Positions 1-64,000 of a stretch of DNA of 64,000 nt are shown piece after piece. The stretch is from Candidatus Multivoradales bacterium (GTDB lineage: Bacteria; Acidobacteriota; Thermoanaerobaculia; Multivoradales; Multivoraceae), in contig CBDCWI010000001.1 in the NCBI GenBank assembly GCA_965223325.1, positions 1,568,001 through 1,632,000 on the forward strand. Reading direction: 5' to 3'. Below the pieces are notes generated by a model. The model was not told the origin of the DNA. It worked only from the letters and a program-made list of their open reading frames with translations, and did not search any database. How positions within the stretch are numbered: the stretch's first letter is position 1; every line of letters starts with the position of its first letter. A program made the position numbers and the translations under genes.

Positions 1-194
1 CCCGGCGGATAGTGAGTTCGCCCAGGAAGTCGCGAGCCGCATCCCGTCTGCGAAATCCGAACGCTCGCTGGGGTGGGTCTACGTCACGGCTTTCGTGCTC
101 CTTGCGCTCGCGGCAATCGCGATCTACTTGCGAGTGCGTTGACCGCAACGCCCCCTCTCTTACCAGCAACCGTAAACCATCAGGGAGACCGCTC

Positions 195-662
195 ATGGGA
201 GTCACCATTCGTCTTGAAGTCAACGGCGAGGAGGTCGAGCGCACGGTCGATCCGCGCACTCTCCTGGTGCATTTCCTGCGTAACGACCTCGGGTTGACCG
301 GCACCAACGTCGGCTGCGAAACCAGCCTCTGCGGTGCCTGCACGGTGCACGTCGACGGCCAGGCGGTGAAGGCGTGCACTCAGCTTGCAGCCCAGGCAGA
401 TGGCACCAAGGTCACCACCATCGAAGGAATGGCCAACGGTGAAGAGCTCCATCCGCTGCAGCAGGCCTTCTGGGAGGAGCACGGCCTGCAGTGCGGCTAC
501 TGCACGCCGGGAATGATCATGACCGCCTCCGCTCTACTGGATGAGAACCCCGCCCCCACAGAAGACGAGATCCGCGAAGGGCTGAAGGGCAACCTGTGCC
601 GCTGCACCGGCTACCACAACATCATCAAGGCTGTTCAGAACGCCTCCGGAAAGGCGACCTGA
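195..662 (+). CDS. coxS: (2Fe-2S)-binding small subunit of a CODH/xanthine-dehydrogenase-family molybdoenzyme (CoxS/CutS)
   Basis: [12 protein letters not shown] and QCGYCTPG...NLCRCTGY motifs; ATG at 195 after GGGAG RBS. Confidence 0.93.
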
Positions 663-663
663 G

Positions 664-3012
664 ATGGCGAGCGTGCTTGGAACCTCGATCCGCCGTCGCG
701 AAGATCCCGCCCTGGTCACCGGGCGCGGCCGCTACACCGACGACCTGACGCGCCCCGGGATGTTGCACGCCGCCTTGGTGCGCAGCCCCTACGCACACGC
801 CACCATCAAGAGCATCGACGCCTCGGCTGCCCTGGCCATGGACGGCGTGGTGGCGGTCTACACCTGGTCCGATGTCGAGAAATCAGGCATGCCGGGCATG
901 GTGCCGGTAGGCTGGCTCCACGACGACCTGAAGCAGGTTCCGCACACCATCCTGGCCAGCGACACGGTGCGCTACACGGGCGATGCGGTCGCCGTTGTCG
1001 TCGCCCGCGACCGCTACCTTGCGCGCGACGCTGCCGACCAGGTGTTCGTGGACTACGAGCCGCTCGAAGCGACCACCAACCCCAAGACGACGACGGCTGC
1101 CGGCGCACCGCAGATCCATGCCGACGCGCCCGGCAACCTGGCCTTCAACTGGCAGATCGGCGACGCCGAGAAGACCAAGGCAGCCATGGATGGTGCCGCT
1201 CATGTGGTTGAACTGACGGTGCGCAACAACCGCTTGATTCCGCATGCCATCGAGCCACGCGCTGTCCTGGCCGACTGGGACTCGTCAAAATCCGAGATGA
1301 CGATCCACATGACGACCCAGAATCCGCATGTGCATCGTTTGCTGATGTGCATGGCGTCACTCGGTCTGCCCGAGCACAAAGTGCGGGTCGTGGCCCCGGA
1401 AGTCGGCGGTGGGTTCGGTTCGAAGATCGACCACTACCCCGACGAAACCGTCGTTGCGCTGTGTTCGAAGCTCACCGGTAAACCAGTCAAGTGGGTTGCA
1501 ACCCGCACCGAAACCAACCAGACCGACGTACATGGCCGCGACCACGTCACCGACGCGCGCCTGGCTCTCGACGAGCGCGGGCGTATCCTGGGGCTCGAGG
1601 TCGAAACCTGGGCCAACATGGGTGCCTACCTTTCGACGTTCGCACCGGCAGTGCCGACCTACATGTACGCCACCCTGCTCTCGGGCCAGTACGACATCCC
1701 AGCGATCCACGCCCAGGTGCGCGGCACCTTCACCAACACCACACCGGTCGACGCCTACCGTGGTGCCGGTCGCCCCGAGGCGACGTTCCTGGTGGAGCGG
1801 CTGGTTCACCTGGCCGGCGCAAAGCTCGGCCTGGATCCGGTCGAGATCAGGAAGCGCAATTTCATCTCTCCCGATGCCTTTCCGTACGAGACCCAGGTCG
1901 CTTTGACCTACGACAGCGGCAACTACGAACCGGCGCTTGCCCGGGCACTCGAGATCGTCTCTTATGACGATCTGCGTGCGCAACAGAAATCGGAACGTGA
2001 TGCGGGCACCAGGAAGCGCACCGGGATTGGCTTCTCGGCTTTCATTGAAGCCTGCGGGCTCGCCCCGTCGCGCGTCGTTGGCCAACTCGGGGCACAGGCC
2101 GGCCAGTGGGAGTCGGCCGAGGTGCGGGTTCATCCAACCGGCTCGGTGAGCGTATACACCGGTTCGTCAGCGCACGGCCAGGGTCACGAAACGACGTTCT
2201 CGCAGATCGTCGCCGACCGACTCGGTATCGACCACGAGTCGATCGAAGTGATCCACGGCGACACTGACGAAGTGCAATTCGGCATGGGCACCTACGGCAG
2301 CCGTAGTGCGGCGGTAGGCGGCTCGGCCCTGGTGCGCGCCACCGAGAAGATCGTCGAGAAAGGGCTCAAGCTCGCCGCCCACCTGCTCGAGGCATCGCCA
2401 GAAGACATGGAACATGCCGATGGGCAGTTCCGCGTCAAGGGCTCGCCCGATCGGGCGCTGGGGCTGGGTGACGTGGCGATCTCGGCCTACCTGGCGCACA
2501 ACTACCCCGAAGACATGGAACCGGGGCTCACCGCCACGGCGTTCTACGATCCCGAGAACTTCACCTATCCGTTTGGCGCCCACATCTGTGTTGTCGAGGT
2601 CGACACTGAAACTGGCGCTATCGAAGTCGTGCGCTACGTCGCGGTCGATGACGTCGGCAATGTCATCAACCCGATGATCGTCGAGGGACAGGTCCACGGC
2701 GGCCTCGCCCAGGGTATCGGCCAGGCACTCTGGGAGCAGGCGGTCTACGACGAAACCGGTCAGTTGGTCACCGGCTCGCTGATGGACTACGCGCTACCGC
2801 GCAGCCACAGGCTACCGTCGTTCGAAACCGACCGCACGGTGACACCGTGTCCGCACAACCCGCTCGGCGTCAAAGGCGTCGGCGAGGCCGGTGCAATCGC
2901 GTCGCCGCCCGCAGTCGTCAACGCCGTGGTCGACGCGCTCGAACCGTTTGGCGTTACCCATATCGACATGCCGCTCCGACCCGAGAAGGTCTGGCAGAGC
3001 ATTCACTCCTAG
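664..3012 (+). CDS. coxL: Molybdopterin-binding large subunit, form II CoxL-like / xanthine dehydrogenase family
   Basis: [16 protein letters not shown] (form II signature), [28 protein letters not shown]; S-L-M gene order. Confidence 0.92.
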
Positions 3013-3033
3013 TCGCCTGGAGGCCTATCCAAG

Positions 3034-3882
3034 ATGTATCCAGCAAGTTTCGAGTACCACCGCGCTTCCTCTGTCGACGAAGCGCTCGAGCTGCTCAACG
3101 CTCACGAAGACGCCAAGCTACTCGCCGGCGGGCACAGCCTGCTGCCGATGATGAAGCTGCGCCTGGCGCAGCCTCCGGCAGTCATCGACATCGGGCGCAT
3201 CGACGCCCTCCGCGGCATCACCGAATCTGGCGGCGGGCTCGAGATCGGCCCGCTCACGACCCATGCTGAGATCGCCGCATCCGCGACGGTGAAAGGGCAT
3301 TGCCCCTTCCTCGCCGAAGCGGCCGCACACATCGGCGACATCCAGGTCCGCAACCGCGGCACCATCGGCGGCAACATCGCCCACGCCGACCCGGCGTCCG
3401 ATTTGCCGGCCGTGCTGGTGGCAGCCGGTGCGGTGGTTCACATGGAGAGCACTGACGGCACGCGCACGTCGAGCATCGATGGCTTCTTCCGGGGCCTCCT
3501 CTCGACAGATCTCGGCGAAAAAGAGGTCGTTACCGCGATCGAGATTCCGGCCCTGCCAGAAGGCGCCAGAACTGCCTACCTCAAGTTCGAGCACCCGGCC
3601 TCGGGCTACGCAGTCGTCGGAGCGGCCGCCTGGATCCAGATGGACAACGGAAGCTGCAAGGGTGCGGGCCTGGTGTTCAACGGTGTCACGGAAACACCTC
3701 TGGTTGCCGATGTAACGGCACTGGTGGGTGGTAGCGCTGACGACTCAGCCATCGAGGCGGCCACCGCGGGGATCACTGCCCTAGAACCGCTCTCCGATGT
3801 TTTTGCGTCGGGCGACTATCGAACGCACCTCGCACGGGTCTACGGCCGGCGGGCGTTGATCGCCGCGCGCGATGCGGCCTGA
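3034..3882 (+). CDS. coxM: FAD-binding medium subunit (CoxM/CutM)
   Basis: LAGGHSLLPMMKLRL, QVRNRGTIGGNIAHADPASDLP. Confidence 0.93.
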   Translation: MYPASFEYHRASSVDEALELLNAHEDAKLLAGGHSLLPMMKLRLAQPPAVIDIGRIDALRGITESGGGLEIGPLTTHAEIAASATVKGHCPFLAEAAAHIGDIQVRNRGTIGGNIAHADPASDLPAVLVAAGAVVHMESTDGTRTSSIDGFFRGLLSTDLGEKEVVTAIEIPALPEGARTAYLKFEHPASGYAVVGAAAWIQMDNGSCKGAGLVFNGVTETPLVADVTALVGGSADDSAIEAATAGITALEPLSDVFASGDYRTHLARVYGRRALIAARDAA

Positions 3883-3973
3883 CGCGGTGGACGAAGGTTC
3901 ATGACCGGCGATCGGCGCGTTTCTCCCCAGCCGGCGAGGACCGTCCCACCGCCGGCTCGCGTCGGGGCAGTGC

Positions 3974-4561
3974 CTACTTCCTGACCAGCCCGCGGACGTG
4001 GGTCTTGATGTGCTTGATGCTCACCTCTTCGAGCCCGTCGTAGTAGCCGCGTATCTGGCCGTTGCGATCGATCAGCACCAGACGGGTCGAATGGCCGAGC
4101 GGAAGATCGGACGCCGCGAGGAGTAACCCCTTCTCGGAAAGCTCGACGATTTCATCGATCGGGCCGCGCAGGAACCACCAGCGGTCGTCGGTCACGCCGA
4201 GACTCCGGGCGTACTCCTCGAGCCGTTCGGGAGTGTCGTTTTCGGGATCAACGGTGACCGACACGAGGCGGACGTCGTCTGAACCTTCGAAGGCCCGGTA
4301 GAGCTCGCCCATGCGCTTGCTCATCGCTGGACAGGCAGTCGGGCACTCGGTGAAGAAGAAGTCGAGCACCAGGACACGCCCGAGGAGATCGTCACGGGTG
4401 ACCGTCCTTCCCGACCGCTCCTCGAACTCGAGATCTGGCAGCTGCGAAATCACCGGGAGGTCGGCGACCGAACGATCGGCGGTCGCAACCACGGTGACCG
4501 ACAACATGAACAATCCCACGAGAACGCCCAGAAACAGTGCGGCCCCCTTGAGCGGACTCAT
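3974..4561 (-). CDS. SCO1/SenC family copper chaperone
   Basis: FFFTECPTACP (CxxxC), SVTVDPENDTPE, HSTRLVLID; ATG overlaps the ctaA stop (ATGA). Confidence 0.9.
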   Translation of the reverse strand: MSPLKGAALFLGVLVGLFMLSVTVVATADRSVADLPVISQLPDLEFEERSGRTVTRDDLLGRVLVLDFFFTECPTACPAMSKRMGELYRAFEGSDDVRLVSVTVDPENDTPERLEEYARSLGVTDDRWWFLRGPIDEIVELSEKGLLLAASDLPLGHSTRLVLIDRNGQIRGYYDGLEEVSIKHIKTHVRGLVRK

Positions 4562-5523
4562 ACGAGCGCCCCTTGCGTTCTGCGGGCACCGCTCCAGAGC
4601 ACCAGCATCGCACCGATGAGGAGTGTCGAGAGCCAGCTGTGGAACAGCTGCACTGTCGGTGGCACGCCAAAGGCCACGAAGCCGAGCCCCACGAGAACCT
4701 GAAGGCCAACCAGCCCAAGCGACGTCAAGGAGCCAAAGCGCACCAGCCAGGACGGATCCTCGCTGTCGCGAAGAAAGCGGATACACAACCAACCAACCAG
4801 AAGGGCCACCAGAAAACCCATCGCCAGGTGAATGTGGCCGGGCCAGCCGAGCCCGGCAATCAACTCCGCGTCTGTCCGTAGAGGCCGCTCGTCGAGTTGC
4901 GTTTCTATCGCCCCGCGCAGCCAGGTTCCGAGACCGACCTGAGAAAGCGCAAGCGCCCAGGCCAACGCCAGGAAGCCACGCACACCCCGTGGATAGCGCG
5001 CCCCCTTGCCGTCACCAGGGTTCTCGAGCCGCCAGGCGTGAACGGCGATCGACACCAGGAGACTGATGATCAGAATGGCGAGAACGAAGTGCGCTGTGAT
5101 CACCCAGGGCTCGAGCAACGACGACACGACGACACTTCCCTGGTAACCCTGGAGCGCGACCAGAGCGGTGGCCACGATCGACCCCCAGACCAGAAAACGC
5201 TGCTGGCGAAGGCGCGCGACTGCTACCACCGCAAGCGCGAGGATCAGAAACCCGATCGTCACGCCGACCAGGCGGTTCAGGTACTCGATCCACGCCAGGG
5301 TGACGTTGAATTGTGACGCGAGCTCCGGGGGCACCTGCGAAAGATCGGTTGGCGGCACCCAGCGCCCGAAGCATTTCGGCCAGTCGGGGCAACCGAGCCC
5401 GGCGCCGGAAACCCGCACCAGCCCACCGACCCAGATGAGAAAGTAGGTCGCCGCACAGGCGGCGACCGCCAGCCGGCGGAAGGTCCGCAGGCCGGCTGCA
5501 GAAACAGGACTCGAATCAGCCAT
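4558..5523 (-). CDS. ctaA: Heme A synthase (COX15/CtaA family)
   Basis: GGLVRVSGAGLGCPDWPKC, EYLNR, multiple TM helices with conserved His. Confidence 0.88.
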   Translation of the reverse strand: MADSSPVSAAGLRTFRRLAVAACAATYFLIWVGGLVRVSGAGLGCPDWPKCFGRWVPPTDLSQVPPELASQFNVTLAWIEYLNRLVGVTIGFLILALAVVAVARLRQQRFLVWGSIVATALVALQGYQGSVVVSSLLEPWVITAHFVLAILIISLLVSIAVHAWRLENPGDGKGARYPRGVRGFLALAWALALSQVGLGTWLRGAIETQLDERPLRTDAELIAGLGWPGHIHLAMGFLVALLVGWLCIRFLRDSEDPSWLVRFGSLTSLGLVGLQVLVGLGFVAFGVPPTVQLFHSWLSTLLIGAMLVLWSGARRTQGALV

Positions 5524-5654
5524 TGCAGCCAGTGTAGCTGCGGCGTTGGCGTAGAAACCGGAGATTGACCGGTCCGGCGCTCGCGGTTTTCCGCGATGGC
5601 GGGTGCCAGGAAGGTACGCTACGCCGATCCAACCTCAGATCCCAGGAGAAACCC

Positions 5655-6626
5655 GTGAAAGCCGTCGTGTGCAAGGAATTCGGCCCGCCCGAGAAACTCG
5701 TCGTCGAGGAGGTGAGCGATCCCGTCCCCGGTCCCGGCGATGTCGTCGTCGAGATGGCTGCCGCCGCGATCACGTTTCCCGACACCCTGGTGATCGAGAA
5801 CAAGTACCAGTTCAAGGCCGAGCCACCGTTTGTACTCGGAGGCGAAGTGGCCGGTACCGTCACCGCGGTTGGCGAGGACGTTTCGAAGTTCGCGCCCGGC
5901 GACGCGGTGCTCGGTGGAAGCCACACGGGTGGCTTTGCCGAGAAGGTTCTGGTTCCCGAAGCGCAGCTACGACCTCTGCCGAAGGGACTGGAGCCAGCGC
6001 AGGCGACGGGAATGGGCTACGCCTACGGCACCGGGTACTACGCACTCAAGTACCGTGGCGATCTCGCGCCAGGCGAGTCCCTGCTGGTGCTCGGCGCCTC
6101 GGGCTCGGTGGGACTGGCAGCGATCGAGCTCGGCAAGATCATGGGGGCACGGGTCATCGCTGCCGCTTCGACCGAGGAAAGGTTGGCGCTATGTCGGGAA
6201 CGCGGTGCAGACGAGACAATCCTCTACTCGCAGGAAGACCTGAAGAAGCGTGCCAAGGAACTGACCGGCGGCAAGGGAGTCGACGTGGTCTACGACGCGG
6301 TGGGGGGTGAGCGCGCCGAGCAGGCCTTACGCGCCACCGCCTGGCGTGGTCGCTTCCTGGTGATCGGCTTCACTGCGGGGATTCCGAGGTTGCCGCTCAA
6401 CCTCACGCTGCTGAAGGGCTGCGACGTGCGCGGTGTCTTCTGGGGGGCCTCCCGGATGCGCGAGCCGGAGTTGTTCCAGGCGACGCAGGACGAGCTCGAT
6501 GCGCTGGCCGCCGACGGCCGGCTGGATCCGTATGTTGCGAAGCGCTACTCGTTGGACGAAGTACCACAGGCGCTTCGCGACATGAACGATCGATTGGTCA
6601 TTGGCAAGATCGTCGCCATTCCTTGA
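5655..6626 (+). CDS. NADPH:quinone oxidoreductase family (MDR/zeta-crystallin)
   Basis: PFVLGGEVAG, LVLGASGSVGLAA, GVDVVYDAVGG; GTG start after AGGAG. Confidence 0.88.
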   Translation: MKAVVCKEFGPPEKLVVEEVSDPVPGPGDVVVEMAAAAITFPDTLVIENKYQFKAEPPFVLGGEVAGTVTAVGEDVSKFAPGDAVLGGSHTGGFAEKVLVPEAQLRPLPKGLEPAQATGMGYAYGTGYYALKYRGDLAPGESLLVLGASGSVGLAAIELGKIMGARVIAAASTEERLALCRERGADETILYSQEDLKKRAKELTGGKGVDVVYDAVGGERAEQALRATAWRGRFLVIGFTAGIPRLPLNLTLLKGCDVRGVFWGASRMREPELFQATQDELDALAADGRLDPYVAKRYSLDEVPQALRDMNDRLVIGKIVAIP

Positions 6627-6787
6627 CGGCTGTTCCTGGGTGATAGGGGGCAGGGTGGAATCGCCGCGTATGAGGTCGCGTGGGGCGGTTCGTGGTCGTT
6701 GGAAGAGCCTGAGTTGTGTAGTTTGTCGCCGTTGCCTGGTTGTGGCCGGAGTTGGATGGTCGCGGAGACGACCCGTAGGCCTGCCGG

Positions 6788-7966
6788 TTAGCCGTAACTT
6801 CGCGGTAGACCCAGAACGTTCTGGGCTATGAAGGCGAGAACCATGTTGGTCGAGATGGGAGCGGTACGGAAGAGACGGGTTTCTCGCCACTTTCGTTCGA
6901 TGTCGTACTCGCTGGCGAAGGCGAACCCGCCGAAGGTCTGAAAGCAGGTGTCGCCAATCTTCCAGGCAGCTTCGGAGGCCAGGAGCTTGGCGGTGTTGGC
7001 TTCGGCGCCGCAGGGCTCGCCGGCGTCAAACATGGCGGCGGCCTTGCGAACCATCATGTCGGCGGCCTGGATCTCGGCCCAGGACTGTGCAATGGGGAAT
7101 GCAACGCCCTGGTTCTGACCGATCGGGCGGCCGAAGACTTCGCGCTGGTTGGCGTACTCGACGGCTCTGGCCAGGAACCAGCGGGCGTCCCCTAGGGCTT
7201 CACCCGAGAGCAGAATGCGTTCGGCGTTCATGCCGTCGAGGATGTAGCGAAAACCAAGGCCTTCTTCGCCGATGAGCGCGTCGACCGGAACCCTCAGCCG
7301 CTCGAAGAAGACCTCGTTGGTGTTGTGGTTGATCATCGTGTCGATGGGTCGGATTTCGCAACCGCCGCTCTCGACTGCTGCGCGCAGGTCGATGAGAAAG
7401 ACGGAGAGGCCGTGGGAGCGCTTCTCGACGTCTCCTAGAGGTGTCGTGCGCGCCAGCAGCACCATGAGGTCGGACTGAAGGGCGCGGCTGGTCCAGATCT
7501 TCTGGCCACTGATGATGTATTCGTCGCCCTTTCGTTCGGCGAAGGTCTTGAGCTTCAGGGTTTCGGAGCCAGTGGTGGGTTCTGAGACGCCGAAGGCCTG
7601 GAGGCGGAGCTCGCCGCGGGCGATTTGCGGGAGGTAGCGCTCCTTCTGCGCTTCGCTCCCATGGCGCAAGAGCGTGCCCATGGTGTACATCTGGGCGTGG
7701 CAGGCGGCGGCGTTGCAGCCGGCTTCGTGGATGGTCTCGAGGATCACGACGCCGGCCCGCAGCGGCAGGCCTGCCCCGCCGTACTCTTCGGGAATCAGTG
7801 CCGCCAGGTACTCGTGCTCGGTGAGCGCCCGGACGAACTCTTCCGGGTACTGCTTCAGGGCGTCGAGTTCCCGCCAATACGCACCGGGGAAGCGCGCGCA
7901 GATGCGGCGCACGGGTTCGCGGAGGAACTCGAAGTCCTGCCCAATCTCGACCTGGATGGCTGCCAT
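6788..7966 (-). CDS. Acyl-CoA dehydrogenase
   Basis: IPEEYGGAG, FGVSEPTTGS, ISGQKIWTS, REVFGRPIG, FGGFAFASEYDIERKWRE. Confidence 0.92.
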   Translation of the reverse strand: MAAIQVEIGQDFEFLREPVRRICARFPGAYWRELDALKQYPEEFVRALTEHEYLAALIPEEYGGAGLPLRAGVVILETIHEAGCNAAACHAQMYTMGTLLRHGSEAQKERYLPQIARGELRLQAFGVSEPTTGSETLKLKTFAERKGDEYIISGQKIWTSRALQSDLMVLLARTTPLGDVEKRSHGLSVFLIDLRAAVESGGCEIRPIDTMINHNTNEVFFERLRVPVDALIGEEGLGFRYILDGMNAERILLSGEALGDARWFLARAVEYANQREVFGRPIGQNQGVAFPIAQSWAEIQAADMMVRKAAAMFDAGEPCGAEANTAKLLASEAAWKIGDTCFQTFGGFAFASEYDIERKWRETRLFRTAPISTNMVLAFIAQNVLGLPRSYG

Positions 7967-8005
7967 CGCGCGAAGATAGCAGCGCCGGTCGCTCGACCCG
8001 AGAAA

Positions 8006-8090
8006 TCCAAGAACCACCCCAGTCAATTGCCCGGGAAGCGCCCGGGAAGCGCCCGGGAATTGCCCGGGAGAGGCCCGGGAGAGGCCCGGG
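8006..8090. repeat. 30-bp head plus six GCCCGGG cores at an exact 11-bp period (copy 1 of a dispersed element)
   Basis: GCCCGGG starts at 8029, 8040, 8051, 8062, 8073 and 8084; head matches 55611-55640 at 28/30 nt. Confidence 0.9.
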
Positions 8091-8100
8091 GCTTCGAGGC

Positions 8101-8129
8101 TTTCCGACCGCCCGGGAGCGTGCTACTCT
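8101..8129 (+). promoter_or_regulatory. Putative sigma70 promoter for the SAM riboswitch-metB transcript
   Basis: TTTCCG-N17-TACTCT with TGn extended -10, ending 8 nt before the riboswitch P1. Confidence 0.45.
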
Positions 8130-8137
8130 CTGGGCCG

Positions 8138-8274
8138 CTCATCGAGACCGGCTGAGGGACTAGGCCCTTTGACGCCGGGGCAACCGCCAGAGGCTTCGCG
8201 GCCACTGGAAAGGTGCCAACTCCTACGGGGACTTCGCCCACCGCATGCGGCGAGCGAGGCCACCGGAAGATGAG
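8138..8274 (+). ncRNA. SAM-I (S-box) riboswitch
   Basis: CTCATCGAGA..GCTGAGGGACTAGGCCC..GACGCC..GCAACC...AAGGTGCCAACTCC...GAAGATGAG: P1 CTCATC/GATGAG and conserved core, upstream of metB. Confidence 0.9.
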
Positions 8275-8476
8275 AGCACCGAACGTCCTTCTGGACTGAA
8301 CGCGCTTCTCGAACGGCAGTTCTCCCCCAGAGGTGTTCCCCACCAGGGAATGGCGTTTGGCCGCGACCAACACTTCCTCCCCTTCGGAAACTCGTTGAGC
8401 CTGAATCGGCTTCGGGTCCGGTTGGCCGTCATTCGGGTGGCACGGAGACTCAGGAGCCAGAAACCAGGAGACAACC

Positions 8477-9784
8477 ATGTGTCCGATTCAGGCCCAGCCC
8501 AACTGTGAGGCCAAGAAGAAGCGACCGCGCAAGCTCAAGTCGGCGACGCGTGCGGTACGTGCCGCACTGGCGACTGACGAGCAGCACGGTGCGGTGATCC
8601 CGCCACTCCACCTTTCGTCGAATTTCACCTTCAGCGGGTTCGACCAGATGCGCCAGTACGACTACACGCGCTCGGGCAACCCCACCCGCTCTGCCCTCGG
8701 CCAGGCCCTCGCCGAGCTCGAGGGTGGACACAGCGCGGTGGTGGTTTCATCAGGCATGGCAGCAGTGACTCTGGTCACGCAGCTGCTCGAACCTGGGCAG
8801 CTGCTGGTGGCGCCGCATGACTGCTATGGCGGCACCTACCGCCTGTTTCGAAGCCTCGCCGATCGCGGCGCCTTCCGTGTCGAGTTCGTCGACCAGACTG
8901 ACGACGAAGCCCTGGCCGCGACGGTCGAGCGCGGGCCGGCATTGGTGTGGGTAGAGACTCCGAGCAATCCACTGTTGCGCATCGTCGACCTCGAGAAGCT
9001 CTCCGGTCTCGCCCGCCAGCATGATGCACTGCTGGTGGTCGACAATACGTTTCTCTCACCCGTCCTGCAGCAGCCGTTCAGGTACGGCGCCGATCTGGTG
9101 ATTCACTCGACCACCAAGTACCTCAACGGACATAGCGACGTGGTCGGTGGCGCAGTCGTCGCCCGCACCGCCGAACTCGGAGAGCGCATGCAGTTCTGGT
9201 CGAACTGCCTTGGTCTGACCGGGGCGCCGTTTGACAGCTATCTCACCCTGCGTGGTCTTCGCACCCTGCATGCGCGCTGGCGACAGCACGACGAGAACTG
9301 CGGCCGGGTCCTCGACCTCTTGACCGAGCACTCCGCAGTTCGGCGGGTCTTTCACCCCAGTCTCGAGAGCCATCCTGGACATGAGATCGCCAAACGCCAG
9401 CAGGCCGGGTTCGGAGCGATGCTCTCGTTCGAGCTCGAGCCTTGTCCCGAGGGCGGCGAGACGGCGGCTGTCGAGCGCTTCCTGAACGGCCTCCGTTGCC
9501 TCTCCCTGGCGGAGTCTCTGGGCGGGGTTGAGAGCCTGATCGCGCACCCAGCGACGATGACCCACGCCTCGATGGACGCCGGGGCACGAGAGGCCGCCGG
9601 CATCGGGCCGGGGCTACTGCGGCTGTCTGTCGGCATCGAGGACCCTGAGGATCTGGTGGCCGATCTCGAGGCCGCGCTCGATCGAGCTTTTGTCCCAGCT
9701 GGAGCGCTCCCCGCTGCAACGTCCAGAGCTGGAACGCCCAGAACCGGAAAGCCCAGAGCTAGAACGCTCAGAGCGGCGATCTAG
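8477..9784 (+). CDS. metB: Cystathionine gamma-synthase
   Basis: YDYTRSGNPTR, SSGMAA, ETPSNPLL, HSTTKYLNGHSD (PLP Lys), AESLGGVESL; SAM riboswitch upstream. Confidence 0.88.
   Translation: MCPIQAQPNCEAKKKRPRKLKSATRAVRAALATDEQHGAVIPPLHLSSNFTFSGFDQMRQYDYTRSGNPTRSALGQALAELEGGHSAVVVSSGMAAVTLVTQLLEPGQLLVAPHDCYGGTYRLFRSLADRGAFRVEFVDQTDDEALAATVERGPALVWVETPSNPLLRIVDLEKLSGLARQHDALLVVDNTFLSPVLQQPFRYGADLVIHSTTKYLNGHSDVVGGAVVARTAELGERMQFWSNCLGLTGAPFDSYLTLRGLRTLHARWRQHDENCGRVLDLLTEHSAVRRVFHPSLESHPGHEIAKRQQAGFGAMLSFELEPCPEGGETAAVERFLNGLRCLSLAESLGGVESLIAHPATMTHASMDAGAREAAGIGPGLLRLSVGIEDPEDLVADLEAALDRAFVPAGALPAATSRAGTPRTGKPRARTLRAAI
9692..9774. repeat. Degenerate 15-bp minisatellite in the metB 3' end
   Basis: tccagagctggaacg / cccagaaccggaaag / cccagagctagaacg plus more degenerate flanking units. 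Confidence 0.6.
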
Positions 9785-9816
9785 GGTTGCCTCAAGGGAC
9801 CCAGGCCCCTGCTTCT

Positions 9817-11304
9817 CTAGGAGCGTGCCTTGCGTCGGCGCACATGCGCCGGCGCACGCACGCGATGGATGCGCATGAGGTTGGTGGGCGGCCGCTCTCG
9901 AATCGGGTCACCGTGCAGAACGACAATGATGTCGCCGACCTTGGCAATGCCCTTGGCAATGAACAACCGGTCAACCAGCTCGACGACCTCGGTGTGCTGC
10001 TCGACACGCTCGTCGAAAAGGAGCGACTCGACACCCCAGACCAACCTCAGGTGGCGCGCCGCCTCGACCGACTGAGTCAGCGCGAAGACCGGGCGCGACG
10101 GGCGACGGCCGGCGATCTGCCGGGCCGTGAAGCCGCCCTGGGTGAGCGCGACGATCGCCACTGCGTCGGTTTGATGAGCCGACATGACGGCGGCGGCCGA
10201 CACGGTCTCGGGAATCTCGAGAGTGCCCGGCCGGTCCGGAGGGTCGAGGTTGTAGGCCCCCGGCGCGTTGATCGAACTTCCGGCGTGTCGGCGATGGTAG
10301 CGCTCCGCTTCATGGATGATCCGCGCCATCGTCTGCACCGCCTTGATCGGATGCCTGCCGGCTGCCGACTCGCCCGAGAGCATGAGCGCATCGGCACCGT
10401 CGAACACTGCGTTGGCGACGTCGGAAGACTCGGCGCGCGTCGGCCGCGGGTTCTCCATCATCGACTCGAGCATCTGGGTCGCAACGATGACCGGCCGCCC
10501 GAGTCGCCAGGCGGCATCGATGATGCGCTTCTGGAGGACCGGCACCTGGTGTAACGGCACTTCGACGCCCAGGTCACCGCGCGCCACCATCACCGCATCG
10601 GATGCCAGGACCAGCTCCTCGAGATGGTCGATGGCTCGGCCGCGCTCGAGCTTGGCAATGATTGGGATGTCACCACCGGCGCGCTTGATCCCGCGGCGCA
10701 CCGCATTCAGGTCGTCGGCGGTTCCGACGTAGCTGGCTGCTATGTAGTCGGTACCTTCTTCGACTGCCATCCTGATGTCGCGGCGATCTTTGCGGGAGAT
10801 GGTGAACGGGAGCTTGCTATCGGGAAGGTTCAAGCCCTTGTGATTCGAAACCGGGCCTCCCGAAACCACCCGGACCCGCACCCGCCGCAAGCGCTTCGAA
10901 ACCACTTCGAGCTCGATCAAGCCGTCGCCGATGAGGACCCTTTCGCCCTTCTTGAGGTGGTCGACGATCTCATCGCCTGACACTGGAAGGTCTTCGTTGC
11001 CCTGGTCTCCGAGCGTCAGAACTTCGCCCTCGACCAGCTCACGCCGCCCGCCGTTGATTGTTCCCAGCCGATAGCGCGGGCCCATGAGGTCTGCGATGAC
11101 TCCCACCTCGATACCCAGGCGCGCGCTCACCGCCCGAATGCGGTGAATGGTCTCGCGGTGCTCTTTGGGTTTACCGTGTGAGAGGTTGAGCCGGCAGAGG
11201 TCAGCCCCAGCCTCGAAAAGGCGCTCGAGGCTGGCCTCGTCCCACGACGCCGGGCCAACGGTCGCCACGATCTTCGCTCGGCGCCTCGGCGCCAGGTTCG
11301 GCAC
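9817..11304 (-). CDS. pyk: Pyruvate kinase
   Basis: KIVATVGPAS, RLNLSHG, IIAKLE, MVARGDLGVE, ATQMLESM, PTRAE, LMLSGESA. Confidence 0.96.
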   Translation of the reverse strand: MPNLAPRRRAKIVATVGPASWDEASLERLFEAGADLCRLNLSHGKPKEHRETIHRIRAVSARLGIEVGVIADLMGPRYRLGTINGGRRELVEGEVLTLGDQGNEDLPVSGDEIVDHLKKGERVLIGDGLIELEVVSKRLRRVRVRVVSGGPVSNHKGLNLPDSKLPFTISRKDRRDIRMAVEEGTDYIAASYVGTADDLNAVRRGIKRAGGDIPIIAKLERGRAIDHLEELVLASDAVMVARGDLGVEVPLHQVPVLQKRIIDAAWRLGRPVIVATQMLESMMENPRPTRAESSDVANAVFDGADALMLSGESAAGRHPIKAVQTMARIIHEAERYHRRHAGSSINAPGAYNLDPPDRPGTLEIPETVSAAAVMSAHQTDAVAIVALTQGGFTARQIAGRRPSRPVFALTQSVEAARHLRLVWGVESLLFDERVEQHTEVVELVDRLFIAKGIAKVGDIIVVLHGDPIRERPPTNLMRIHRVRAPAHVRRRKARS

Positions 11305-11307
11305 GCG

Positions 11308-12336
11308 CTAGTTCCTCTCGCCACCGGCAACCAAGAGCCGCACCAGATCGGCGACCCGGTTCGAGTAGCCCCACTCGTTGTCGTACCAGGATAGGACCCG
11401 CACATAGCCACCCGACAGCGTGGTCGTCGAAAGCGCATCAAAGATCGATGAGTGGGCATTGCCAATCACGTCGGTCGAGACCAGCGGGTCTTCGCTGTAC
11501 TCGAGAACGCCGCGCATGGGTCCTTCGGCGTGTTCGCGCACCAGCCCATTGATCTCGGCGACTGTGGGTTGCTGTTCGAGCCGCACTGTGAAGTCGACAA
11601 TCGAACCGTCGGGAACCGGAACTCGAATCGCCATGCCATCGAGCTTGCCGTCGAGTTCGGGCAAGACCTTGCCAACCGCGCGCGCCGCGCCGGTGCTGGT
11701 TGGAATGAGGTTCTCTGCCGCCGCCCGGCTCCTGCGCAGGTCTTTGTGTGGCACGTCGGCGAGTCTCTGACTGCTGGTGTAGGCATGCACAGTGGTAATG
11801 AGACCCTCACCGATTCCCCAGGCCTCGTGGAAGATCTTGGCGAGCGGTGCGAGACAGTTGGTCGTGCACGATGCGTTCGAGACCAACCTGTGTTCCGGCC
11901 GGAGGTCGTCATCGTTGACGCCCATCACCACGATCGCATCGAGGTCGTCCTTCGGCGGAACCGTGAGCACGACCTTGCCGGCGCCCGCCGCCAGATGGCT
12001 CTCGAGCTGCGCACGTTTCCGGAACACCCCGGTCGCCTCGACGACCACGTCGACGCCGTACTCGCCCCATGGGATCTTCGCCGGGTCGCGCTCCGCCGTC
12101 ATCACGATGCGCTCTGAGTTCACCGTCATGTCGTCTTCACCAACCTCGACGGGAAGCTCGAAACGGCCCTGCACCGAGTCGAAACGCAGAAGGTACGCCA
12201 GCTGCTCGTTCTCATAAAGGTCGTTGATCGCCACCACCTTGGCATCGTCGCGGTGAGCGAGAATCCGAAACACCGATCGCCCGATGCGACCGAAACCGTT
12301 GATGCCGACTCGAATTGGCTTCGCTGGAGCGCTCAT
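11308..12336 (-). CDS. gap: Type I glyceraldehyde-3-phosphate dehydrogenase
   Basis: GINGFGRIGR, NASCTTNCLAP (catalytic Cys), WYDNEWGYSNR. Confidence 0.96.
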   Translation of the reverse strand: MSAPAKPIRVGINGFGRIGRSVFRILAHRDDAKVVAINDLYENEQLAYLLRFDSVQGRFELPVEVGEDDMTVNSERIVMTAERDPAKIPWGEYGVDVVVEATGVFRKRAQLESHLAAGAGKVVLTVPPKDDLDAIVVMGVNDDDLRPEHRLVSNASCTTNCLAPLAKIFHEAWGIGEGLITTVHAYTSSQRLADVPHKDLRRSRAAAENLIPTSTGAARAVGKVLPELDGKLDGMAIRVPVPDGSIVDFTVRLEQQPTVAEINGLVREHAEGPMRGVLEYSEDPLVSTDVIGNAHSSIFDALSTTTLSGGYVRVLSWYDNEWGYSNRVADLVRLLVAGGERN

Positions 12337-13374
12337 CTAGGCCGCCTCCCTTTCGAGTCGTCGTAGGCGGTAGATCAAGTCGAGGAGTCGGTTGACGTAG
12401 CCCTGGTGGTTGTCGAACCAGGCAATCGTCTTCGACAACCGGTCTCCCAGCACTCGAGTCGACGGTCCATCAAAGGTTGCCGAGTAGCGGCTGTTCTCGA
12501 TGTCGGTCGAGACGATCGGGTCGTCCTCGTACTCGACAATGCCGAACCAGTGGGCGCTCGCGGCAGTGCGAATCACTTCGTTGATCGAAGTCACATCGAC
12601 CGGCTCGCGATGCCAACAGGTGAGGTCGACGACCGAACCATTGGGCACCGGAACGTTCATCGCGCTGGCGAAGATCTTGCCGTTGAGCTGCGGCAGAACG
12701 CCAGTGATCAGCGGCGCCGTGCCGGTTTCCTGGGGAATGATGTTCTCTGCCGCGGCGCGCCCCGAGCGCATGTCTTCGGTGGGTACATCCGCCAGGCGTT
12801 GTTTGTTGGTGTAGGCGTGGACCGAGTTCAGAAAACACCGCTCGACGCCAAAGGCGCGGTCGAGAATCTCGAGAATCGGCGCTGCGCAGTGCGCAGTCGA
12901 TGACCCGTTGGAGATGATGCGATGGCCGTGCGCCAATTGATCGTCGTTGAGCCCCACGAAGGCCGTGATGTCGGGGTCATCGAGGGGCGGCACGCAGAGC
13001 ACCACGCGCCCCGCCCCGCGCTCGAGGTGCCCCTCGAGCTCGGCCCGCGAGCGCGACGTTCCACTCGCCTCGATCACAACGTCGGTCCCGTGCGCCGCCC
13101 AGTCGATCTCGCCCGGCTCGGTGGTGGCCACTAGCGGAATGCGCTGACCGGCGAGAAAGAGCGCTTCCTCGCTCGCCGAGACATCGACCGGGAAACGACC
13201 GGCGAGGGTATCGAAGCGCAGGAGGTACTCGAGCGTCTCGGAGTCTGCCGGGTCGGCGATCGCTGTGACCTCGACATCCTCGAGGTCCCAGACCAAGCGA
13301 AGAAAGTTGCGGCCGACACGGCCAAAACCAGTCAAGCCGACACGGATCGGCTTCTCGGAACGAGTTGGCGACAT
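12337..13374 (-). CDS. GAPDH paralog with catalytic Cys replaced by Ser
   Basis: Full-length GAPDH sequence (GLTGFGRVGR, VHAYT, RAAAENIIP, WFDN) but NGSSTAHCAAP at the active site. Confidence 0.88.
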   Translation of the reverse strand: MSPTRSEKPIRVGLTGFGRVGRNFLRLVWDLEDVEVTAIADPADSETLEYLLRFDTLAGRFPVDVSASEEALFLAGQRIPLVATTEPGEIDWAAHGTDVVIEASGTSRSRAELEGHLERGAGRVVLCVPPLDDPDITAFVGLNDDQLAHGHRIISNGSSTAHCAAPILEILDRAFGVERCFLNSVHAYTNKQRLADVPTEDMRSGRAAAENIIPQETGTAPLITGVLPQLNGKIFASAMNVPVPNGSVVDLTCWHREPVDVTSINEVIRTAASAHWFGIVEYEDDPIVSTDIENSRYSATFDGPSTRVLGDRLSKTIAWFDNHQGYVNRLLDLIYRLRRLEREAA

Positions 13375-13538
13375 GAGGTGCGCCTCTTGGATCGTGGAAT
13401 GAGAGTGCTCGGGAGTTCCCGAGACCGGACGGAAGCAGGCGGGACTTGGCGGCAGGAGGTCTCCCCGGCCTCTTGCTCTGGGCCTAGGGATCGGAGCGAA
13501 AGGCTATCGCAATCGCCGTTCTGGATCTCCCGTCACCA

Positions 13539-14672
13539 TCACTTCCGCTCGAGCGCCTGCGTGAGGTCACTCCACAGGTCTTCGATGTCTTCGATTCCCA
13601 CGCTCAGGCGCAGGAGCCCCGGAGGCAAGTGCTCCTGCCCGGGAATGACACTGCGGCGCTCCATCGTCGACTCGACGGCTCCCAGGCTGGTCGCATGTTG
13701 AATCAGTTCTACCCGCCGACAGACTTCGTCTGCACGTTCGCCGCCTCCCGTGACATCAAACGAGAGCATGCTGCCAAAGCCACGCAGCTGCTGACTGGCG
13801 AGCTCGAAGCCGGGATGTGAAGGCAAACCGGGATAGCGCACCAGCTCGACGGCCGGGTGCGCCGCGAGTCGACCCGCGAGCTCGCCGGCGTTCTCCTGGG
13901 CGCGCTCGAGTCGCAAGGCCATGGTGCGCAGGCCGCGAGTTGCGAGGAAACACTCGAGGCCGCCGGGCGTGGCTCCCGCCAGTAGGCGACTGGCCCTGAG
14001 CTGCTCATAGACCGCGTCGCTCCGAGTCGTCGCCGCACCGGCCAGAAGATCAGAGTGCCCACCGATGAACTTGGTGGCCGACTGGATCGAGACGTCGGCG
14101 CCGAGTTCGAGCGGCTGCTGGTTGAGCGGGGTTGCAAAAGTGTTGTCGACCGCCAGGATCGCTCCCGGCTTACGTTTCGCCCGGCAGATCGCCTCGATGT
14201 CGGCGATGACGAGCAGAGGATTGGAGGGCGACTCGAGCCAAACGAGATCTGCCTTTTGCAGGACCTCGATCCACCGCTCGGTGCTGGCGGTGGGAATCTG
14301 CACCACCCGGAATCGACCGAGCTCCTCGCCGCGCCGCGCCAGCCCGGTCACCCCTTGGTAGCAGTCGTCGGGCAGGGCGATGGTCGAGCCGGTGGCCAGC
14401 TGGTCGAAGACCGCTGCGATGGCCGCCATGCCCGAGGAGAAGACCACTGCGCGGCCCCCTTCGAGGCCACCCAACAGCGACTCGAGGGCGAGCCAGGTGG
14501 GCGTTCCGTCATCGCGGGCATACTCGAAAGTGCCACCGAGTTTAAAGTTCGACGCAGGCACGATGGGTACGTTCAGCGGCGCACCCTTCGCCGGACCTTC
14601 CCCTGTGCTGCGCCCTCCCGAGACCAACCGCGACGAGATCGTCCAGGATGGACGGTCGCTCCTTCGACCCAT
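13539..14672 (-). CDS. PLP-dependent trans-sulfuration enzyme (cystathionine gamma-lyase/synthase family)
   Basis: FSSGMAA, ESPSNP, DNTFATP, SATKFIGGHSD, LRLSVGIE. Confidence 0.88.
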   Translation of the reverse strand: MGRRSDRPSWTISSRLVSGGRSTGEGPAKGAPLNVPIVPASNFKLGGTFEYARDDGTPTWLALESLLGGLEGGRAVVFSSGMAAIAAVFDQLATGSTIALPDDCYQGVTGLARRGEELGRFRVVQIPTASTERWIEVLQKADLVWLESPSNPLLVIADIEAICRAKRKPGAILAVDNTFATPLNQQPLELGADVSIQSATKFIGGHSDLLAGAATTRSDAVYEQLRASRLLAGATPGGLECFLATRGLRTMALRLERAQENAGELAGRLAAHPAVELVRYPGLPSHPGFELASQQLRGFGSMLSFDVTGGGERADEVCRRVELIQHATSLGAVESTMERRSVIPGQEHLPPGLLRLSVGIEDIEDLWSDLTQALERK

Positions 14673-14681
14673 TTCCCCTCC

Positions 14682-16751
14682 TCAGTCGCCCGCCGGCAAA
14701 GGCAACGCGCGGCTCTCGAATGCCCGCGCCGCGGTGAACGCGCGCCGCGGCGTCTCACTGCGCACCTGCTCGAGCCACAGCACGCCATCGAACTCGCCGC
14801 TGTTGCCGCGCGTGGTCATGAAGTCGAGATCACCGTCGCCATCAAGGTCGCGGGCAATGAACATGTCGTTCATGCCACGCACCCGACGCGAGATGTCATG
14901 ACGCGCCCACGCGGCGTTCGTCGTCGCGTCGCCGCTCATGCGGTTCTCGAACCACGCGATGCGCCCCACCCGACTCTGTGCGGTGATCTCGGGCCCATCG
15001 CGATCGCGCGGCTCCTGGCTGTAGCCGCCAGTGATCAGGTCGAGATCACCGTCACCGTCGATGTCGGCGAGGGTGACTCCAGTGGGTGAGTCGGGGGCGA
15101 CCGAGCCAATGGGGTGAATCGACCATGGCTCGCTCCGGTCGCTGGGTTGTTCGAGCCACACATTCGTAAAGGGCGTCTCCTGCAAGACGACGTCGAGATC
15201 GCCGTCGTGATCGAGGTCGGCGAAGGCCATGTTCATCCCGGTCAGCCGCTTGGCGCCCGATTCTTGTGGCACCGACCGGCCGCTGACCTCGATGGGGTGC
15301 TCTTCGAACGCCAGGCTTCCGCGCTCGATGAGGTTCTCGAACCAAAAAACGCGCGCTTCGGCACGACTCCCCGCGATGAGATCGAGGTCACCGTCACCGT
15401 CGAGGTCGACCGGGCGGAGATTGATCGGCACTCCGATCCGGCGAAGCTCGTGTTCGGTCCAGCTCGCGTCGTCGAGCGGATCGCCATCGATGGAAAACCA
15501 AGACAGAGCCCGTAGGTCATCGGGATCGCCGGCGGTGAGCCCGGCGTAGAGCACCGCACCTTTGTTTGGCGCTGTTGCTTCGAGATCACCGTCGCCGTCG
15601 AGGTCGGCGAGAAAGGCCCTGATCCAGGAACCACGATCGACGGTCATCGACGGCTTGTGGCTGTCCCACACTCCACTCCGCACTGCGCTGGCGCCGCCAG
15701 GTGTCAAGGGGTTCTCGAAATAGATCAGGTGGTCGAGCTCGGCCGCCGCCAGCAGATCGAGGTCACCGTCCTGGTCGACGTCGCCAACCGCAACATCTTC
15801 AATGGTGTCGACGTCTTCACCCTCGGCCAGAGTCACGAGCTCCCAGCGATCCGGGTCGTCAGTGCCAAAGGCTAGCCGCAGGTGGCTCGAGTCTTCGTGC
15901 ACCGAGATCACGTCCTCGTACCCATCGCCATCGAGATCCGCCATCTGCAAGCCGTCGGCGCCACGCAGGGCGACGCCCGAGATGCCCTGATCGTCGACTC
16001 GATGCTCACGCCAGGTGATGAACGTGCCCTCCGGCGTCGTTGCCAGGCCCGGTTGGTCATCGACAGCAGAGCCCGCCGGGTCGAGAGCGCGCACTTGCAG
16101 ATCGGCAAAACGAACGTCGCCTTCGCGGAACTGCAGGCCGATCGCCGCCGGCGGCAACGGTTCCGGATCGAGATAGTCGACGACCCGCGCACCGTCGATG
16201 TAGACCGTGATGTGTCCCCCCTGCAGGCGAACCAGAAGGTCACGGGTGACGCCGCCATCGAAACGGCGCTCTGGATCGGGCGGCGGCACCGCCTGGGCCA
16301 CAGCCCGCGCCACCAGGCTGCCGGTGGGAAAGGGGTGGGAAGGAGGCGCGATATTGACTTCGTAGCAACCCGTCGCTGGCTCGGTGCAACCTTCGGTCAT
16401 GCGCAGAAAGATTCCAGAGTTGGTCTCGAGCGGTGACCAGAAGGTGAGCGACAGCTCGAAGTCGCCGTAGGGCTTCTCGGTAAGCAGAAAGCCTGGCTCA
16501 CCATCGTCGACTCTGATCACACCGTCTTCGAGACGCCAGTTGGCATCGCTCGTCGGCTTCCAACCTTCGAGACCATGTGCCCCCATGGGCGAAGTCCATC
16601 CACCGCCACGAACGAGCCACACCTTGGGTTTTCCGTCCGGGTCAGGAGCAGCCTCGCTGTCGCCGCCCGGCGAGCACGCAGAACCGAGGCCGATCACGCA
16701 CCCCGCCACGAGTGCGAGCATGACTCGAACGTGGGGTTCAGTGCTCTTCAT
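14682..16751 (-). CDS. Lipoprotein: DUF1080-like N-terminal domain plus FG-GAP/VCBS repeats
   Basis: Lipobox LGSAC; W.LEDGVI...YGDFELSL...NSGIFLR...IGLQ; many DLDGDGDLD repeats. Confidence 0.75.
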   Translation of the reverse strand: MKSTEPHVRVMLALVAGCVIGLGSACSPGGDSEAAPDPDGKPKVWLVRGGGWTSPMGAHGLEGWKPTSDANWRLEDGVIRVDDGEPGFLLTEKPYGDFELSLTFWSPLETNSGIFLRMTEGCTEPATGCYEVNIAPPSHPFPTGSLVARAVAQAVPPPDPERRFDGGVTRDLLVRLQGGHITVYIDGARVVDYLDPEPLPPAAIGLQFREGDVRFADLQVRALDPAGSAVDDQPGLATTPEGTFITWREHRVDDQGISGVALRGADGLQMADLDGDGYEDVISVHEDSSHLRLAFGTDDPDRWELVTLAEGEDVDTIEDVAVGDVDQDGDLDLLAAAELDHLIYFENPLTPGGASAVRSGVWDSHKPSMTVDRGSWIRAFLADLDGDGDLEATAPNKGAVLYAGLTAGDPDDLRALSWFSIDGDPLDDASWTEHELRRIGVPINLRPVDLDGDGDLDLIAGSRAEARVFWFENLIERGSLAFEEHPIEVSGRSVPQESGAKRLTGMNMAFADLDHDGDLDVVLQETPFTNVWLEQPSDRSEPWSIHPIGSVAPDSPTGVTLADIDGDGDLDLITGGYSQEPRDRDGPEITAQSRVGRIAWFENRMSGDATTNAAWARHDISRRVRGMNDMFIARDLDGDGDLDFMTTRGNSGEFDGVLWLEQVRSETPRRAFTAARAFESRALPLPAGD

Positions 16752-16811
16752 GAGCTTCTCCGGCGGTCAAGAGTCCAAAGGGGCCGCCACTCACTGTACC
16801 CAACTGTCGCC

Positions 16812-17768
16812 TCAACTGACCTGATTCGGCGCTGCCATGCCGCCCAACACCGCCTGGATGTTCTGCACCGCCATTTCGGCCATGCGCAAGCGAGTGGCTT
16901 CGCTGGCACTTCCCAGGTGCGGCAGCAGCACGGTGTCGTCGCGCTGGCGTAGCGCCGCCGGGACCTCGGGCTCGCGCTCGAAGACATCGAGCCCGGCCCC
17001 GGCAAGCCCGCCCTCCTCCAGCACGTCGATGAGTGCTCGCTCGTCGACGACTGGTCCGCGCGCCGTGTTGATCAAGTAGGCAGTCGGCTTCATGCGAGCT
17101 AACCGCTCGCGGTCGAGAAGGTGGTGGGTGTCTTCGTTGTAGGCGGCGTGGAGTGAAACGAAGTCGGCACGCTCGAGAAGCGCATCGAGCTCACAGAACG
17201 CAACATCCAACCGCCGTTCCTCTTCTGGCGGGAGGCGGGTGCGGTTCCAGTACAAGACCGGCATCGAGAAACCGCGTGCTCGCCGCGCCACCGCACGCCC
17301 GATGCGGCCGAACCCCACGATCCCCAGGGTGCTCCCATGGACGTCACGACCGAGCAACTGCAACGGCCCCCAACCCGGCCAGTCGCCGCTGCGCACCCAA
17401 CGGTCGCCCTCGACGACCCGCCGCGCCGTCGCGAGCACGAGGGCAAAGGCGAGATCAGCCGTGGTTTCGGTCAGAACGTCGGGAGTGTTGGTGACGACGA
17501 CCCCACGCTCCCGAGCTGCTGCAACGTCGATGTTGTCGTAGCCCACCGCCATGTTGGCAACCACGCGCAGCTCTGGTGCCTGGTCGAGGAGTTCCGCGTC
17601 GACCCGATCGGTAACCAGCGACAAGAGGGCGTGGGCCCCCGAGGTGCCGGCCAGCATCTCAGCACGGGTGGCCGGCCGATCGGCCGTTTGTAGATCGACC
17701 GTAAGAGATCCCTCCAGTCGCTCCACCGCCGCTGCCGGAATCGGGCGGCTTACAAAGACCCTCTTCAT
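16812..17768 (-). CDS. D-2-hydroxyacid dehydrogenase (glyoxylate/hydroxypyruvate reductase, GhrB/GyaR-like)
   Basis: AVGYDNID, TNTPDVLTETTAD, GIVGFGRIG, INTARG, LDVFERE, LPHLGSAS; start could be the GTG at 17795. Confidence 0.9.
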   Translation of the reverse strand: MKRVFVSRPIPAAAVERLEGSLTVDLQTADRPATRAEMLAGTSGAHALLSLVTDRVDAELLDQAPELRVVANMAVGYDNIDVAAARERGVVVTNTPDVLTETTADLAFALVLATARRVVEGDRWVRSGDWPGWGPLQLLGRDVHGSTLGIVGFGRIGRAVARRARGFSMPVLYWNRTRLPPEEERRLDVAFCELDALLERADFVSLHAAYNEDTHHLLDRERLARMKPTAYLINTARGPVVDERALIDVLEEGGLAGAGLDVFEREPEVPAALRQRDDTVLLPHLGSASEATRLRMAEMAVQNIQAVLGGMAAPNQVS

Positions 17769-17781
17769 CTCCGGCGGGCGC

Positions 17782-19122
17782 TCACGAGAGCACACCCTCG
17801 CGCGCAGCGCGGTCGAGGATCTCTGAGATGTGGAGAACCTGCGGCCTCGACTTCTCTGGCGCGAGGCGTGCGAGCGCCGCGCGCAGTTGCATCAAACAGC
17901 CAACGTTGGCGGTTGCGATGACTTCGGCCCCGGTCGCGAGGAGAGCCTCTGCCTTGCGGTCACCAAGCTCGCGGGCAACTTCCGGCTGGTCGAGGTTGTA
18001 GATGCCGGCCGAGCCGCAGCACACTTCAGGACTCTGCGGCTCGACCAGCTCGAGGTTCTCGATCTCCTCGAGCAGCAACCTCGGCGCCGCGTTGACACCC
18101 TGGGCGTGCAGAAGATGGCAGGCGTCCTGGTAGGCAACACGGGTTGGGGTCACCAGCGACAGCGCCGGCCGAGGCACCACGCCAAGCAGGAATTCGGTGA
18201 CGTCCTGGGTGGCCGCCGCCACCCTCTCTGCAACCTGCACCTCGCCCGAAGACGCGTCGCCACGACCCGCAGCGAAAAGAGCTGGCCACTCCGCCATTCC
18301 GGAGCCACACCCCGCCGCATCGGTCACCACCGCGTCGACGTCGCCCGACGTCAGAAGCTCGTCGAAGGTGTACATCGAAGAACGCGCCGCCTCACGGGCC
18401 AAGTCTTCTTCGCCCGCATGCAACGCCAACGATCCACAACAGGCGGCTGCTTCACGCACCACGACCCGAACCCCGGCGCGCTCGAGCACCGCGACGGTCG
18501 CACGATGGACCTCCGGAGCGGCAGCGGTTTGTACGCAGCCGCGCAGGACGGCGACCGACTCGTGGGCATCGGGCGGCTCCGCGACAGCCCCAAAAGTCTC
18601 CCTTCTCCTCCGAGCGGAGCTCGGCCCTGGCAGGAGGTCGAGCGGCGCTCGAAGCAGGACAGGCAAGAAGGGGAGGACCGGCCGGAGGATAAAGCGCGCG
18701 ACTTTGCCCAACCGAAAGGCGAGCGACGCCAGCCGCGCCGACATCAGAACACGCAGCAACGTGCGACGCCGCAAGCGCCTCCACCAGCCGTCGCGTTCTC
18801 GCTCGGTCAATGCCCGGAAGGGAGTGATCAGCTCCCGATACGCGACACCTGAGGGGCACGACGTTTCGCAGGCCAGGCAGCCGAGGCAGGGATCGACACT
18901 CGGCAGGACCTCCTCGAGCTCGAGCCCGCCCTCGAGCAACTCCTTGATCAGCAGAATGCGACCGCGCGGCGACTGCGCCTCCTCCCCAAGCACGACGTAG
19001 GTCGGACAGGTCGCGAGGCAAAAACCGCAGTGCACACACGCGTGAACCGCTCGAGCCATGCCCGAGGCGGCATGGTCGCCAACCTTCTCGGCGAGCTGCT
19101 GGTGCGGAATCGCGTGTTGCAA
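17782..19122 (-). CDS. glcF: Glycolate oxidase iron-sulfur subunit
   Basis: CVHCGFCLATCPTY, CLGCLACETSCPSGV, two CCG domains, YQDACHL. Confidence 0.88.
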   Translation of the reverse strand: MQHAIPHQQLAEKVGDHAASGMARAVHACVHCGFCLATCPTYVVLGEEAQSPRGRILLIKELLEGGLELEEVLPSVDPCLGCLACETSCPSGVAYRELITPFRALTERERDGWWRRLRRRTLLRVLMSARLASLAFRLGKVARFILRPVLPFLPVLLRAPLDLLPGPSSARRRRETFGAVAEPPDAHESVAVLRGCVQTAAAPEVHRATVAVLERAGVRVVVREAAACCGSLALHAGEEDLAREAARSSMYTFDELLTSGDVDAVVTDAAGCGSGMAEWPALFAAGRGDASSGEVQVAERVAAATQDVTEFLLGVVPRPALSLVTPTRVAYQDACHLLHAQGVNAAPRLLLEEIENLELVEPQSPEVCCGSAGIYNLDQPEVARELGDRKAEALLATGAEVIATANVGCLMQLRAALARLAPEKSRPQVLHISEILDRAAREGVLS

Positions 19123-19150
19123 ACGCTATTGCCCCGGACGCGGCCCGCTC

Positions 19151-19453
19151 TCAGGCCAGGTATGAGTAAGCGTCGAGGGTCAGGAACTCGTTGAAGCCGC
19201 TAGAGAGTGGGAGGTCGTCGAGCAGGTCAACGGCCGTGCCGTAGTGCGCGTTCCCACGACCGCCGAGCCTTTGGCGCTCCCCGTCATGCTCGCCGGCTTC
19301 GATGCGCGCATGACGTTCGGCGCGGGCGGCGGTCAACTGCTGGCGGCAGGCGTCGAGTTTCTTGTGCAGGTGTTCAACGAGCGCCAGGGCCTCGCGAGTG
19401 AGAACCTGCGGCGCCGCCGCACTCGTCGTGTCGAGGATCTTGATATCAGGCAT
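19151..19453 (-). pseudogene. aceB: Internally deleted malate synthase A: N-terminal helix fused in frame to the C-terminal helix, 100 aa
   Basis: VLTREALALVEHLH...ARAERHARIEAGE resembles the MSA N-terminus; FNEFLTLDAYSYL resembles the MSA C-terminus; the TIM barrel is absent. Confidence 0.7.
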
Positions 19454-19548
19454 CGGCGAGGGAAACGGGCGGCGAGCGAGCACGCTGCCGTTCTAACGAT
19501 CAGAGTGTTAGAGGAAGAGACGGGATCATAGCAACCCTCCGGGTTGTT

Positions 19549-20470
19549 CTAACCGGTCTCCTCTTCTGAACCAACGGCGGCTTCCTCAGCCCGTGTCGGG
19601 CCGATCTGCTGGAGGGTCTCGAGAGAGGGCGGGACCATCGTGCGGCCCACGGTGTTTTCGAACACCTCCGTGAACTCGGGAAGATGCGCCGACAACTCGG
19701 CAGGAGAACGCACCTGCCACTCGTCCTCGCGAGGACCGTAGGCCTCCTGCAGATCCCACGCTGTTGACATGAACCAGTAGGCGAACTCCTGCATGACCAC
19801 CCGATCGCGGACGTGTGGATCCGCAATATCGTCGTAGGAGTCGATCTCGTAGATGCCGAGGGCGATCGCGCGCTCCATTGCCCTCTGGAGCGCAGAGGTC
19901 TCGTTGATCCCCCACGCATCCGGGAAGGTGTAGTGCAGGCCGATGTCTGAGACGTAGTGAAGGATGTGTTCCACCACTTCCATGACCTGAGCCGGGACCT
20001 CGGCCATGATGATGTCGCACACCGAGTGTGAACTCTCGACCACCTGCCATCCCTGGCTGTCCCACGAACGACATGTCGTCGCCCAAGGGCACCGGAATCA
20101 GCGCGCGGTACCGCGCGTGGTTGCGGAGTATCTCTTCCTGCAGCTCGAGATCGAGCTCAGGATCCTGCGGGAAGATCTCCCGAATCGCCTGCGCCACCAG
20201 GTCCAGAAACTCCTCGGGCACGTCATCACGAGCCACCAGCGTGAGACCGTAGACCTCGCGTTTCCTGGTGAACGGTGGGTAGGCGTCGGTCGACACTGTG
20301 CCGGAGTCGAGTCGCACAACCGGCGAGGGTTCGCCCGGTGTCGTCTGAATACATCCGCCAAGTGGCGGACTTGGTTCTAAGACTGAAACCGAGGCCAGCT
20401 CTCCCAGGCAACCCGACGAGAGGACGGCCACGATCCCAAACACGGCAACCGGGATGAAGACATGCTGCAT
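19549..20470 (-). pseudogene. Putative lipoprotein of unknown function split by a 1-nt frameshift near 20050-20065
   Basis: Signal/lipobox MQHVFIPVAVFGIVAVLSSGC; the frame changes at G runs (GTGGGAC / CAGGGATG) into WQVVESSHSVCDII..VVEHILH. Confidence 0.6.
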
Positions 20471-20578
20471 GAGACACCTCTCGAGAAGACCAGGAGGCCA
20501 AGGCGACGGGAAAGCGGCGAAGGCGCGCGACCACATATTTGCCACCCTACGCCCCAGCCTCTGTGTCATTCTCTCCGA

Positions 20579-21505
20579 ATGACGACGACCGACAAGGCGG
20601 GCGCGACTCTCGATTCGATCGACGCCATCGTCTCCACCCTGGCCAGCGAAGGCTACGTCGCTGATCGTGCCCTGGCGACGTCGATTCATCTTGCCTTACG
20701 GCTCGAGAAGCCGCTGTTTCTCGAGGGTGAACCGGGAGTTGGCAAGACTGAGGTCGCCCGCGTCCTCGCGACCGTGCTGGGCGGCGGCCTGGTCCGGTTG
20801 CAGTGCTATGAAGGTCTCGACCTTCATAGCGCGGCCTACGAGTGGAACTACCCCAAGCAGATTTTGCACATTCGCACCCTCGAGGCAACCGGGCAACACA
20901 CCGCCGTCGAAGACCTGTTCCGGCCCGAGTTCCTCCTCGAGCGCCCCTTGCTACAGGCCATCGACCCGACGCTTTCAGCAGGCGACCCGCCACCGGTCCT
21001 TTTGATCGACGAGCTCGACCGTGCCGACGAAGAGTTCGAGGCGTTCCTGCTCGAGGTCCTCGCCGAGTACCAGATCACCGTCCCGGAGATCGGCACCATC
21101 GAGGCCGGGCGACCGCCAGTCGTCATCCTGACGTCGAACCGCACCCGCGAGATCCACGACGCCCTCAAGCGCCGCTGCCTCTACCAATGGATCGATTTCC
21201 CGTCGTTCGAAAAGGAACTAGCGATCGTGCGGGAGCGGGTTCCCGAAGCGAGCGACCACCTGGCCCGCGAAGTCGTTGGCCTGGTGCAGGCCCTTCGGCG
21301 CGAGGAACTGTGGAAGCGCCCCGGCGTCGCCGAAACCCTCGATTGGCTCCAGGCCCTTCTCGCTCTCGATCAGGAAGTCCTCTCCGACGAGATTCTCGAG
21401 AGCACTCTCGGTGTGCTGCTCAAGTACCGCGATGACGTCGAGGCGATCGACGACGAAACCGCACGGCGACTGCTTCTACGTGCGCGCGAACAAGCCAACG
21501 GGTGA
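20579..21505 (+). CDS. coxD: MoxR-family AAA+ ATPase (CoxD)
   Basis: LFLEGEPGVGKT, RLQCYEGLD, LLIDELDRADEEFEAFLLE, LTSNRTREIHDALKRRC. Confidence 0.9.
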   Translation: MTTTDKAGATLDSIDAIVSTLASEGYVADRALATSIHLALRLEKPLFLEGEPGVGKTEVARVLATVLGGGLVRLQCYEGLDLHSAAYEWNYPKQILHIRTLEATGQHTAVEDLFRPEFLLERPLLQAIDPTLSAGDPPPVLLIDELDRADEEFEAFLLEVLAEYQITVPEIGTIEAGRPPVVILTSNRTREIHDALKRRCLYQWIDFPSFEKELAIVRERVPEASDHLAREVVGLVQALRREELWKRPGVAETLDWLQALLALDQEVLSDEILESTLGVLLKYRDDVEAIDDETARRLLLRAREQANG

Positions 21506-21786
21506 AACACTTCTAGAAGCACTTCACTCGCCGCCGGACCCTTGGCGCCTTTCCGGTTGGTAGCCGCATCGCGTAGGTCTAAACAAAGGTGCACCCACAA
21601 GGACCGGTGCACAGGCGGGGCGGCGATTCTCTTTCCGGTGTGCGGACAGAGGGCGTATTCACCCTCTAGAGAGATCCCACATTCATGCCCGGTTTCGTTC
21701 GCTCGTGCTTCCTCATGGATTCACGCTGCCGCAAAGCGAAACGACGCGCATGATCCAAGAACCAAACCCGCACAGGAGATTCGCTT

Positions 21787-22485
21787 ATGAAGAAGCTACT
21801 GATTCTCGCCGGTCTGACCATTGCCATGGCAACCAGCGCCTCTGCACAGGAAAAGCTGGTTGCCGAAGCCAACTTCGGCAAGTTCACCCTCGAGGTGGTC
21901 GAGAACGGCCTCCTCTTCTCGCCCGACCTGGAACCCGGCATCTGGCTGGATGAGAACTTCGAAGAAGTACCGGTCGACGAGTTCGGCAACCCCACCGACC
22001 CCGACGCCATCCTCTTCCCGACCTACGGCGGTGAGTTCATCACCGGCGGCATTCTCTACCCCTCGGGCACCATCACCTGCGGCCCCGACGGCCTGGGTGG
22101 CCTGGCCTGCAACGGACTCCTCGAAGACGGAACCCCCGAGTTCCCTGACAAAGTCATCGGCACCTGGACCTGCCGTGGCTGGCACGTCGGTGAAGGTGCC
22201 TTCACCGCCACCGGCGCCTGGACCGCAACCAACCAGATCTACAGCTTCACCGCCAAGGTCACCGAGGAGTACGGCGCCATGACCATCACCACCGATGGCT
22301 TCGAAAGCCCTGAACCCAAGCGGGTGCAACGCGCCATCACCGGCGGCACCGGCTCCTACGCCGGCCTGCGCGGCGAGCAGGGCCAAAGGTTCCTGGGCTG
22401 GAACCCGAGCTTCGGAATCGCCCTCGCGGTCGACTTCCGCATCAGTCGGTTCTTTCGAGGCGCGGCCCCGCTTGCGCCCAACTGA
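21787..22485 (+). CDS. Secreted hypothetical protein, possible dirigent/allene-oxide-cyclase-like beta-barrel
   Basis: Signal peptide MKKLLILAGLTIAMATSASA; AITGGTGSYAGLRGE motif; AGGAG RBS. Confidence 0.6.
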   Translation: MKKLLILAGLTIAMATSASAQEKLVAEANFGKFTLEVVENGLLFSPDLEPGIWLDENFEEVPVDEFGNPTDPDAILFPTYGGEFITGGILYPSGTITCGPDGLGGLACNGLLEDGTPEFPDKVIGTWTCRGWHVGEGAFTATGAWTATNQIYSFTAKVTEEYGAMTITTDGFESPEPKRVQRAITGGTGSYAGLRGEQGQRFLGWNPSFGIALAVDFRISRFFRGAAPLAPN

Positions 22486-22888
22486 GTGAAGCCGGGGAGG
22501 CTCTGCAAGCGAGGTAGCAACGTGGGATCTGGAAGGCCCGTCGACCACCCCACCCGTCAGAGCCTTCCCACCCCTGTAACCCCCCACCCCAACAAGGCGC
22601 GATGATCGGTGGGACCCGAGCCGGGGAACGGTGGGTAGAGAGAGGGCCGAGAGTGTTCTTTCCGGCCGCACCAGTCGAACCTCCGAAGGCAAGAGCCTAC
22701 GAGCGGCCGGAAAGCGCAGGCGGCGCCCACCATCGCAGGCAAGTGAAGCGACGCTTTGCCCGGAGGCCAGGCGCCCACCGTTTCCGGCGGCGCCGCCCTC
22801 CACCGCCAACAGTCCCGCCAGACAACCAGCCGGCCGCCAGCGCGCCAGCTCACCCCACGTCGCACCATCGAGCCGCTATCGTCGAGCG

Positions 22889-24157
22889 ATGGACGCCTCG
22901 AACCATCTGCTCGAGAACATGGTGCTCTTCGCGCGCCTTCTACGGGCCGGGAGCCTCGAGGTCACGCCGCTGCAACTGCAGGACTGGCTTCGCGCCACGC
23001 GCTTCATCGATCTCACCCAGCGCGATGACTTCCACGCCGCAACCCGCTCGATCCTGGTAAGCCGTGAGGCCGATCTGGCCTGGTTCGAATCCGCTTTTCA
23101 TCTCTTCTGGCAGTTTCGTGACCCACGCGAGCTCGAGAAGCTCGAAATGGGACTGCTCGTCCAACAGGTCACCGAGCGCACTGAACGACTCGCCGCCCAG
23201 CGCCTGGCGCCCAGAACACCCGCAGCCGAAAACGAGTCGGGCGCGAGTGAGAACGGCGACGGCGGGAAGCCGCAAACCCTACCCATGTGGGGTGAACGCG
23301 ACGTTCTGAGGCGCAAGGACTTCGCCGACCTGTCGGCTGATGAACTGGCCGAAGCAAAGCGCTTGATCGCTCACCTGCGCATCGACCTGCCGCCACGAAA
23401 GAGCCGACGTCAACGCGCCCACCGGCGCGGCCGCGGTGCTGATCTCAGGCGCACCCTGCGGGCAGCAATTGCGCGTGACGGCGAAATGCTGCCCCTTCGA
23501 AACCGTCGCCAGATCATGCGGCCACGGCCTCTGGTGCTACTTGCCGACGTCTCAGGTTCCATGGAGCCGTATGCCAGGTTGCTGCTGCGATTCGTCGCCA
23601 CCCTGCATCGCAACGATCGGCCGCGCCGCGGCGCGCTCTCCGGCTACGGGAAGGTCGAAGCGTTCGCCTTCGGCACCCGGTTGACGCGCATCACTCGACA
23701 GCTCGAGCAACGCGATGTCGACGAGGCCCTCAAAGGTGCCCAGCGCGAAATCGAAGACTGGGGCGGGGGAACAAAGACCGGCTTTGCCCTGGAACGTTTC
23801 CACCGCGATTGGGCTCGCCGGGTGCTCGGGCGAGGCGCCGTTGTGCTGATCATCAGCGATGGCTGGGATCGTGGCGACCCGGTGCGGCTGGCTCGCGAAA
23901 TGGCGCGGCTGTCGCGCCGCTGCCACCGGTTGATCTGGCTGAATCCGCTCCTGGGCTCACCGCGCTACCGCCCGCTAACGCGCGGTATGCAAGCGGCACT
24001 TCCCTGGATCGATGACTTTCTCCCGGTCCACAACCTCAACAGCCTCGAGCAGCTGGCGGTGGCCCTCGCCCAACTCGGCCGCGGCGTGAAGGCGTCTCGG
24101 CGGCAGGCGCTCACCAACACCTTCGCGGCGAGCTCGGAAAGCCAGCTACGATCGTAG
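22889..24157 (+). CDS. coxE: VWA domain protein (CoxE)
   Basis: LVLLADVSGSMEPY, FAFGTRLTRIT, WGGGT, IISDGWDRG, LIWLNPL. Confidence 0.9.
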   Translation: MDASNHLLENMVLFARLLRAGSLEVTPLQLQDWLRATRFIDLTQRDDFHAATRSILVSREADLAWFESAFHLFWQFRDPRELEKLEMGLLVQQVTERTERLAAQRLAPRTPAAENESGASENGDGGKPQTLPMWGERDVLRRKDFADLSADELAEAKRLIAHLRIDLPPRKSRRQRAHRRGRGADLRRTLRAAIARDGEMLPLRNRRQIMRPRPLVLLADVSGSMEPYARLLLRFVATLHRNDRPRRGALSGYGKVEAFAFGTRLTRITRQLEQRDVDEALKGAQREIEDWGGGTKTGFALERFHRDWARRVLGRGAVVLIISDGWDRGDPVRLAREMARLSRRCHRLIWLNPLLGSPRYRPLTRGMQAALPWIDDFLPVHNLNSLEQLAVALAQLGRGVKASRRQALTNTFAASSESQLRS

Positions 24158-24159
24158 GC

Positions 24160-25236
24160 ATGCGAACGGTCCTCCCTGAGATCAAACGCTGGCAGAACGA
24201 CGGCCAGCAAGTCGCTCTTGCGACGGTCGTGCGCACCAGCGGCTCGAGTCCGCGCCCACTCGGTTCACGGATGGTGATCTCCTCCGGCGGATCGATGGCG
24301 GGCTCGGTCTCGGGCGGCTGCGTCGAGGGCTCTGTGTTCACCGAAGCGCAAGAGGTCATCGCAAGCGGCACTCCGCGGGTCGCCGAGTACGGCATCACGG
24401 ATGACGAAGCCTGGGCGGTGGGACTGTCCTGCGGTGGCCAGCTCGACGTGCTCATCGAGCCAGTGCCGGCACTCGCCGCCGAGGACCAGGAAGATCCGCA
24501 GCCGCTAGCCGCAATGTTCAACGCCGCCGCCTCGGACCAGTCGGCGGTTTCGGCTACCGTCCTCCTGACCCCGGCCACCACCGCGGGCCTCCTCGTCGGC
24601 AACCGGCTGTTCGTCGGTCGGTGCGCCGAAATCGGTTCTCTCGGATCGCCGGCCTTCGACGACGCGGCACGCCCCCAGGCAGAGAGGGCTCTCGAAGACA
24701 ACTCCTCACGAACCATCACGATCGAGACCGACGGAGAAAGCGCCTCGATCTTTCTCGACGTCACGCGACCAGACCCCAGGCTGGTGATCGTCGGCGCCGT
24801 TCACACCGCCATCCACCTGGTGCACTTCGCCAACGAGCTCGGTTTTAAAACCATCGTCGTCGACCCACGAACCGCCTTCGCCAACGAAGAGCGGTTCCCA
24901 CACTGCGACGAGCTCATCGTCGAGTGGCCGGAGCGCGCGATCGGAGCGATGAATACGCACGAAGAAGCCTACTTCGCCTTTCTCAGTCACGATCCCAAGC
25001 TCGACGACCCCGGGCTCGTTCGGGCCCTCGCCAGCGAAGCTCGCTACGTAGGAGCTCTAGGCTCGAAGAAGACACACGCGAAGCGCATCGCGTCACTCGA
25101 GGAACTTGGAGTTCCGACCGAACAGATCGAACGCATCCACAACCCCATCGGGCTGAAGCTCGGCGGCCGTAGGCCCCAGGAGATCGCCGCTGGAATCGCC
25201 GCCCAACTGGTCCAGGCGCGCTACGGTCGGCTTTGA
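24160..25236 (+). CDS. xdhC: XdhC/CoxF family molybdenum cofactor insertion chaperone
   Basis: GSSPRPLGS, GSVSGGCVEG, GLSCGG, YVGALGSKKT, PIGLKLGG. Confidence 0.9.
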   Translation: MRTVLPEIKRWQNDGQQVALATVVRTSGSSPRPLGSRMVISSGGSMAGSVSGGCVEGSVFTEAQEVIASGTPRVAEYGITDDEAWAVGLSCGGQLDVLIEPVPALAAEDQEDPQPLAAMFNAAASDQSAVSATVLLTPATTAGLLVGNRLFVGRCAEIGSLGSPAFDDAARPQAERALEDNSSRTITIETDGESASIFLDVTRPDPRLVIVGAVHTAIHLVHFANELGFKTIVVDPRTAFANEERFPHCDELIVEWPERAIGAMNTHEEAYFAFLSHDPKLDDPGLVRALASEARYVGALGSKKTHAKRIASLEELGVPTEQIERIHNPIGLKLGGRRPQEIAAGIAAQLVQARYGRL

Positions 25237-25865
25237 GCGCCAACCGCTATCAGCACTCAGGCAGCCAGCCGCCTGCATGCGCCGGCGTGCTCCTGGCCGC
25301 CGGCCGTTCCCACCGTTTCGGTGCCACTCTTCCCAAACAGCTCCAGCTGTTCGGAGGCGAGACCTTGGTTCACCGAGCGGCCCGCGTTCTTCTCGCGTCA
25401 CGCCTCGAACCCATTCTCGTCGTCACCGGCTACTGCGCCAGTGAAGTCGAAGGCGAACTCGACCGACTGGCGGTCAGAACGGTCACCAACGAAACCTGGG
25501 AAAGCGGCCAGGCGTCATCCGTCAAGACGGCCATCGACACCCTGCCTTCCGGGCTCGCTGGAGCTCTCTTTCTGCCCACCGACCAGCCGTTCGTCGACAC
25601 GCCGCTGCTCGACCTGCTGCTCGATCGCTTCATCGAAGGCGGCCAGGAGCACATCGTCGTCCCCACCTACCGGGGTCGGCGCGGTGCGCCGGTTCTCTTC
25701 CCGGTCGATCTCTGGGGTGAGCTCGCCAGTCTGGATGGCGACCAGGGCGGGCGCCAACTGCTCGCTGCTCACACCCGGCGCGTTCGCGAGGTCGAACTCG
25801 ACAGCGAAGCGCCGCTTCTCGACATTGATACCCAGGGCGACCTCGAACGGTTGGAGAAGCGATAG
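25233..25865 (+). CDS. mocA: Molybdenum cofactor cytidylyltransferase
   Basis: LLAAGRSHRFG..KQL, DQPFV, RGAPVLF, GDQGGR, DIDT. Confidence 0.85.
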   Translation: MSANRYQHSGSQPPACAGVLLAAGRSHRFGATLPKQLQLFGGETLVHRAARVLLASRLEPILVVTGYCASEVEGELDRLAVRTVTNETWESGQASSVKTAIDTLPSGLAGALFLPTDQPFVDTPLLDLLLDRFIEGGQEHIVVPTYRGRRGAPVLFPVDLWGELASLDGDQGGRQLLAAHTRRVREVELDSEAPLLDIDTQGDLERLEKR

Positions 25866-25930
25866 CCTGGCCTCGCCCGCTAGCGTCTCAGCGACCGTAA
25901 CCAGCACTCGACATCCCTTCGGAAGAGCCC

Positions 25931-27466
25931 ATGCAGCACGTCTACCGCCTCCGCAACCCCATTCAGAACTACGCCTGGGGCTCTCACCACACGATCGCTG
26001 AATTGCTCGGGCGCCCAAGTCCAACGCCCCACCCCCAGGCCGAGCTGTGGATCGGCGCCCATCCACGCGGGCGATCGATCGCGATTGCCGAGGTGGGTGA
26101 GGTCACACTCGACCAACTGGTCTCCTCAGGAGCCACCGCGGTGCTTGGCCAGCGAGCGGCGCGCACCTTCAAACGCCGCTTGCCTTTCCTGCTCAAGGTC
26201 CTGGCAGTCGAGAAGCCGCTCTCGCTCCAGGCCCATCCCGACAGGCGCCAGGCCAAAGCCGGCTTCCGGCGCGAGAAAGAGGCCGGCATCGCCCTCGACG
26301 CTCCTCGGCGCAACTACCGCGACAAGAACCACAAACCCGAGTTGGTGCACGCGCTGTCGCCTTTCGAAGCACTCTACGGTTTTCGCCCAGCCGAAGAGGC
26401 TCTAGCGGGTCTCGAAGATCTCGCAGTGCCTGGTCTCGCACCCTGGATCGACTTCCTGCATGGCGCCCTCCAGGCCAGTGCCCAGGAAGGCGCCGTCGAA
26501 GAGGCGACAGGGCGGCTGTTTTTGGCCCTCATCCGAACTTCGCGAGCCGAACAGTCCGACCTGGTCGCGGCAGTCCAGGAGGCGGTGGCCGAGCGCCTCA
26601 AAGACTTCGACTTACCAACCGCACCCCCTTCGCCCAGCGGCGAGGCGGCCGCCCTGCCCACCGCAGCAGAACCCAACGGAAGTGACGACGGCGAAGTACA
26701 GAGTGAAGTACAGAGTAGCGAGACCCCAACCCCCGCACCGCAATCGAACGCACCCGCCGAGCTGCTCTGGCTCGACCGACTGGCGCGAAGCGCGCCCCAT
26801 GACGCAGGGGCACTGGCACCTCTCCTCCTCCACTACGTGCGCCTCGAACCCGGAGAGGCCCTGTTTACCGAAGCCCGCGTCTTGCACGCCTATCTCAGTG
26901 GCACCGCGATCGAGCTCCAGGCGAGTTCAGACAACGTGCTGCGCGGTGGTCTGACCGAAAAGCACATCGACACCGAGGAACTGGCGCGGGTACTCGACCT
27001 GACCCCCCGCCCGCCCGAGATTCACCGAGGCGAAGCGCGGGGCTCGAACGAAACGGTCTTTGAAGTGCCGGTGCGGGACTTTGAGCTCTCACGCATCGAC
27101 CTCGACGCCGCCGCGGCCTGGCAGTCCGAGGAGCAGCGAGCCGTCGAGATTCTGCTCTGCACCGAAGGGAACGCAACGCTGGTTGCCGGTGAGAAGAGCT
27201 TGTCACTGCGTACGGGACAGTCTGTCCTGGTGGCGGCCGCCGGCCCGACCTACACCCTCGAGGGGGAGGGCTGCTTCTTCCGCGCCACGGTGGGCAGGCG
27301 CGGCCCCAATCCGTTCGCCGACGACGGCGAGGATGAAGATAACGATCAAGTCAAGGCAAACGGCGGCGATAAGTCGCCACTAGAAGAGAATGAGCCGGCT
27401 GCGAGCGCGAATTCCGAGGCGAATTCAGCAGCCGCAGTCAGCGCGCCGGCCGACAACGAGAGCTGA
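25931..27466 (+). CDS. manA: Mannose-6-phosphate isomerase class I, with a low-complexity insertion and acidic tail
   Basis: QNYAWGS, AELWIGAHP, LPFLLKVL, LSLQAHP, NHKPEL, HAYLSG, SDNVLRGGLT. Confidence 0.92.
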   Translation: MQHVYRLRNPIQNYAWGSHHTIAELLGRPSPTPHPQAELWIGAHPRGRSIAIAEVGEVTLDQLVSSGATAVLGQRAARTFKRRLPFLLKVLAVEKPLSLQAHPDRRQAKAGFRREKEAGIALDAPRRNYRDKNHKPELVHALSPFEALYGFRPAEEALAGLEDLAVPGLAPWIDFLHGALQASAQEGAVEEATGRLFLALIRTSRAEQSDLVAAVQEAVAERLKDFDLPTAPPSPSGEAAALPTAAEPNGSDDGEVQSEVQSSETPTPAPQSNAPAELLWLDRLARSAPHDAGALAPLLLHYVRLEPGEALFTEARVLHAYLSGTAIELQASSDNVLRGGLTEKHIDTEELARVLDLTPRPPEIHRGEARGSNETVFEVPVRDFELSRIDLDAAAAWQSEEQRAVEILLCTEGNATLVAGEKSLSLRTGQSVLVAAAGPTYTLEGEGCFFRATVGRRGPNPFADDGEDEDNDQVKANGGDKSPLEENEPAASANSEANSAAAVSAPADNES

Positions 27467-27622
27467 CTCAACCAGCGCCTAATGTCTTGCGATAGTCTAT
27501 TGCGACCGACAAGGCTCGCGGCCGAATGGTACTCTCCTAGGCAATTCTCGAAAACCCATACGGCGCCCGGTTTCTCCAGGGCCTGCGAAACCTCAAGCTC
27601 CTACCTCGAAAGGACCCGCTAA

Positions 27623-29261
27623 ATGTCTACCCCCCCCCCAAAAAAAGGGAAGGCTGCTAACTGCCGTTCTTCTGGCGGTCTCTATTGCCGCCCCTTCTGC
27701 CGCTGAAATCATTTACATCGATTTCAACGACACCCACTCGGCCAGTGAGATCACTGCCGCGCAAGAGGTCGTCCTTGATCGATTCGAACCGCTGGGTGCC
27801 ATCGAACTGGACCGTGATCCGAACACGCGCTCCCTCCTCGTCGACTTACCCGGCCACCTGGTCGAGGCGGTGAAATCCGACCCACTCGTCTTCGGAGTCG
27901 AAGACGCCACCGGATATCCATCAACGGTGCCCAACGGCATCCGTGTTTCTGTCGATGTCACCGGGTCTGGTCCCGATGACGACAAAAGAGACCGCCTGGC
28001 TGCCGACCTGGAACGGCTAGGGGTTCGAGAGGTCTGGCGGGCCAAACACACAAGTTCGATGCACTTCGACGTCCCCTTCGAATTCATCGGCGTGGTCCGC
28101 TCTCACGAGCTCGTCGAGCTTGCAGCAACGGACAGGGGCGGAACAGTTTCTCTCAACAAGAGTGTTCCTCTCGTCCTCAAGAACGCCGCTGGGGTGGGGC
28201 AGATCGGAAGGGGCTACTGGCACTCCTCGTGGGTACCCCGCTATGTCGTCGTGCTCGACACCGGGGTAGACGCCGGAACAGCGAACAACGGCCTCCTCGG
28301 CCGTGTCGACCATACTTATGGCGCGTGCTATGCGTCCGCGGGTGGGAGCTTCACACGCAATTGCCCGAATGGGCTGGACGAGCAGACTACCGGCACCGAC
28401 AAGGCATATCCGTGCGTCAACAACACCGGAGCCTGTGATCACGGCACCTGGGTCTCCGCAGTCGCTGCGGCCGATTCCGGCTACCCCACATCGAACAAGA
28501 TTGGCGTCGTCTCGAACTCCAACATGAAGGTCATTCCGATCAGAGTCTTTGCATCGCACACCAACCTCAACAACAGCGCCAATGCGGCCAGGTATGTGGA
28601 CACAGATGTCGAGAAGGCGCTCGACTTCGTTCTCAATCTCGTTATCTTCTCGGGCGTCAAAGTTGCGGCCGTCAACATGAGCATTGGGCGACATCACTTC
28701 CCGTCGGGCTCATGTACGGGCACCGGTCTCGACAACGAGATCGCCCTCCTCACGAACACCTACAAGGTCGCCGTGATCGCCGCCGCCGGCAATGTCAACT
28801 CGACAGACACGAGTGTTGGCACAGATGAAGATGAGTACGAAGGGCTGGAAAGCCCGGCGTGTGTCGACAACGTGATCGCCGTCGGCTCCACAAACGACAA
28901 CGCCCACCCCATACCAAGCTCCGAGTACGACAAGGTAACGGTCAATATCTGGAATGGCGGTGAGTACTTCAGTACCAAGAGTCACACAACCCTGGACCTC
29001 TGGGCCCCTGGAGCACGAGTCACCACCCGCGGTCCCACCGGGGGAATCGCTCACAACTTTGGCACTTCTTTTGCTGCTCCCCATGTTGCCGCGACGTGGG
29101 CGCGCCTCAAGGGCAAGTTCCCCAACAAGAGCGTTTCGTGGCTGCTCTCGCAGATTCAGAGCAAGTGCCCTACGAAAACCGACCCTCGCGACGCAACAAT
29201 CTCGACCGAGCGACTCTGTTTCGACGCCGCCTGGAAAGGCCAGCAGGACACCTCCTTCTGA
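27623..29261 (+). CDS. Secreted S8 (subtilisin-like) serine protease; 5' end frameshifted at a C10A7 tract (in-frame ORF from 27870)
   Basis: Triad VVLDTG / HGTWVS / GTSFAAPHVA; the frame stays open upstream to the signal peptide RLLTAVLLAVSIAAPSAA; ATG 27623 with AAGGA RBS is 1 nt out of frame. Confidence 0.85.
27630..27646 (+). repeat. Homopolymer tract C10A7
   Basis: atgtcta-CCCCCCCCCC-AAAAAAA-ggga. Confidence 0.9.
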
Positions 29262-30166
29262 TGTCCAGGTCTCGACCAGCCATGCTGCAACTCCCAACCT
29301 GGGCGCGATTCGCCCTCACGCTGGCCGCCATCGTCCTCTTGCCTCTCACGGGCATGTCCTCGGTGCATGCCAGCGACGACTTCGATCTCGACCCGACGAT
29401 CCGCTTTTTCTTCAAAGCGAAAGGAACCGATCGAGACCAGCTCCTGGAGATCATTCCGGCGCTAGGAGGCGAGATCCTCTTCGAGGAGAAGGGGGGTAAT
29501 CGTTTGATCCTCGCGCGAATCCCCCCGGAGCATTGGGGCCTGCTCCGCGATCTCGCGCGGACCCTGGACACCTTCTGGTTCCTCCTCGAGGACAGCAGAA
29601 ACTGTTTGCCGTACGCCGAGAAGTGCAGTGAGCGCCCTGTCTTCGTGAGCGCCTATCCCGCCGAAGGAGCCAGTTGGGAGGATGTGGATGCGGCGGCCGA
29701 AGCCCTCGGCGCCTTCTCGTACGGTGGCGGTCAGTACGACATGCTCGAAGCTTCCCTGAACGCGTTCGAAGCCAGCGACGTCGTCGCCGATGACGTCTCG
29801 CTCGAATGCTACAGGTGCCCGCGTCCGATCGTCACGCCGCTCTATCTGGGCCCGGGCCATCGCTTCGAGGCCGAGGCTACCTGGAAGTCAAAGCGGGGCA
29901 GTGGCACCGCCCAACCCCGAGAGGTCTCGGAAGACACCGGGGCTCTATGGTTCTTCAGCCCGTCAAACTACGACCTCTTCGTCAAGGTATTGCGCGGGTG
30001 CGATCTCAACGGTTACTGGTGGGTTCTCGTTTCGGGGCTCACCGACGCCAAAGTCGACCTGCGGATCCGGGACAGGCTACCTGACCGGTACCAGTCCTAC
30101 GCTTCCCCTGGTGGAGAACCGTTCGAACCAATATTCGACCTGGAAGCCTTCCCGTGTGGCGAGTGA
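29261..30166 (+). CDS. Secreted hypothetical protein, tandem copy 1 (propeptide-like N-region plus WFF/VKVL C-terminal domain)
   Basis: ATG overlaps the S8 stop (TGATG); signal peptide; C-term TGALWFFSPSNYDLFVKVLRGCDLNGYWWVLVSGLTD...FDLEAFPC. Confidence 0.8.
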   Translation: MSRSRPAMLQLPTWARFALTLAAIVLLPLTGMSSVHASDDFDLDPTIRFFFKAKGTDRDQLLEIIPALGGEILFEEKGGNRLILARIPPEHWGLLRDLARTLDTFWFLLEDSRNCLPYAEKCSERPVFVSAYPAEGASWEDVDAAAEALGAFSYGGGQYDMLEASLNAFEASDVVADDVSLECYRCPRPIVTPLYLGPGHRFEAEATWKSKRGSGTAQPREVSEDTGALWFFSPSNYDLFVKVLRGCDLNGYWWVLVSGLTDAKVDLRIRDRLPDRYQSYASPGGEPFEPIFDLEAFPCGE

Positions 30167-31231
30167 AGGGGCACTGTTGAACGGAGGGGGATCGAGTCGC
30201 CCCGAGGGACTCTGTAGGAACCAGGCAGTTCAAGCAGAGGGCTCGGGTCTGCTTCATTCCCGCCCCAAGACTCCGACAGAAGGAACGCCCCGTGCCGTGA
30301 AAGCCGTGACTGGACCAGCCATGCAGCAACTCCCAACCTGGGCGCGATTCGCCCTCACGCTGGCCGCCATCGTTCTCTTGCCTCTCACGGGCATGTCCTC
30401 GGTGCATGCCAGCGACGACTTCGATCTCGACCCGACGATCCGCTTTTTCTTCCAGGCAGATGGCAACGATCGAGACCAGCTCCTGGAGATCATTCCAGCG
30501 CTAGGAGGCGAGATCCTCTTCGAGGAGAAGATGAGTAATCGTTTGATCCTCGCGCGAATCCCCCCGGAGCATTGGGGCCTGCTCCGCGATCTCGAGCGGG
30601 CCATGGACACCTTCTGGTTCCTCCTCGAGGACAGCAGAAACTGCTTGCCATACTCCGAGAAGTGCAGTGACCGCCCTGTCTTCGTGAGCGCCTATCCCGC
30701 CGAAGGAGCCAGTTGGGAGGATGTGGATGCGGTTGCCGAAGCCCTCGGCGGCACCGTGTGGGGCGGGCAGTACGAGATACTCGAAGCTTCCCTGAACGCA
30801 TTCGAAGCCTCCGACGTCGTTGCCGATAATGTTTCGCTCGAGTGCTACAGGTGCCCGCGTCCGATCGTCACGCCGCTCTTTCTGGGCCCGGGCCATCGCT
30901 TCGAGGCCGAGGCTACCTGGAAGTCGAAGCGGGGCAGTGGCACCGCCCAACCCCGAGAGGTCTCGGAAGACACCGGGGCTCTATGGTTCTTCAGCCCGTC
31001 AAACTACGACCTCTTCGTCAAGGTATTGCGCGGCTGCGACCTCAACGGCTACTGGTGGGTTCTCGTATCGGGGCTCACCGACGCCAAGGTCGACCTGCAA
31101 ATCCGGGACAGGATACATAACCGGTACCAGTCGTACGCTTCTCCTGGTGGAGAGCCGTTCGAACCTGTGTTCGACCTGGAAGCCTTCCCGTGTGGCGAGT
31201 GAAGGGGCACCGTTGAACGGAGGGAATCGAG
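29274..31231 (+). repeat. Direct duplication of about 920 bp (about 29274-30195 and 30313-31231)
   Basis: Shared from gaccagccatgc through tgaaggggcac(t/c)gttgaacggaggg.atcgagt; offset 1039 then 1036 (3-nt indel). Confidence 0.92.
30321..31202 (+). CDS. Secreted hypothetical protein, tandem copy 2
   Basis: Near-identical paralog of 29261-30166. Confidence 0.8.
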   Translation: MQQLPTWARFALTLAAIVLLPLTGMSSVHASDDFDLDPTIRFFFQADGNDRDQLLEIIPALGGEILFEEKMSNRLILARIPPEHWGLLRDLERAMDTFWFLLEDSRNCLPYSEKCSDRPVFVSAYPAEGASWEDVDAVAEALGGTVWGGQYEILEASLNAFEASDVVADNVSLECYRCPRPIVTPLFLGPGHRFEAEATWKSKRGSGTAQPREVSEDTGALWFFSPSNYDLFVKVLRGCDLNGYWWVLVSGLTDAKVDLQIRDRIHNRYQSYASPGGEPFEPVFDLEAFPCGE

Positions 31232-31301
31232 TAGCCCGGTTGGCTCGGCACCAGCCGACGTTCAGCGACTTCCGGCGAACGCGTCGACAACGACAGCTGA
31301 G

Positions 31302-32015
31302 TCAGCCGGCGCGCAACGAGCGGCGGCGGGCGCGGCGTTCTTTCCGGGATTCCGGTTTACGACCGCGGCCCTGAACGACGAGCCCGACCAGCGCCAACGC
31401 GCCAGCGGCCACCAGCGCCACTTCGCCGACCAGCGGTAGCGCGCGCACGATCAACACGGCGCCGATCAACGACGTCGCGACCACCAGCGCAAATCGGAAC
31501 ATCAGCCCCGACGCAAAAGCGCCGACCATGCCGCCAACCGCGATCAGAACGAGCGGCAGCCAGGCGGCCATGGCGGACTCCGCACCGGCTCCTGGGGCTG
31601 GGATCCCCGCCTCGGCGAGGGTCCTGAGAAGGAAAAGTGCCACCAGCGCGCCGGCCAGAAACCCGGCGACGCTGACCACCAGCCTCTGAAGAGCCAGGCA
31701 GAGGACCGCACAGGCCAGGCCGGCGATGAGCCCGAACCAGAGGGCTGGGTCGGCGAACGGCTCGACCGTGTCGCTACCGAGAACGATGCGCGACAGGCCC
31801 ATTTGCGAGGCCGCCCACCAACCGAGGGCGAAGCCACCGAAGGCGACCGCCAGCACCCACAGGCGGCGGCCGGCCATGACCAGCAGTCCACCAACAATGA
31901 GCAGCACGACCTGAGACGGCAACGCGTCGACCGAGCCCAGGAACGGTTCGAGCTGGTCGCGGACCGCGCCCCACGAAGTCTGGGCTGCGAGAGTGAGCTG
32001 CAAGAAGTCGGTCAT
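31302..32015 (-). CDS. Multi-pass membrane protein (DUF4203/TM7S3-like)
   Basis: Hydrophobic helices; GGLLVMAGRRLW..FGGFALG; VATSLIGAVLI. Confidence 0.65.
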   Translation of the reverse strand: MTDFLQLTLAAQTSWGAVRDQLEPFLGSVDALPSQVVLLIVGGLLVMAGRRLWVLAVAFGGFALGWWAASQMGLSRIVLGSDTVEPFADPALWFGLIAGLACAVLCLALQRLVVSVAGFLAGALVALFLLRTLAEAGIPAPGAGAESAMAAWLPLVLIAVGGMVGAFASGLMFRFALVVATSLIGAVLIVRALPLVGEVALVAAGALALVGLVVQGRGRKPESRKERRARRRSLRAG

Positions 32016-32047
32016 GTCATCGAGCCACGATTCAAGAAATGGCGGCC

Positions 32048-32081
32048 AAAAGGATAGGCCCGGCGGAAAACCACCGGGCCT
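32048..32081 (-). terminator. Putative intrinsic terminator
   Basis: aggcccggtgg-tttt-ccgccgggcct stem followed by atcctttt, downstream of the gene ending at 32126. Confidence 0.5.
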
Positions 32082-32125
32082 CGCGTTTCGTTGGCCAGAC
32101 TGCGAGGTCCAGCACCCGCAAAAGA

Positions 32126-32956
32126 CTACTCCTCGAGCAGCGCCTTGATCTCGGCAGGCGGCTCGAAGGCGCCTTCGGGAGCCGACTCGTAGTTGATTTC
32201 GGTGATGGTGTTCTTGATCTCCATTCCCATCATTTTCATCGTCTGGCCCATCGGCACCATGATGCCGTCGTGCTCCTCGTAGGGGTTGTTGATGATCGTG
32301 ACTTCGGCCTCGCCCATTTCGCTCACCTGGGTGGTGACCGTGCCCAGCACGAGAGACGATTCCTTGTCGTAGTAGCGCGTCTGCTTGGTGCCACCGGCAC
32401 CGACCAGGTTCACTTCGTAGGCCGCTTTGCCTTCCCATTCGGTCTCACCGACTGTCTCGCTCTCGGGATACGCGGTATCGAACTCGAGCTCAGCCCAATA
32501 GTTGGCTTCATCGGCGGCCTGGGCGAGCATGGTGCCCTCGAGCAGGGAGGCGCCCGTCATCGGGTTGACGCTCCAGCCAATCTCGCCGTTGTAGCCGTTG
32601 CTCATCGAGCCCATGCCGCCCATCTCGATGTTGGTCACGACGAGGTTGGGAGCCTGGGCGTGGATGACGAGATCGCCTGAAACACCCATCGCTGGCAACT
32701 CGAAGGTTCCCTTCATGTTGGTGCTGGGCTTGGCGCGCAGAGCGGCGGCACCGCCGACGGCCTCGACGTAGCGAGCGTTGAGCGCGCGCGGCGTGGGTAG
32801 GCCGTTGTCGCCCATCTCCTGGGTGTAGTCGGGGGCCTTGGCAACGTCGCCACCGCCACCGCCACCACCGCCTGTCGATGCGCAGCCAACGGTAAAGGTG
32901 AGAAGGGTGATCGATGCGAGGAGCACCAACAGCCTCGTTGCGGAAACTTTCTTCAT
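32126..32956 (-). CDS. Lipoprotein, LolA-like / outer-membrane lipoprotein-sorting-type fold (tentative)
   Basis: Lipobox TVGC followed by poly-Gly; YVEAVGG, GYNGEIGW, YYDKES..L. Confidence 0.6.
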   Translation of the reverse strand: MKKVSATRLLVLLASITLLTFTVGCASTGGGGGGGGDVAKAPDYTQEMGDNGLPTPRALNARYVEAVGGAAALRAKPSTNMKGTFELPAMGVSGDLVIHAQAPNLVVTNIEMGGMGSMSNGYNGEIGWSVNPMTGASLLEGTMLAQAADEANYWAELEFDTAYPESETVGETEWEGKAAYEVNLVGAGGTKQTRYYDKESSLVLGTVTTQVSEMGEAEVTIINNPYEEHDGIMVPMGQTMKMMGMEIKNTITEINYESAPEGAFEPPAEIKALLEE

Positions 32957-33192
32957 GATTTTCTCCTGATCACCGAGAGGCGGCAACCGCAAAGGGCTGG
33001 CGCGTCGCGATGCTGCAGTTTGTCGAACGGAAAACAAGCTCGAAGTGACTCCCTGCGTACGCAGGGGCGGCCCGGTTCATTCGCCGAGGTTTCCCAGAGA
33101 AAGCGAGCCCGCGAGTCATCGTTACGGGGAGCTGGAGCTACAGCCTACTGCAAGGGGCGGTACGGGGCCCAAAGTGGTCCCTGGTGCCGCTT

Positions 33193-34572
33193 TCAGGGGC
33201 TACTGTCAGGGCGGTTGAGAGCCGACTCGAGCCAGGCGAAGGCAGCGTCCAGGACCTCATCGCGGCCTCCCTCTAGACCTCGACGGGTGACCGGCACGAC
33301 ATCATCGGGCTCGACACCTAGACCCTCGACCCGTTGCCCGCTGGGGCGCTCGAAGTCAGCCATGGCATGGACCAGGACGTCGCCATTGGGCAGCCGTTCC
33401 ATGGTGGCGGGGAGGGCCGCGCCGGCCGTTCGAGTACCGATGATTCTGGCCCGCCCGAGATCCTGCATTCCAGCGGCGAAGATCTCTGACGTACTCGCGC
33501 TGGCCGCGTCGACGAGCACTGCGACCGGACCGTCGAACACTTCAATGCGCTCGCCGCTGGTCGTCACGAGGCGCGGGTTGACGTTGTACTCGAGGGTGTT
33601 CGTTCGCGCCAGCATGCTGCCCATCGAGATCTTCTCGTCGATGAAGTAGCCGGCAACGCCCATCACCAGGCCGGCGACTCCGCCGGGATTGCCGCGCAGG
33701 TCGATGACGACGGCAGAAGCCTCGGCTAGCCGCGGCGCATTCTCATCCAACAGGGTCGAAACCGGCATCATCCAGGTGTTGAAGCGCACCAGGGCCACTT
33801 TGGTCGGCTGCCCATCATCACCCACCGGACCATCGACGACCTCGAAGCGACGTCTGACCGGCTGCGGCGGCAGGTTGCCGAACCGCACCACTTCGAGGTC
33901 GGCAGGCAGTGACCGTGCGATCGAAAGGCTCTGGGTCTCACCGTCCTCTCCCGCTCTTTCGATCACCAGATCCAGAGTGCTGCCCTCCTCGCCGGCCATG
34001 AGCGCAGTGAGAACCTGGCGGGCGAACACGTCGATCGATCGCCCGCCGAGATGATCGTCGGTGCACTGCCACGCCAGTAGGGGGTCGAAACCCGAAAGGC
34101 CGACGAGGCGATCGCCCACTGTGAGACCCGCCTCTTCTGCGCCACCTCCGGGATCGAGGTGCGAGACCAGGACCTCGCCCTCGACGTTCAGGGCCTCGAA
34201 CCCGGGTGTTGCATGACCGGAGCTGACACCGGCCAGAAGCTCGTCCCAGGCGTTCTGGTCGCAGCTCTCCGGAAGCGGCGTCGCGCCGTCGTCGGCACTG
34301 GCAGGAATGATCGCGAAGTGCGACTGCCCAAGGCGTTCGATCATCGATTGCATCACCCGTCGGAGGGCGGCATCCGATTCGGCCGCACGCGCGAGTGGTC
34401 GCAGCTCATCCTTGATCGCCGGCCAATCGACGCCCCCGAAGTCGGGATCCCAATAGCGCTGGTCGACCAGCGACCAGGCGCGATCGAAAGTCTCGAGATT
34501 GCGCATCTCCCGCGCCTCGATGTCCTCGTCGGATAGCGCTTCTTCAGCTGCCTCCGACGCCGTGCTCACCAC
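33193..34572 (-). CDS. S41 family C-terminal processing peptidase with PDZ domain (true start probably further upstream)
   Basis: YWDPDFGGVDW, IDLRGNPGG, SASTSEIFA, IIGTRTAG, EGLGVEPD. Confidence 0.88.
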   Translation of the reverse strand: MVSTASEAAEEALSDEDIEAREMRNLETFDRAWSLVDQRYWDPDFGGVDWPAIKDELRPLARAAESDAALRRVMQSMIERLGQSHFAIIPASADDGATPLPESCDQNAWDELLAGVSSGHATPGFEALNVEGEVLVSHLDPGGGAEEAGLTVGDRLVGLSGFDPLLAWQCTDDHLGGRSIDVFARQVLTALMAGEEGSTLDLVIERAGEDGETQSLSIARSLPADLEVVRFGNLPPQPVRRRFEVVDGPVGDDGQPTKVALVRFNTWMMPVSTLLDENAPRLAEASAVVIDLRGNPGGVAGLVMGVAGYFIDEKISMGSMLARTNTLEYNVNPRLVTTSGERIEVFDGPVAVLVDAASASTSEIFAAGMQDLGRARIIGTRTAGAALPATMERLPNGDVLVHAMADFERPSGQRVEGLGVEPDDVVPVTRRGLEGGRDEVLDAAFAWLESALNRPDSSP

Positions 34573-34639
34573 CTGCGGCAGCGCAACGGAAGCGCAGGCG
34601 GCGAGGAGCAGGAGCGCGCTGAGGCTCTGACGGAGCGGT

Positions 34640-35533
34640 TCAGCGATCGTTGCGATAGCTGTCGAGCCCTATGGCGCTGCCAGGTTGACGAATGGCCAGT
34701 GCGCGCCACGCCTCTTGGTCGACCGGGCGCCCGTAACCGAAGCCGCTCGCCCTGAAACCGCCGTACCAGAGGCCGGGAGTGGGAAGTCGCGGCACCGGTT
34801 CTTCCCGCTCGACTTCAGCCTGCTGTTCGAGAACATCGCGGATCAACTCGACCTGGGCGACTGCCACGTCAGCGGCGGTCGCTTGACCTCTATCGTTCGC
34901 CGCTCCGCCAGCCACCAAAGCGGGCTCGGGGGTGGCGGACTGTATGGACCGCTCGGCTTCGGCGACGCGCCGCCGCGCCTCGCTCCTGTCGAGCCATTCG
35001 CCGTCGTAGTGCACGAGCCCCTGGAGCCGCATCAGCACATCGTGGGCTACCCACTGGCCGCTTTCATGATCGCGCAGGTAATCGATTTTGGCCATCGCCG
35101 GCACCAGTGCCGGTGCACCGGGGTCGACCGCCGCCGCCCCGAGCACGCAGGCCCGTGCCTGCTCGGGGAGCTCGGCCTGCCAGGCCCAGTCGGCAAGTTC
35201 GAGCCAGGCCCCGGCGGTCGCCGACGTACGCGCTGCCAAAGCCGCGCGGCGGGTCTCGAACTCAGCCCGTGGGGTGGTCTTTCGCTCGACCCGCTCAATC
35301 CGCGACCAGGGAAGGGCGATCTCACCGATCTCGAGCTGGACGACCAGCCGATCGCCGCGCTCTTCGGTCAACACGTCCTCGAAGACCTGACCGTTGTTGA
35401 GGTAGACGTCGTCACCTGAGGCGGCACCCGCCAACAGAAAGGCCGGCGCGACCAGCCCCAGGAGCACCTTCACAGGAAGAGCCTTCACTGGAAGAACCTT
35501 CGCGGAGTTTGTCGACAATGGTGGGCGTGTCAT
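34640..35533 (-). CDS. Secreted hypothetical protein
   Basis: Signal-like N-terminus, DDVYLNNGQVFED, AWLELADWA, GLVHYDGEW. Confidence 0.6.
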   Translation of the reverse strand: MTRPPLSTNSAKVLPVKALPVKVLLGLVAPAFLLAGAASGDDVYLNNGQVFEDVLTEERGDRLVVQLEIGEIALPWSRIERVERKTTPRAEFETRRAALAARTSATAGAWLELADWAWQAELPEQARACVLGAAAVDPGAPALVPAMAKIDYLRDHESGQWVAHDVLMRLQGLVHYDGEWLDRSEARRRVAEAERSIQSATPEPALVAGGAANDRGQATAADVAVAQVELIRDVLEQQAEVEREEPVPRLPTPGLWYGGFRASGFGYGRPVDQEAWRALAIRQPGSAIGLDSYRNDR

Positions 35534-35575
35534 GGAAACACCTTGCCTTCGAAGGGTGGACTCTTCGCAACACAC

Positions 35576-36859
35576 TCAGAACGAGTTCGATTCCGACGAG
35601 TCTACCCCGCCGGGTGGCCCAACCGGCGACACCCAGGGCGGTGGCAAGACGGCATCTGGATCGAGCCCCTGCCGGACCCGGCGAAGCAGCTCGGTATCAG
35701 AAGCAGCAGAATCCCCAGAAGCAGCAAAGCGTTCGGCACTTGATCCTTCCCCTTCACCGTGAATCAACAACCCCGAAACGCCGAGGCGCTCCAGGCAACC
35801 GAGGAGCTCGCCAGCTCGCGCAGCCGAAACCGAAAGCCACCCGCGACGCGCGGCTCCCTCCCACCGTCGGGTGGTCGCGATCGAACGGACCGCCTCATCG
35901 ATCTCGGGTTGACGAGCAACCGGTGCCACGACCCGAACGGTCGTGCGCCCGGTGCTGCGATCGACTGGTTGGGCATGACCACCAGCTCCCTCGAGTGAAA
36001 GGTTAGAAGCGCCCGCCCAGACCGCCGCCTCTTCTCGAGCCTCGAGGGCGCGCAGCTCGATCGAAGCGCCTTCTTCCCTGGCGTACTGCAAAACGGAATC
36101 GGCGAGGCGGTCGAGCCGCGGCCCGACTGCCGCCTCGAAGCCGCCAAGACGCGCGATCACCACGCCCGCTCCAGAAACACCATCAGATGCTGCATTGGAG
36201 GCAGGAAGCCACGCGAGGCCGTGCAGCTCGTGCGCCGACGAACCAACCGCACCGGTCGCCAACCCATCATGGATGATCGCACAGTGCGCGTCACTGGCCC
36301 TGATCTCGAGCGACGCCCACGCCCGCGGGCATGGGAACACCTTGAAGGTGGCCTCGGTCAAGACCGCTAGCGAGCCCACCGCACCGACCAACAGCTTGGG
36401 CAGGTCAAAGCCCGCCGCGTTCTTGACCACTCGACTCCCCGCGCGCGCCAGGCTGCCGGTGCCATCGACGAAGCCGATGCCGAGCAGAAAGTCGCGCATT
36501 CCGCCATAACGAATCGACCCTGGACCATCGGCCGCAGCGGCGATCGTGCCGCCAAGCGTTGCCCCCGAAGACACCAGGATCGGGTCGAAGGGCATGTACT
36601 GACCGTGCTCGGCGAGGGCATGCTGCAGCTGCCAGAGAGGCGTCGCCGCCCGTGCCGTGACCGTGTACTCCTCGGGGCGATACTCGAGAATGCCGGCCAG
36701 GTGCGAAAGATCGAGCGCCACTTCGTCAGCGCGAGCATGAGAAAGAGGTCGTTTCGAACCGCCCGCGCAGGGCCGCAAGTTCTGGCCCAGGCTCACCGCC
36801 TGTTGCACGGCCTCAACCAGAGTCGCGGCATCTTCAACTACCAGCGTCTCAGCGCTCAT
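35576..36859 (-). CDS. glcE: Glycolate oxidase FAD-binding subunit
   Basis: GILEYRPEEYTVTARAATP, ATLGGTIAA, RVVKNAAGFDLPKL; directly follows glcD. Confidence 0.85.
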   Translation of the reverse strand: MSAETLVVEDAATLVEAVQQAVSLGQNLRPCAGGSKRPLSHARADEVALDLSHLAGILEYRPEEYTVTARAATPLWQLQHALAEHGQYMPFDPILVSSGATLGGTIAAAADGPGSIRYGGMRDFLLGIGFVDGTGSLARAGSRVVKNAAGFDLPKLLVGAVGSLAVLTEATFKVFPCPRAWASLEIRASDAHCAIIHDGLATGAVGSSAHELHGLAWLPASNAASDGVSGAGVVIARLGGFEAAVGPRLDRLADSVLQYAREEGASIELRALEAREEAAVWAGASNLSLEGAGGHAQPVDRSTGRTTVRVVAPVARQPEIDEAVRSIATTRRWEGAARRGWLSVSAARAGELLGCLERLGVSGLLIHGEGEGSSAERFAASGDSAASDTELLRRVRQGLDPDAVLPPPWVSPVGPPGGVDSSESNSF

Positions 36860-36877
36860 CGGACGACGACCCTCCGG

Positions 36878-38317
36878 TTACTCACGCGAGATCACGCCAG
36901 CGCGCTCGAGCGGATGGGGCGAAACCGAAGTGAGCGCCGGCGCTTCGGACCCAGGCAGCATCTTGCCGCGGTTGGCCACACCCAGGGGGTCGATGGCATC
37001 GCGCAAGCGGAACATGACGTCGAGATCGGACTGTTCGAACATGTCTCCCATGTAGGGACGCTTCTCCACCCCCACTCCGTGCTCGCCAGTGATCGATCCA
37101 CCCAGGCGCACACACATCTTGAGAATCTCGCCGGCGAGTACCTCGGCGCGTTCGAGTTGGTCTCGCTGCGAGCCGTCGTAGAGGATCAGTGGGTGGAGGT
37201 TGCCATCCCCAGCGTGGAAGACATTCGCCACCCGGAGATCGTGCTCGCGCGACAGCCGTTCGACTTCCTCGAGCGCTTCACCCAGGCGACTGCGTGGCAC
37301 CACGCCGTCTTGCACGAGATAGTCGGGCGAAATGCGGCCGACGGCCGAGAACGCTCCCTTGCGCCCCTTCCAGATGCGCGCGCGCTCCGAAGCTGAGGTC
37401 GCCAGTCGCCATTCGACCGGGCCCGTTCTTCGGATCACTCGGTCGAGCTCGGCCGCTTCGGCCGCGACCTCTTCACGGGCGCCCTCGAGTTCGACCAGCA
37501 GAAGTGCGGCGCAATCGGGGTAGCCCGCATCGACAGCAGCCTCTGCGGCCTCGATGGCGAGCCGATCCATGATCTCCATCGCCGCCGGCAGAAGGCCGCT
37601 TCCGACGACCGCCGAAACGGCATCACCGGCGGCGGAGAGTGACCCGTACGCCGCCAGGACCGTGTGCACCGCCTCCGGACGAGGCAAAAGGCGGAGGGTG
37701 ATCTCGAGGGCGATGCCGAAGAGGCCCTCGCTCCCAACGAACAACCCGGGCAGATCGGGCCCCGGGCGCTGGCCGTCGGCTGACCCGATGTCGACCAGGG
37801 TGCCATCGGGGAGCACGACTTTCATCGCCAGCACGTGGTTACTGGTCATGCCATAGCGCAGACAGTGCGCGCCGCCGGAGTTGAAGGCGACATTGCCGCC
37901 AATCGTGCACACCGACTGCGACGACGGGTCGGGCGAGTAGTACAGTCCATGCGGCTCGGCACGCTCGCTCACTGCCAGGTTGACGACTCCCGGTTCCACC
38001 ACCGCGATCCTGCGACTGGGATCGAGCTCGAGAATGCGGTCGAGCTGGTTGAGCGCGATCACGACTCCGTCGGCCACCGGCAGTGAGCCTCCCGAGAGGC
38101 TCGTTCCCGCCCCACGTGCGACGAAGGGCATGCCCCGGCGATGGCAGAGGCGTACGGTTTCGATGACGTCCTGGGCAGTGCCTGCCATCACCACCACCCG
38201 GGGCTGCTCGCGAAAGGCGGTCAAGCCATCTGAGACGAAGGGCAGAAGCTGACCGCGTTGGGTCAGCACACGCGCTTTCGGGATCCGCTCGGCAAGCTCG
38301 CTCGAGAAGTCGGTCAC
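36878..38317 (-). CDS. glcD: Glycolate oxidase subunit GlcD (FAD-linked oxidase)
   Basis: [56 protein letters not shown]. Confidence 0.9.
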
Positions 38318-38767
38318 GTCGTCCTGGCTCGGAGATGTAGCTCGAAGATGGAAAGAGATTGAGGCCTCGTAAGCCCGCCGACCCTACCTGAAGGGCTTCA
38401 GCTGGAGCCGCCCAACAGGGCTGCCTTGTTTCTTTGGCTCTTTAACCATTTTTCAGAGAAAAACGAGTCAACAAGCTCTACGATTCCTGCGCTCGCGATC
38501 GAGCAGCAAGAACATGAACTAGACTCTGCGCATCCCTTTTCTTGATTTGCCTTGGCTTGTTTGGGTTCGCGTGAACGTTCCCTTTGGCTTCCCGTCGGGG
38601 AGTCGGCCCTTCTCCAGAAGGCCTGAGCCGTTACCTGAACGCCCTATCGCGCCTTAGTCCCTGTGCCCGATCCTTTTTCGGGGCACCCCATCGTTGCAGG
38701 ATCTCGCGTGGGACCGGAAGTCGGAAGTCTTCCGGTGACCGCGGAACCTCAGGAGGGTTTTTGCCCA

Positions 38768-41700
38768 ATGAAACATTCAAGTCTTCGATCGATCCGTTTC
38801 TCCGCCGCGCTTTCTGTCGGAGTCGCGCTCCTCGCCGCTCTCGCCTTGCCGCGCAGCACAGAGGCCGACGATCGCGATCTGCTTCGCAGTCGCAACAGTC
38901 GACCCTACGTCTTCGCGATCATCGACACCTCGTCGTCGATGAACCGTCGACCCATCGGCCCAACGGCAATCGCCAGCATCGACGACCCTCAGTCTCGCCT
39001 GTACCTGGCGAAGTCGGCGCTCTACGAAGTGGTCTCCGATGAAGAGCTTCAGCGCAACGCCATCTTCGGCTGGGCGCACTTCAACTACGAGAACTACTTC
39101 GCCAAACGCAAGCATTTCGTCTACACCCGCACCAGCGATTCGGCCGCGCCAGCCTGGTTCTCCGAGTTGCCCTGGCCGGTCCCGGGCGAACCGCTCTTCT
39201 TTGGCGATCCGGTTTCAATCGACGGCGGCGACGCCAACTACCGCAGTTGTTCGCTGCCCGACAACAACCAGAACGATAGCGATCGCCTGCGGCGTCTCAA
39301 CTACTTCCCGAAGCTGGGTTCAAGCTTCAACCAGCCGATGCAGATGGTTAGCTTCATCAACGGCAACGATTGGCAGATCAACCTCGGCGTTCCAACGTCG
39401 GGAACGATTGGCGCGCCCTCGGCAGACGGCCGGGTGAGTATTCCGGTCACGGTGATCAAAGGCTGCGCTGGAAGCCCCACCCCAGACCGCATCTTCACCG
39501 ACACCCTTGTCGTCGAACCACTCTTTGTCGACGCCGACGGTGACGGCAATCTGATTCCGGGTTTCGAAGCGCCGGGCGCTGGCGGGCCACTGCAGCTGCC
39601 AAGCAGCTTCGTCGCCAACCGTTTCAGCGGCCAGAACTTCGGCCTTGGCGGCCTCGATGATCGCTCTTCGATCAGCGCCTGCTCGTCGACGACCCAGCTT
39701 GATGTAACCGACGCGGCTGGTGTCCTGAGCTCCGATCTCTCCTATCCACGCTACGACGACCCACTCAACCGCGGCAATGCCTTCGCACGTGGCGACCTGA
39801 TCCCGTGGGACTGGGTCAACTACCAGAATCGCTTCGACGCCGACGGCGTCAAGATTCCGCCGCCGCCAGGGTTCGAGCGCACGGCCGCCGAAGAGATTCT
39901 GGCGCGCCTGGCTCCCAACACGGTGGTCGATGGTGAAGCGGTCCTCGACGCGGACGGCAAGAAGATTCCGGACTTCCGCGTCGCGCGCTACTTCGATCAC
40001 GACGCGCCGCTGATCGGGAACTACAAGATGCCGCTCAGATCCCAGTTCGCGAACAATCCACCGATTGCCGCCGGAGGCGGTACCCCGCTGGCCGGCGTGC
40101 TCGAGGACTTCGGCGAGTGGTTCGACGCATGGGAAGCGGTCGCCGAGCTCCCCGCCGCCGATGGCGGTGACCCGAACTACGAATGTCGCCAACGTTTTGT
40201 GATTCTGCTCACCGACGGCCAGGAGAGTTGCGGTGGCGACCCGGCAGCCGCCGCGTCTGCCCTGCTCGGGAAAAAGGTCAAGACCTTTGTCATCGGTTTC
40301 GGTGATGGCCTGACCGGTCGCCTCGACGACATCGCCGATGCAGGTGGCACGGGCTCCCATGACACCAACGGAAACGGTATTCCTGACTGCGCCGAGTACT
40401 TCCCCGAAGACGACGACAACAACGGTGTCGTCGACTGCGTCGAAGAGGGCGCTCCGGTTGCCGAAGACCGCGACGAACTGGTGCGGGTTCTCAAGCGGCT
40501 GGTCGGAGCGACCGGCGAACAGACCGGCGCAGCGACTTTCAGTGCCGGTGGCGTCCCAGCTCAGAACTCGTTCTCACCGTTCTCGGCCTACTTCGGAAAC
40601 TTCTTTCCCATCCAGGGGTCCTCGACCTGGCACGGCCGCGTCAGTCACTTCGTCAGGCCACTCTCCCAAGCCTTCCAGGCAGTCATCGATCCGTTGGCCG
40701 CCGATCGCTGCGAGGAGCGCAATGAACTCTTCTGCCTGGCCTGGGAGGCCAATTCGGTGATGCTCGGGCTCGACTCGGGCAACGATCAGGTACCCAGCCA
40801 GGCCGAGATCGACGCCGGTGACCTCCGCCTCGGTCTTCTCCCCAGCCAGCGCCGAGTCCTCTACACCATCGAGCCGGGTGTGGACGGTCGTGTTGGGCTG
40901 GCATCGCGGATGTTCGAACCTGCGACGGGTGCGGCCCTCCGCCTCGACCTGATCGACGGTCTGGGTTACCCGCTCAACGAGCCAGACGTCGACAGCAAGA
41001 TCGACAACGTAGTTGCCAGAACACTGGTCGAAAAGGCCTCACCGAACAGCTTCGTGGGTTCTCGAATCCTCGGTGACTCTCTGCACGCGCAATCGACTCT
41101 GGTCGGCGGTCCGTCGCGCACGTTGTACCTGCGCGACGAGGTACGAGACGAGGATCGCAGCGACGGGTACAAGGAGTTTTTCGACAAGCACCGCACCCGC
41201 CGCCGGATGCTCTACGTTCCAGCCAACGACGGCCAGATCCACGCCATCGATGCCGGTAACTTCTCAGAGGAACAAGCACCGCCCGACGAACCGCCGTACC
41301 GCACTCCGTTCGACCTCGGTACCGGACAGGAGGTCTTCTCCTACATTCCGCGCTTGATGCTGCCGCACGTGAGGCGACTCACCGAAACCACGGATCATGA
41401 GCTGGGAATCGACGACACGCCCGTGCGCGATGACTTCTTCATCGATCCCCGGCACGACGGCATTCCCACGGTAACCGAGCGCGAGTGGCGCACCGTTCTG
41501 GTGGGAGGCCTTCGCGAAGGCGGCTCGGGCTACTACGCGCTCGATGTCACCCAACCCGACAAGCTCGTTGAATCGAGCGAGAACCCGGACCTGCTGATCC
41601 CGCAGACCACCGCCAGCTACGTGCCGACCTGCATCACCAGCTACAACGAGGCCGACTGCGGCCCCGTCGAGTTCCCGAAGATGCTGTGGGAGTTCCAGGA

Positions 41701-42913
41701 TCTCGATGGCAATGGGGTACCCCGCGATGACGACGCCAACCAGGGCAACGATCTGGGCTTCACCTGGTCAACGCCCAACACCGGCCGTATTCGCGTCAAC
41801 ACCGGCACGGTAGCCGACCCGGTCATCGAGTCGCGCTACGTGGCGATCTTCGGTGGCGGCATGGATCCCCAGGACCCGCGAGTCGGGAACTTCATCTACA
41901 TCGTCGATATCGAAACCGGCAAGGCAATCTACAAACGCCCCGTCCTCGGTGCGGTCCCGAGCGCACCTGCCGCTGTCGACGCCGACCTCGACACCTATAT
42001 CGATACCGTCTACGTCGGAACTCTCGCCGGCTACATGTACAAGATCGATCTCTCCCGCCCGCAGCAGCTGCTCGCCGACGTGGGGGCTCCGATCATCAGC
42101 TCGCCGGCCTGGGATCCCTTCCCGATCTACGACACGACCGGCAAACAGGTCTTCATCCCGCCGGCAGTCGTCTATTCACGAGATCACAACGCCTATCTCT
42201 TGTCGTTTGGCACCGGGGATCGCGAGAACATTTTCGCGCGTGAGGAGCCTGGCATCGAGGGGCGCTACGTGACGCTTCTCGATACCTACACTCGACCGAT
42301 TGTCGGCGTACCCGCCGGCCAGAACGGCCCCGAGCACGACGACAAAGCCACTGACACGATGGTCCCGATCACCAACGAGACCAACCTGGTGTCCTTCAGC
42401 TCGACCGGCGGGGCGTCGTTGTCGCCCGACCTGATCTCAGGGGGCGGCTACGTCATCACTCTGGCCCAGCACGAGCGCCTCATCTCACGACCGTTCGCCC
42501 TTTCGGGGCTCCTGGTCTTCAGCACGTTCATTCCCGACACGACCGGCCCGGCTGGAGACAGCTGTGCGGGCGCCGGGTCGTCGAACGTCTACTCACTCTT
42601 GATCACCAACGGCAACGCGATCTCGGGCACCGACCGCTTTCGCACCGTCGACGGTTTCGTCTCGGCACCCTTCGGGTCACCTTCCAGTCGCCCCACCACC
42701 GACAAAGACCTCGGCGGAGAAGGTGCGGGAACGGCGGCCGAGCGAGCACGCATTGCCGACATACGCTCGACTCTGATGAGCCTGATGCCGGCGACATGTC
42801 GGTTCAACAACCTCAACATCGAGCTGCGGGCGGTGCGTTCGGACACCGGGTTCGAGTACGTTGCTGAGGTTCCGGTGTGCACGCAGGTGCGGAACTGGAA
42901 GGACGTGCTCTAG
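38768..42913 (+). CDS. pilY1: PilY1/PilC-like adhesin: signal peptide, VWA domain, C-terminal PilY1 beta-propeller
   Basis: IIDTSSSM...ILLTDGQESC...TFVIGFG (VWA); YVPANDGQIHAIDA, GQEVFSYIP, WRTVLVGGLREGG, YYALDVT, LGFTWSTP; C-terminal RNWKDVL; AGGAGG RBS. Confidence 0.82.
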   Translation: MKHSSLRSIRFSAALSVGVALLAALALPRSTEADDRDLLRSRNSRPYVFAIIDTSSSMNRRPIGPTAIASIDDPQSRLYLAKSALYEVVSDEELQRNAIFGWAHFNYENYFAKRKHFVYTRTSDSAAPAWFSELPWPVPGEPLFFGDPVSIDGGDANYRSCSLPDNNQNDSDRLRRLNYFPKLGSSFNQPMQMVSFINGNDWQINLGVPTSGTIGAPSADGRVSIPVTVIKGCAGSPTPDRIFTDTLVVEPLFVDADGDGNLIPGFEAPGAGGPLQLPSSFVANRFSGQNFGLGGLDDRSSISACSSTTQLDVTDAAGVLSSDLSYPRYDDPLNRGNAFARGDLIPWDWVNYQNRFDADGVKIPPPPGFERTAAEEILARLAPNTVVDGEAVLDADGKKIPDFRVARYFDHDAPLIGNYKMPLRSQFANNPPIAAGGGTPLAGVLEDFGEWFDAWEAVAELPAADGGDPNYECRQRFVILLTDGQESCGGDPAAAASALLGKKVKTFVIGFGDGLTGRLDDIADAGGTGSHDTNGNGIPDCAEYFPEDDDNNGVVDCVEEGAPVAEDRDELVRVLKRLVGATGEQTGAATFSAGGVPAQNSFSPFSAYFGNFFPIQGSSTWHGRVSHFVRPLSQAFQAVIDPLAADRCEERNELFCLAWEANSVMLGLDSGNDQVPSQAEIDAGDLRLGLLPSQRRVLYTIEPGVDGRVGLASRMFEPATGAALRLDLIDGLGYPLNEPDVDSKIDNVVARTLVEKASPNSFVGSRILGDSLHAQSTLVGGPSRTLYLRDEVRDEDRSDGYKEFFDKHRTRRRMLYVPANDGQIHAIDAGNFSEEQAPPDEPPYRTPFDLGTGQEVFSYIPRLMLPHVRRLTETTDHELGIDDTPVRDDFFIDPRHDGIPTVTEREWRTVLVGGLREGGSGYYALDVTQPDKLVESSENPDLLIPQTTASYVPTCITSYNEADCGPVEFPKMLWEFQDLDGNGVPRDDDANQGNDLGFTWSTPNTGRIRVNTGTVADPVIESRYVAIFGGGMDPQDPRVGNFIYIVDIETGKAIYKRPVLGAVPSAPAAVDADLDTYIDTVYVGTLAGYMYKIDLSRPQQLLADVGAPIISSPAWDPFPIYDTTGKQVFIPPAVVYSRDHNAYLLSFGTGDRENIFAREEPGIEGRYVTLLDTYTRPIVGVPAGQNGPEHDDKATDTMVPITNETNLVSFSSTGGASLSPDLISGGGYVITLAQHERLISRPFALSGLLVFSTFIPDTTGPAGDSCAGAGSSNVYSLLITNGNAISGTDRFRTVDGFVSAPFGSPSSRPTTDKDLGGEGAGTAAERARIADIRSTLMSLMPATCRFNNLNIELRAVRSDTGFEYVAEVPVCTQVRNWKDVL

Positions 42914-42947
42914 AAAACCCATGGTTCATACCATGGGTTTTCTAGAG
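42908..42947. repeat. Perfect 18-bp inverted repeat (REP-like hairpin) containing the pilY1 stop codon
   Basis: ctctagaaaacccatggt-tcat-accatgggttttctagag. Confidence 0.9.
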
Positions 42948-42962
42948 ATCACTCCTGCGGTG

Positions 42963-44872
42963 ATCGCGGTAGGAGCGCCGGTTGCCCGGCGCCCCCCGCA
43001 CAGATCCCAGCGTGCACTGCTAATGCACTGGGCTCCTGCCTCAGGTATTGACGACAAGTCGCTCATCAGGCCAGGGATGTTGGACTCGGGCTTTGGGTAG
43101 GTAGTGGGCCACCAGGGCCCACATCCGTTTCCAGGACGTGCGGTCTTTGTCACTGCGTCGGCGCAGAGCGCGCATCCAGTGCCGAATGACCTCCTGTCGA
43201 AAGGCGTTCAACGCCGCTGAGTTGCCGGGTACGCCGTAGTAGGCATTGAAGCCTCGCACCACGGATCCCAGCCAGAGACCTTGCTCTGGTAGCGGCGAGT
43301 GTCGGTGTCCCAGAAGGGCCGTACCGACAGCCTTCAGTGTCCTGCGGATTCGGTGGCGGCTCGTGATGCGCTTCAGCAAGAACCTCCCTCGACTAGACTG
43401 CGCACAGCAGTGCGTAAAGCCTAGAAACTCGAAGGTCTCCGGCCGCCCGAGACCTCGCGCGCGTCGGTTGTAGGCCGCAAAGCGGCCAAACTCCAGCAGG
43501 CGCGTCTTCTCGGGTTGGATCTCCAACGAGAAGTCACGGAGTCGCAGGTTCAGTTCCTCGAGGAATCGTTCTGCCTCCTCCTGCCTCTCAAATCCAACGA
43601 TGAAGTCATCCGCGTAGCGCACGAAGATCATGTCCCCAAGCGCGTTGCGTTTCCTCCACTGCTGGACCCAGAGATCGAGCACGTAGTGCAGGTACACGTT
43701 CCCGAGGAGAGGCGAAATCGTCGCCCCCTGAGGAGTCCCCCGCGTGCTCGCGTGCCACTTACCGTCTTCCATCACTCCGGACCTCAGCCATTTCTGGATG
43801 AGGCGAAGGATCCTACGGTCTCCGATACGGTGCTCGAGAAACTTCACCAGCCACTCGTGGTCCAGGGCATCGAAGAACCCACGAATGTCTGCGTCGAGCA
43901 CCCAGTTCACCTTCCGCTTTGTGATTCCAACGAATAGCGCATCCAAAGCATCGTGCTGGCTGCGGCCTCGCCTGAATCCGTATGAGTACCCGAGAAAGTC
44001 TTCCTCGTAGATCGCATCCAACACCGAGACGACGGCGCGCTGAAGGATCTTGTCCTCCAACGTGGCGATGCCAAGCGGTCGGAACCGCCCATCCGATTTC
44101 TCGATGTAGACGCGACGAGTCGCACTCGCCCGGTAGCTCCCACGGTGGACACGAGAGTGCAGGTCCTCGAGATTGCTCAGCAAAGATTCTGCGTACTCGC
44201 TCCATGACACTCCGTCCACTCCTGCCGCTGCGTCTCGGTGCAACACGTCAAATGCGCTCCGGAGTCGCTCGACCGTGATGTGGTGAAGAAGCGCTGTGAA
44301 CTTCACTTCCTTGCCCCTGCGGGCGGCTTCTCGTACACGGCCCAGCGCATTGCTCGCACTCTCCATCCGGCTCTGTGTCCGGGGTGCGTTTTGCTTGCCC
44401 GTGTTCCCCTTGGCCAGGCCCCTTCCCTCCACCGCCTCCGCCGCTGGTCTCCCACCGTTGTTCGACGACTTCGCAGGTACTACGGGCCTGTCTGACTTCC
44501 GCCATCCGTGCGTCATCGGCTTACGGCCTCTAGCCTTCCCGATGCGGACCAGATACCCAACTGGCCAGATCGCGGATCTCCCGGTTCTCGCGCATGGAGA
44601 TTCCACACATGCACAGGGTCTACGACCGCGGGGAGTCGCCGCAGAGCTCGCGATAGCGCGCTACGGAGTCTCGCCTTCCGCTTCGCTTGACAGCGTCGGC
44701 ACTCCCAAATTCTTATTTCGCGGCTCAATACCCGGCCTGTGTGTGCCCCTGTCAACGCTTCACCGCTCCCTCGCGGGAGCCGGCGCATGACTCGGGGACC
44801 CTCTGGGTCGCTACCCCTTCGAGGGTGGGACTCTCTCATTCCTTTCTCCATGCCGGTTTATCCCGGCGTATC
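42963..44872 (-). mobile_element. Group II intron (probably bacterial class E-like, no endonuclease domain), 1,910 nt
   Basis: DV/DVI GGAGCCCAGTGCATTAGCAGTGCACGCTGGGATCTGTGCGGGGGGCGCCGGGCAACCGGCGCTCCTACCGCGAT; boundaries fixed by comparison with the uninterrupted repeat site cctgcggtg|caagcggg; EBS1 CAAGCG at 44689-44684. Confidence 0.92.
43041..44516 (-). CDS. ltrA: Group II intron reverse transcriptase/maturase
   Basis: KFTALLHHI, AAGVDG, RPLGI..EDKILQ, YSYGFRRGR, VLDADIRGFFD, GTPQGATISPLL, RYADD, FEFLGF; the start may instead be the ATG at 44366. Confidence 0.95.
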   Translation of the reverse strand: MTHGWRKSDRPVVPAKSSNNGGRPAAEAVEGRGLAKGNTGKQNAPRTQSRMESASNALGRVREAARRGKEVKFTALLHHITVERLRSAFDVLHRDAAAGVDGVSWSEYAESLLSNLEDLHSRVHRGSYRASATRRVYIEKSDGRFRPLGIATLEDKILQRAVVSVLDAIYEEDFLGYSYGFRRGRSQHDALDALFVGITKRKVNWVLDADIRGFFDALDHEWLVKFLEHRIGDRRILRLIQKWLRSGVMEDGKWHASTRGTPQGATISPLLGNVYLHYVLDLWVQQWRKRNALGDMIFVRYADDFIVGFERQEEAERFLEELNLRLRDFSLEIQPEKTRLLEFGRFAAYNRRARGLGRPETFEFLGFTHCCAQSSRGRFLLKRITSRHRIRRTLKAVGTALLGHRHSPLPEQGLWLGSVVRGFNAYYGVPGNSAALNAFRQEVIRHWMRALRRRSDKDRTSWKRMWALVAHYLPKARVQHPWPDERLVVNT

Positions 44873-45273
44873 CAAGCGGGCCATCGCCTGGGCCGCGTGC
44901 GGCAGCGACCGCCCTGCTCATGCGATCGAGAACTGCCACGGATCGGGCGCGCACCGCGGATCCCGGGCTTCGATGAAGCGAGGTGGATGGGCGCGCCCGG
45001 CATCCTTAGCCTGACCGAAACCCATGCTGCATACCATGGGTTTTCTAGAGATCACTCCTGCGGTGCAAGCGGGCCATCGCCTGGGCCGCGTGCGGCAGCG
45101 ACCGCCCTGCTCATGCGATCGAGAACTGCCACGGATCGGGCGCGCACCGCGGATCCCGGGCTTCGATGAAGCGAGGTGGATGGGCGCGCCCGGCATCCTT
45201 AGCCTGACCGAAACCCATGGTGCATACCATGGGTTTCTCAAGATCACTCCTGCGGTGCCAGCGGGCCGTCGCC
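44873..45273. repeat. Tandem array of 193-bp structured units: 2 full units plus partial units, continuing at 42914-42962 across the intron
   Basis: Unit starts at 44873, 45066 and 45258; the two full units differ only in and just after the CCCATGG hairpin. Confidence 0.95.
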
Positions 45274-45292
45274 GTGCTCTCCGATTGAGCGC

Positions 45293-46426
45293 TCAGCCTA
45301 TGGCTGCCTTGAGTAGGTAGGCCACGGCCAGGCCGGCGTAGGTGCCTACTGCGTAGCCCAGGATTCCTACTGCCAGACCTGGTACGACCAGGTCGCGCCA
45401 GCCGCGGCTGCTGGCTAGGGCCATGGCGGTGGGGGGGCCGCCAATGGCTGCTTGTGAGGCCACTGAGAGGGTCTCTACGTCTAGCTTCATCACGCGGCCT
45501 AGTAGGTAGAGCACCAGGCCGTGGATGGCTACGACGGTCAGGGTGAACCACAGGATCGACCAGCCGACGACTCTGATCTCGGAGAGCCTCGACGAGATCC
45601 CGATGACTACGAAGAACAGGTGGAGAGCGATGTAGCCGAGGGCGAAGCCACCGTTCAGGTTTCTCGCCCATGGCAGGAAGCCCACGCACAGTGCCAGCGT
45701 GGTCAGGAACAGGACCTCGGGAACCGCGGGAAAGAGCGAGCCGAGCCAGGAGGCTGCGAGGACTACGGCCAGGCCCACGAGCAACAGGCTGAGAGCGTCC
45801 ATTGGTGACAGCCTGCCGAGCATCATCTCCGACTCGGGCGGTCGTTCGTTCGCGGAGGCTCCCGGTGCTTCGAGCTTTCTTTTTGGATAGTAGGCCGCCA
45901 GCCAGACAGGCAGTACGAGCGACATGCCAACCCACAGGCCAGTGGCTACGTTGTCGGCGGCGGTGGCGGCTGCGAACATGGACGGTGACAACTCGACGGC
46001 TCGCTCGACTGCCACGAAATTGAGGCTTCCACCACTGTAGGTACCGGTCATCACTCCGCCGAGTTTCCAGGTCTCGGCACCGAGCTCCCGGCCGAACGCG
46101 ACGACGGCGACGACCGCACCGACTGCGGTGGCGAAGACCGCCAGGCCAAACGCCTGGAGCATGCGCGGCCCCGTCGCGCGAAGGCGATCCAGCCGCAGCG
46201 ACAACAACAACCATACGATCGCAAGCGACACCAGCGGCCCTGAGATCACTTGATAGACCTTCGACTCGGCGGGTACCAGGCCGGCGTTCGAGAGCAACGC
46301 ACCGAAAACGATCGCCAAGAGCGGAGCACCCAACACGCGCAGACCCGCAAATCGCCCTTCGAGCCAGAACGACAAGGCGACAATGGCGACGATGAGCGCG
46401 AGGAGTGCTGTTGGATGGTCGAGCAT
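45293..46426 (-). CDS. DUF819 family membrane protein
   Basis: TGTYSGGSLNFVAV, AADN, VASQAAIGGPPTA, GYAVGTY. Confidence 0.85.
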   Translation of the reverse strand: MLDHPTALLALIVAIVALSFWLEGRFAGLRVLGAPLLAIVFGALLSNAGLVPAESKVYQVISGPLVSLAIVWLLLSLRLDRLRATGPRMLQAFGLAVFATAVGAVVAVVAFGRELGAETWKLGGVMTGTYSGGSLNFVAVERAVELSPSMFAAATAADNVATGLWVGMSLVLPVWLAAYYPKRKLEAPGASANERPPESEMMLGRLSPMDALSLLLVGLAVVLAASWLGSLFPAVPEVLFLTTLALCVGFLPWARNLNGGFALGYIALHLFFVVIGISSRLSEIRVVGWSILWFTLTVVAIHGLVLYLLGRVMKLDVETLSVASQAAIGGPPTAMALASSRGWRDLVVPGLAVGILGYAVGTYAGLAVAYLLKAAIG

Positions 46427-46595
46427 TGGCGGAGGTCTTCTGAGCGAGCCGTTCCCGGAACCGCGCCCATCGAGGGTGCAGGTGCAATGAAATGTTCACA
46501 GCGGCGGGCAGAAACCATGCACCCACCGGGACCGGGCCCGGCCCATGGGATGCACGGAGCGCGCTCTCCCGCCGTAGAACCCGCGAGTTGTCGGG

Positions 46596-47510
46596 ATGAA
46601 AGTGGTACCAATCTACCCCAAGGTCTCACTTCAACCGCGCATTGCCGTTCCTCGGCCTTCTATGCCAGCATCCATCGCCTGGCCTCAGGCCATCTCCCAG
46701 GCACTGCCGCCCATGACAGCCCCCGACAACGACACACCCCCGGCGCCAGCTGGCGCCCTGCCCACGGAAGTGGAGATAGCGGGTACGCCTGCGCCTCAAA
46801 CATCGGATTCAACGGAGCAGGAGGTCTCGCGCGGTGGCCGCCTGTGGGCCGACTGGGGGCGACCCTTCCTGATCATTGTGATCGTCATGAGCACCCTTCG
46901 CTCGACGGTGGCCGACTGGAATCACGTGCCAACGGGCTCGATGGAGCCGACGATCCTGGTTGGCGACCGCATCTTCGTCAACAAACTCGCCTACGACCTC
47001 AGGCTGCCATTCACGATGGTCCGCTTGACGCGCTGGCACTCACCGCAGCCTGGTGACCTGATCGTCTTTCGTTCGCCCAAGGACGGCCGGCGCGTGGTCA
47101 AGCGGGTCATCGGTCTGCCCGGCGATACCGTGAGCCTGCGATCCAACCGCCTTTCGGTCAACGACGAAGAGGCGCGCTACCAGCCGCTCGATGCCTCGAC
47201 GCTGCCCTACGTGGCCTCGGCATCACTCGACTTCTACGACTTCCAGACCGAGTCCTCGCGCGCTCTCGCGTCTCACCCGATCATGACCTCGCCACGGTTA
47301 CCGTCACAGGCGACCTTCGGGCCTGTCAAGGTGCCCGACGGTCACCTCTTTGTCCTCGGCGATAGCCGCGACGACAGTTTTGACTCGCGCTTCTTCGGCT
47401 TCGTCGAGAAGGATCGTGTGTTCGGCCGCGCACACGCCATCGCCCTCTCGGTTGATCCAACCGAAGGCTACAAGCCGCGTTGGGGGCGCTTCTTCCAGAC
47501 GCTCGACTAG
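46596..47510 (+). CDS. lepB: Signal peptidase I (start uncertain)
   Basis: VPTGSMEPTILVGDRIFVNK, VKRVIGLPGD, FVLGDSRDDSFDSRFFG. Confidence 0.9.
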   Translation: MKVVPIYPKVSLQPRIAVPRPSMPASIAWPQAISQALPPMTAPDNDTPPAPAGALPTEVEIAGTPAPQTSDSTEQEVSRGGRLWADWGRPFLIIVIVMSTLRSTVADWNHVPTGSMEPTILVGDRIFVNKLAYDLRLPFTMVRLTRWHSPQPGDLIVFRSPKDGRRVVKRVIGLPGDTVSLRSNRLSVNDEEARYQPLDASTLPYVASASLDFYDFQTESSRALASHPIMTSPRLPSQATFGPVKVPDGHLFVLGDSRDDSFDSRFFGFVEKDRVFGRAHAIALSVDPTEGYKPRWGRFFQTLD

Positions 47511-47548
47511 ACCCTCGCTCGACGAGACCCAAAGGGTCCGAGCAGGTT

Positions 47549-47758
47549 TCAGCGGGCAGCTTTGGGCATCACGATCCAGAGCAGCAGGTAGGCGAGCATG
47601 CCGGGAAACGCAGCCGACAGAACCGAGATGACAACGTAGAGCACTCGCACCCAGGTCGGGCTCCAGCCCAGCCATTCGGCCAGGCCACCACAAACGCCAC
47701 CCAGTAGGGCGTGCTTACGTGATCGGTGTAGTGGTCTATTCATCGTGGTCTCGCTCAA
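47549..47758 (-). CDS. PspC domain protein
   Basis: LHRSRKHALLGGVCGGLAEWLGWSPTWVR...AYLLLWIVMP. Confidence 0.88.
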   Translation of the reverse strand: MSETTMNRPLHRSRKHALLGGVCGGLAEWLGWSPTWVRVLYVVISVLSAAFPGMLAYLLLWIVMPKAAR

Positions 47759-47821
47759 GGACTCCTACCTCGCTTCTGGTCTCCGTTTTGGGTGCAGGCC
47801 GACCTACCCTGTGCCGGCCGG

Positions 47822-49525
47822 TCACTCATCCCTACGTTGCGCTTGACGATTCTGTTTCAGGTTCGCCCCGGTGGCATCTCGAGGGTCTTCTTCCGTGGAG
47901 TCATCGAGCCCGGGGGAACGGCGAGCGACCATTGACGCGGTGATCAGGAGCCCCAGGCAGAGGCCAACCGCCAGCAGACTCGCGATCCGAATCCATCCAA
48001 CCAGATCGGCGGGTTGAAGTATTCCCTCCAGGGCGAGGGCGAAGTCGAAGCCGGTTCCGGCGTCGCTTCGCATCGCTTTGAGCGCCTGGAGAGCCGCGGT
48101 AACGAGAGTGGCGAACACCGTTGCCGCCACTCCGATCGCACCGCCACGCAAGAGCAACTGTTCCCGGGTGAGAGGCACAAGCGGCTCTGGCTCTCGCACC
48201 TCGAAGTGTGGTTCGCGCGTCCCCCAGGGCACGAAGCGGTGCAGCATGACGAGGCCTGGGATTCCGAGCACCATCGAAGCGATGAAGAACCAGGACCAGC
48301 CCGCCGCGTCGACGGTAAAGCCCGCGATCGGGCCCGAGAAGATGCGCCCCATACCGAAGAGCGTCGAAAACAGCGCGTACTGCGTCGCCGAGAAGCGTTT
48401 CTGGGTCATGCGCAGCAAGAGCACCGAGAAGGCTCCTGTCCCCATCCCCTGGCACAGAGTCTCGAAGCCCATTGCAATGACCATGGCGACGGTCGAATGC
48501 TCGGTATGCGCCAGGTACAGATACCCGACGTTGGAGAAGATCTGGAGGAGGCCGAACACCCAGAGGGCGCGACCCAGGCCCAGAAAGTTCGTACAAACGC
48601 CACCTAGAATCGCCCCTCCGATCTGGGTGAGCAACCCCACGGAGGAGAGCGCCACGCCACGTTCGGCAGCGGTGTAGCCCATGTCGACCAGGAACGGCCG
48701 CAGAAGCGACTGGGCGAAGTTGTCGGCGAACTTGAACAGTAGAACGAAGGCCAGAATCTCGAGCGCTCGGTCGCGCGACAGGAAGCCCACAAAGGGCTTC
48801 CAGATCGCCTCCGCCAGAGATGTCGGTTCGGGGTAGTCGATCTGTGGTTCGGGTGCGAAGGCGGTGATCATCAGCATCGGCACGTACAAAAGGCCGAGGC
48901 CAATGCAGACCGCTGACCATCCGAAGCGATCGGCAAGCGTAATCGCCGAGCCACCGGCGACGAACATCGCCACCCGGTACAGGCCGATGCGCGCGCCAAC
49001 CGCTACCCCCTGCTCTTCGCGCCGCAGGACATCCACCGCGTAACCGTCGATCGCAATGTCCTGAGAGGCCGCCGCAATACCGATCGCGAGAGCGAACGCA
49101 AAAACGACCAGTGGGGCGTTGGGGTCGTTGGCAACTCCTCCAAGGCCGATGGTGGCGAGCATCAAGCAAACCTGGGCCACCGCCGCCCAGCCACGCCGAC
49201 GGCCGAAGAAGGGCGGCCGCCACCTCTCCATGAGCGGCGCCCAGAGTACGTTGAACGTCCAGGGCACCTGGGCCAGGGTAAAGAGCCCGACGATCCTGAT
49301 ATCGACACCGGAGTCGGCAAGCCAGTCCGGTATCGCGATCCAGACGAAGCCGAGCGGCAAACCAGAGGAGAACGACAACAGAACCACAGCTGCCGTTCGC
49401 CATGACAAGAGGGCGTAGTAGAGGCTGGCGAGCGTTCCGGGACGCTTCTCCGTGGCTGCCTGGGACGGAACCGAGGACTGGTCTGGCGGCCCGGGATGAC
49501 CGTCGCGCTCTGGGTGGTCCGTCAT
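47822..49525 (-). CDS. ampG: AmpG-family muropeptide MFS permease
   Basis: LSFSSGLP, LWAPLME, GRRRGW, ASQDIAIDGY, SATQYALF. Confidence 0.85.
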   Translation of the reverse strand: MTDHPERDGHPGPPDQSSVPSQAATEKRPGTLASLYYALLSWRTAAVVLLSFSSGLPLGFVWIAIPDWLADSGVDIRIVGLFTLAQVPWTFNVLWAPLMERWRPPFFGRRRGWAAVAQVCLMLATIGLGGVANDPNAPLVVFAFALAIGIAAASQDIAIDGYAVDVLRREEQGVAVGARIGLYRVAMFVAGGSAITLADRFGWSAVCIGLGLLYVPMLMITAFAPEPQIDYPEPTSLAEAIWKPFVGFLSRDRALEILAFVLLFKFADNFAQSLLRPFLVDMGYTAAERGVALSSVGLLTQIGGAILGGVCTNFLGLGRALWVFGLLQIFSNVGYLYLAHTEHSTVAMVIAMGFETLCQGMGTGAFSVLLLRMTQKRFSATQYALFSTLFGMGRIFSGPIAGFTVDAAGWSWFFIASMVLGIPGLVMLHRFVPWGTREPHFEVREPEPLVPLTREQLLLRGGAIGVAATVFATLVTAALQALKAMRSDAGTGFDFALALEGILQPADLVGWIRIASLLAVGLCLGLLITASMVARRSPGLDDSTEEDPRDATGANLKQNRQAQRRDE

Positions 49526-49570
49526 CGCCCCGGATGGTACCCCGTGCGCGCGAGGTGAAGGTCGGGGATA

Positions 49571-50920
49571 ATGCCTCCGACCATGGAAATCCCGAGTATT
49601 CAGGACCTCGTCGGCCTGCCCGAAGCGGAGGCACGACGACAACGCTTCCTCGCCGAGAGCAGCCGTAGCTTGCGCTACATGGTGTTGGCGATCAGCATGG
49701 TTGGGCTCTTGTTCATCGTTCTGGGGCTGATGGAGGGGAGCTATACCAGGCTCATCGGTCCGGGCCTGGCGCTCGTTCTGGCGCGCTGGGTGTGGGTGTA
49801 CTGCGAGAGACCGTGGTTCCGCCGCTATTTCATGGTCATTGCGCCGCTCGTCATTCTCGCCGCCCTCGGCCTGGTGGTGGCGATGGTGCCCGATACCGAC
49901 ATGGGGCTTCGCCTCATCGGCCTGCTCGGGGTGATCCTGCTGGCGACGGGCTTTCGCCTGCCGTGGCAGGTTCACGTCCTGATTTTCGGCGTGCTGTGGG
50001 TAGGAACGCTCGGGCCGCCGACCTGGCAGGCCTATCGTGCCGGCGAACCGATCCTCGGCATGCGCGCGCTCATTCAGACCGCCGCCACCATCGCGGGCGC
50101 GTACTTCGCCCTGACCGCTACCGCCCGTGACACGGCGAGCTTCGTGCGCCGCTACCGGATCGAGAGTTCGCGCAACCGCGAGCGCTTGCGCATGCGCGAG
50201 GAGCTCGACTCAGCCCGTCAGATTCAACTGAGCATGTTGCCCCGGCGAGACCCCAAGCTCGAGGGCTTAACGCTCGCAGCGGTCTCGCTTCCCGCAACGG
50301 AAGTCGGGGGCGACTATTACGAGTACTTCCTGCACGATAAGCGGCACTTCACTCTGGTCGTGGGTGACGTCGCCGGACATGGGGTCGCCAGTGGCTTGAT
50401 GTTGTCGGGTCTACGGAGCTGCCTCCACTTGATGCAGAGCGATCTGCCAACGCCCGCCGACTCACTCGAAAAACTGCACTACATGGTCCGCCAGACAACC
50501 GACCCGCGGATGTTCATCACCCTCCTGTTTGCAGCCGTCGACACCGAGGAACGTGTTGCGACGGTCGCCACTGGCGGGCACCCTCCCCTCCTTCACTACG
50601 ACCGCGCCGCCAACGAGGTCCGCGAAATCGGAATTCATGCGCCACCGCTCGGCACCGTCCTGGAGAGCCGCTTCTTCGAACAAGAGGTCCGTTGGAACAG
50701 CGGCGACGTGCTGATCGCCTACACAGACGGCGTCACCGAAACGGCCAATTCCCGGGGCGAGCTCTACGGCGATGAACGCCTGCAGGAGCGCCTCTCGCGA
50801 GTCGGCCAACAGAAGTCGGCCCGCGAGATCCGCGAGGCGCTGCTCTCGGATGTCTGGACCTGGAAGGGCGATGCCGAGCAGCTCGACGACATCACCCTGG
50901 TCGTCTTGCGCGCCGACTGA
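49571..50920 (+). CDS. Membrane-bound PP2C/SpoIIE (RsbU-like) phosphatase
   Basis: N-terminal TM region; ARQIQLSMLP, VGGDYY, VGDVAGHG, YTDGVTE, DDITLV. Confidence 0.9.
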   Translation: MPPTMEIPSIQDLVGLPEAEARRQRFLAESSRSLRYMVLAISMVGLLFIVLGLMEGSYTRLIGPGLALVLARWVWVYCERPWFRRYFMVIAPLVILAALGLVVAMVPDTDMGLRLIGLLGVILLATGFRLPWQVHVLIFGVLWVGTLGPPTWQAYRAGEPILGMRALIQTAATIAGAYFALTATARDTASFVRRYRIESSRNRERLRMREELDSARQIQLSMLPRRDPKLEGLTLAAVSLPATEVGGDYYEYFLHDKRHFTLVVGDVAGHGVASGLMLSGLRSCLHLMQSDLPTPADSLEKLHYMVRQTTDPRMFITLLFAAVDTEERVATVATGGHPPLLHYDRAANEVREIGIHAPPLGTVLESRFFEQEVRWNSGDVLIAYTDGVTETANSRGELYGDERLQERLSRVGQQKSAREIREALLSDVWTWKGDAEQLDDITLVVLRAD

Positions 50921-50953
50921 GGCGGCCCGTCGCTGGAGCCGAGAACCTGCCCC

Positions 50954-51814
50954 GTGACCCACTCCTCCTCGAGAAGGCTACGAAGCGGCTTCGCCACGGC
51001 CGAAGCTTCGGGGCAGGTACTACAGCTGGCGACCCGCCGCGCCCCAGACACCGAAAGCGCCGGGCCCAGAGAGCCGACGCTCCTCTGGGTCCACGGGCTG
51101 GGAGAGTCGGTCCTGGGTTTCGAACCACTTCTCGCTTCGCCAGCGCTCTCCCATCGCCGGCAGGTCGCCATCGACCTGCCGGGCTATGGCAGGAGTCCCT
51201 GGCTGGAGACTCCCCTCGGCCTCGATGAGCACGCCCAGGTGGTCGCACAGGTCATTCAACAGGAAACTGTGCGACACGCGGCGGGGGTGATCGTCATCGG
51301 GCATTCGATGGGCGGCGTCATCGGCACACTGCTCGCCGAGTCGCAATGCCCGGGACTGGTAGGACTGGTCAATCTGGAGGGCAACATCTCGGCTGGTGAC
51401 TGCGTCCAGAGTCGTCGGGCGGTGGAGTGGAGCGCTCCTGACTTCGAGCACCACGGCCACGGCGCTCTGCTCAACGAGTTCTTCGACGCGGCGCGCGAAG
51501 ACCCTTCCCATCGCAGCTACTGGCCGAGTGCGCGCCTGGCTGACCCGCGCGCTTTCTATCGCAACGCTTCTGAACTCGTCGAGCTCTCCGACGGCGAAGG
51601 CCTGGCGGCGCGGTTTGCCGCACTGGCTGTTCCGACCGCATTCATTCACGGCTATCCAGAGGGCCTGGCACCGCGTTCGATCGAGCTCTTGCAGGCCGTT
51701 GGCGTTCGGCCGTTGGTCGTCGAGCCAGCTGGGCACTGGCCCTGGATCGACCGACCTCGAGACTTTCTCGCGGTGCTCGAAAGGGCTCTCGATGCGGTCT
51801 CGGCGGGCGGCTGA
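50954..51814 (+). CDS. Alpha/beta hydrolase
   Basis: WVHGLG, DLPGYGRS, GHSMGG, AGHW. Confidence 0.85.
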   Translation: MTHSSSRRLRSGFATAEASGQVLQLATRRAPDTESAGPREPTLLWVHGLGESVLGFEPLLASPALSHRRQVAIDLPGYGRSPWLETPLGLDEHAQVVAQVIQQETVRHAAGVIVIGHSMGGVIGTLLAESQCPGLVGLVNLEGNISAGDCVQSRRAVEWSAPDFEHHGHGALLNEFFDAAREDPSHRSYWPSARLADPRAFYRNASELVELSDGEGLAARFAALAVPTAFIHGYPEGLAPRSIELLQAVGVRPLVVEPAGHWPWIDRPRDFLAVLERALDAVSAGG

Positions 51815-51909
51815 GCTGCAACGAGTAATTCTGTTATATATTCAAAAACTCTTAGGTGCTCGTCGCCTCGCTCTTCCCGCTCCTCGAATTGACCCGTTGA
51901 GACCGCCTC

Positions 51910-52341
51910 ATGCCCGCGCCCACGACCGACGACACACTCGCCCCGAAGACACTCGAGCCCTCGACCCTGACCGTCCTGGTCGTCGATGACGAAGAGCCCA
52001 TCCTCCAGTTTGCCGAAGCGGCGCTCGAGCTGCGGGGTTTCTCGGTGCTCACGGCATCGTGCGGGCGGGAGGCCATTGAAAGAAGCCGGAGCTTCGACGG
52101 TGAGATTGCGCTCTTTCTGATCGACGTGGTGATGCCCGACTGCAACGGTCCCGAACTCGCCGAGGAACTCCGCCAGACGCGACCCGACGCGCGAGTGATC
52201 TTCACTTCAGGCTACGGGCTCGGGGCAGAGAAGGCTCTCGAGCAGCGCGCCAAGAACGCGATCTATCTGCGCAAGCCGTTCGGCATCAACCAACTGGACC
52301 AGCACATCCAAAAGGCGATGGCACCCGAGCCAGAGGCCTAG
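51910..52341 (+). CDS. Single-domain response regulator
   Basis: VLVVDDE, DVVMPDCNGPEL, FTSGY, KPF. Confidence 0.88.
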   Translation: MPAPTTDDTLAPKTLEPSTLTVLVVDDEEPILQFAEAALELRGFSVLTASCGREAIERSRSFDGEIALFLIDVVMPDCNGPELAEELRQTRPDARVIFTSGYGLGAEKALEQRAKNAIYLRKPFGINQLDQHIQKAMAPEPEA

Positions 52342-52350
52342 GAACCAGGC

Positions 52351-53385
52351 CTAGCGCGCGACCTGTCCTGGTTCGAGAGCCTTCTGGGGAGTCTTGGGTT
52401 CGTCTGGATAGAGGCCGGCAAGGTACGCGCCGTAACCGTTGAAAAGCGGTGTCTTGAAGGGTTCCTGGGTCTCGAGCCAGAAGGACTCAGCCTGGCTCCA
52501 GCGAGGGTGGGGAATGTTGGGATTGATGTTCGACAGGAAGCCGTACTCGTGGGCCTGCATCTGCCAGAAGAACGGTGGCTGCTCGGCCGTCAGCTCGATC
52601 TTCACGATCGACTTCGGGTTCTTGTAGCCGTACTTCCAGGGCACCACGATCCTCACCGGCGCACCATGTTGGCGCGGCAGCGGTTCACCGTAGATGCCGG
52701 TAGCCACCAGAGCGAGCTCGTTCATTGCCTCGTCGAGCCGGAGAGCCTCGTGGTACGGCCAGGGGTAGTAGTCGGCCTGCTTCAAGCCGGGCATCTGCTT
52801 GGGGCGTTCGGCAGACACGAAGCGCACGAACTTCGCCTCGGCTTTGGGTTCGGCCCTGGCAATGAGGCTGGCCAACGGGAAACCGCTCCAGGGTACGTTC
52901 ATCGCCCAGCGCTCAACACAGCGAAAGTGGTAGAGGCGCTCTTCGTGCGGAAAGCTGAAGATGTCGTCGAGGTCGAGCGTCAACGGTTTGTTGACGAGGC
53001 CGGTGACTTCGAGCTTCCAGGGTTCGACCTCGTACTTGTCGGTGAACTGCCACACCGGCCCGCCGCGGCCGGGAAGGAACTCGTAGAAGTTGTTGTGCTG
53101 CGCGGCGACCAGGCGATCGGTCACCTGGCTGGGCACTCCCTCGGGGAGGGTGTACTTTTCGTTTCGTTGGGCCGGAAAGACCTTTTCCCGCGCAAAGGGG
53201 ATGGAGAGAATCTTATTGGCTTGTGCCTCGCTGATCGCCGGCGGCTGTTGCCGTGGAAGCGCGATCGACGCGCCCGCCGCTGCGGTCCCGACAGCCATGC
53301 CGGCGAGAACCTGACGACGGTTGTAGAAGACCTCGGGGGCGGTGGGCTCGAGGTGGGGCAACCCGATGGGGGAGAAGCTCTTCAT
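52351..53385 (-). CDS. msrP: Protein-methionine-sulfoxide reductase catalytic subunit
   Basis: Tat RR signal; NNFYEF, ERLYHFRCVE.W, WPY.E.LRLDEAM, HGAPVR.VVPWKYGYK, HPRWSQA. Confidence 0.9.
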   Translation of the reverse strand: MKSFSPIGLPHLEPTAPEVFYNRRQVLAGMAVGTAAAGASIALPRQQPPAISEAQANKILSIPFAREKVFPAQRNEKYTLPEGVPSQVTDRLVAAQHNNFYEFLPGRGGPVWQFTDKYEVEPWKLEVTGLVNKPLTLDLDDIFSFPHEERLYHFRCVERWAMNVPWSGFPLASLIARAEPKAEAKFVRFVSAERPKQMPGLKQADYYPWPYHEALRLDEAMNELALVATGIYGEPLPRQHGAPVRIVVPWKYGYKNPKSIVKIELTAEQPPFFWQMQAHEYGFLSNINPNIPHPRWSQAESFWLETQEPFKTPLFNGYGAYLAGLYPDEPKTPQKALEPGQVAR

Positions 53386-53426
53386 GTCGCGGATTCCTCT
53401 CGTAGCGGAAACGTTCACTCAGCGGA

Positions 53427-54280
53427 TCAGCTCGCCGCTTGCAGTGCCTTTGCATGGTATTCGAGATGCTCGTCGATGAACGTCGACACGTAGTAGTAGC
53501 CATGGTCGTAGCCCGGCCGTATGCGCAGGTCGAGGTCGTGACCGTGCTCCCGGCAGACCTGCTCGAGGGTGTCGATACCGAGCTGTTCCTCGAGGAAAGA
53601 GTCGGCACCACCCTGGTCGACAAGGAGGGTTTGAGGCTCGGCAGCTGTTCGGAGCAACTCGCAGGCATCCCAGGCCGCCCAGGTCGAGCGGTCTTCGCCC
53701 AGGTAGCCGGAGAAGGCTTTTTGGCCCCAGGGGCATTCGCTGGGAGCTGAGATCGGCGCAAAGGCGGACACTGCGCGGTAGCGGCCCGGATTGCGCAGTG
53801 CTACCACCAGTGCCCCGTGTCCGCCCATCGAGTGACCGCTGACCGAGGTCCGTCGGTGATCGAGGGCGAGGTCTGAGGTGGCGAGCACACTGGGCAGTTC
53901 TTGGGTCACGTAGTCGAACATGCGGTAGTGGCGGTCGAAGGGCGACTCGGTCGCGTTGACGTAGAACCCCGCGCCGGTGCCGAAATCCCAATCCAGGTCT
54001 TCTCCCGGGGTTTCGGTTCCACGGGGCGAGGTGTCAGGCGCGACGAGAGCAAGACCCAGGCGAGCCGCCATTCGCTGCGCGCCTGCCTTCACCATGAAGT
54101 TCTCATCGGTACAGGTGAGTCCCGAGAGCCAAAGAAGCATCGGCACCGCATGCTCTTCGGCGGCCGGTGGCAAGTAGACCCCGAACGTCATGTCGCAACC
54201 GACGGTCTCGGCAGTGTGCTTGAAGCGCAGGTAGCGCCCGTCGAACGAACGGCTCTCGTTGATCGTCTCGAGTGCTGGCA

Positions 54281-54281
<1 letters not shown>
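53427..54281 (-). CDS. fghA: S-formylglutathione hydrolase
   Basis: WLSGLTC, PDTSPRG, GAGFYVNAT, GHSMGGHGAL, GYDHGYY. Confidence 0.93.
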
Positions 54282-55399
<1,118 letters not shown>

Positions 55400-55565
55400 T
55401 CATCGGTCGACTCCCGGCCAGATCCTCGTTGAACAGACATGAGGACCAGCAGGAAGTTGCTGTTCTTGCTCCTAGGGGTTCCGCTGCAGTGTCCCACAAA
55501 CACTGGCATGAGCGACCGTTCGCAGGCCCTTGCCCCTCACCGCGGGCGATAGCGAACTCGCAATA

Positions 55566-55578
55566 TGCTAAAATAGCA
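55566..55578. promoter_or_regulatory. Possible operator palindrome (T-N11-A, LysR-like) upstream of frmA
   Basis: TGCTA-aaa-TAGCA in an AT-rich patch. Confidence 0.3.
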
Positions 55579-55610
55579 ATTCAATCTGGCGCCCTCAGCG
55601 CCCGGAGGTT

Positions 55611-55673
55611 TCCCAGAATCACCCCAGTCAATTGCCCGGGCATTGCCCGGGAGTTGCCCGGGAGCTGCCCGGG
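55611..55673. repeat. 30-bp head plus four GCCCGGG cores at an 11-bp period (copy 2)
   Basis: Cores at 55634, 55645, 55656 and 55667; head tcccagaatcaccccagtcaattgcccggg. Confidence 0.9.
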
Positions 55674-55777
55674 AGTGGGCCGCCTTGCTTTCCCTTCCCC
55701 CCTGCCCCTACATTCTCCTCCCTCGTTCCTCGTTTTCTCGCTGACGGCCGCTGGTCGTTTGGCACAGGAGACTCTGC

Positions 55778-57766
55778 TTGAAAGTGTGTCCTCAGAACTC
55801 CGTCCGCCGGGCGCACCGGGCGTTCCCCCGCCGCCGGCTCCTCGTCTGCCTTCTCGTCGTGAGCGGCACCCTCGTGGCGTCCTACACCGGTGCACAGTGC
55901 ACCAACTGCACGCCGGCCACCCCGGTTCCACCGGATCGCTGGGGTGAGCTCGAGCCGCGCGATATCACCATCGATACGACGTTCTTCAACTTCCAGAGTG
56001 AACCGGGCTGCGCCGAACCGATGCCGCATGACGTCGAGGTCGAAGGCGGCAGGATGTTCGTTGCCGCCGGCAATAGCGTCCTGGCCTACAAGCTCAATCC
56101 AACCCCCGGAACTCCGCGGCCCATCGGCGATGGCCTCTGTCGTCCGGTCCTCGGTACGTGGAAGCACACCGATCAGGACTTCTACATCAACGAGGTAGAG
56201 GCTGCTCCAGGTCGCGGTGACTGGGTCGTTGCAGGGATCGACGGCGGCATGGGGGTGATCATGGCCAAGGTCACCAACAGCAGCATGACCTTGATGTACC
56301 AGGACGAGGGCCGCATCGGCGTTGGCAGCGGCGAGGTACTGAGCGTCGTCGACCTGCACGCCACCAGCGTCGGCGGCCGTGACATCGCCTATGCATCGGC
56401 GTCATCGAGCCAACGCATTCTGGCCTACGACATCACTGCGGCCCGGTCTCTCGAGCGCACCTGCCACGAGGGGTCGCAAAACAACAACATCCGCTGCGCC
56501 GGCGTCTACCGCGGCGTCGTCAGATCTTCTGGCAACAACGTACTGAGCCGGCGCAAGATCGCCGGCACGGGGCGTTTCCTGCTGACGGTCAATTCGGGCA
56601 TCGTCACTGTATACGAGTTCCGCACCAACAATCCGACGAACGCAACGCTCCTCGGCAACGGTGGAAGCGCACCGCTCGACTTCGACATGTGGGAGCACGG
56701 CGGCCGTGTCTTCTACGCTCTCGCCCACGGTCAAGAAGTCTCTATCTGGGAGGTCCCCTGCCCCGGCGGAACCTGCGGTGCTCCGGTTCTCCTCAGCACC
56801 ATCGACACGCCGGGCGGCCTGAACGCCGTCAACTCGCGCACGCCGACCAACAAGGTCCGTGCGTCGATCGGCAACGGCTCACCGTTCTTGTTCGCGGGTT
56901 CGAACCAGCGCCTCGGCAGAGGACCCCAGCGGGAGTACCTCTTCGACATGAGTGATGTCGAAGAACCCCGCGAGATCACGCCCCAGACCAGTGAAGACGG
57001 CTACTGGGGGTGGTACTACCAGGACAACGCGACCGGCTTTCACAACGTCGCTCCGCGTGCCGGCGTCGTGTGGAGCAACCACTTCTATCGTGCCGCCTGG
57101 TCGATTCTCGATGTTCACGAGATTCTCGGCCCGGTGCCGCCCGAGACCCGGATTGGACTGCCCTCCGGCCTGGTCTACGGCGGCGACACCGTCGAACTGC
57201 AAGACCTCTCGAGCGGGTCGCCGACCTCGTGGGCCTGGGACTTCAAGGACAACGGCACCGTCGACAGCACCGAGCAGCATCCAACGTGGACGGTTCCCGA
57301 AAGCAGCACCTACCCTCGTGGCTGGCCGATTCGTCTGACCGCCTGCAACCAGTACGGCTGCGCCGATTCGCTCGTCAATCTGGTCGCTCACGATCCGGCG
57401 GTACCCGAGATCTCCATCGATGAGTTTCGCGCCATCGCGTTTTGCAGCGTTGGTCGATGCTTTGTCGACCAGGGCGCAGAAATCGAGTTCCGCCAGCAGT
57501 TCACCGGCAGCCCAACGCGTTACGACTACGACTGGGACGGCGACGGTCACTTCGAAGACGCCGGGAACCCGGTCCCCAAGACGCATCACACCTACTACAC
57601 AGCCGGCAGCTTCACCCCGCGCATGCGTGCCCGGCGGAGTACCGTCGAGGTCGAGCGTGGGCACGCCGGGACGATGGAAGTCGCATCCGTACAGGGCGCA
57701 CCAATCTTTGCCGACGGCTTCGAATCGAGCGGCTTGAGCGAGTGGACAACCTCGCAACCAGAGTAG
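55778..57766 (+). CDS. Secreted PKD-domain protein with C-terminal IFADGFES motif
   Basis: Signal-like N-terminus; DLSSGSPTSWAWDF, YDYDWDGDG..HTYYTAGSFTP (PKD); PIFADGFESSGLSEW. Confidence 0.75.
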   Translation: MKVCPQNSVRRAHRAFPRRRLLVCLLVVSGTLVASYTGAQCTNCTPATPVPPDRWGELEPRDITIDTTFFNFQSEPGCAEPMPHDVEVEGGRMFVAAGNSVLAYKLNPTPGTPRPIGDGLCRPVLGTWKHTDQDFYINEVEAAPGRGDWVVAGIDGGMGVIMAKVTNSSMTLMYQDEGRIGVGSGEVLSVVDLHATSVGGRDIAYASASSSQRILAYDITAARSLERTCHEGSQNNNIRCAGVYRGVVRSSGNNVLSRRKIAGTGRFLLTVNSGIVTVYEFRTNNPTNATLLGNGGSAPLDFDMWEHGGRVFYALAHGQEVSIWEVPCPGGTCGAPVLLSTIDTPGGLNAVNSRTPTNKVRASIGNGSPFLFAGSNQRLGRGPQREYLFDMSDVEEPREITPQTSEDGYWGWYYQDNATGFHNVAPRAGVVWSNHFYRAAWSILDVHEILGPVPPETRIGLPSGLVYGGDTVELQDLSSGSPTSWAWDFKDNGTVDSTEQHPTWTVPESSTYPRGWPIRLTACNQYGCADSLVNLVAHDPAVPEISIDEFRAIAFCSVGRCFVDQGAEIEFRQQFTGSPTRYDYDWDGDGHFEDAGNPVPKTHHTYYTAGSFTPRMRARRSTVEVERGHAGTMEVASVQGAPIFADGFESSGLSEWTTSQPE

Positions 57767-57782
57767 GCCGCCAGCCGGAGAC

Positions 57783-59321
57783 TCAGAGCAGAGGTGCGAA
57801 GAGCCCGGCGGTGTTCTCGATCAGGCGCGCCCAGAGCGGTCGCTGGATAAACGAATCACCATCGACGCGCGTGCTGTTCTCGAGATAGGAAAGCTGAACG
57901 TCGCGCAGTCTAGCGGTGAAGTCCGGGTCTGCGACCACCATCGAAACCTCGTAGTTCAGTTCATAGCTGCGGCGATCGAGGTTGGCCGTCGCGACCACAG
58001 AAATGAGACCGTCAAAGCAGAAGGTCTTGGCGTGCAGTAACCCATCGGTGTACTCGAAGATCTCGACACCGGCCTCGAGCAGGTCCTCGTAGTACGAACG
58101 ACTGGCCGCAGAAACCAGGCGCGAGTCGTTGACTCGCGGCACGACGAGCAGGGTGCGCACGCCACCGCGCGCCACCGCCGCGAGCGCGGTGGCCGTAGCA
58201 TCGTCGGGAACGAAGTAGGGCGTCGTGAGAATCAGCTCGTGGTCGGTTTCGAGAAAGCCCATGAGGGTGACCTCCTTCATCGCCTTGCTCTCGACACTCG
58301 GACCGGAAGGCAGAATCTGAACCACGACTCCGTCCTCGCTTGGTGCGGGCCGCTCCGTCATCAGATCTTCGGGAGTTCCGCCGCATTCGAACATCCAGTC
58401 TTCGACGAAAATGCGCTGCAGGTCATGGACCGCCGGTCCGTCGACACGCACCATGATGTCGATCCACGGCGCAAAGCGCGCTTTGACCGCAAACGACGGG
58501 TCGGCGAGGTTCTGGCTCCCCGTCCACGCGACCTTGCCGTCGAGAACCGCGATCTTGCGGTGGTTGCGGAAGTCGAAGCGGCTGAAAAGAGCCGCCAGCG
58601 GGTTGACCGGCAGGGCGGCACTCACCTCGACACCCGCTTCGACCATCCGGCGACGAAGCGAAGAGCGCAGGAAGGGTCGCGAACCGATCCAGTCGACGAG
58701 AACCCGGCAAGCCACACCGCGGGCCGCCGCCCGCATCAACGCCTCGCCCACCAACGTTCCTGTCGTATCGTCGAGATAGATGTAGAACAACAGGTGACAG
58801 CTGGCCGAGGCGTCGTCGATGTCGTCGATGAGTCGGCGCAAGGCGGCGGTGATGTCAGCCTCTCGGGCTCCATCGGCGTAGAGCTCGAGACGGTTGCCGC
58901 CGCACGGTCGCATACCTCCCAGCGCCTCGATCAGCCGCGCGCCTTTTCGCAGCTCGGCAGCCTCGATTTCGACCCGGTCACCCAGCGGGCGAGGTGCCTG
59001 CTCAGCGTATTGATCGACCTGTTCGACCAGGCCGCGGTGGGCGCGCGACCGTCGACGATCGCGCACTCGCCCGAACCGTAGGTACAGAATCCCGCCCACG
59101 AAGGGGAGCAACACGATCAACAGCAACCAGGCAATGCGCGTCGGTCCGGTCATCGAGCGCCGCGAGAGAAGGTAGCCGGCGACTCCCGCGATGAACAACG
59201 CGTGGCCAACAACGGCCAGGACACCGCCGGCGGCAGCCCAGAAGGTCCCAGAGCTCGCGGTCAGGAGGCCGAACGGCGCTGGCAACGCGATGGAGAGGAG
59301 GAGCAACACCGAAGTGGTCAC
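57783..59321 (-). CDS. cls: Cardiolipin synthase
   Basis: AWLLLIVLLPFVG, RNHRKIAVLDG and LHAKTFCFDG (two HKD motifs). Confidence 0.92.
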   Translation of the reverse strand: MTTSVLLLLSIALPAPFGLLTASSGTFWAAAGGVLAVVGHALFIAGVAGYLLSRRSMTGPTRIAWLLLIVLLPFVGGILYLRFGRVRDRRRSRAHRGLVEQVDQYAEQAPRPLGDRVEIEAAELRKGARLIEALGGMRPCGGNRLELYADGAREADITAALRRLIDDIDDASASCHLLFYIYLDDTTGTLVGEALMRAAARGVACRVLVDWIGSRPFLRSSLRRRMVEAGVEVSAALPVNPLAALFSRFDFRNHRKIAVLDGKVAWTGSQNLADPSFAVKARFAPWIDIMVRVDGPAVHDLQRIFVEDWMFECGGTPEDLMTERPAPSEDGVVVQILPSGPSVESKAMKEVTLMGFLETDHELILTTPYFVPDDATATALAAVARGGVRTLLVVPRVNDSRLVSAASRSYYEDLLEAGVEIFEYTDGLLHAKTFCFDGLISVVATANLDRRSYELNYEVSMVVADPDFTARLRDVQLSYLENSTRVDGDSFIQRPLWARLIENTAGLFAPLL

Positions 59322-59346
59322 TAGTTTGCTGTCGCCCTACTTCGAC

Positions 59347-62300
59347 CTACATATTGCGCCGATACTCGCCACCCACGTCGTAGAGCGACCCCGAGATCTG
59401 CCCCAACGAACAGCTCTTGACGGTTTCGACCAGCTCCTCGAAGACGTTGTCCCGAGCGCGTGCCTTTTCCTGAAGGCGCACGAGCGCTGCCGGCGCCCCC
59501 GATTCATGGCGAGCGTGAAACGCCGCCAGGTTGTCGATCTGAGCGTTCTTCTCCTCGTCGCTCGAACGAATGAGCTCGATCGCCGTCTCGGTCACCGCTT
59601 CCTTGTCGGCCAGGAAGGTGTTGACGCCAACCACCGGCAACGTGCCGTCGTGTTTCTTGGACTCGTACTCGAGGCTTTCGTCCTGGATCTTGCTGCGCTG
59701 GTACATCGTATCCATCGCTCCGAGAACGCCGCCGCGCTCCGAAAGGCGCTCGAACTCCAGGTAGACCGCCTCTTCGACCAGGTCGGTGAGCTCGTCGAGA
59801 ATGAAGGACCCCTGCCACGGATTCTCGTTCTTGTTGAGCCCAAGCTCCTTGTTGATGATGTGCTGGATCGCCAGCGCGCGCCGAACGGACTCTTCGGTTG
59901 GCGTAGTGATCGCCTCGTCGTAAGCGTTGGTGTGCAGGCTGTTGCAGCGATCGAAGATCGCGTAGAGCGCCTGGAGGGTCGTTCGGATGTCGTTGAACTG
60001 GATCTCCTGCGCGTGCAGGCTGCGACCCGAAGTCTGGATGTGGTACTTCAGCATCTGACTGCGCGGCGATGCGCCATAGCATCCACGCATGGCACGCGCC
60101 CAGATGCGACGGGCAACCCGCCCGATGACCGCATACTCAGGGTCCATGCCATTCGAAAAGAAGAAGCTCAGGTTGGGCGCGAAGTCGTCGATCGCCATGC
60201 CACGCGCCAGGTAGTACTCGACGATGGTGAAACCGTTGGCGAGGGTGAAGGCCAGCTGCGAGATCGGGTTCGCCCCGGCCTCGGCGATGTGGTACCCGCT
60301 GACCGAAACGCTGTAGTAGTTACGCACCCCGTGGTCGATGAAGTACTGCTGCACGTCACCCATCACTTTGAGGGCGAACTCGGTCGAAAAGATGCAGGTG
60401 TTCTGTGCCTGATCCTCCTTGAGGATGTCGGCCTGCACCGTGCCGCGAACAACCTTCAGGGTCTCGGTCTTGATCTTGTTGTAGGTCTCGGCATCGACCA
60501 GCTGGTCGCCCGAAACCCCGAGCAAGCGCAGGCCGAGCCCATCGTTACCTGGCGGTAGCTCGCCTTGGTATCGCGGGCGATCTCGATCGCCCCAATGATC
60601 CGCCAACTTCTTCTCGAGCCCATCCTCGCCGAGTCCATCGAGCAGATGACATTCGACCTGTTGATCGATCGCAGCGTTCATGAAGAAGGCCAGGATGGTG
60701 GGCGCCGGACCATTGATGGTCATGGAAACCGAGGTCGTTGGCGCGGTGAGGTCGAAGCCCGAGTAGAGCTTCTTCATGTCATCGACCGTAGCGATCGACA
60801 CTCCGGAGTTGCCGACCTTGCCGAAGATGTCGGGCCGCAGAGCGGGGTCTTCGCCGTAGAGGGTGACGGAGTCGAAGGCGGTCGAGAGACGTTGCGCCGG
60901 CTGGCCCGCCGAAACGTAGTGGAAGCGACGGTTGGTGCGCTCCGGCGTTCCTTCGCCAGCAAACATGCGGGTGGGGTCTTCGCCGGTGCGCTTGTAGGGG
61001 TAGACCCCTGCGGTGTAGGGGTAGGCGCCCGGAAGGTTCTCCTTCATCAAGAAGCGCAGCAGGTCGCCCGGGTCGCTATAGCCCGGTGGAGCGATTTTGG
61101 GAATCTCGAGATGGCTCAGCGTCTCGACCCAGTTGCTACCGGTCACCTCACGCCCACGAACGGTATAAGAGTACTTCTCTCTTCGCACTCCCTCGAGGCG
61201 CTTCGGCCACTTCTCGAGCAACTCGAGCGCCTCCCTGCTGAGCCCGGCGAGAGCTTCCTGATAGCGCTGCCGCAGAAGGTAGCGGGCATCGGGTGAGTCC
61301 CCGGTGAGTTCGGCGCTCGGGTACGAATCGAGCCACTCGGGACGATCCGTGTCTTCGATTTCACCCAGCGCGCGCCACACGGCCCACGCCCGACTCGCGG
61401 CTTCAGCCTGCTTCTCGATCGCCTCTCGCTCCTGGCGTCCGCTGGCCACCAGTTCCGACAGATAGCGCACCCGTTGCGGAGGGATCAGAACTGTGGCCCG
61501 CGGTTCTCGTTCCTCGGCCGCCCCGAGCGATGAACCCACGTCCCACTCGCTTTCCGGCGCACCGACCTTTGAAGCCATCATCCGACACATCTCGCGGAAG
61601 GCATGGTTCAAGCCAGGGTCATGAAACTGACTGGCGATGGTGGGCAGGACGGGAAGCTGGTCGTCGCCGGCGTCGAACTCGTTGTGATTGCGCCGCCACT
61701 GCTTACGCACATCGCGCAGAGCATCTTCCGAACCGCGGCGGTCGAACTTGTTGACCAGCACCATGTCGGCGAGATCGAGCATGTCGATCTTCTCGAGCTG
61801 GCTGGCCGCACCGTACTCGGAAGTCATCACGTAGACCGAGAAGTCGACCAGGTCGACGATCGAACTGTCGCTTTGACCAATGCCGGCCGTCTCGACGACC
61901 ACCAGGTCGTACCCGGCCTGGCGCAGAAAAGCGATCGAGTCGTCGAGTACCGGCGACGTGGCCAGGTTCTGGCGGCGGGTCGCCATCGAACGCATGAACG
62001 TGTCCGGGCTTCTGAGGCTGTTCATGCGAATGCGGTCGCCGAGCAGCGCACCGCCCGTACGCCGGCGCGTGGGGTCGACCGCCAGGACTGCGATGCGTCG
62101 GTCGGGAAACGCCACCAGGAAGCGGTTGAGTATCTCGTCTGTGACACTCGACTTGCCAGCACCCCCCGTACCGGTTATTCCCACGACCGGCGCGACGTCG
62201 CTCTTCTTCCAGCGCTTGCGAAGTTCTTCGAGCCGCTCGGCAGGAACCCTGCCGACTTCGAGCGCGGTCAGGAACGCGGCCACCGCACCAGCGTCTTCGG

Positions 62301-62826
62301 CGGTGGGCACATCTACTGTGGCGCTCTCCGCCGCGGCGCCGCGTTCGTCGCGCGCCCGCCGGGTCCGGTCGACGACATCGACGATCATCTCCACCAGGCC
62401 CATACGCAGACCGTCGTTGGGGTGGTAGAGCCGTTCAACGCCGTAGCCCTCGAGTTCCTTGATCTCCTCCGGCGTGATGGTACCGCCGCCTCCCCCGAAC
62501 ACCCGCACATGCCCAGCTCCTCGCTCACGCAACATGTCGACCATGTAGCGGAAGAACTCGAGATGGCCCCCCTGGTAGGAACTCACCGCAATGGCGTCGG
62601 CATCTTCCTGGATCGCAGCGCGCACAATGTCCTCGACACTGCGGTTGTGGCCGAGATGCACCACCTCTGCACCCTGCTCCTGGATCAACCGGCGCATGAT
62701 GTTGATCGCCGCGTCATGACCGTCGAACAGCGAGGCCGCGGTCACAAAGCGAAGCGGCTGCGCACCCGGATTCTCCCTCGATGACCGATCGGATTGGGCG
62801 GCTGGGCGAGGGCTGGTGGTGGTCAT
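59347..62826 (-). CDS. icmF: Fused isobutyryl-CoA mutase / MeaI GTPase
   Basis: [14 protein letters not shown]12 domain, GTGGAGKSS GTPase, [27 protein letters not shown]. Confidence 0.95.
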
Positions 62827-63063
62827 CGGGACTCCATTGCGGCCTCGGCTGAGCGCGGCAGCGCAGAGAATGTGGGCGGGCACCCGGCTCCGGCCCTGGC
62901 GGGTACGGGAGCAGGCGTCGTCTCACCCATGATAACGCTCACGCGCTGGCCGCCGAGGCGTTTCCTGAATCTGAGAGATCGTAGACTCTCGGCCGAAGCT
63001 TCGGCCTCGAACCGCGATCATGAACCACCACCGACCCGACTCATCTCACCCTGGGGCTAGCGC

Positions 63064-64000
63064 TTGAGCCTCGTTCTATCCGCCGGCGCCGCCGCCTGGT
63101 CGCAGGTTCTGCGGGTTACCGTCACGCTGGGGACTTACGTTGTCCTGAGAAGGTACATCGCACCTTCAGAGCTGGGCGTGTGGAACTGGGCAGAGGCGAT
63201 CTTTCTGCTCATCGGCCAGGTGCGCGACCTCGGTCTGCCGGCTGAGATCGCCCGGCGACACAACCCGAAGTACGGCAACTACCTGTTGGTGCTCCTGGTC
63301 TGGAGCACGGTCCTGGCGCTCTCGATCCTTCTCGCGGCACCGCTCCTCGCCATGGCGTTTCGCGAACACGGCCCGGAAACGGTTCGGGTGCTGCGCTTCA
63401 TGTGCATCTTCCTCGTCGTCCAGGGGCTCGGCGTGCTGCCAACCACCTTTCTCGACGTCGAGATGCTGACGATCAGGACGGTGCCGCCCGAGCTGGCGCG
63501 CAACGCCTTCTTCGCCGTCACCTCGATCTATCTTGCCGTCCAGGGCTACGGAGTGTGGAGCATCATCTACGCCCACGTCGGCGCGGCAACCCTCTACACC
63601 CTGGGCGTCTGGTACGCGGCGCGGCGTAACCTGCGTCTTGAAACCGAAACCAGCGAGGTTCCCGGCTTCGTGTGGGCCGGCCTACCGTTGATGGTGCTCT
63701 CCTTCATGGAGCTCGGCGTCGTGAGCGTCGAGGTGCTGGTGCTGGGGCGCCGGTTCCCCGAGGAGGTGGTCGGCTTTGCCGGCCTCGCTCTCCTGGCGAC
63801 GTTCTTCCTCGGGCGACAGATCGCCGACGCCTGCGGGCGACCGCTCTATCCGGCAATGCTTCATGCGGGGGCGCCAGACAAAGCCTTCAGCCTCTACCGG
63901 TCGGCAACGGTGCTGTTTGCCGGCCTCATCGCACCGGCGGCCTTCGGTGTCTACCTGAACGCCGAATTGATCGTCGAAATCCTGGGCGGCGAACGTTGGC
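63064..64000 (+). CDS. Oligosaccharide flippase (Wzx/PST family), truncated by the window end
   Basis: TTG start; MSLVLSAGAAAWSQVLRVTVTLGTYVVLRRYIAPSELG..RDLGL; multiple TM helices; G.GVWSII. Confidence 0.7.
   Translation, partial: MSLVLSAGAAAWSQVLRVTVTLGTYVVLRRYIAPSELGVWNWAEAIFLLIGQVRDLGLPAEIARRHNPKYGNYLLVLLVWSTVLALSILLAAPLLAMAFREHGPETVRVLRFMCIFLVVQGLGVLPTTFLDVEMLTIRTVPPELARNAFFAVTSIYLAVQGYGVWSIIYAHVGAATLYTLGVWYAARRNLRLETETSEVPGFVWAGLPLMVLSFMELGVVSVEVLVLGRRFPEEVVGFAGLALLATFFLGRQIADACGRPLYPAMLHAGAPDKAFSLYRSATVLFAGLIAPAAFGVYLNAELIVEILGGERW

Follow-up and report, generated by a model that had tools for sequence, protein, structure and literature searches.

The window analysed here is a stretch of 64,000 nucleotides, in which a group II intron interrupts the first unit of a tandem repeat array lying between a PilY1-like gene and a convergent DUF819 gene. 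The features of the locus are the following:

38663..42913, plus strand: upstream gene (PilY1-like, VWA; PF05567 1e-16, PF00092), with its stop codon TAG at 42911-42913
42911..42944, plus strand: helix 1 of repeat unit 1, short form (TAGAAAACCCATGG / loop TTCATA / CCATGGGTTTTCTA)
42945..42962, plus strand: linker of unit 1 (GAGATCACTCCTGCGGTG), with which the intron 3' exon opens on the minus strand (CACCGCAGG...)
42963..44872, minus strand: group II intron of 1910 nt (5' end GAUACG, 3' end ...CCUACCGCGAU), delimited by empty-site comparison
42966..42999, minus strand: domain VI, from its fold, with a bulged A at 42970, 7 nt before the 3' splice site
43003..43035, minus strand: domain V (GAGCCCAG...CUGGGAUC), with an AGC triad and a G-A third pair
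43041..44366, minus strand: intron-encoded RT/maturase, 441 aa from the ATG at 44366 (longest ORF from the GTG at 44606)
44616..44834, minus strand: ribozyme domains I-IV (5' part), RF02005 group-II-D1D4-6
44684..44689, minus strand: EBS1, CAAGCG, in the loop of a D1 hairpin
44873..45017, plus strand: remainder of repeat unit 1 (3' part of domain B and tail)
45018..45210, plus strand: repeat unit 2, intact (hairpin 45018-45043, domain B 45042-45167; repeat model R1 101.7 bits, E 1.7e-25)
45211..45273, plus strand: repeat unit 3, partial (weak R1 match at 45234-45369, 14.4 bits)
45293..46426, minus strand: convergent downstream gene (DUF819; PF05684 9.9e-59)

On the plus strand the junctions read ...cctgcggtg/atcgcgg...ggcgtatc/caagcggg (a slash marks the insertion point), and deletion of 42963-44872 yields cctgcggtgcaagcggg, identical to the uninterrupted string at 45057-45073. 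The insertion entailed zero target duplication and its boundary cannot be shifted by one base in either direction. On re-reading, these boundaries and the clean excision agreed with those of an earlier note on this DNA, which had also announced the tandem array and two further sites. The array is returned by TRF at 44873-45273 (period 193, 2.1 copies, 97% matches), R1 matches unit 1 at 44850-44974 (58.7 bits) and the 48 nt at 42915-42962 match the end of a repeat unit at 95.8%. Both further sites were found again, that of unit 2 (45065/45066) perfect and empty, that of unit 3 (45257/45258) with one IBS1 mismatch (CGCTGG). In unit 1, helix 1 is fully paired (14/14, loop of 6) and its first three bases are the stop codon of the upstream gene.

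The RF02005 match extends over the full model (positions 1-225; 182.6 bits, E 2.1e-53), and RF00029 (domains V-VI) gave no match to the intron at E<=1. Domain V (33 nt, its fold read by eye) has a distal loop other than a GNRA tetraloop; relatives keep its GGAUC as well as the CCUACCGCGA(U/C) of domain VI. The 3' end AU agrees with the AY boundary consensus, and the 5' end GAUACG, the position of which is fixed by the empty site, departs from GUGYG; relatives mostly begin with GUGCG or GUACG, the closest ones with GAAUCG and GUAGCG. An alpha/alpha' pair (UAGCG / CGCUA) was read by eye in the Rfam alignment, alpha' occupying the loop at the tip of a D1 hairpin, and the ribozyme without its ORF measures about 585 nt. 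The RT, which is encoded within domain IV, matches PF00078 (RVT_1; 9.2e-39) and TIGR04416 (3.2e-102; 342 bits vs a cut-off of 300), and contains no HNH endonuclease family at E<=0.01, consistent with the earlier description of an endonuclease-less protein. By its RNA traits and this RT the intron resembles a IIB-like intron of IIE/IIF type. The IIC class was ruled out, in agreement with the earlier note, by the 6-nt EBS1, the AGC triad of domain V and the IIE/IIF-type RNA traits. Where IIC introns enter downstream of terminators in sense orientation, with a stem-loop next to the site and an IBS1 of 3-4 bp, the present one runs antisense to its upstream gene and lacks a local excess of folding at a typical site; the sole trait in common is the lack of an EBS2 pairing. 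The GAUACG end and the G-A pair of domain V are both off consensus, and a functional ribozyme is argued for only by the near-identity of the 14 genomic copies described below.

The 6/6 match between EBS1 and IBS1 was confirmed by re-reading: followed along the intron strand, the 5' exon terminates in CGCTTG (44873-44878 read on the minus strand), the full complement of CAAGCG, and this complementarity holds in 14/14 full copies. In the Rfam D1 alignment the loop belongs to the hairpin GCCGA-CGCU-GUCAAGCGA-AGCG-GAAGGC and, among 42 distinct D1 sequences of relatives, it covaries with the 5' exon (TAAGCG/CGCTTA, TAACCG/CGGTTA, TGTAGGT/ACCTACA, CACCGC/GCGGTG and CCAGGTG/CACTTGG), which is why it was assigned as EBS1. 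The first base of the 3' exon is C in all copies, which fits an EBS3 pair. As the earlier note had reported, no EBS2 partner was found in the target; where Acidobacteriaceae relatives have their EBS2, the homologous sequence here is AAGAAUUU, to which nothing in the 5' exons is complementary.

The target, described in the earlier note as a multicopy structured intergenic repeat, proved to be present in about 150 copies at 58 loci of the genome, chiefly in tandem arrays of up to 7 head-to-tail units of about 190-325 nt. The repeat begins at the stop codon of the upstream gene, its hosts being many unrelated genes, and in 38/40 first units this codon is base-paired in a locus-specific helix 1, including TGA/TCA (3) and TAA/TTA (2) pairings. 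A second domain of roughly 115 nt, domain B, contains covarying helices, of which one has its 5' strand split by the intron. RNAalifold predicted 25 pairs in the repeat, 17 showing double changes; in domain B, 91.8% of cells are paired vs 32-53% when slid, and its covariation score (0.157 vs 0.099) was reached by 0/500 shuffles. G-U combinations outnumber A-C ones on the gene-sense strand (248 vs 20), indicating that the structure works on that strand. The intron is antisense to it and to the upstream gene, and the EBS1 target CGCTTG lies on the DNA strand opposite the functional one, so that "safe", the term applied earlier to this landing pad, means the splitting of one array unit and not excision from the transcript of the repeat. 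Read-through from the DUF819 gene would carry transcription of the array in the intron sense.

Rfam gave no match to the repeat at E<=1 (window region and 15 array loci), and in the other genomes searched the repeat was not found, the source genome being the only one in which it was seen. REP/REPIN elements are palindromes of 20-40 nt that carry an unpaired GTAG or CGTC tag and flank a cognate RAYT gene; identification of the repeat as one of them was rejected on the basis of the 190-325 nt units, the paired TAG and the Y1-transposase-like ORFs (PF01797), only 1 of the 28 in the genome adjoining a repeat array. As a repeat the landing pad is of an undescribed kind, and the intron itself is fairly ordinary.

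Fourteen full intron copies with 99.9-100% identity (pairwise differences of at most 2 bases) are present in the genome, together with one 239-nt 3' fragment; read depth agrees with this number (217.7 for the intron vs 15.5 in run X3; ratio 14.0). The checks set beforehand spoke for the earlier note: the repeat is not confined to this locus but present at 58, and the insertion sites of other copies gave 14/15 insertions at one identical nucleotide of the repeat, namely 13/14 full copies and the fragment, which adjoins a unit's 3' half. The remaining full copy lies in sense orientation inside an ordinary gene, shares only GCGCTTG/C with the repeat site and looks like an ectopic retrotransposition. 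The flanks of the 13 copies are homologous yet differ at many positions, from which we conclude that these insertions are independent events and not duplicates of one occupied unit. Duplication or movement of an intron-carrying unit by the spreading mechanism of the repeat itself could be imagined, considering that the repeat is multicopy and arrayed and that the genome holds the Y1-transposase-like ORFs mentioned above. This is nonetheless very improbable and already contradicted by existing evidence: the flanks of the occupied units are as divergent as empty units between loci while the introns are nearly identical, no array holds two introns, and one copy as well as the remnants in a same-genus genome lie outside any repeat unit.

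Empty repeat units spanning the site number 138, of which 108 carry a perfect CGCTTG/C. Outside the intron copies the word CGCTTGC occurs 1,797 times: 115 times in repeat units, 177 times in other non-coding and 1,505 times in coding DNA, this split being based on a crude gene mask that weakens the non-coding count. Occupied sites amount to 14 against 115 empty ones in the repeat (14 of 129), vs 0/177 in other non-coding DNA (Fisher p = 3.6e-6) and 1/1,682 everywhere else (Fisher p = 6e-16), with tests that are not independent of the definition of the repeat family from the intron's own flanks. The absence of the intron from all 177 other non-coding words indicates that EBS1 and the C at +1 are insufficient to explain the choice of site, and the repeat is the homing site of the intron. 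The same counts bear on an alternative in which the intron enters any CGCTTG/C and the repeat is just a neutral landing place, copies elsewhere having been purged by selection. The demonstrable pairing covers just 7 nt, one sense-oriented copy resides within a gene, 1,505 of the 1,682 other sites are in coding DNA, and for Enterobacteriales the parts of PMC3522654 dealing with the matter favour a model in which selection limits how far group II introns spread. We nevertheless hold this alternative to be improbable in view of the empty non-coding sites, a count weakened by the crude mask, and of the 14 copies themselves, whose differences of at most 2 bases leave little time for purging.

Recognition of the structure of the repeat instead of its sequence, through short EBS1 pairing and a DNA stem-loop next to the site as in IIC introns, is a further alternative. 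It agrees with the lack of EBS2 pairing and of an endonuclease domain, and a similar idea was put forward by Sonbol and Siam (2021; PMC7923331), in the portion concerned, for IIB/class E fragments near attC-like hairpins. Of the hairpins noted earlier on both sides of the site, those of the window's units were recovered (z -2.5 and -3.0), the one with z -2.5 being formed by the 5' exon strand with its 3' side entering IBS1, but they did not extend to a typical unit (L131), which folds no better than shuffles across 131 nt (z +0.14, +0.22). An inner hairpin of domain B, with some covariation, precedes the site by 13-50 nt on the intron strand, but its many G-U pairs become A-C mismatches there. 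Since the two helices with good support are long-range (about 80 nt apart), the ectopic copy is located in a gene and EBS1 has 6 nt vs 3-4 nt in IIC introns, IIC-like targeting appears rather unlikely.

Judging from genomic sequence, the locus most probably harbours an active, endonuclease-less IIB-like (IIE/IIF-type) intron that has undergone many recent retrohomings into a fixed position of a species-restricted repeat. Its EBS1 pairs with CGCTTG on the strand opposite the functional strand of the repeat, and a feature of the repeat beyond this word presumably increases the insertion rate. One candidate is that the RT or the intron RNA touches the conserved sequences on either side (CGGAC at -11 to -7, GCCGCAA at +2 to +8); another is single-stranded DNA that would be more accessible in structured tandem arrays during replication. 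The window copy departs from the repeat consensus at -7, -8 and +2, and in two occupied variant units divergence starts at +5 or +6, indicating that no long fixed target sequence is strictly needed. By analogy with other endonuclease-less introns, priming of cDNA synthesis may take place at replication forks; the strand bias predicted for such insertion did not emerge as significant from the occupied (8 co-directional/6 opposed) and empty perfect sites (37/71; p = 0.14). The loss of a single unit is probably cheap, since arrays have several units and sit behind genes. The earlier proposal that a whole lineage of introns has specialised on such a repeat was not supported: relatives (50-66% RT identity) reside in different targets, the repeat is missing from the other genomes searched, and the same-genus genome holds only decayed intron remnants with unrelated flanks. 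Targeting of the repeat is a trait of this intron, not of its lineage.

The target itself is a REP-like but far larger element, with a helix 1 opening with the stop codon of the upstream gene. A broader reading, which we advance as a doubtful one, joins a new stop-codon hairpin element with a covarying domain to a IIB-like intron convergent on the lifestyle of IIC-attC introns. The element would consist of a locus-specific, near-perfectly complementary stem followed by a conserved RNA domain (about 115 nt), the whole multiplied in head-to-tail order; its role may be to sense or govern translation termination or mRNA 3' end events, and its near-perfect arms suggest that it was built or spread by a copying mechanism making inverted repeats of its target. 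If this were true, the intron, having no EBS2 and a changed 5' end, would be a parasite of the antisense strand of a structured repeat situated behind genes.

Among known systems, the class E and class F introns (Cl.be.I2, Pe.th.I2), as presented in the sections of Nagy et al. (2013; PMC3753933) that describe them, have a small IIB-like ribozyme of 450-700 nt. The window intron resembles them by its ribozyme of about 585 nt, its alpha' at the tip of a D1 hairpin (a terminal loop of DId3 there), its non-GNRA domain V loop, its RT without endonuclease domain and its 6-bp EBS1-IBS1 pairing setting the 5' splice site; it differs by lacking an EBS2-IBS2 pairing to its natural target and by its GAUACG 5' end vs GUGYG. 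The IIC and IIC-attC introns target terminator stem-loops and integron attC sites, according to the relevant parts of Zimmerly and Semper (2015; PMC4424553) and of PMC7923331. Like them, the window intron is endonuclease-less, has no EBS2 and uses a multicopy structured target directly behind genes with many empty sites, and, like IIC-attC introns, it runs against the direction in which the adjacent gene is transcribed. Unlike them, it belongs to another ribozyme class (6-nt EBS1, AGC triad, RF02005 domains), its target, seen in a single genome, keeps its sequence across about 270 nt, and typical units have no stem-loop immediately upstream of the site.

Homing into multicopy mobile DNA is described, in the passages concerned, for RmInt1 in ISRm2011-2 and RmInt2 in ISRm17 (PMC5894124), for E.c.I4 in IS629/IS911 (PMC3522654) and for Methanosarcina acetivorans, where introns nested in one another form a "perpetual homing site" (PMC4424553). 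A single intron with many target copies and occasional ectopic copies is common to these cases and ours, and occupancy is below saturation (about 11% here; <40% in E. coli where sites are numerous). The present target is however neither an IS nor an intron, but a non-coding, structured, tandem-arrayed and stop-codon-linked element. A link between a group II intron and REPs is mentioned for P. putida KT2440, where 2/9 intron copies are at REPs (Tobes and Pareja 2006; PMC1525189). As far as that account and Di Nocera et al. (2013; PMC3733652) describe REP and BIME elements, the repeat is similarly palindromic, GC-rich, species-restricted, provided with a TAG-containing end, probably transcribed and located 3' of coding regions and between convergent genes. 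Unlike them, it has units of 190-325 nt with a second conserved domain, vs 20-40 nt, in arrays of up to 7, and its TAG is the gene's own stop codon, paired within the stem.

Removal of 42963-44872 from the window restores a 17-mer identical to the uninterrupted one at 45057-45073. By direct reading, the plus strand around the insert runs ...CACTCCTGCGGTG|ATCGCGG...GGCGTATC|CAAGCGGG..., and given the flanking bases the cut position cannot be shifted. On the minus strand the insert starts with GAUACGCCGGGAUAAACCGG and finishes with CCUACCGCGAU. The main features of the window are the following:

42963-44872, minus strand: group II intron of 1910 nt
44616-44834, minus strand: match to the Rfam group II D1-D4 model RF02005, 182.6 bits, whole model covered
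43041-44606, minus strand: ORF with RVT_1, scoring 342 bits with the NCBIfam group II RT/maturase model (cut-off 300)
44689-44684, minus strand: EBS1, CAAGCG in the hairpin loop GUCAAGCGA, complementary to the final six bases of the 5' exon
44873-45273: tandem repeat of 193 bp, 2.1 copies (TRF)
45065/45066: further intron site, perfect and empty
45257/45258: further intron site, with one mismatch
8136-8276, plus strand: SAM riboswitch RF00162, 73.2 bits

In the predicted fold of the last 78 nt of the intron, domain V has 33 nt and carries an AGC triad, and domain VI contains a bulged A located 7 nt before the intron end. The Rfam DV-DVI model gives no match to the intron even at E<=1, which fits with an unusual domain V, displaying a G opposite an A in its third pair and no GNRA tetraloop, two traits that recur in relatives. 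The boundaries without duplication, the 6/6 EBS1/IBS1 pairing, the two extra sites and the 193-bp tandem repeat, all reported in an earlier note on this DNA, are confirmed, as is its description of an RT lacking an endonuclease domain, since the ORF contains no match to an HNH family at E<=0.01.

The genome of this organism (6.69 Mb in two contigs, C1 and C2, with 64% G+C) holds 14 full-length copies of the intron, each within 0-2 bases of that in the window, and one 3' fragment of 239 nt with 97% identity. The contigs of a public sequencing run from this organism likewise indicate 14 copies, the collapsed intron contig having a depth of 217.7 against 15.5 for the flanks; the loose ends of the contigs match other intron copies of the same genome, and no empty or alternative allele is present among these contigs. 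The window copy carries a private base at 44767 (T on the plus strand), where the collapsed contig of the other copies has A, and intron nt 1320-1355, part of the RT gene, are matched exactly over 36 nt at C1:1555086-1555121, remote from the full copies. For 13 of the 14 full copies the flanks can be aligned on both sides (...GCAGGGCGG..GCC...GGCCCGC..CGGACCGCTTG|CGCCGCAA.AGTGA...), and as these aligned flanks differ at many positions, the 13 insertions represent independent events. The 239-nt fragment adjoins the 3' half of the repeat sequence. The remaining full copy (C2:2351639) is ectopic: it lies in sense orientation inside a 234-codon ORF and has only GCGCTTG|C in common with the others. 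The position in the repeat that the earlier note had proposed as the landing site is thus that of 14 of the 15 insertions genome-wide, with homologous surroundings over about 270 nt, and the +1 base is a C in all 15. As read from the assembled sequence, the intron has spread very recently, its repeated and exact insertions being at CGCTTG|C of the strand antisense to the repeat.

A profile of the repeat built from 12 restored (intron-removed) sites retrieved 169 pieces in 58 loci of this genome, most of which comprise 2-7 units arranged head to tail, the period being 163-325 bp. CGCTTG|C is found in 108 of the 138 intron-free units spanning the insertion point. Outside the intron copies, CGCTTGC occurs 1,797 times, distributed among repeat units in the right orientation (115), other non-coding DNA (177) and coding DNA (1,505) according to a crude gene mask (89% of the genome); an earlier mask, covering just 34-38%, was discarded. 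Occupied sites represent 14/129 in the repeat versus 0/177 in other non-coding DNA (p = 3.6e-6), in a test that is not independent, the repeat family being defined from the intron's own flanks. Guidance by EBS1 and position +1 alone would not yield the homologous context of 14 of the 15 insertions, nor would the mere survival of insertions in non-coding DNA. Of the 8 occupied arrays with at least three units, 7 carry the intron in a terminal unit, and no array holds two introns.

The arrays are located directly 3' of genes and on the strand of these genes, so that the intron is antisense to them. The upstream genes are mutually unrelated (bamA-like, guaB, argG, recA, TonB-dependent receptors, PilY1-like, kinases, peptidases). 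Among the abutting ORFs of at least 100 codons, 45 of 56 end with TAG, versus 39% genome-wide by a crude count (p = 2.6e-10). In the 40 first units, i.e. those abutting the upstream gene, 5-8 variable bases (7 in most) separate the stop codon from CGTGG, and the whole segment forms helix 1: a full complement of 13-15 nt, composed of CCACG, N7 and the complement of the stop codon, is present in 38 of the 40, about 80 nt downstream or, in short forms including that of the window, 5-6 nt downstream. The pairing of helix 1 is locus-specific and reaches 97% on average, with stop-codon changes compensated on the opposite side (TGA/TCA three times, TAA/TTA twice). Its loop is either short (5-6 nt) or a conserved segment of ~80 nt, as seen for example in loci L131, L100, L120 and L133 and at 42911-42944 of the window.

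Helix 1 and a TCAC linker are followed by domain B, of ~115 nt, which contains an inner hairpin and whose helix pairs GCGGCGC with GCGCCGC ~80 nt away. Both sides are switched to GCCGCGC/GCGCGGC in 7 of 30 loci, and the window's units have GCGGUGC/GCACCGC. Over these 30 loci, 91.8% of the cells are paired versus 32-53% when the partners are slid, and the covariation score is reached in 0/500 shuffles, the test favouring a structure derived from the same sequences. On the gene strand, G-U pairs exceed A-C pairs in domain B (248 versus 20 in 77 distinct copies), which points to an RNA in the sense of the upstream gene or made with it. Helix 1, with 6 G-U versus 9 A-C, has no such strand bias and is nearly all Watson-Crick, a character of its arms that would also fit copying at the DNA level. 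The intron is inserted within the 5' side of the domain B helix, at GCGGCG|C. Ten loci (L094, L095, L107, L108, L129, L139, L141, L143 and L148 among them) have a variant repeat, with a CCCCC...GGGGG hairpin in place of the TCAC linker and without the GGATTC tail; it hosts two intron copies, C2:512892 and C2:4367653.

Identity with a known RNA family was rejected in the absence of Rfam matches at E<=1 for the window region and 15 array loci. A covariance model of the repeat, R1 (114 first-look candidates scored per genome), gave at least 114 matches in its own genome and none in 30 relatives, including one of the same genus; a 25-nt pattern allowing up to 2 mismatches gave 84 matches in its own genome and none in 400 genomes sampled from the phylum. 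No match to one repeat unit was found in plasmids or phages by blastn, and no stretch with the exact pattern in metagenome contigs. A looser gapped pattern retrieved ten metagenome stretches, all scoring at most 29 bits (E<=0.01 in 4 of 10), mostly through letters fixed by the search pattern; lying in coding-like sequence without helix 1, they were attributed to chance. The repeat was thus found in its own genome only, about 430 related genomes having been searched.

An origin of the RAYT type was considered. Family PF01797 (Y1 transposases) is matched by 28 ORFs of the genome (~175-410 aa), many of them in two clusters near contig ends (C1 2.126-2.144 Mb and C2 4.455-4.487 Mb) and the others scattered; this origin was set aside, as only one of them (C1:1243225-1243485) adjoins a repeat array. 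The repeat resembles REP elements as described in PMC3733652 by its position, GC-rich palindromy, species restriction and TAG-containing end. It differs from them by a several times larger size, a second domain, head-to-tail arrays and, with this one exception, a location away from the genome's Y1-transposase-like ORFs. With its stop codon paired in a locus-specific helix, its covarying second domain and its arrays behind recA, guaB, argG, bamA-like and other genes, it constitutes a candidate new 3'-end element.

When one genome per species was scanned, 78 loci encoding RTs with 49-67% identity were identified, in many phyla. In an alignment of 42 distinct 5' regions, the EBS1 loop covaries with each intron's own 5' exon.

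EBS1 loops of related introns and the ends of their 5' exons
TAAGCG, 5' exon ending in CGCTTA
TAACCG, 5' exon ending in CGGTTA
TGTAGGT, 5' exon ending in ACCTACA
CACCGC, 5' exon ending in GCGGTG
CCAGGTG, 5' exon ending in CACTTGG

[quoted passage not shown] The window intron, starting with GAUACG, has an extra base there; the two closest relatives have GAAUCG and another group GUAGCG. A subgroup of these introns therefore has non-canonical 5' ends, most relatives having GUGCG or GUACG. The forms GAUACG, GAAUCG, GUAGCG and GAUAGCG were observed at 44872-44867 (minus strand) of the window and in loci L001, L058, L011, L012, L017 and L020.

The EBS2 position of the lineage is marked by the Acidobacteriaceae relatives, in which the sequence immediately 3' of CGAAAU is complementary to the exon segment preceding IBS1 (e.g. 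AUCCAUGC/GCAUGGAU in locus L037). The window intron reads AAGAAUUU there, with a complement in none of the 5' exons. An unbiased search for sequences complementary to 5' exon positions -20 to -7 within intron nt 1-330 retrieved only 5-mers common to several sites, CGGAC with nt 324 (10/14) and ACGGA with nt 206 (7/14), which were taken as chance, being in stems or outside the EBS2 position. The failure to find an EBS2 in the earlier note is thus borne out by both approaches. EBS2 was dispensable for splicing in vitro in the study of Nagy et al. (PMC3753933), where IIE/IIF introns are characterised by an alpha' located in a terminal loop, a DV loop that is not a tetraloop, and a IIB-like ribozyme of small size. 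All three are present in the window intron, as read by eye, suggesting by our own reading an intron like those of class E or F.

Among 30 related genomes, related introns are present only as decayed pieces, in 7 of them; two pieces from the same-genus genome retain their 3' ends and then run into unrelated sequence. More distant relatives use other targets.

Targets of related introns
Syntrophobacteraceae MAG: tandem arrays of short GGTGAAG(C/G)G repeats; also one intron behind another, head to tail
Solirubrobacterales MAG: a conserved coding-like site
Gammaproteobacterial MAGs: end of another repeated sequence, with the 5' exon ...CGGACGCTTA

In the Syntrophobacteraceae MAG, the introns in tandem repeats are at loci L004-L008, L033 and L078, and in L005 (4112) and L008 (4402) consecutive introns abut directly, 3' end to 5' end. 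Multicopy targets are common in this intron group, the particular repeat of the window is not, and homing into it is not a trait of the lineage. The earlier note had proposed an intron lineage specialised on a multicopy structured intergenic repeat: the repeat as a target is supported by the 58 loci, the specialisation of the lineage is not.

The insertions show complementarity of EBS1 to CGCTTG, followed by a C at +1. A further determinant beyond these probably contributes, the conserved flanks CGGAC and GCCGCAA being candidates; CGGAC is also found upstream of IBS1 in the targets of four relatives. Deviations at -7, -8 and +2, and from +5 or +6 on, are nevertheless seen in occupied units. 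The hairpins that the earlier note described beside the site are predicted by folding in the window's units and are absent from typical units. Priming at replication forks, an established route for endonuclease-less introns (PMC4424553, PMC5894124), may apply here. Replication direction was derived from GC skew, with an origin near C2 3.5 Mb and a terminus near C2 0.34 Mb; the cumulative skew suggests that C1 and C2 are parts of one chromosome, with C1 reversed. Occupied sites are 8 co-directional/6 opposed and empty perfect sites 37/71, a lean in the expected direction that is not significant (p = 0.14). As far as shown by the sequences, the intron moves by retrohoming of an ordinary kind, with a guide that is short.

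The finding is confirmed, and goes further than could be known from the window alone. The 14 insertions, the ectopic copy and the 108 empty perfect sites, which vary in flank, array position and replication orientation, form a natural data set on a compact target to address what, besides base pairing, guides an endonuclease-less intron. For multicopy DNA as a homing target there are precedents in IS elements, terminators, attC sites and other introns (PMC5894124, PMC3522654, PMC4424553), and in P. putida two of nine intron copies are at REPs (PMC1525189). The target habits described in reviews are long sequence-specific homing sites, terminator stem-loops and attC sites (PMC4424553). The window intron is intermediate between these three habits, being IIB-like, endonuclease-less and dependent on EBS1 and +1 only, while nearly confined to the antisense strand of one structured multicopy non-coding repeat. 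Compared with these systems, the new features are the kind of target and its antisense arrangement in a IIB-like class, the lack of EBS2 pairing, the altered 5' end, and the target element itself, which is worth study in its own right.
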